Source: Blastocystis sp. subtype 4 (lineage: Eukaryota). Taken from it: a stretch of 38,001 nucleotides of DNA. Positions 1-38,001 of the stretch are shown here, one piece after another; the stretch's first letter is position 1, and every line of letters begins with the position of its first letter. A program made the translations under genes and the position numbers. Under the pieces are notes generated by a model, which worked only from the letters and a program-made list of their open reading frames with translations, was not told the DNA's origin and did no database searches. The stretch covers positions 1 through 38,001 of the forward strand of contig NW_014569476.1 in assembly GCF_000743755.1 (NCBI RefSeq), in the 5' to 3' direction.

Positions 1-77
1 CTAACAAGCGCATTGGTGGATCCATGAGAGCCAGCTGGATGCGTCGTAACACTCTTTCTCTTCGTAGATACCGATAA
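1..77 (+). CDS. RPL15: 60S ribosomal protein L15, 3' end (partial)
   Basis: Frame from nt 3 reads NKRIGGSMRASWMRRNTLSLRRYR*, matching the eL15 C-terminus; TAA at 75-77; TGTTTGTT at 92-99. Confidence 0.92.
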   Translation, partial: NKRIGGSMRASWMRRNTLSLRRYR

Positions 78-91
78 GTCGATCGAGAGTT

Positions 92-99
92 TGTTTGTT
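92..99 (+). terminator. TGTTTGTT polyadenylation motif (RPL15)
   Basis: Exact motif 14 nt after the stop; the same motif follows most genes here. Confidence 0.85.
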
Positions 100-133
100 G
101 CGAATACTGTAGAGAGAAGCCTTGAGGATTCAA

Positions 134-141
134 AACAAATA
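134..141 (-). terminator. TATTTGTT polyadenylation motif variant (TOG gene)
   Basis: 4 nt downstream of a codon-initial T (146). Confidence 0.7.
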
Positions 142-145
142 GTCC

Positions 146-3100
146 AATATTGTAACTTTTTTCGTAACTGTTTCCACCGTTCTACCGGATCCGTAGGGTT
201 TGTAGACGCTGTGGCTGTATGACTCTCTCTCCACTGGAAGAAGTCAACCATCTTCTTATTGGCTCGCAGCGATTCCATAGAGTACAAGGAATCTGTAATG
301 GATACATCATGATTACCTTCGGTTTGTTGTTGCATTACATACAGACACAACTTCACGTCCATTTCAATCAATTTCGGAACGCGTCGCTGCAGTCGTAGTT
401 GGATTTTCTCTGTATCCATAGGCAAAATACAAATCTCCTGAGCAGACTGATTCAGACGAGATTTCACACGTAATAACATTCCGTCCAATGCTTTTAGGAG
501 CGGAGATCCTTCTTTCAAATTCATATGAGAAGCCATAGTAATGACAGCAAGAATAACCGAGGAAGGATGACAACATTCAGCAGTTCTACCATTCATCGCT
601 CTCAAACCCATCTACCGAACAAGGAGACATTGAGCAAATGTCACATGGATCGGACCACATCCCTCTTTGGTACTTCCTTCGTACAGGAGAATGGTAAAGC
701 ACATCTTCATAATACAATACACGCAATCAGCAGTAAGACTCATGACCATCTTCACATGAATGGAATGAACATATCATACCTCTCTCGCCCGACTTTCCGA
801 TGAAAAAACAGACATAATAGTATTCAAAACACTCTGACATTCTCGAATACATTCATTACTACGACCTGAACTAATCAATTTGTTGACAATTTGTGTCATT
901 TTGGATAACCATAAATCGATTCGATTTGTAATGCTATCAAGATCACTCGGAGAAACAGATAGCATTCTTGCGTTCGGAATACCACATTTCTATATCACAT
1001 CTATGGAAAACACATACTGGAAGTAGGAGAAGTGTCAACGTATCACAGACAGTCGCTAGTTCCTGCAAGGAGGAGATAAAGTGAGAATGAGAGAGTCGTG
1101 TGACAAACCGGAGATCATCCTGGACCTCTCGAAGAGTATCCAGGAGATGAGTAACAAAGAGAGATGATGCTACATCAGACGGGACTATACATGATGGAAG
1201 AATTGAAATCAAACGCTTTGGAGGAGGATGAGGTAGAAGCTTTGATTCTTGTTTACTAAGAAGCAAGTCTGAAGGACGGGAAGGAATCCCAACGGAGATA
1301 CGTGATGATGTTGGCCGAGGAGAGGAACGAAAAGGATGAAGTGGTCCTATGGATTCCTCTTCAGAAAGAGAAGGAGAATTGGATGTTTCCTTCTCTGTAA
1401 GGAAGTGTGTGTCATCTGTCATTGCTTCATCCATGGAGGGATTGGATGGATCCATATAAGTTGAAGCTGGGGAAAGAGATGGAGCGAAGGAAGGAACATT
1501 TGGTGAAGCAAATGAAGCAGTTGGTGGTGAAGAGAGTGAAGCGGTTGTTGGTGAAGTGAACGAGGAAGTAACAGGAGCTGGAGCTGGTGGTGGCCGTTGG
1601 ATAGGTTGAGGTCGAGGAATAGAAGATTTCACATTATATTTCGGCAACGGTTTTCCATTAGCTCCCAATTTCGGTTTCACCAACACATTAGCATTCTTTC
1701 GTCGTGCAAGAGCTGCTCTTCCAGATACAATATCCGACTCAGCAGCAGAAGGAGGAACAACAGGAGTGGCTACAATAGGAGTGGTGCAAGTACTGGTAAA
1801 TGCTTCGATCACTGAACGCAATTGTGAAGCATCTGTAGGACTTCGCTTATTCACCACCTGCATAACAGCGCCCACACAACCCTGATTGAGTAGGACTTCT
1901 AATACATCTGTAGCTGCAGTTCGTGATTCTTTAGTCTTATCCAACACGCCATCAAGAACATCAGATATGACTGCTTCCAATGCATGTGGATCACTCAGCG
2001 AAGCGTAATTACGCAGCCATTGTAGTGTGTATTGTCGTCCTTTGGGAGACTTGCAACCAAGAGAGAGATGTGGCAGGAGTGAATTCAACAGAGATGGTTG
2101 AGGAGATCCATTGTGAACAATCCATTTGGTTAATGTCTCGAATCTGCTTATCAGTCTCATATTCATACATACAATGCAGTCACAACTGAGGCCTTGCTAT
2201 CTCCACTGAGCTTCATCAATTCAGGAATTAGAACTACTGTGTATCGTTGAATCCCCAGACCCAGAGCTGAGGCCACACATCCAATGCATTGGATGACTTT
2301 CGTTCGTAGATTCAGATTTGTCTCGAATAAACGATCCTTCAGAGCTACTACCAGCTCAGAAACGCTTGTAGAGTCTATAATAGGCTGTTTCTTTGTAAGG
2401 AGTGTTGTGAGTTGGAGAATAGCTTCTTGACGAATCTTCCAGCTATCCTTCTCTCCTGTAACTCGTAAATCTCGTAAAAGTGGAGTCAACTAACTGATAG
2501 TCCATACTCAAATCTACTTCAGTACTAATATCGGAAGGTTCACGTATTGACAAAATAGATTGGGAGATAGCAGTACCAGGTTCAGATGAAGGAGCAGACT
2601 CCTGAGTAGTTGAAGATGGCTCATATTGAACAGACTCAAGTACAGATCGAATACTCTTCTTTTGCAGATCCGAAAGATCAAATTGATCAAGTACAGAGGT
2701 AATAACAGGACCCAACTACAGATCAACAGAGTGTTTCTGACTCACTTGTCGATACAATTCAAGCAATAAGGAAGTTGCAGCACTCTTTACAGCTGGATTT
2801 GAACTCTGAAATCCTTGTGGTTTCTGGAGATATGTTAGAATCTGCTTAACATCCAGAGAGTTAGCACCAAAGTCCTTGATAAGTGTTTCCATCCACTGAA
2901 GTACAGCCTTCTGCTGCATTGGAATCTTGCTAGATTCCATTCCATTTTGCACACACTCAATGACAGGATAAGGACCGATCTTTTCACACATCGTCGAGAG
3001 AAGATCAAAAATGATTGGCCCGAGTTTTTTATCGTGGATCTATATAGACAATGAAGTAAACATCATACTTTGGGGAGTATTGCAGGAATCACTAGGAGAC

Positions 3101-3646
3101 AACTCCGAGGTCCGATAGCACACAACTTAGAAACTGTCAGAATACATTCAATAGCACTTTTGAGGATATTGATGTTAGATGCCTTCATTTGATTCGCAAA
3201 ACTCATTGCATAAACAACAAATGCTTCGCAATTCACTGAGATTGATGATGCATTTGTTTCGACAAAGCGCGTTATGGATTCAAAAGCCTCCACTTTCTCT
3301 TGCCATTTTGTACTCGTATCAATTGTCTCCAATACCTTAACTCCATTAGGGACAGAAGATATAATCTACACTTCAAAGCAGCATTCCGGTCATTACAACA
3401 TCTGTAGATGTTTCTTTTGTATAGGCAATCGGAAGATCACTTGCAGGTTGAGCTACAACTCGTCGTTTCGGTCCATTGTCTACAACATGATTCTAATAGG
3501 ATTTCTTGCTTACTAGGAGTTGTTTCGTTTGTAGATGCAAGAGATGATTTGGATTCTTTGGATGAAGAGGATGCGTCCTGTTGTCTCATGGCAAACCGTG
3601 CTGGAGGTCTTCGCTTCGGTTTGTCTGAAGAGAAATCGAATTCCAT
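146..3646 (-). CDS. XMAP215/ch-TOG/MOR1-family TOG-domain microtubule-associated protein (multi-exon; stop predicted to be created by polyadenylation)
   Basis: Exons encode TOG3-like (KWQEKVEAF; LQWMETLIKDFG; SSNPAVKSAATSLL) and TOG4-like (DSWKIRQEA; ELVVALKDRL; GDSKASV) segments, a P/S-rich linker and a helical tail ending ERWKQLRKKLQY. ATG at 3646; no in-frame genomic stop to the window edge. Confidence 0.82.
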
Positions 3647-3695
3647 ATCTGTCTTGAGTAACAATGATGATCCCAACAAACACTATCAAAACCAA

Positions 3696-5023
3696 CTATT
3701 GGAAAGACTGATCAAACCATGACCGCAACTTAGAGTAATACTGAACCCATTCTCTGTGCTTCTTTCTGGACATCTTCTTCAGATACATCAGGTAAGACTT
3801 GCAGAAGATACAAGAATGCTTTCCAAATATAGCTTCCCTAGAATATGGACCAATATACGATAGCATAGTCATACTTGTCTCCAAATCATTCTTAATCTCC
3901 AATAGGCTAGAAATCACCCAAGAAGGCAAACAATACGATACAATCAAGATACTCAAGCACATACATGTCACAACTCCAGAGAAGATCACGTTCTTGTTTG
4001 TTGTCCAACTATCTCTCATTCCAATCAACAATATCCTGCTTCAATAGTCCATAAACAGAAGTGCATGAGATAAACACCCAACATGCAATTATCAGTCCTT
4101 CAAAAGCATATGTATTATCGCTATTACCAAAAAAGGTGTACAAAACCCCTCCTTTCCTTGAAACTTTCTAGTTATCAAGAAGGGAATATATTAATTACTT
4201 CAGTATACGGAACTGGTTTTCGAATAATAACATATGGAATGCAGGCCAAACAGAGGAATAAGATGATCAGACAAACACGAAGATACGAACCTCGCCATTG
4301 GAGCAAATGCACCAATCCCTTTCCAGGAATAAAAAGGAATGAAAAGAGAATAACCACAGCACTGACTCCAAGAAGAATAATCTTTTGAGAATCCTCTGTA
4401 ATCGGCATTTTGATCTATACTAAAGAAAGAGACGATGACAAACCTGAAGAGACAATTCCTTATTCATCCAATCACAAATTCGCTTAGGTGAAGTATAATA
4501 ATCATCAGAGCTATAAAGGACCACAGCTTTTCTTGTTCGTTTTGATGATGGAAGCTTTATGATCGCAGCATGCGGTACATACATTACCTTCATCTAGAAA
4601 ATCATCTGAATCAAACAAAATGACATAATCAAACATCTGATCACCATTCTCAAAACGGCAAATAGCGAACAGAAGCTTTAGATCTTTGGACTTTTCAGTT
4701 CTGTAGTATTCATCATGAATTGTAACGATCCCCTTTTCAAGTTCATCACAATTCTGACACCCATATCTAGTTTAATCATATAGCGATATTTCTTACCGTT
4801 TATCCTTTGATGTGAATACAATAACACTCACAAAATCACGTTTCTTGTCAAGAATATTGAGATAATTCTCATTAGTAATCATAAGCACATCTTTCCTCAT
4901 ATCGATATCTTCTATCTACATATCAAACGTAGTACACTCTCCTACCGTCGATTCTTCTACAACCTCACATAAAGACACCTGGAAGATAAGTAGAATGAAC
5001 AAGAGAAGAGATCGGGAGAACAT
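3696..5023 (-). CDS. Oligosaccharyltransferase subunit OST3/OST6 (MagT1/TUSC3 family)
   Basis: Signal peptide MFSRSLLLFILLIFQVSLC; thioredoxin-like YGCQNCDELE (CxxC at 4748-4759); several C-terminal TM helices; TAG at 3696-3698; TGTTTGTT at 3675-3682. Confidence 0.72.
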
Positions 5024-5115
5024 AACAGTTGAGTACAAGACAGAATCAAATTCCAGAATTTGTCCTATTTTCTAAAATATGCTTTTCTCCGATTATCTCA
5101 TTTGTTATTCGCGTA

Positions 5116-6096
5116 ATGAGACCAACGTTGAGTAATTTGTTTAATACAGCTGTTACTCTGATCTATATCAATATCTATTGTTTTCTGTAAGAGGAATGGT
5201 TAGGCCTAGCATTTATAGATACGCATTCTTTTGTCTTTTACGAGGAGAAGGCAGTGTCTTTCGGATTTCGAAGGAAGTAGGAATGATTCTTCTGAACGAA
5301 TCTGTAGGTGACACATATCTTCCACCCTCGTTTTTATGTTGTAAAAGACTCGAAGCCAATTCGTACAGGAAGAACAATGTTCTTTATGAATCATCGGTCT
5401 TATGCAGATTACTTTGTGGATTGCTTTATGACCGGTGGTTCTTCCTATTTATCACGACTTGGTGTCATCTTCTCGTTTCCAGGTCCCTCATATTGTGGCT
5501 ATCTTCTCAATTTCGTTTGGTTCTTCTACAAACGCAAAGGCATCGATCGTAAATGGTTTACACGATTTGTAGCATCAAAATGGAATCATCGGTATGTCCA
5601 GTCTGCCTGAATGATGTATAGAAGTGATAATGGTTGTATTGTTTATCCAGAAGGACATATTTCCAAGCCTTCCTCTCATCCGGTGTTACGAACTGGTGTT
5701 ATGGAAGTAGCATACAATCTTAACTGTCCTTGTCAAATTGTTCTAACAAAAGGCAAAGAAGAGATTATCAATGTGGAGAGTCTGGCTTTTCAGGAGAATG
5801 CCCATCTTAGTGTTTGTGTGTCGGAGGTGTTAATCCCTCGCGATTATAAGACCAAAGAAGAGTGGTTCAGCAAGGTTCAGGAGGTGTGGGAGAGAGTGGC
5901 GGCTTCGTTAGAAGATCGTGAGGGAGAGACTGAGATTATTGCTCCTTTACCAGGTTCTTATGAGTATTATGGATGAAACATAGGTGTGAATACAGATTTG
6001 TGTGTCGATGAGCCTATTTCGGGGAATGCAATGGTATATTCGATCACAGCGTTGATTGCTTTTGCTGCTTTATGTTACTCATTGTACTATATGTAA
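5116..6096 (+). CDS. PlsC/AGPAT-family glycerolipid acyltransferase
   Basis: NHRSYAD (HxxxxD) and VYPEGH motifs; ~30-nt introns; C-terminal hydrophobic helix; TAA at 6094-6096 then TGTTTGTG. Confidence 0.8.
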
Positions 6097-6194
6097 TCCT
6101 CTCTTGTTTGTGGAATGACAATGAGTATTCTGTGATAAAATATCACACAAATAATGAACAACAGTTTCAACAAACAACAATGACCCAAATTCCT

Positions 6195-7971
6195 CTACTT
6201 CTTCTGCATTCCAGATACAATATCATCAATTCTCAATAACATGCAAGCAGATTCAATAGCAGTTTTGATTGTTTGACTCTTCACCTGGAATGTATCCCAG
6301 ATTCCCAACTCACGCATATCAGCAATACATCCCTTCACTCCATCCACACCCAAAAATGCATTCTTTCCTCCACTATGTTCTGCCTATTCCTTAATCTTTC
6401 ATTCTATTCTTACTCGTAATTTGGTGATCACTCGAATCGTATCTGTTCCACAGTTCTGACACAGTGTGCGAGGAATCACTTCCAAAGCTTCTCCTACTGC
6501 ACTAAACGGCAATGCCTCTATTCCTCCTCGGACACGGGCTTCCTCTTTAATTCGACAAGCCAACTCCATCTCAGTTGCACCTCCACCTGGTAACAAACGA
6601 GCATCAAACACCACATTACGAGCCACTTGCATAGCATCCTGGAGATTCCTCTCAATCTCATTCAGAGCATCCTTGCTACCACCTCGGAGCAGAACTGAAC
6701 ATGCCTTCGGATTCTCACATTCTTCAATGAAGGCAAAGTATTCGTCACCTATCTGACGGACTTCAAACAGTCCACATCCTGTACCAACATCACTCTCTAA
6801 CAATTCATCAGGACGATGAACAATTGTTGCTCCCGTAGCCTTTGCCAGACGGTTATTATCACTCTTACGGACACGTCGTAGTGCTGTAATATTGGCTTTC
6901 TGCAAGTAGTGTTGAGCCAAATCTGAGACTCCCTTCTCCGTGATTACCAAATCTGGTTTCACAGCAATAATGCAGTCACACATCTTACGTACTGCTTCTT
7001 CTTCATTCTTCAATGCTTTATCCCAGTTTTCAGCTTCGCTAATTTCCAGATGGGCTACAGACTCTGCTTGTACGTATTCCAACCCACAATCTAAGAGCAC
7101 AATACGAGGCTTCTCAATACGACGACGCATTGAAGGATGAGTTACATCCTTGTTCAGCATCACGCCTCGTAACACACGACTCTCTGTCAATTCTCCTCCT
7201 GGAATCTACAGTCAGATTCCATCCTTGTTCTTACCTTCTCCACACGAACAAATCGTTTCAAATCGACTTCACTTTTTCCTCTTTCATTCTCATCCACAAT
7301 TGTCAGTACACTATCTAATGCAAGACCACACTATGTTTCAGCCACACATTGTAGTCATACAATCAAATCACCAAAACGACTACTGAACTTTGTTCCAATC
7401 GTACTACGAAGTAGACGCATCATGGATTCGCGATCATGAATATCAACAGGAACTGCCAGTTCTTCACACAAATGAAGAGAGAATTCCAAAGCCTGATAGA
7501 AAGCTCGTACGATCACGGTAGGGTGGATATTGCGAGAAAGGAACGGTTCTGCAGATACAAGCAACTCACCAGCTAACACTCATTCCTCATTTCATTTTAT
7601 ACCAAGAATGATCACAGATGTTGTACCATCTCCTACTTCCTCATCCTGAGTTCGAGATAACTCGATCATACTCTTTGCTGCAGGATGAGACACATCGACT
7701 TCTCGGAGAATGCTATTACCGTCATTTGTTAGAAGAATGCCACCCATGGGGTCCAGAAGCATCTTTAACATGGAACGAGGACCAAGAGTAGTACGAATGA
7801 TATCAGCAACAGCCTGAAATGTCATCCATTCTGTTCCACATAGTTTACCTTTGCTGCTTGTATGTTTCCCAATTGCACTCTACGTCCACTTTCACGCTTT
7901 GTATTCTGATCTATTCATTACTCATCGATATTCAAACGTAACCTACTTAATACAAGAACTGGAACTTGCAT
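6195..7971 (-). CDS. CCT3: T-complex protein 1 subunit gamma
   Basis: AVADIIRTTLGPRSMLKMLLDPMGG, GDGTTSV, GVMLNKDVTHPSMRRRIEKPRI, RVRKSDNNRLAKATGA; ends SGMQKK*; TGTTTGTT at 6169-6176. Confidence 0.96.
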
Positions 7972-8028
7972 AAGATATGAGAAAATGAATGAAGACTGGA
8001 ATCACGGGAATAAAGTCAAACGGTTATC

Positions 8029-8036
8029 AACAAACA
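8029..8036 (-). terminator. TGTTTGTT polyadenylation motif (MLH1)
   Basis: TAG-ATT-TGTTTGTT. Confidence 0.85.
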
Positions 8037-8039
8037 AAT

Positions 8040-10350
8040 CTAGCAACGCTCAAAAACACGATACAACCGATCTGTACTCGTGACTAATTGAATAATTCCA
8101 TTGTTCCATAACCGATCTGAAAGAAGGAGTAGTTTTCGCACATTTGGATACAACGTACATTGAATAATACTCTTCCATTCCTCACATTCGATTTCTTGTT
8201 TCTCATCCGGGATAAAACTATAAAATCGTGCAATCTCCCTCGCAATTCCCTCTAAACAACGACTTTCCTCAGAATAATTAACTTCAGTAGCCAGTCGATA
8301 GAGAAAGATAGGAAGATAGGCATAATTGGGTTGATACTCCGTAAGTAACATTGGAAGGGTTTGAAGGAACAGTTTCTCTTCTTTCTCAACGAATTTGATC
8401 GCAAAATAATCATCTAACATGCAAGCAAAACTCTTCAAGGTATCAAGTTCCTTCTTCAATGAAACACCCTTCTGCTCAGCCACCTCTCCAATTAAATCCG
8501 TCACACATAACGAGTCGGTAAATGTAATAGGATAGAAACAGCCGAAGTGAAAGAGAGTAGTCTGATAAAAGAGTTCCTCACTATCCATAATCATATCCCA
8601 ACTCACATACAGAATCTCCCTTGTTCGCAACAGTATCAGTCTTGTATCGAATTGGATGAGAGAGAATGTGCATCCTTTCACACAGCTGATAAAGACACTC
8701 TTTTGTAATAAATCCTTCTCATGCGAACATTGCTTGTTTCCTTGCTCAATTCCTTCTCGCAGATGAATGATACTTCCAAGTCGGAGATCCTCTCGACTCT
8801 CCTTGTATGGTGTCTCTACATAGACTCCTGATAGTAAGGCTTGAGTGAGAGTCATAGAAGTAGATACTCCTGATGAACGATTCTTCTGAACCGCAGGCGA
8901 ATCCAGATCCAACATGTCAGCTTGGGAACCTTGTGTTTGTGCATAGATCAACGATGGTGAAGGGTTCTCTTGTGAAGGAAGTGACAACGAGCTTGGTGTG
9001 GTCTGAATCGAACTCTGAGAGGTTGACTGGAAGTTCAACGTTCGTTGTGCGTAATCCACTCGCACCTTCTTACTGGGACCAATAGATCCTGGAGAAGATC
9101 GAACAATTGGTTCCACCGAAGAAGATGGGAGTTTCTTACTGGGAGTTACATTTCCAACAACTTGAGTGTTTACAATTCGTTCGATTCCTGCGTCTACTAC
9201 TTCTACAATTCGTCGAATAACATAATCCTCATCCAGAAAACAAATTTCGCGCTTATTCGGATGAACATTTACATCAACCAGATGAGCGTCAATTGTCAAC
9301 GCCACATAACAAAATAAGCTTTGATTCCTTGATTTGCTATTTGTATCCGAACAGTAATAATATTGTTCTAACACTCGCCATATTCCTTGTTTGATTCGCG
9401 AGTTGTGGATATATCGATCATTCACAAATAGCACAAAAGAGAGAGTTGAATTGATTGTTATGGGAGATTTGGCCGACAGAACAATGGTTCCAGCAAACGG
9501 ACATTCTACCCCAGGTTCTTGCTCAATCTGCAGTTCATGGAGTGTAGGCCGAATACCAGATCCTAAAACATTCACAATGCTATCAACAAGCGTAGTCGAA
9601 CGGATTGATTTAAAAAGAACTTTATTTGGCACCTATCTATCAAATATCCTTCGAATAACCACCTCCTTCAATGAAAACGAGACTCCTTTGTGGGCATAAT
9701 GCATACTAAACACTTGCATCAAAACAAGAATGAATTTCGTTTCTTCACTACTGCTCTGGTTGTAGACACGTTGCCGCATCGGAATATTGTAAAAGAGGTC
9801 TTCCACCGTTATGGTAGTTCCCTTTGTCGATGCCGTCGCCTCGATTCGATTATCAACAATAGCGTTATTGCAATACCGGGCTCTTAGGATAATTTCGTCA
9901 ACCAAAAACTACTTCCAACCGCAAACATCCGATTCCTTCTTTGTTACTACTAACACTCTACTAACAGTACTGATAGATGCAAGAGCCTCTCCACGAAACC
10001 CAAAGGTGTGAATCGAATTCAGATCATCGAGTTGACGTAGTTTACTTGTTGTGTAACGTTCACACAACAATGGCAAATCGTCCTTCTACAACTGAATTCG
10101 ATTTCAATCACAGTACCATAATTCCATCTCCGTTATCTTGGATTTGCATTAACTTCGTCCCACCTTTTGCTAACAATACAGCAATTGTTGTTGCATGAGC
10201 ATCAATACTATTCTCCATCATCTCCTTTAGTGCCGCCCCAGGTCGTTGAACAACTTCTCCTGCTGCAATTCTGTTCACAACATCCTCGCTTAACCGCTGA
10301 ATGCGACGACTATTCCTAATAATCCTTCTCTATTAATACCTCTCTGGCAT
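8040..10350 (-). CDS. MLH1: DNA mismatch repair protein MLH1
   Basis: N-terminal [22 protein letters not shown] and GFRGEAL (GHKL ATPase); [12 protein letters not shown]; diagnostic C-terminus LYRVFERC*. Confidence 0.96.
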
Positions 10351-11304
10351 CTAAATTGTTAGCTCCCAGAACTTGCAATATACTGCAGCTGAGATTTGAG
10401 CGCGATTACAGAACGTAACAACCACGGGAATTTGTTATCTTGTTTCCCTCCAAGAGTATCAACCAAAATTGATACTAGGATCAACGTATATAGCTCTACC
10501 ATTCTATTTTACTATTCTGCTCGTTTGAAAACATCTGTACGGATCTCCCTCAGTTGAGTGTTTTTTGATTGTTATGAACGAATAACTTCATTATATGATA
10601 GGTACACTAGAGTGGAATAGTGTCTGTCCAGGACTATTTCTCACTTCCAACTTGCGTTAAATCCTAAAGATATTGCCTTTATCCTACAGAAATCATGAAG
10701 ATGGAAGAAGTCATCGTTATCGTTAATAGTGATTTGGACTTATAGTAATCAATCATTCCAATTTTATAATTGTTCAGTGGTACTGTATGACCAATCAGGT
10801 TGATGAGACACACGAATGCTAGTTTTAGTTTAATAATAACTGTATTGCGCTGAAACTCTTGTTTGATGGATACAATGAAAAGCTCTACTACATCTAGCCT
10901 TTATCCATTCGGTTGTGGTAAAGATTTGAACACTAGTATTAGTGGAGCCACCTATTGTAGTAACTTGCAGTGGAAGAGATACGTGCTGAATATGAACGAG
11001 TGCAAGGGGTTTTTTCCGCCTTCCCCCACTTGTCCCGTTGAAACTAGTTGTAGCCAGTTTGTATTGGAATTATGAATTATCAGTAGGCCACCTGTTATAA
11101 AGGTTGCATTATCCCCATTAGCAAAGAAATCTAGTTGCTGTGTTCCAACTGCCCGATGGATCCCACGAAAGAAAGGAGAGAAAGGCCGCTCACGGGGACG
11201 CATTAAAGTTGGAAGATACATTTATCATGCTGTGGTTGTTCCACAACCAAAGTACTGGTCTCATATCTAATCGCTTTTCTTTATGATAAACAAGGATACA
11301 CACA

Positions 11305-12343
<1,039 letters not shown>

Positions 12344-12571
12344 GTTGAGTAAATCCAATCACGTATCTACAAACAAATTAGAAATGTCCCCACCAATGTC
12401 ACAAACGAAAGTGTATTTCCTCCCCCCATAAGGACAACATATCTTACATAAAACACTGATACCAAAGGAAATGTTAGAACAACACAACTCTGGCCTCTCT
12501 ACTTGTTTAAGACAATTCTACAATGGCCGAAACGCCGGTTTCCGAAACAAACAGACAAGACATTTGAATAG

Positions 12572-15500
12572 TTACAGACGAAAGAGATTCACCGGTCCAC
12601 ACTTGCAGACGCATGTATCATTTGAATTCGTACATACACACTCATCTTCCACATACGAGGACAGATACCCACTTCCGCAGCGTTGAGGAACAGCCACAAA
12701 CTGCAGCTTGAACTCTTCATTGCTGTTGCCAGACAGGTCACGGAAGGCATCCTCCTGAACCATCAAACTCACTTCAATAGACTCCAAATTGCTGTTTCCA
12801 CGACTATAGCCCATAGGTTGCAGAATTGTCACTATATGTCCTTCAATCACAATATCATGAGCTGAAAGGGCCTGACCCTGACCATTAGTCTTCAAGGCAA
12901 TCGCATTCACATTATTCAATACAACAGGCTCATTGAAGAAGAGTCTCAAAGGTACATCATTTGGAATATGATTCTGATCATCCATTGGTTGAGAATACAT
13001 TACAATGGGTCGCTCTGTATCTGCCTCTGATGTGAACGAAAGAGAGTTGATCTCATTATTGCAGACACCACTCATCGTGATGACTGTACAACTAGGTATC
13101 TCCACAGTATACATAGCATTTGGAAGCAATCCATATGTAACAAGGCCCATATCACGATCCGACACCTTCCACTGACTAGCAGGAATTTCCTTCGCCACAC
13201 CATCATGTAGCAGTCTGATAGGAGTCTTTCCAAAGATCTCCACTCTCTCGCTAAATGAGATCACAATGTTGATAGGCTCATGAGAGTCCTCCGAGAGCGA
13301 GGTAGCTTCCTCGACCAACTCCACTGTAGGAACCGTCTCCATCTCAATAGTTGTGAAGAGAATCTCTCCATAGATGATTCGATGCAACACCGCTGAGGGA
13401 TTCACAGACAGTAAGAACATGTCGCTCGTCATATAGTAAGTGTAACGACTGCCCACTTGAAGCTTCTCATGCACACGCACAATCACATTTGCACCTTCCA
13501 CTTTCACATCCTCCAGACCCATCGACACCTTCTCACCAGTACTCATATTCTCAACGACAAACTCACCTTGTGTACCCAACATCACATTCTGATCATATGT
13601 GAGAACAATTGTAGGACGCAACGATACTTCCTTGGCTCCATTCTCCACAGAAACACTCAACAAGTGAACAGTACCGTGAACCTGAGGGACATCAATCTCA
13701 TCGGAGACGTAGTCGTCAGCAACTCGCTCACCAGCAGCATTCTCGGCAGCACAATACAGACGCACACTCTTCGCAGAGGGTAGTGACGTGAAGGAGTATG
13801 ACAGTGCTCCATCAAGACGATGCTCCTTCTCCTGACCCATAATCATCACATCCTTATGAGCCAAAGCTTCTGAAGCCGACACGAACAAACAAGCCACACG
13901 AGCAGTTACGTTGATTGCTACATTCACGGAGGCTTCTGTAAGCGAGGACACGTGCAGATTCGTCACATTGAACTTCGCAGGCTGAGCCACAGCAGTTGTG
14001 ATGAAAGACAAGTTAATCTCCGAGGACACATCACTTCCCGAGAGTGAATAGGCCCAGCAAAGACCACTGTAGGCAAAATCAGGAACCAAATCACTGAAGA
14101 CGATCGTAGCCACGTGATTCTCAAGCACCGGAGCATAGCCATGGACAGGATGACCTGCATTCAACATACATTCTACCGCACTGTCTCGGAATGCTACCTC
14201 GAACTTTACTACAGCGTACGTAGCTCCAGGTGATACCAATGTGATGCTAGCAGAGATTGAAGCAGCCACCATGATGAGGATCTTAGAAGGAACACTCTCG
14301 CCAATACTATTGACAGCAACCAGTGTTACCTCCATCTCACCAGCAGGGAGATTGTTCAGAACAACCGAGTTCGTCTTGGTCTCGATAATGGTGTCACCAA
14401 CAGAGACCAAATAACCAGTAATCGCCTCGACAGATGCAGGAACCTTCCAATACAACTCCACAGTGTCGGCATAGATCTGCTCGTACTCCACAGACAAGGG
14501 ATCAACAGACGAAGGAATATCAGTAGGCAGAGAAGGATCCATCACACTCAATGGAGCAGAATAAGAAGAGGATCCCGCAGCCGAAGTAGCCTTGACCTGA
14601 ATCAACACAGGCTCATCCAAAAGAGAGATAGCAATGGTGTACACATTCGATAACGGATTCGCCTCGACTGACACCACCTGACAATCACTCTGACAGAAGA
14701 GGAAACTGTAACCAAGAATGGGCAAACCGAACGAAGCACCATTGGTCAGACGCAGTGAAAACAGAATGAGAGGCATATCAGAAGACGTGATATTCTGATG
14801 CTCAATAGCAAGCAGTACAGGAGTCTGGGGTTCCGCAGGTACGGGTGTCATATCCTTGGGGATCTCTTCGACCGTATATGCGATGGTGTTCACCAGCTTA
14901 TTCTGTACATTAATGCGCACTTCTGTCGTCTCCTCAGGATCCACATCCAGTACACGTGTAATGGTAACAGGCTCATTGTCATAGCTTGTACACACATCAT
15001 CGAAGGTCATGGTAGTAGACACAGCTCCAACCACTATAATCGTGTACTGACAGTAATCAGTATCAGAGACTCCGATACTCAGATTGGGATCACGAGCAGC
15101 TTGGAACTGGAGAAGCACCTTGCCAGTAGCCAGGATCGTAAATTCAACATGCTCCACAGCGTGAGGAGCACCCAGAGGAGTGGTAATGTAGAAAGGAGTC
15201 GTCACAGGCTGCATCATGTTACCAGCTTGATCCACAACCAGATTCTCAGCACGCATCTGATACACTCTGCTCGAACGCAGAGGAGCATTCGCAATATCGA
15301 TCACCAAACGGTGAGAGTTTGAATCATTGTGGTATGTGGTCACAGTAACAATCGAACCATCATTCTCATCGAGGAAATGAATATGACCGTTTGAAACAAC
15401 TGAAATCTCCTCATTAAACTCCACCAAGAAGCGAGACATGGAAGTAAGTGTGATGTTCTGGGAGTATACACCTGCCTCATCCCCCTCATTGGCTACACTC

Positions 15501-18500
15501 ATCAACACAGGACTATCCTCATCGTCACCAGTTGTGAAGGAGAACAAGCCACTCACACCAGTTGCTGGGGAAGATGTCTCCACAATCTCGAAACATGAAT
15601 GATCCACCAACAATGTGAAACTACCATAAGGATACAACAACTCTTCAAGGGTAGGATACCAAGTATATACCTTGCTGCTCACAGCTGTCATCAGCTTTAC
15701 ATCGATACTGAAGGTTTCCTCACCATCACTCAGAATCAGAGCTTGGCAAGGCGTCGATACAGGCGTCACGTCCTGATCAAATGTCACACGATACATAGGA
15801 CGCATCGAAACAGGTCCAGTCACAACTTCACCTGTCACAGGATTGATGATTGCAACTTCTGTCATTACGGGAGGTAGGGAGAACAGACGCTCCAGCACAG
15901 CACTACCGATGACCGCATCTGACGTGCCCTCTTTTGCCACCACACCCTCACTAGGATCTACGGGATGGAATCGCACAGAACGAATCTGTAGAGGAAGAGG
16001 GCGATCGAAAGGAACATCAACCACGATGCGCAGGACAGATTCATGCACCTCACCATGAATACGTTCGGCAAACTGCACAGCAGACTCGGAGGAGTCAAGG
16101 AATGACAGGAAGTTAAGGCTTTGCAGAGCACTCTCACTGACTGAAATAGCACGATCGAATGTGATATCAATACGAGAGTTTGTAGCAATCTGTAGACCTC
16201 CAGAGTATACAGCAGTAGCCGAAACAATGGCAGGACGGATAGAGACGAAGGAGAACGAATAGATCGGTGATGTGGCTGTCGAAGCTGCGCTCTGAGCTCC
16301 AGTGACAGGTGAGAAGAAGGCTCCAGCTTCAGCAATGAGCTTCACTTCACCAAAGAGACAAGTCACATCCGTCACAGGAATGGATACCGTCGATTCGTTT
16401 ACTGTCACCGAACCAATCGTGAGAATACAGCCAGCAGTGTTGACAAGCTGGATTTGCTTCTCTGACAGATACTGTACTGAAGAGTCAAAGACAATCTCCA
16501 CAGACTTCTGATACACCTGACTGACAGTCTGGACAGACTCTGCAGGAGGTTGGCATGATGTTCCCATCACTGTAAGAGCGGGAATCACAGGAGTATGGAA
16601 GGAAACCACCTTGACAGGACTCATTGGAATCTCTCTCATATCAACAAAACATCCTGCAGGGATTGTCAGCGTGTAGGAGGTATCACTGTCCCATACACCA
16701 GTTAGAGGATTCAACTCATAAGTCATGCTATCCTTTTGGATCAAAGTCGAAATGGACACTTCATAGGTGTGCTGATGTGACTCCAGAAGGAGAGTACATT
16801 CAGCAGGAGTGACAGCTTCATTGAAGACAAGCACCAAGGGATCAATTGCTGTTACCGGGGCTGTTGAAGATGCAACGAAGGGAGCTATGCGGTCAAAGTT
16901 GTAGGTACGCTCGAAGGCAGGTGACAGGTTCCCAGAAAGATCTTTTACAAATCCAGCCTCAAATCGGAACGTGTAGATGTCGTCAGGAAGGGTCTGTCCA
17001 TTAATAGTCACTGTCACTATGGTCGTAGGCTCTGTCACCGTTACTGTGATGGGTCCAGCCACCTGCGTCTCCGAAGAGTTCACCACATACAGAGAACCTG
17101 TACCTGTCATTACATTCTCATTGAAATGAAGTGTGACAGTTGCCATATCATTCACCTCAAAGCTAAATGCCTCCGGTCCCTCAGTATCGGCAACAGTAAA
17201 TGAGAAAGAAGAACCAATATCATAGTAAACAGGAGAACCATTATTGCTTGTGAATAGATTCTCGTTGTACACATAAGTGTATGTCCTTCCACTCTTTAGA
17301 GGGAATGTCAGTTTCACATCCTGATCCACAATTTCAACACTGCCTGAAATAGGCTCTTCTTCTTCATAGATGATGTGTCCCAAAGTAACACCTGCCGACA
17401 ATCGTACACCAGCAGTGAAGTGAAGAATGATCTGTGAATTGGCATCCACCTGTGTCGCTCCTGAAGAAGGTGTGGTGTGCTGCAGCAGGACGCGGGTTGT
17501 TGATTCTGTCACTGTCGTGAAAGAAACGAAGGTTATGTCATCCGTACAAAGATTATCTGAGTTACACACTACTCCCCCAGGGATGTACACAGTATACTTT
17601 GTGTGACTCTCCAGACGATCTGCAACAGCCTGATTGTAGATAATGAAGGTGTTTCCAGAGATCACCGAAATAGGACGGGTGACTGGAGGTTGGCCTTCAG
17701 GCTTCACATTCACCACAGTATCCTCAGCAATCATCAGCTCCTGATCGAATGTGAACACCATAGGAGCATCCAGCATCACATCCTCCAAACCCTCCAGGTT
17801 GAAGCTCACTATAGAGGGAGCTGACGACTGAATAGTTCGGAAGGAGATTGAAGATGCATTTGTTGAGATTCCATAGCCATTGTGGAAGCAACCATATGGA
17901 ATAACCACCTCATAGTTTGTGAAGTAACGCAGATTCGACACACTGAACACGTGAGTGAGAGTCAATGAAGACGCTATCACAGGGATAAGGGTCACATTGT
18001 GATTGACAGCTTCATCCTGAGCCATCGCCACAATCTCACACATGTCGTCCATAACCACATCCTGATCGAAAGTCAACGAAACCATTGTTGTCACAGGCAC
18101 AGAAGTCGCTCCATCAGTAGGAACACACTGAGAGATTACCAAAGAAGGCATCTCGGAGGAATGTACCGTTACTTGCTGGGTCATTACGGTACGCTCGTTG
18201 CCATTTCCATAAATGTTGAACACAGCATCCTCACTCACTGTTACCATGTAATCCTCATTCACAATTGCACCAGTATACGAAGCCACCAGAATATTATCGT
18301 TGGCAAGGAGATCATTACCAGAAATCACTATAGCATGATTGCAGCGGACACAGGTGAGAGTTACAGAGCCTTCACCTACAACCACCATGCTGGAGAACCG
18401 AATCTGAACCTGACCATCCTCAAATATAAAACGATTGACAAGTTCCTGAGTTACAGGGACGACAGTCTGATCCGTCACAGTAAAGGAGAGCTGAGCGACA

Positions 18501-19620
18501 TCATTATAATTATTGAATGCATCCGTAAACATTCCAGCAGGCACATCAACAACCACTCGCTCACCAAGAGCATAGCGACCAGTATTGGGAAGAATAACCA
18601 TGTTGTCGACAGGGACGACCTGACTACCAGTGTACACTTGGATGGTATTGGCTCCACGAACTGTAATGCCACCATCGATTTCCCCGGAAGGATTCACAGT
18701 CGTCTGATCGTTAAGTACAAGAATGATATCAGTCATGCGAGAAGCATTCTCCACATCATCAAGAGGTGTGAGAGTTATCTTTACTTCAGGACGAATGGTA
18801 TCCTTGCTATGGAAGCGGACTACGATCACCTCCGATCCTACATTCTTGTTGGTATCAAGAAGACTGTTCTCCTCGATGGTTAAGGTACACTCTGTATAGC
18901 TGGGAATGTGGTAAGGGATAGTGAGATTCACTTCTCTCACTGTCAGAGAATCTTGAGGAATTGTAGACAATCGTTCACCGCACACAAGACTAGCAGACCA
19001 ATTCTCAGTCACTTCAAACGCCTTATTGAAAGTCAGAGTGATATAGGAGTCGGTGTCAGCATATTCGTCTGCAGCAGGAACCGTTGACACTACTCTGAGA
19101 TCATTGGGATCTTAACATCACTTCCGAAACGAACAAATACCAATAACAACGAGAACATAATCAGCCAGACCATCAAAAACGGCTCCTGACTCTCCCACAA
19201 TTGAACCTTTAGGAATTCCCATGTGGTATGTTACACCACGTTCCAACTGAGGAATGAAGGTAAGTGCCTTCGACACGATCATAGAGTCCTACCAATAACC
19301 ATATTTCGGTACTCATTACGTCAATTGCCACAGTAAGCGTTCTAGTTCCCGAAATAAACAGAACAGAACAGGACTCACCGCAGTGAATCTCCTGATCGAA
19401 GTTCACGGTGATATGATCTCCCACGACGAAACCAGTTTCACTTGCACTGGTACTGATCGACACGACACTGGGAGATGTTGTGAAGGTAGCTAAACATAAG
19501 GAATCACCTTCCAAAGTCATACACTGACTAAATCCACATACTAAGAGGGCAACTAATAAAACGATAAACTATACATGAGCACCAACGGAATCACTTAAGC
19601 TATCCTACCTTTGTGTTCAT
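12572..19620 (-). CDS. Very large (~2,300 aa) secreted protein with bacterial Ig-like (Big_5/SbsA-type) repeats, FN3 domains and a Cys-rich C-terminus
   Basis: Spliced N-terminus MNTK|FIVLLVALLVCGFSQC (signal peptide); repeats such as PTDGATSVPVTTMVSLTFDQDV, PSSGATQVDANSQIILHF, FNEPV...AFRDLSGN; FN3-like ELYWKVP...ITGYLV...VAVNSIGES; TGTTTGTT at 12546-12553. Confidence 0.85.
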
Positions 19621-19754
19621 TTTCAATTCTATTAGCTATGTCAGAAATACTAAGAAACCGAAGGTGTATAGTGTGGATTATTATAAAGATCATAAACAAC
19701 AAGTAAAGTGATTATCTCTCCTTTGTTTCAACAAATAGAAAACAAGCATAAGAA

Positions 19755-22291
19755 TCAACTTGGATTTTCTACTGTACTTCCCGCCTTTGTGCTATTTCCC
19801 GCAGCAACCTCATCGGTTACTGAATCTACTCTTAAGACAAATACAAAAACAAACTCTTTCGAGCGAATGAAGGTACAAAAGGTTTCGCATTTGGATTCAC
19901 ACGCGTCTTTGACGTTGCAGTGGAAGGCTTCTGAGTTGGCATTTGCATAGGAGTACGTCCAGGAACAGGCATTTGAATCTGCATCGGAACTTGCATTGGA
20001 ACGGGCATTTGCATTGGAACTGGCATCTGCATCGGAACTGACATATCCATTTGAACTCCTTGTTGCATCGGGACAGACATTTGCATAGGCATTGGCATTT
20101 GAACTCCTTGTTGCATTGGAACGGACATTTGCATAGGCATTGACATTTGAACTCCTTGCTGCATTGGTACTCCTTGTTGAAGATTCATAGGAATTTGCAT
20201 CATTCCCATTGTCATGGGTCGAGGATGCTGAGCCACCATTTCTGGTTGATCTTGGGCCTGACGAGTACGAGAATTTTGGGTTCTACGTGAGGACTGCTTC
20301 TGCACGCGATCAGTTGACTGATGCGATCGTGCCAGTTGACGACCCATTGACGACTGCTCTAGTCCTCGACTCATTTCTCGACTTGGACGATCCTGAGGCA
20401 TACGATCCAGAGAACGATCTGGTTGCATACGATCCAATGGATGATCCTGAGGCATACGATCTAGAGAACGGTTCTGAGGCATACGATCCAAAGGATGATC
20501 TTGGGGCATACGATCTAGAGAACGATCCGGCATCATGCGATCCAAAGAACGATTGGATTGGACTCGATTCATAGGATGGTCTGATGGAATACGATCCAAT
20601 GGGTGATCTGGTTGAACACGATCCATAGAACGACTTGACTGCATACGATCCGAAGGACCACGTTCAAGAGAACGATTCATTCCCATTCGGTCAAATGGTA
20701 TACGATCAATCTGCATTCGATCCATAGTCATTCGATCCATTGGAGATCGTTCCATCGAAACACGTTCCATCATAGCACGATCTATAGGAGAACGGGCCAT
20801 TGATACAGATCCCCCACGTTCCCGAGCTCGTGCCATCATTATTCGCTCATCCATATTCAAAGAACCTCCTTGCTCTCGAGCTCGTGCTATCATCATTCGC
20901 TCATCCATATTCATAGGTCCATCTCGCTGCATCATAACAGGATAATCGCGACGTTCATTCATCATCATTCGACGTTCATTCATCAACATTCGCTCATACT
21001 CAGCACGACGATGAGGCATGGGACCATCCACAGGAACACTCATGAAAGGACGCCCTGTACGCGATACGGTCATCATTCCTCCAGGAGGGATCGACCCTGA
21101 ACGACGATCTTCGAAGGGATTGGGATCATCTACAGAAGATGGAATATACACTTTTGAAGGAAGATAAGGAGGTGGCATACCAAGTTGATCCAAATGAATC
21201 AGAGAATCATAGTCATTCCCATCTCGCATCATTCCTGATTGATGGTAACGGGCACTATGAATCATTCCAATTGATAAATCTGACTTTTGTTTGCGATGGA
21301 GTGCCTGATCACGTAGCATGGATTCGATATCAGCAGCATTAGTCATGGAAGGATCTGGCTGAGGAAGCTGAGGAATAATTACAGAATCATCATCTTGTCG
21401 AATCAATTCTTCAATAGATGACATTCGCTGGGGATGAGAAGGCTTTGACTTCTTTCCGAACTCTCTTGAAAAAGACATGGTAGAATCAAACAAATCATCT
21501 TTCTCTGTAATTGGCATAAGATGAGTTGATTGGTAACGATGATTGTTCTGAATACTATTGTACAGGATATTCATCACAACCATCTTGATGTCCTCAGGTA
21601 TATAAATCTCTTCTCCTTCCTCCATCTTCTTCACTACCTCATGAATCCGTTTCTGATCATCCGAAATCGTATGTGTCGTCTATATCACAAATATTGTTTG
21701 ATTCCTACACTTAGATCCAGTACATTGTCGACTCTGGTATCGGGCATCTCCCACTCTTCAATCTCTTCCTCACTATATGATCACTGATATCTTTGGTCTC
21801 TACGTTTCATCCTTTGCTTGATATTGAGTATGATAACGAAAGTGATGTATTGGAATCAGATCTAAGAAGGGAGTAAACGAAATCTTCTTCATTGTTTCTA
21901 AAAACTCTAAAATTTCTTCAGGCTGATACACATATTTCTTTTGGACTTCTACAGGCTCCAGTACCTCGCTAGATTCAACAATGGCGGGACCAACAAATTC
22001 CGGCTGTTCTGAATGTGGCGACGGAAGTTGTTGTCCTAGATTCAATAACACCGCTCTAAATCTACCTGACAGAAGCAACTCGGAGATAGCCTCTTCTTTC
22101 TCTACATTTCCATCTTCTTCTTGATCAGGAACAGTTGCAGAGGAGAAAATCAAATCCATTGCATTCTCATCCACGTTCTTCTCTATGGAGGAAGAACCAG
22201 AAGAGTTTGAATTATCGTCATCGCTTATCTTCGGTGAAATACATAACTCAGCAGTAATATCTTGCTCTTGGCCATTCTCGCTGCCTGCCAC
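19755..22291 (-). CDS. Low-complexity Met/Arg/Gln/Pro-rich protein with C-terminal PAM2 motif (5' end unresolved, possibly ATG 22618)
   Basis: ORFs 21800-22291 and 19832-21634 join in frame through two ~30-nt introns; KTRVNPNAKPFVP fits PAM2; a likely final 29-nt intron gives ...STVENPS* at 19755-19757. Confidence 0.68.
19960..20190 (-). repeat. Coding MQ/P-rich repeats (VPMQQGVQM, MPVPMQ)
   Basis: Recurrent catttgcataggc / ttgcattggaac units seen directly. Confidence 0.8.
20388..20650 (-). repeat. Coding 27-nt tandem repeat (DRMPQDHPL / DRMPQNRSL)
   Basis: gcatacgatc recurs with 27-nt period; the translation shows 9-aa units. Confidence 0.88.
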
Positions 22292-22661
22292 TTCCTAGGT
22301 ATTACATCGATCGTATCAACTTCAAACAGTGTTACTACCTTCTTCCCTATAAAATGAACGATCAAAAGAAAGAACAAACTTCATTACCTCAGCAACAGGT
22401 AGAGAATGCAGATTATCAGGATCTAGACAATCACTTGAGATTCGCAATTCGTGTACAATCACTTTTCACCTCTTTTGCTACAGCCTGTACCGAATCGCTC
22501 CTATTTGCTCAAGCGATGGTCTATACCTTCCTACATTGAGATCAAATTATCTGGAGGATCACCACAGAGTCCGAATCGGTTTGTGTGGAAGTGAAGGCGA
22601 ATTCACGGTTATTTCCATTAATTCACAGAAACGATTCCAACAAACAGAACAATACTCAAGT

Positions 22662-24112
22662 TCATTTCGTTAGTCCAAATAGACCGCTGCTCTTCTGAAG
22701 TACTTCTGAGGAGATACAACAGTTTATCATCTTTCTCTATCACTCAATCAGTCCAATGAAAACAACATCTGTTACCCGAATATGATTCGTTAGCCAAGCA
22801 ATGCAATAATCCTGCAGTTCTTTGCTCAAGACAGTTTCATCCTTCACTCCAACAGCTTGTCGCATTTCATTCAACTTCTTTAAGAAATCCTAATGATGAC
22901 CATGTTGTTTATCTTATACATCGTGCTGCTTCTTATGAATCTCAAACTGAGGGTAATTCGTAAATGTTAAGGAAAGGAGGAGTCAACAAGGAAAGGATAT
23001 GTATTGTTCATAAATAGTGCTTCTTCTTCCGTAAAATGAATCCAAGCGTAATCATGAAGAGCATCAATCACATCACTAACACAAATATGAACTTGATTAC
23101 CTGTATTCACATGAATAATCACCTGTAGTTAACGATTCTCCATTATACTATTCAAGGATATATTCACAATTGTTACTAGCCATTGATGTTGACGATCAAT
23201 GGGCAAATAACCAGTAGATAAGATACCATCACTCCATTCGATGTATGGTTGATTCAAATGAAGCATAGTTTCTCGCAGAGAGAAACTGCCAAACTCGTTG
23301 TGAGTTACTATTCATCAATTCATCTTATATCCATACAATTCAAATCAATGAGTGTTTTAAGAGCCTTTGAGAGATAATCAACCCATGATCGACATGTACG
23401 AACAAAAGACTCTCTACAGTCACAGAAGAAAGAAAAAAGTACCCAAGACAATCAGAAAGGACAAGCAGCAAAACTGTACCAATATCGGCATACAAATAGG
23501 CATCAATACCATACTTACGATTTAAATCCTTCATAATCGTAATAAAAGTACTCTCAACTTGCTATCCATTACCAATAAACCACAACACTACTCCCATAGA
23601 AGAACATGAATAAAGGGAATCACATGGACCAGTGACAATGTCATTGAAAAAGGTCTAGAACTCGGTTCCAATCCTTTTGTCTACTTTTGCGAAATCGGTT
23701 TTGAGAATGTCATTCGCTCGTAAAAAACCTGAAGAGGATGTAGATATATTTAAATTCTTCTACCAGGAATAAAAGGAGACCACAAACTACCCGGATGAAA
23801 GACGGTGACATGATAAACAGCCGGTGGAATAATTGACGGAACATAAAATCCAAGGGAGTCGATGAAGGGTCAAATCTAAAGCTAATTCCACCAACAAATG
23901 CTGACTTCTGAATCCGCCGACTTACCTCCAAATTGGCATCTGAGAACGATGCAACTGTTTCATGGCAGTCACGGATGGTAACTAGTGTCACATCAAAGTG
24001 ACTGTTGTACCTACAACATCAGCATTCGAATTGGGCCAGATTACCAAGGAGGAAACACGAACCCCTTCCGATTCACGTTAAACCCAGTTGGAACAGCTAA
24101 CTGTTGACCCAT
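22662..24112 (-). CDS. Globin-like domain fused to hemerythrin (~365 aa, 11 introns)
   Basis: Removing 11 introns of 29-41 nt leaves 1098 nt with no internal stop. Hemerythrin motifs: EWSD..STG..IDRQH, HFTEEE, YPQFEIHKKQH, WLTNHIRVTD. The N-terminal half has the globin pattern FRQLFHRLFIMSP ... KYGIDAYLYADIGTVLLLVLSDCLGESF....SWVDY. TGTTTGTT at 22639-22646. Hemerythrin call is strong; globin call and fusion are inferred. Confidence 0.8.
22960..23000 (-). other. U12-type (minor spliceosome) AT-AC intron, 41 nt
   Basis: 5' ATATCCTTT, branch TTCCTTAAC, 3' AC; removal restores FMNNT|NYPQFEIHKKQH. Confidence 0.92.
23123..23161 (-). other. Probable U12-type AT-AG intron, 39 nt
   Basis: 5' ATATCCTTG, branch-like TCGTTAAC, 3' CAG; contains an in-frame TAA. 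An alternative in-frame GT donor lies 6 nt upstream (23167). Confidence 0.68.
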
Positions 24113-24462
24113 CTGCAAATTGCAGGGAAAAAAATGAGACTGGTATATCTCTGCAACGAGCAAGAATAGATTAGGCTAACTGCGGATACCTATGTTGTCA
24201 CCTTCTACGGTCAGAAAATGGGAAAAACAAACACAATAAGAAGTGGATAAAAGTGTAATAATGCACGGTTCAAAACAATGAATCCTAGAGTACAACAGAT
24301 TACCTCATCTTAGTGTTCTGGTAGAATGAAAAGATACCCCATCCTCAACCCAAGAAGTGAAGCAAAAGAAAAAACAAAATGAAAGGCGGAAACATGTGTC
24401 TCTGAGACCACCTACGTTCAGTAATCCTGATTTATCATGACTCCAATAACGTATCCACAAGA

Positions 24463-26114
24463 ATGCTTTCTTTAACGACATCAAAACAAAACAAGACAAG
24501 ACTTGCATTGTATGCAGTTGTCGTAACCTCACAAATCGCGTACAACATGATTCTTGTTCTTACACCTTTCGTCAATGAGTTTCTTGGTACATCGGGGCTG
24601 CAGTATTCCCTCTCCTTTAGTGGTTATTATTTTATGGTACTTTTGAGTTGATGTACATGCAGGCGGTAATTTATAGGTTCCTTGTGTTTTGGTCCAATCA
24701 GCGATCGTATTGGGAGACGGAGAGCTATCAACTTATCTCTTTCAGTATTGGTGATTGGTACCAATGTTCTATATCTCTAATCTAGCCCACATAATCATGT
24801 ACTGGACACGAAGCGTTAATGTTTACATCATTTGTCGTGTTGTTGCTGGTGGATTCGATACTGTGCAATATCTATCTCAAGCTGTCATTGCAGATATTAC
24901 CAATACGAGAGAAAGACCGAAGTATTTGGCCCAACTCGAAAGTATGAACAATACTGCACAGACAGTTGGTCCTTTACTTGCAGGTGTTCTTTCAAATTAT
25001 CACCTGTATCTTCCTTTGTAAAGACAAATAAATGGAATCACTTACAGATGGGTTGCAGTGGGATTGTATGCTCTCTCTCTCGTCATATCCATAATCTTTC
25101 TCCCAGAGTCAATTCCTTCTGTTATCGAAAAGAATCAGCTCATGGCAACGTTTGAATTAGTCGAACAACACAGTTGGAGTTGTGGAGGTAGTTGATCTCT
25201 AGATCAGTCAAAAGGAGTTTCTCTCCTTGACTATGGTATATTTATCGTCCTCTTAGTGATAAATAGAAGAATCCAAGAAGATTAAAGAAGACTTCTTGTC
25301 CAATCTTCATGAGCAGGGTACTTGATAGCTCTAGCATTTATTCTAGAAATGGAACGTCTGAATAATGCCAAGCTTCGATTCAACTATCTCATGATCATTG
25401 CTTTCATTGGAGAGTTTTGCAATCGTTGGACATTCAGTGTATTCGATACTGTGGTATCTATCTACGGTTTGCAACAATACAATATGGATGCCTTTCTTTT
25501 CAGGTAGTTATGCATGTTTTATGTGATCCTTAGTATGATGAGTGCAATAGGAAGCCTTTCCAACATCTTCCAGACGGGATGGCTCTTTTCATTCCTCATC
25601 AAGAAAGACTTTTCTATTCCCATTATCACATCTTTTGCGGGTATTTTTGGAGCTATTGCTATGATCCTTTGTGTATGTAGCAACAGAGTTCTGTTCCTTC
25701 TTGGCTCCATTTTCATTATTATCTCCTATGGTTTTGCTTCTCCTACAGCTCCTGCAATTATGTCTGTCAATTGTACTGTAACTGTTTCATTTGTAGGCAG
25801 AAAGTAGTGAAATCACTCAAGGCAAAGCTATGTCGTTTACACTGATTGGTGGACAAAGTGCTTATATTCTGGCACCGTTGGTTCTAAATAACATTTATCC
25901 ATACAATAACAAGATGCCTTTCTATATCTCTCTATTGCCCAATATTGTGATGTTTGTAATGATGATTATCTGCAACTATCTTCCTGGTGGACGATTGGCA
26001 GGCCAAGTCTCGCTGGCTGACTCCTTGGAGAATGATCTTGAGTACAAGATCGCAGATATGGAGGGAAGTCTAGAGAAGAAGCTTGGAGGTAGAACTGAAA
26101 GAAAGATTCTTTAG
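24463..26114 (+). CDS. MFS transporter (drug:H+ antiporter-like; start uncertain)
   Basis: Motif A GPISDRIGRRR; SQAVIADIT...ER; GPLLAGVL; two hydrophobic halves separated by a hydrophilic loop; multiple short introns. Confidence 0.85.
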
Positions 26115-26164
26115 AGATTCGCATGAACTTGTTTCTTGAACAAACCCATTTGTGGTTCCATTTC

Positions 26165-26415
26165 TTACTTGAGGAAATAGTAGACCATGAATGTTACGAT
26201 ACCTACTGCACATACAAGAAGAGGAATCATAAAGGAAGTGTTATTATTTGATTCGTCTACATAATGAATACCTCCCAAGATAGAAGTCTACTCTTCGTAT
26301 TCTGGATTCCATATCGGCCACGAAGTTGAGATGCGCTTAGATCAGAGTCGGGAACACTTCCTCCTTTGTGGTATCGCTGTCGCAGCTCAGTAGCAGTTAG
26401 TCCATCATCTCCCAT
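26165..26415 (-). CDS. Small 71-aa tail-anchored membrane protein, two exons
   Basis: MGDDGLTATELRQRYHKGGSVPDSDLSASQLRGRYGIQNTKNESNNNTSFMIPLLVCAVGIVTFMVYYFLK*; 35-nt GT-AG intron at 26257-26291; GGTTTGTT at 26139-26146. Confidence 0.8.
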
Positions 26416-26488
26416 CCTAGTTTGTCAAAAATAATGCACGTGAACAACCATTCTCAACAAACAACCAAATACAACAATCACAGAAAAC

Positions 26489-27895
26489 TCACTGAACAAA
26501 CTCCTCATTGGTAGTCGGCACAGTCTTGATATCCACTTCACTTCGTTTGGCATCAGCTAAATTGACAGGTTCTGCATCCGAAATGCATCCACGGTTAACA
26601 GCATCTGCATCTTCATTTGAGACTGCAGTTACCTTCTTATCGTCAACCACGGGAAGTTCAGTCTTGGGAAGGACAGGAGCCTTATGAATGTGTCCAAACA
26701 CAATAAACGAAAGATGGCTCAATGTAGCGAGACCAATATTCAACCACAATTCGGCAGCATACATGGATGATGAAGCAACATTCTCTCCTTCCTTGACAAA
26801 AAGAGATGCTAACAAATAGCAAATACAGCCTCCCATGTTTTGGAACAAACGGAATACGCTATTGGCCGTCTCTTGGTCAGTGAATTTCTCACCAACAACA
26901 GCTGGAATCAGAGTCTGGTAAGCACTATCGGAGAGAGCCAAAAGAATAAACGAAATATAATACAAGAAATTCTGAGTGAAGTTGGCATACCAAACGGTGA
27001 TCATACCTGCTGCTTGCGTCAACGAAGCCACATTCATTAAAAACATTTGACCAAACTTATCCATAAGAGAACCAAGAGACGTTGAAATGACAGTTTCGAC
27101 AAACGAATAGACAGCCATTAGCAAACCCAGAGAACTCTGGTCATGAAGCTGACGAGTAAGCATACAGCCCAGGTAGGAGTACTGGAACCCCAAGTAGAAC
27201 ATAGGCATCAACAGCCAGATCATATCATGAGAAACGGTCATCTTCACCACACGCTTCATCAGTACCATTGTTGGAGTGGAAGAGAGAGGAGGACGTGTTC
27301 CTTCAGATGGAGATGGCTTGAGAAGAAACATGGGAACTGCACCGATTAGGGAGATGCAACCCAAGAATATAAACATAATAGAAGCAGCTCCATGCCATCC
27401 TTCAACGTTAGAAGAGTCATCCAGACCAATAAATCGCAAAATAAAGAAAACGGCAAGATTACCGAGAATGGTTCCACTCATATAAACACCCCAAAAGATA
27501 CCACTCTTTACACCTTTATCATGTTCATTCATGTTGGCAGACAAATAGACACCTTCTGCTGCCCACAACACAGCCGCCACAATACCATGTAGGAAACTCC
27601 ACACATAACCGACTGACGGGATGAAGTAGACATAAGCGAACATATACAGACCATACTCGATACACAACCACGCGAGACACTGTCGTTCATTCTTGAACCA
27701 CTTCAGAATTGGAGGGATAATGAAGCAAGAGAATGCTGAGGATAGCATAATAAGTGCCATACACATTGAACCAGTGGTCCCAAAAATCGGTACAATGAAA
27801 TTCATAGCCACTTTGATTCCAAGCAACGTCAGGGACATTGCAAAACCAAGAGTATACACATTAGACATCGTAGGATCATTTGACTTTCTTGTCAT
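26489..27895 (-). CDS. UNC-93-like MFS membrane protein
   Basis: 468-aa uninterrupted multi-TM ORF with AVLWAAEGVYLS...SGIFWG...GTILGNL and ANSVFRLFQ; TGTTTGTT downstream. Confidence 0.85.
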   Translation of the reverse strand: MTRKSNDPTMSNVYTLGFAMSLTLLGIKVAMNFIVPIFGTTGSMCMALIMLSSAFSCFIIPPILKWFKNERQCLAWLCIEYGLYMFAYVYFIPSVGYVWSFLHGIVAAVLWAAEGVYLSANMNEHDKGVKSGIFWGVYMSGTILGNLAVFFILRFIGLDDSSNVEGWHGAASIMFIFLGCISLIGAVPMFLLKPSPSEGTRPPLSSTPTMVLMKRVVKMTVSHDMIWLLMPMFYLGFQYSYLGCMLTRQLHDQSSLGLLMAVYSFVETVISTSLGSLMDKFGQMFLMNVASLTQAAGMITVWYANFTQNFLYYISFILLALSDSAYQTLIPAVVGEKFTDQETANSVFRLFQNMGGCICYLLASLFVKEGENVASSSMYAAELWLNIGLATLSHLSFIVFGHIHKAPVLPKTELPVVDDKKVTAVSNEDADAVNRGCISDAEPVNLADAKRSEVDIKTVPTTNEEFVQ

Positions 27896-28328
27896 TCTGA
27901 TAATTAATGGGTATCCTATAGAAACGAGGAAACCGTGGAACTGATCTGTCTTCGCCCCCTTTATCTACTAAGAACAAATAAAACCAGCAACAATAGAGAG
28001 AAAATAGTAGTTATATGAGAGACCTCCCATTTGTTTCGTTACTCAATCGGATCATGAGAATGATAGATCCAAATAACCACATTCATTTATAAGATGATTC
28101 CTCTCACAATATGCAACCCCAATTCGGTAGTCTATGATCAATGGAAATCTTGAATCCAATTGGTTTATAAGTATTTTCAAAGCGAATTCTATGTTTGCAA
28201 TAGAACTGACTATATCCTTCTCGTGAATACTGCAAATGGTAAAGAAAACAACTTACAAAACATCTAAACAGAGCCAGATAATCGATTTTACGCAAATATC
28301 GCATATCTTTCTCGTTCTGTAGATTCAA

Positions 28329-30461
28329 ATGAACATGGACGAAGTAGAGGACAAGAGTGTTTCTATTGAGTAATCCCTTTAGAGTCTATTTTTATTGTCA
28401 TAGACCAACTGAGATGGTAGAAAAGACCTCTAGATCGTATGTTGAGGAAAAGTTGATTCAATGTGCTAGACCTTCTCACAGTCCATCACGTAGTCGTTCT
28501 CGTAGTCGTTCCCGTGATCGTTCTTTAGAGGAGTCTGCTGCTTCGCGATCTAGCTCTCCAGCAAAGTCTTTTGTAAATAGTTTCACTGATATACAGGGAT
28601 GAGACAGCAGAAATGGATGAAGAGAGTAAAGAGACTGAAAAGGTAGATGATACGACTGAGAGGAAATATGGAAATGGAAGAGGTGGGTGGCGATCGGGCC
28701 GTGGCTATACAAATCAATACAAGTACCGACGTGGTGGAAGAAACATGTTCAAACGAGACAACTATCCTACAGTTGAACTCCCTAATGTGGACGTAAAGCT
28801 CTCTTATCGAGAATATGTTATTAATGAATCGGAGGATATCACAATGGAGGAAGCAGAACAAGGATATGAAAGGTAGTTTGTTGTAGTTTTTTGTTATTTG
28901 TAGTTATTCCCGGCGCCAACAGTACATCAATGCCATGCATTTCTTTGATGCCTATGCAAATCAAGAATGGCTTGTTGAAGCTCGTGTCCCCTCATCCCAT
29001 AAGAAGTGGCTTCGAAATCGTGTGGAAGAATGCAAAGCAGAGGCCCAACGTCTCACACAATGGATCAACTCTGATAAACTGTTGATTCCTCCTGCAGATA
29101 TGACGACTGAAAACATTTCCGGGGTTATCGACTATCCTTATCGTATCAAGGATGTATTTGCCGAAAGATGTGTTTACATCCACGCCATTCCTCCTTCTTG
29201 TACGCGAGAGTGTCTCAACACCTTCTTAAAACAGTTTGATGGTCTGGAAGCAGTCTATTTCGGTGATGTCTTTTACTGTCCTCCATCTGAGCTAAACCGG
29301 CCTGTTTATGTTCTGTTTGATTCACGAGATCATGCTGAAGCTGCCTTCAAGCATATGGCTGCCGTTCATGTCCCTCTCGTTGATACTGAGAATCTGGGAT
29401 TGGATGGATTGAAAGAGAATGAAACACCCAGTCCAAAGACATTCATTCTCTTGTGTTCACTGTGGAAACAGATGGGTCGACCTTCTGTTCTCAGTGCTAT
29501 AGCAAATGCACCATTCCGAATTGCTAAGGATTTGCAACAGTGTCATTCATTGTTCCATTCATTTGAAGTATACTGGGTAGAGACTTTAGCTTGGATTGAT
29601 TCTCTAGGGCTTAGAGACACACTTCGAGGAAACTATTGAGCATTATCGTTCGGAGCATACATGGATGAAGGATGTTGATGAGATCGATTTGCTTGTATAT
29701 GGACTGAGAAGGATCTTTGGATATGATTATTGGTATGGAGAAAATCATAACGAATTTGGAGTCAGTTATCATCATCATGGACAGGATATGATTCGATCTA
29801 GTATTGCATCAGAAGAGACAGAGGTTAGGATCATAGAGGAGTGTAATGAATAGGATGATGAGTGGTCAACCCAACTTGATGCAAAGACCAGTTCAATGAT
29901 ACAACAGTTGGCTGAAAGATCTGTTCAAATGCAGTTAGATACAGTGACTGATCTCGAGAAGAAAGAAGAATTGGTACGAGAACCAATTGAAGGTAAGTTC
30001 GTTGAACAAAACATCTGTTTGTTGCCTGAGGTAGGTGACACGGTGAGTACGCGAATGTGTGGAATCTGCAAGAAAAACTTCTTGAATCGTGATTATGTCT
30101 CGAAACATATCATAAACAAACATCATGACTTGATTCAAATCAAACAGAACAAGACAGTACTCTTAGAGGTGATTCGAACTGAATTCTTAAAAGATCCGAA
30201 TGCCAAGATTCCAAATATCATTCCAAAGAAGGCCAATTTGTGAGAGATGAATGAGAGAGTGAGTTGTAGAAGTGCGAGTGAAGTGGATATTCTGGATACA
30301 ACCAAGAAGAGTGATGATATTGACAAGAGTAAACTCATCTCGTATGGTAGGTGTGACTGTTAGGATTAATAGTAGCAAACAGTTACAAAGATCGTGATGC
30401 TGTGAATGGGATCAATGTAACCACAAAAGTATCTGTAGCATCTGTATTTGATGACTTTTAA
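28329..30461 (+). CDS. SRRT: SERRATE/ARS2 RNA effector
   Basis: RS-rich N-terminus; LSYREY and HFFDAYANQEWL; RRM-like region; IDLLVYGLRRIFGYDYWYG; C2H2 finger CGICKKNF..DYVSKHIINKH; C-terminal YKDRD; TAA at 30459-30461; TGTTTGTT at 30469-30476. Confidence 0.85.
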
Positions 30462-30538
30462 TTAGTGGTGTTTGTTAAAGAGTTTCCTTCGTCAGGGATC
30501 ACTATCTATTTAGTCGTTGTATGTTGTGGTAGACTGAG

Positions 30539-31918
30539 ATGAATAAGTGGTGTGTCTTCACGAAGATTACATCATCGAAGCAAATCCTACATAACGTAGG
30601 GATTGGATCAATCATCTCCCGAGGATATTTCAATCATAAGGAAGACCCCCTGTATGTTCCATTTGCAACGGATGCAGAACGTGAACTTGCTTCCATCCAG
30701 TTTTGGGTAACCAAGAACACTAATCTGAAAGAAGTGAACATCAGTTTACGAGTGATCCTTGGAGAATTGATTATCATGTGTAGCGTGCCTATCTTCCCTT
30801 TTGGAGTTTTTCTTTTGATTGCTACGTTCATTTCTCAAAAGGATGTGCCGTATCATCCTATTCAGATGCGGATCGAGTGAAACGAAAGAGGTGTCAAGTG
30901 TATGGTGGTAAGGACTACAATTACAAATTTGTTAGAGATTCTGTATTTGATTATGCATAGCTAGAAGAAGTGAAAACGTCAACCGAAAACGCAGTCCCTC
31001 TGGAACCAAACATCATTGCTGGAGTCAAGGAGATTGAACCATGGGGAATCTATGAACAAACTGCTTGGGATTATGTGAAAACAATGGTGGAGGAGGAAGA
31101 ACGTTACAAACTGTTACAGAAGTCAGAAGTGACACGAGAATCCCTCCGAAATGTTTATTTTGAATATCAGAATCGTTCTGTGAAAATGGTGATGCTTCCT
31201 GTTACGATTGCCCAGAACAATCATCTTCACGATTTCTTCAACATTTTTATCAGTGGAGTCACTGGAATTCCTTCAGGCTTATCAGTACACAAAATGCCCA
31301 GTTTCAAGAATATTCCAGTGTATCGGCTTGTATGACTGATTACTATTCCTTATATTATTAGGATAAGTATCTTGTATTGATTAGCAAATATGGTTATTGG
31401 AAGGTGATGGATGCATTCATTCGCGTAGCAGTATGATTTGAATTAAACTCTAGTATCACTCTACAAAAGAACAGAAGAAGATGCTTGAATTCCAAAGTAT
31501 TATTGCCTCATCCAATGACATCAGTGTGATATCAAAGTATTATTCAAAAAAGTTTGCTCGTGAAGCCGAATGGGAAGCATGGAAGGATCGATATTACCGA
31601 GTCATGGACATGATTCATGTTGGTTATCATAGTTATGCAGAAGAGTATGAAGAATTCGTTGCACAGAAGCTAAAACAACAGTCGAAGAGTCGTGTAGTTG
31701 ATTGTACAAACAAACATGACTATTATTCATTGTTGGGTGTAGATCGATGTGCTAGCGAGGAAGAAATCAAGCGTAGTTTCCGTGTACTTATTATGCAGGT
31801 TCATCCTGATTATTGTATGGATATTGATGCAGAAGAGAGAGCCAAAGAGTTGATTGAGGCTTATCAGACATTAAGAAATCCTCAGAAACGCTATCTGTAT
31901 GATCTATCTCTCCATTGA
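30539..31918 (+). CDS. DnaJ-domain protein (C-terminal J domain, N-terminal hydrophobic segment)
   Basis: DYYSLLGV...ASEEEIKRSF...VHPD...EAYQTLRNPQKRYLYD; upstream exons linked by short introns (joins less certain). Confidence 0.78.
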
Positions 31919-31981
31919 GTGTTTGATGGGAGACTTCCGTTTTCCGAACGTAATTGCACTAATGTTTCTTACAAACAATCC

Positions 31982-33404
31982 AGAGTTTGGATATTATGGT
32001 TCGTAGTACCCGAATGAGAGGTTGATCCTCTTTTAGAGTATCTAGAATTGATACAAGGACTGTCTTGTAAGGAGGACATTGGGTGTTGTATTCTTTTAAG
32101 AACAAACGCATGAGGTTGAGAAATGGTGGAAGAGAAAGAGACTCCTGGTTGGATACACAACGAGAGAAAAACTCAATCACTCTGTCCACAGGCAAGCATC
32201 TCTTCTGATCATTCATTAGGATGGATCGAATCACAGGAACCATGAAATCATTAGCACTACAACTCGTCTCATCTCCAATCACCTAACTAGTATCCTTCAA
32301 CTTTTCCTACACTTATTCCAATCGCTTCCTTTACATTCTCAGGAACATTTGTCTTGAGTAACCGTTGAATCAATTCGGTGGTACGTTTTGATACGAACTC
32401 TGCTTTTAGAGATGGTAAAAGGACACTAGGAATGAAGATCTAGCAGTCATAATCGTATCCAAATCCTACATGATAATTACAATTCACAGCCTGTAGAACA
32501 ACATCAAAGAGATCTCGTGAAACAATCGTATTACCCGTTACAAGCAATGGAAGGAGATAATGGGAGAAGAGTTGCTGTAGAAGACTTTGGGAAATATCTG
32601 CCGTTATCAATTCACTAGTAACACAAATCTCTTCATATCGTACTCTTTAAACAATACAAAAAAGGGTTCTGGAATACTCTGCAATGAGTTGAATAACTCA
32701 TTCATCTGCGAGGACTACAGATCAGTCTACGAAGTAACACTGACTTCATCACTAAAGTAATGAATGATCGATTGGATATCATCTCTCGCTTGGTGAATTC
32801 GTACATGATCGGAGAGTTGGTGCAGTGAAGAATCAGCAAACAACTCGTTCAATGATGAGATTTTGTATTGGATCTATGAATGAATGAAGATGGATTTATC
32901 AACCGAAGTTGGCAGACTGGGAGTCGTAGAGTCTCGTTGAGATGTCACCGGTATACTCTTTGAATCGACCTGTGACTGACTCAGTATAGAAACGGTAAGG
33001 TCTTCACCAAGGGATTTGTGAGGATCCCATTCTCTCATCTCATATGGAGGATTCAGATCCACAAACCCACAGTTTCTTTTTAAGACAAGGTTACACTCTC
33101 TGATTAACGAATTCACAAGAAGTGAGTTCGAGAATCGATCATGATACTCTTCACAATTATTTACAATTATTTTCAAATCTGTTTCTAGTAACATGGATAC
33201 ATGCTTCTGAATAGATAGTAACGCGAGTGATTGTTCAGAAGGAGAGAAGGAGATTATAGATGGAACCCTAAGAAAAAGAGCTTGTTAAGAAGCTTACATT
33301 TCGTTCGGTTCTTGATCTTTCCTTCTGGTAGGTGATTTGAGGAATACACTATGAACAAACGTCTCAATACTGTTGATTCGAATAAATTCGTCAATTCTAT
33401 TCAT
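31982..33404 (-). CDS. FANCE-like helical repeat protein (stop predicted to be created by polyadenylation)
   Basis: C-terminal half YLLPLL..IVSRDLFDVV, SVLLPSL..TTELIQRLLK, FLNLMRLFLKEY...LRTIISKL resembles the FANCE C-terminal domain by eye. Confidence 0.5.
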
Positions 33405-33444
33405 ACTGCATTCTTATGAACAAAAAGTGGCAATCTAAAAGTAC

Positions 33445-34428
33445 TCATCTCTTCATCATTTCCACGTTTCTTTGTAGCTGGGCTCTTGATCGAGTTAGAT
33501 TTACTTCCAACTAATCCTGAATCATAACTATCATAACTACCTGCTTTAAAATCTGTTCATCTTGCTTCAGTAAATCAATACAACGATCTTGTGCTAATGT
33601 GATTCCCTGGATATCGAGAAGAAGATGGTCCACGGCTTCAATCTCTGGTTTCCGACTATTAATCTCGTAGAGGGTATTTGTAACTTCTGTAAATGTTTGT
33701 TGAAATGACGCTGCAATAGCAGATATTTCCTGCATTTCTCCCCGATTCTTCCTACTAGTTCCTCGGTTCTTCTCCATCGAGCGAATAAATTGACGCAGTA
33801 TGCTCTACCATGAAAATGTTAGAAAGCATTTACCGAATAGTCAATCTCCATTCTCCTTAGGAAACTGGATTGTAGAATATATGCTTTCTTTTCAATTGAT
33901 GACAATTCTTCCAAACTACAAATCTCGCTTAACTTTGTCAGAAACTCCTTAATCTCTGATATTGCTTCATTAATTGCTACAACAGGTTCCTCATCTGTAT
34001 CATCATCTGGTAATATCGAATAGACAGAATAAGATAGTTGATTTGTTTCTTTGGCTTCTTGAATTGCTGCTTGTAATGTTACTTCAACCACAGAGTCAGA
34101 TGCCTTATCATTAGAACTCATAGAGTCAGTGATATGTCGAAGAAGAAGGTTCATAGAGGTTTTTATGGTTTCAATTTGTTCCTGGATTGTATATAACTCG
34201 AAAAGAAGTGGATTACTCGATCCAGAGGACCTGAATCCCGAATTACAACGCTGCTGGATTTGTTGGTACTGCCGACGAATTGAATCCATTTGCACATCCA
34301 TTTTATCCAATCCAGAAAACTCTAAGCATTCTACTTCCTCCTCCTACATATCATCACCATATACTACTAATTACAGGTGGAGCTTGATAGGATAGGACTT
34401 TCTCAGTCTCAAATTCAAGTACTTCCAT
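33445..34428 (-). CDS. Hypothetical coiled-coil protein
   Basis: ATG 34428; ORFs 33819-34310 and 33511-33777 are flanked by ~30-nt introns; heptad-like Q/E/I-rich sequence; TGA at 33445-33447. Confidence 0.6.
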
Positions 34429-34438
34429 AGTTAGTGAG

Positions 34439-34446
34439 AACAAACA
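34439..34446 (-). terminator. TGTTTGTT polyadenylation motif (NBP35)
   Basis: TGA-TC-TGTTTGTT. Confidence 0.85.
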
Positions 34447-34448
34447 GA

Positions 34449-35733
34449 TCAACTAACCGTCTTATTATTCACAAGTGACACAATATCTATACATTACAAC
34501 ATCTTTTGTCACCCAATACAATTCACAATCTTGGTAAGGATCACCGATATCTGACCTCCTTGAGAGATAATCCCTTCACCCGTTTCAGCAGCTTTCTCGA
34601 GGGATGTAAACATAGGAATCCTTCCCAAAAATGGTACTTTTGCCCAGGAAGCCAATCCCTCCCCTCCATTATTCACAGGCGGGAACATGGTGATGGAACC
34701 CTAGATATGACCCTATTCTCATTTTCCTACTCTGAAATTGATAAAATCAGGGAAGACATCTTCCAGTTTGGCTACAACATCTTTGGTGATATCATTCCCA
34801 AAATAGTCTTTAAACACAACTTCATTCATTCCAAACTATGTATTAACTCTATATCCATCCATCACCTCCATACTACTCATGTTCTCAATCACACCAATAA
34901 TATTCACTCCAGACCGCTGGCAGAATCGAATCTCTTTTCGAACATCTGCTAGAGAGACTTCTTGTGGTGTAGTCACCAGAATACCACCATCAATACCAAC
35001 ATCTCGAAGGAAGTTGACAATGGATATGTGTTCGTCTGAAGTACCAGGAGGAGCTAGTTCTGAAACAATACATGAAGAAATACTATCAATAATGAGGTAG
35101 TCTAGCGCACCCCAGTTGATCTCACTCAAGAATTGTTGAATCAAAGCTACGGATGAGTCCAAATCAATGGTTAAAACCATGCTTCTTGGCACCTCTCCAG
35201 ATTACGGCATCATCTGGATCTCCTAATAGGAAGCCAATACTCATTACAGAGAGATTATCATCCACATAAATTGGATCCCAGCCACTATTACTCTGATGGA
35301 CTTCTCCACCAATAACACCCATCATACGAGGAATACTTGGTCCACAGATATCGATATCAAGAATACCAACCTAGTAACTCAATTAACTCCACAGATCGAT
35401 ACTTGATTGCCCTGTGAAGCAAGAGCAAAGGCAAGCTGCGAGGCTACAGTACTCTTGCCCACTCCTCCCTTTCCGGAAAGGATCATCAGTGTATGCTTAA
35501 TTGAAGACATTCTTTGTCGAATTGCAGCAGCAGCTAACCATTATCGGGAAATAGAAAACCTACCGGGATCAGGCTTTCTAAATTCACCACTGGAACATTT
35601 GTTTTGATTTGGACATCCCTGACATGAACTCACTTTTCCTGCTTGCTCAGATTGGGGGCCAACACAACCTAATTATAACTTTCCCGATCTTCTTGTTACC
35701 TGAATTTGAGTTTGGCAATTCATTTCCATCCAT
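34449..35733 (-). CDS. NBP35: Cytosolic Fe-S cluster assembly factor NBP35/NUBP1
   Basis: N-terminal [24 protein letters not shown] (CX13CX2CX5C); [51 protein letters not shown]. Confidence 0.95.
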
Positions 35734-35820
35734 TATCGTAATCAATAATGAGGGTTGGAGGAAGTGCATCATTCCCGCGGGACTTTGGGAGCAAATGACA
35801 ATCAAAGGAAAAGTTCGAAG

Positions 35821-35828
35821 AACAAACA
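35821..35828 (-). terminator. TGTTTGTT polyadenylation motif (hypothetical gene upstream of NBP35)
   Basis: GCT-T-CGGT-TGTTTGTT; exact motif inside the apparent ORF. Confidence 0.85.
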
Positions 35829-35832
35829 ACCG

Positions 35833-37473
35833 AAGCAACGTAGTATGGATTTAAAAATACAATCTTTACGGGGTAAGATGCAGGGTCTTGTAGAGCCGAA
35901 ACCAAATTAGTAGATTCGAACGAAAATGTCTTGTTAGACGAAGTTAAGGTGATCTGCTTGATCCAGTATCCAGTAGCAATTTGCTTTCTCAAAGCAGAAT
36001 CAGCTACGCTTTTTACAAAGAGACAATTCAGAGCCTTCTCAAAATGAACTAATTCCACTTGTTTCAGTTGTTGGATCGAGTCAAATTGGATCTAGATTTC
36101 ATATCACCATCATTATATACCTCAACTGAAGGGTCCTTTGGAATCGCTGTTGTAAATCGTCCTGTATCTGTGTTTTCATAGATAGTATTATCCATCCGCC
36201 CTTGTAGCTCAATCCAAGACGTAGCTCCTTCAATTCCATTAACTCGACGTTTCTACATCATGATACTCCGAAGACATATTCACATATAAGTAAGGTTTGT
36301 GGTGAACTAAGGATGGAGTTCTTTCCAAGACACTCCAAATCGGAGAGTCTTCACAACACATGACTTTCATCTTAATCCAATGAGACCAAACACAGTGATC
36401 TCGATTGAAGTGGAGTTCTACGACCTGTTGATCCTGAACAACAGAGGTCTCAATTGTACTTAAGGGAATGGAAAGGAGTTGGATATGGTTACGATATATG
36501 GAATAACCCTCTTCGGATAAAGAGAGAGACAACGAGAAATGAGGCAAAGGAAGTGAAGAATCAATAATGGCGATTGGAATCAAGTTTTCGTTCTTCCGGG
36601 TTGTAGAAGGATTTGATCTACTGGGTTGAACAATCTCAACGGCTAATGTGGCAGTCATTCGGTTTGAAGACTTGTTTGTCATGGAAAACTCACAGAATGG
36701 AGGGAATAGAGCCGTTTTTAACATAGAACCATCTAACGAAAAGGCCGAAACAAGGAAGTTCTCAGAATACACCTCAAGTTCGATAGGTTTAGATACTATA
36801 TCCGAAAGCCATTGTTGCTGAGTTGAACTCACATTCATCTCTAATGTTCCTGACTCCGACTTCATAACCTGTTTTGAAACAGAATCTTGTACACCAGCAG
36901 AAAATCTACTTATGAGAATTGTTATATGATCCTACAATAAACTATAAGAACCATCATCAACATTTGCTAATTGGATCGAATGGATAATCATATAGTAATC
37001 GCTCATTCTAGATGACCGATTGGTGAAGAACAGTTGGTACTTTGCATTCTTTTCTGCCGTTGCACAACATTTCACCGAAAACGTGGAAGGACCAAATAGA
37101 ACATTAGCCAGAGGAATTGACCATGCTACAACATACTCAGATCGCCTATCCTCTTGTAAGAGACCAAAGACAATGTTGGTTTGCGCACCAATTTGAGTAC
37201 TTCGAATATTATTGAGAGTAATAGAATAATTTCGTAGTCGTTTGGGAACTGTAAACAGTTCATGTTCATCCAGCACTTCTGGATACATCATTACGGTATT
37301 CAAACATTGAAAGCGGAAGAGAAACTGTCGATCTCTGATAACCGAGTTTACTGGATCACCATTTATCGTCTCCACTGTAAATCGGATATCAGATACTATA
37401 CATCATCATGTCCATTCTAATGATACGTACAGTTCAAAGAAAACATCCAATCGTAAATGGATATTGATTCCAT
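35833..37473 (-). CDS. Hypothetical beta-rich (possibly C2-like) protein; stop predicted to be created by polyadenylation
   Basis: ATG 37473; ORFs 36932-37375, 36239-36865 and 35720-36058 are separated by short introns; ends FLNPYYVA then T, 4 nt, TGTTTGTT. Confidence 0.6.
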
Positions 37474-37614
37474 TTCTCTTTAGATGTTCCATAATCGGGT
37501 CCTTTCGAATGTCTTCGTCCACTTCTCTAGGAAAGAACTTCATCATAACAACCTTCTATTTCCCGCGGGAGACATCAGGTTGATTCTACCATTCATTCTT
37601 ATCTTTGTTTGCCT

Positions 37615-38001
37615 ATGGAGTACACTTTGCCCACCGAAGTTGCTGACTATGCTGTTGGAGGAGATGGATACGATCTGGATTACATTTTCTCGAAGGTTTT
37701 TGAGGGAACAACATGCACTTATGATGACATCATTTTCATGCCTGGTATGTTGTGAGATGGTTATTTGACGTGTGTGATGATGTGTTTCTGTGATAGACTT
37801 CTGAGGTGGAAGCCTTTGAAGACACTGGTCCTAACTGAGCACACATTGTTTCCTTCCATTGATCCTTGTACTAATTGGGTATAGGTTATATCAACTTCCC
37901 TACTGATAAGGTCGATCTGACGAGTTACTTCAGTAAGCATATCAAGTTGAATATCCCAATGGTCAGTTCATGCATGGACACTGTAACGGAGCACAGCATG
38001 G
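37615..38001 (+). CDS. IMPDH: Inosine-5'-monophosphate dehydrogenase, 5' part (partial)
   Basis: TYDDIIFMPG|YINFPTDKVDLTSYFSKHIKLNIPMVSSCMDTVTEHSM matches the IMPDH N-terminus; 140-nt intron at 37745-37884. Confidence 0.92.
37770..37844 (+). ncRNA. Intronic box C/D snoRNA (candidate)
   Basis: Box C GTGATGA 37774-37780, D' CTGA 37801-37804, C'-like TTGAAGA 37816-37822, D CTGA 37835-37838, terminal GTGTG/CACAC complementarity; sits in an unusually long (140-nt) intron. Confidence 0.8.

Follow-up and report, generated by a model that had tools for sequence, protein, structure and literature searches.

Does a gene in the 38,001-nt window, the whole stretch of Blastocystis DNA analysed here, encode a single chain in which a globin-like domain is joined to a hemerythrin, and what could such a pairing serve in an organism that meets and consumes O2 and must cope with oxygen swings (PMC6204527)? 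The initial annotation had read the minus strand between 24112 and 22662 as such a fusion, with a candidate myristoylation start and two O2-binding folds that could sense or buffer O2 or NO.

Gene structure, transcripts and orthologues

The fused two-domain gene is real and expressed, with the following features.

22662..24112 (-): whole gene, 365 aa, 12 exons, globin-like domain plus hemerythrin (X1 contig, P0022)
24045..24112 (-): exon 1, aa 1-23, start MGQQLA, Gly2 a candidate myristoylation site
24044-24011 (-): intron 1, spliced out in X1 contig
23906..24010 (-): exon 2, aa 23-58, predicted helix A region
23905-23876 (-): intron 2, spliced out in X1 contig
23791..23875 (-): exon 3, aa 58-86, predicted helices B-C, FMFRQLFHRLFIMSP
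23790-23760 (-): intron 3, spliced out in X1 contig
23685..23759 (-): exon 4, aa 87-111
23684-23655 (-): intron 4, spliced out in X1 contig
23592..23654 (-): exon 5, aa 112-132, predicted helix E, without distal His
23591-23562 (-): intron 5, spliced out in X1 contig
23443..23561 (-): exon 6, aa 133-172, predicted helices F and G
23442-23414 (-): intron 6, spliced out in X1 contig
23337..23413 (-): exon 7, aa 172-198, predicted helix H
23336-23308 (-): linker intron, 29 nt, GT-AG, in-frame domain join (X1 contig; same position in relatives)
23162..23307 (-): exon 8, aa 198-246, conserved linker and hemerythrin start, ligand H238
23161-23123 (-): U12-type intron, 39 nt, AT..AG, codon 247 (X1 contig)
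23001..23122 (-): exon 9, aa 247-287, ligands H275 and E279
23000-22960 (-): U12-type intron, 41 nt, AT..AC, ATATCCTT donor, TCCTTAAC branch site (X1 contig)
22920..22959 (-): exon 10, aa 287-300, ligands H295 and H299
22919-22890 (-): intron 10, spliced out in X1 contig
22767..22889 (-): exon 11, aa 301-341, ligands H336 and D341
22766-22737 (-): intron 11, spliced out in X1 contig
22662..22736 (-): exon 12, aa 342-365 and TGA stop (22662-22664)
22639..22646 (-): TGTTTGTT motif, 15 bases 3' of the stop (sequence)

A single X1 contig of 2886 letters (depth 134.6), recovered at 80% likeness and missed at 88%, skips all 11 introns with 0 other letters; the exact removal of the introns shows it to be cDNA, X1 otherwise being only guessed to be RNA. 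The 12 exons join into a frame of 365 aa without an internal stop, identical to the transcript-derived protein P0022 (Logan/ENA), and the ATG at 24112, the stop and the exon count are all as first claimed. The 29-nt intron that had been placed between the two halves is likewise removed in the X1 contig, and a diverged X8 contig, which reaches from 23807 in the globin part to 22826 in the hemerythrin part, holds 721 letters between these points, equal to the number predicted for this interval by the spliced 12-exon model. Transcripts ending near 23320, with a separate start before 23266, were looked for and none was found. The minus strand from 24233 to 22646 is free of TGTTTGTT, which we take to be the Blastocystis polyadenylation motif and whose absence between the halves had been pointed out.

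Rejected gene models comprise a GT-AG-only version (367 aa, 727 letters), which contradicts the X1 and X8 cDNA contigs, and an additional coding exon upstream that would end at the AG preceding the ATG, a splice not seen in X1 and an AG missing in the L008-L014 lineages (see below). Part of the window is present in six of the eight listed runs; in X2, two metatranscriptome contigs (23656-23827 and 23831-24098) that cover the gene's 5' half are unspliced, and no contig was found when run X7 was compared with the gene. The X1 contig itself continues unspliced beyond 24600 and does not define the 5' end of the transcript. Between 24113 and 24600 it runs towards a divergent MFS-like transporter gene, crossing a minus-strand TGTTTGTT at 24233, through either overlapping 5' regions or a merged contig. 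The downstream neighbour (19832-22294, minus strand) is a spliced, syntenic gene with a long Met/Arg/Asp/Gln-rich repetitive frame that ends in NPNAKPFVP, presumably a PAM2-like motif, and at 26489-27964, on the same strand, lies an intronless open frame of 491 codons for a multi-pass membrane protein, unusual in an intron-dense genome.

A metagenome scan yielded 16 related loci among 333 pattern matches, and 10 of the 16 were spliced; L006, L008 and L014 are truncated where their contigs end, L008 being moreover mis-spliced at one site, while L015 and L016 hold only part of the gene. All 11 intron positions are present in L005, L009, L012 and L013, while L001 has all 11 when an AT..AT end is allowed, its spliced product being exactly the annotated protein P0025. 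The genes on either side are syntenic in the loci compared, so that the related Blastocystis loci are orthologues; the search of other Blastocystis that the initial annotation had proposed returns the fusion in these orthologues, down to the position of the linker intron. Named homologues are Blastocystis proteins of 365-366 aa, 67-75% identical, and in public records the protein has no other label than 'hypothetical' or 'hemerythrin-like'.

More distant fragments (P0037, P0038, P0045 and P0061; 56-60% identical) have the same linker and hemerythrin start, no intron at codon 247 and an apparently retained minor intron near codon 287; they are likely paralogues, or orthologues of distant lineages. 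On separate contigs, L015:2508-2923 and L016:1300-1655 hold a copy (98-100%) of the gene that starts at about codon 113, with the same breakpoint and an in-frame join to unrelated upstream sequence, and two frames close to the L015 copy look EF-1alpha-like and leucine-rich-repeat-like by eye. These copies could represent a partial duplicate, a chimeric gene or a shared assembly artefact.

Two introns within the hemerythrin do not have GT-AG ends, a point that the initial annotation did not raise. Both (23161-23123 and 23000-22960) carry the ATATCCTT donor and, close to the 3' end, a motif resembling a branch site, and they are of the minor-spliceosome type. Their lengths, 39 and 41 nt, agree with the median of 39 nt for Blastocystis minor introns stated in excerpts of PMC10639083, and excerpts of PMC5608401 count 346 such introns in 319 genes. 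The ATATCC donor at codon 247 is found in 14 of the 16 loci, the other two not extending to this codon, and the 3' end of the intron is AG in the window type (L012-L014), AC in L008-L011 and AT in L001-L004, with position and donor constant (coordinates L001:2269, L008:1914 and L012:3455). A single intron with three 3' ends across lineages represents a small natural test of the tolerance of the minor spliceosome. The annotation P0003 reads through both the codon-247 intron and the AT-AC intron. In P0023 the last intron (22737-22766, minus strand) is retained and the upstream introns are removed, the protein ending just past ligand D341, possibly a case of intron retention that keeps all seven ligands.

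The hemerythrin and globin-like domains

22710..23251 (-): hemerythrin domain, aa 217-350 (profiles, PDB sequence matches, predicted fold)
23300..23997 (-): globin-like domain, aa 28-200, 3/3 fold by prediction, without a conserved His
23520..23522 (-): codon 146 (Asn), aligned to the neuroglobin proximal heme His; Asn or Tyr in relatives

Four lineages were compared, namely the window, P0005, P0025 and L009. Judged from its sequence, the hemerythrin is intact and of the O2 type, and it would be expected to bind two irons and O2. The seven di-iron ligands that had been recognised at the outset (H238, H275, E279, H295, H299, H336 and D341) are all present and invariant in the four lineages, and the H...HxxxE...HxxxH...HxxxxD signature that excerpts of PMC9388753 give for O2-binding hemerythrins is complete within aa 217-350. 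The HMMER search suggested earlier places the domain above cut-off with PF01814 (48.1 bits, cut-off 25.3), as do NF033749 (92.5, cut-off 84) and TIGR02481 (92.8, cut-off 51.75), with scores below cut-off for NF002007, TIGR00058 and NF002522. The best PDB sequence match is the bacteriohemerythrin 4xpx (E 8e-11), and L241, F276, F302, W332, L333 and I337, which are aligned to it and invariant in all four lineages, presumably form the hydrophobic O2 pocket. The model of aa 217-350 superposes on 4xpw with Z 16.7 and rmsd 2.2 over 130 of 131 residues, and the nearest solved folds among the matches listed are DcrH-Hr and the Methylococcus-type bacteriohemerythrin (Z 16-17, rmsd 2.2-2.3).

The N-terminal domain, aa ~28-200, is predicted to fold as a 3/3 globin, with individual lines of evidence that are moderate and that all indicate the same fold. 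The motifs FxxLF..P and YG(I)...G..LL..L...LG, on which the initial proposal of a globin relied, are present in the sequence. The AlphaFold2 model (pLDDT 78.9, pTM 0.77) was built from an alignment of 38 rows, only six of which fall in the globin-like domain, P0070 (see below) being left out because a global alignment misplaced it. A wide structure search listed 23 rows that span aa 20-202, and the title of every one of them names a globin or a globin-like heme protein; aa 28-200 match 8oup with Z 12.1 and rmsd 3.1 over 148 of 150 residues, a Z of ~12 lying below the tool's caution line of ~13 for helical proteins. Absence of a globin fold from residues ~25-200 was thus looked for by AlphaFold2 and structure search, and a globin fold was predicted. 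Foldseek ranks neuroglobins directly behind hemerythrins (best globin E 0.04), with no match for this domain at E <= 0.001; ESM features give a Globin score of 0.88, to be read as a lead, and phmmer against the PDB finds a weak neuroglobin match over F-G-H (E 0.6-0.9). The proposed HMMER check with Pfam Globin PF00042 gave no match at E <= 1 in four proteins, by a procedure whose filters hide weak matches, and none at 0.01 for P0022, P0025 and P0035. A word-based search with the globin region, limited by length and shared words, returned only Blastocystis-type proteins, 4 of 161 candidates.

The initial annotation counted two O2-binding folds in the chain. This stands for the hemerythrin, which has all its ligands, and is not supported for the globin. 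Residue 146, at the position of the proximal His F8 in the neuroglobin alignment, is N, Y, N and Y in the four lineages, none of which has a His in aa 127-149; H27, the sole invariant His before aa 205, lies outside the globin core, and Y149 is invariant in all four. We take the CD1 Phe position to be aa 88/89 and the distal E7 position aa 112/113, by their usual spacing; at these sites the four lineages show N or C followed by L, with no CD1 Phe, and T, K, V or N followed by F, with no distal His or Gln. In heme globins the proximal side is conserved. Here it drifts (invariant residues in the four lineages amount to 3 of 23 in EF-F, 2 of 10 in CD-D, 20 of 31 in B-C and 18 of 23 in G), which suggests that selection acts on other surfaces. 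Since Asn or Tyr replaces the proximal His, the distal His and CD1 Phe are absent and the F helix drifts, a heme site is improbable and the globin domain is most likely heme-free.

Conservation, the N-terminus and a module behind a 7TM domain

Both halves are under purifying selection. The four lineages share 57-82% identity over the globin-like part, against 79-93% over the hemerythrin, and dN/dS, for the one pair that is unsaturated in all regions, is ~0.08 in the globin (0.103/1.26) and 0.04 in the hemerythrin (0.041/1.07). The linker, aa 198-219, has 15 of its 22 residues invariant in the four lineages.

In the proposed MGQQLA start, Gly2 is invariant in all four lineages, as are 16 of the first 27 residues. 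The consensus for N-myristoylation includes Gly2 and a small residue, best Ser or Thr, at position 6, which here is Ala in three lineages and Ser in one. No Cys3 and no conserved basic patch, either of which could act as a second membrane signal, was found in the four lineages. Because position 6 is Ser in only one of four and such a second signal is lacking, any lipid anchor at Gly2 would be weak.

The same pair of domains stands behind a transmembrane domain in P0070, a 656-aa JGI/IMG protein with a single member, which ranked in the top 150 of the 12,328 phmmer hits obtained from 1.84 billion representatives. A domain scan of 44 proteins, chosen mostly for length, reads it as a rhodopsin-family 7tm_1 domain (32.1 bits, cut-off 30.5), ~190 unassigned residues and then a hemerythrin. 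This middle part is, by sequence comparison, homologous to the Blastocystis N-terminal domain, which it matches with 21.8 bits (best of 1000 shuffles, 10.2) in 63 gap-free columns over helices A-C; hhalign of the whole module gives a probability of 98.8 over 298 columns, a large share of which comes from the hemerythrin, and within the globin domain the likeness is clear at the two ends only. P0070 keeps the globin-like domain without the Blastocystis N-terminus, and has Ile at the position aligned to residue 146. Its single-sequence structure model has a pLDDT of 42. Among 201 proteins, no other that is not of Blastocystis type matched the globin-like profile at E < 0.01. A word-based search from P0070, limited by length and shared words, returned P0070 itself, 1 of 436, and the searches found no relatives, so that the 7TM link is that of one sequence. 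Hemerythrin trees (a first of 51 rows, a second of 21 hand-picked rows under a simpler model) are mostly without resolution, and free quick trees do not group P0070 with Blastocystis; a joint clade of their hemerythrins is not rejected (p-AU 0.55). The occurrence of the module behind a 7TM domain lends support to the idea of a sensor.

Proposed function and relation to known systems

The reading that we favour, with a probability of about 0.5, is that of a membrane-associated di-iron sensor of O2 or redox state in which a heme-free pseudo-globin domain hands the signal on to a partner; the chain is likely to be an oxygen sensor whose signalling partner is the globin, rather than a double oxygen carrier. 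In such a mechanism the hemerythrin would hold two irons and react with O2, and the resulting change would travel by way of the conserved linker (aa 198-219) and reach the conserved surfaces of the globin, at B-C and G-H. A myristoyl group on Gly2 would provide weak attachment to the membrane, P0070 using its 7TM domain instead, and the heme-free globin may then hand the signal to a downstream partner located there. Profile scans recognised no output domain in P0022, P0005 or P0025.

It is rather unlikely that the protein acts simply as an O2 buffer or shuttle, its hemerythrin binding, scavenging or delivering O2 (for example, to AOX) and its globin serving as stabiliser or anchor. For a pure buffer, strong conservation of a second domain and of the linker would be superfluous, and P0070 carries the module joined to a 7TM domain, although the chain has no enzymatic output domain, a single-domain bacteriohemerythrin is among the closest structures, hemerythrins are reported in PMC4919030 to shield anaerobes and to provide enzymes with O2, and Blastocystis buffers O2 with AOX (PMC6204527). 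Iron sensing or storage, where metal loading of the hemerythrin rather than O2 would control the state or stability of the protein, is improbable: FBXL5-type iron sensing and metal storage are known for hemerythrin folds (PMC3730353, in excerpt), but here the H-HxxxE-HxxxH-HxxxxD motif of the O2-binding type and the hydrophobic pocket are kept, and bacteriohemerythrin models matched above cut-off whereas no FBXL5 entry occurs among 29 PDB sequence matches. Equally improbable is a lipid-pocket switch, in which the empty globin pocket would hold a fatty acid (perhaps the N-myristoyl group of the protein itself), whose release, set by the redox state of the hemerythrin, would send the protein to a membrane. 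The invariant Gly2 and N-terminal residues, and the fatty acid reported as a ligand of RsbR-type non-heme globins (PMC8717448, in excerpt), would fit this, yet residue 146 is not the fatty-acid-binding Arg of that family, and P0070 keeps the domain without the Blastocystis N-terminus. Given how the globin-like domain varies, the chance is slim that the globin binds heme, be it through a Tyr or another ligand, and works as an O2 or NO sensor next to the di-iron site, as the two-cofactor protein of the initial annotation would require. The predicted fold is closest to heme globins among the matches listed, the B-C motif resembles that of neuroglobin, residue 146 is Tyr in two of four lineages and Y149 is invariant, but residue 146 is Asn in the other two lineages and Ile in P0070, the only invariant His before aa 205 is outside the core, and the F region is among the fastest-changing parts.

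Extending the favoured reading of a di-iron sensor with a heme-free globin partner, we tentatively suggest, as something short of an even chance, that this may be an undescribed eukaryotic O2-sensing module in which a heme-less globin is coupled to a bacterial-type di-iron hemerythrin that took over gas sensing. As a lipid-anchored subunit in Blastocystis and as the cytosolic tail of a rhodopsin-type receptor in the P0070 lineage, it would link O2 to membrane signalling, its globin representing a new non-heme family derived from animal-type heme globins. Blastocystis is among the commonest gut eukaryotes, and the gene offers a concrete, expressed and conserved candidate for an oxygen sensor, none having been found described for this organism in the literature. 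A further suggestion of the pairing is that a globin without its heme can survive as a scaffold for signalling, next to an O2-binding fold of another kind.

The pairing of globin and hemerythrin apparently represents an undescribed combination of known folds. In agreement with the initial claim of novelty, no description of a Blastocystis hemerythrin, or of a globin-hemerythrin fusion, was found in the literature outside subscription journals, and 'hemerythrin' or 'hemery' and 'globin' have 0 occurrences in the main text of PMC5608401 and PMC6204527. Of 135 eukaryotic genomes in a 2016 survey (PMC4919030), only 4 had hemerythrins of the O2 type; the survey records 56 hemerythrin architectures, 56.9% with unassigned extensions.

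Bacteriohemerythrin (4xpx, NF033749) is a single-domain protein, whereas the Blastocystis chain has two domains and a conserved linker. Chimeric hemerythrins act as O2 or redox sensors in bacteria, and an autoxidation half-life of 22 min is given for DcrH (both in excerpts of PMC9388753). DcrH of Desulfovibrio vulgaris (2avk, 3waq) likewise has a C-terminal O2-type hemerythrin with full ligands, close in fold to that described here (Z 16.3-17.3, rmsd 2.3). In contrast to DcrH and the other chimeric bacterial sensors (Bhr-DGC, Bhr-HD-GYP), the Blastocystis gene is eukaryotic, has 11 introns and no recognised catalytic output, and its hemerythrin is partnered by a globin-like domain rather than by an MCP, GGDEF, HD-GYP or ATPase domain.

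With neuroglobin, cytoglobin and invertebrate nerve globins (4mpm, 8oup) the N-terminal domain has in common a predicted 3/3 fold over 144-149 of ~150 residues; it differs from them in the absence of proximal and distal His and of the CD1 Phe, in a longer CD region and in its fusion to a hemerythrin. A globin fold without heme His, often as a signalling module, is known from the RsbR N-terminal domain, phycocyanin and photoglobin (excerpts of PMC8717448 and PMC7475203), families that are prokaryotic in their signalling members, while the Blastocystis gene is eukaryotic. None of them occurs among the 50 fold matches listed, where the Blastocystis domain is nearer to animal-type heme globins. 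The Arg reported at the proximal site of RsbR-type non-heme globins (PMC8717448, in excerpt) is not found at residue 146, which is Asn or Tyr, and residue 147 is R, K, S and K in the four lineages.

As for membrane attachment, excerpts of PMC7475203 describe Globin X as myristoylated at Gly2 and palmitoylated at Cys3. Neither Globin X nor GLB-33 has a hemerythrin, and the Blastocystis protein is without Cys3. Nematode GLB-33 combines a 7TM domain with a globin and binds heme, and Globin X is a hexacoordinate heme protein. In both, by a lipid in Globin X and by a 7TM domain in GLB-33, a globin fold is held at the membrane, as is proposed here for the Blastocystis protein and for P0070.
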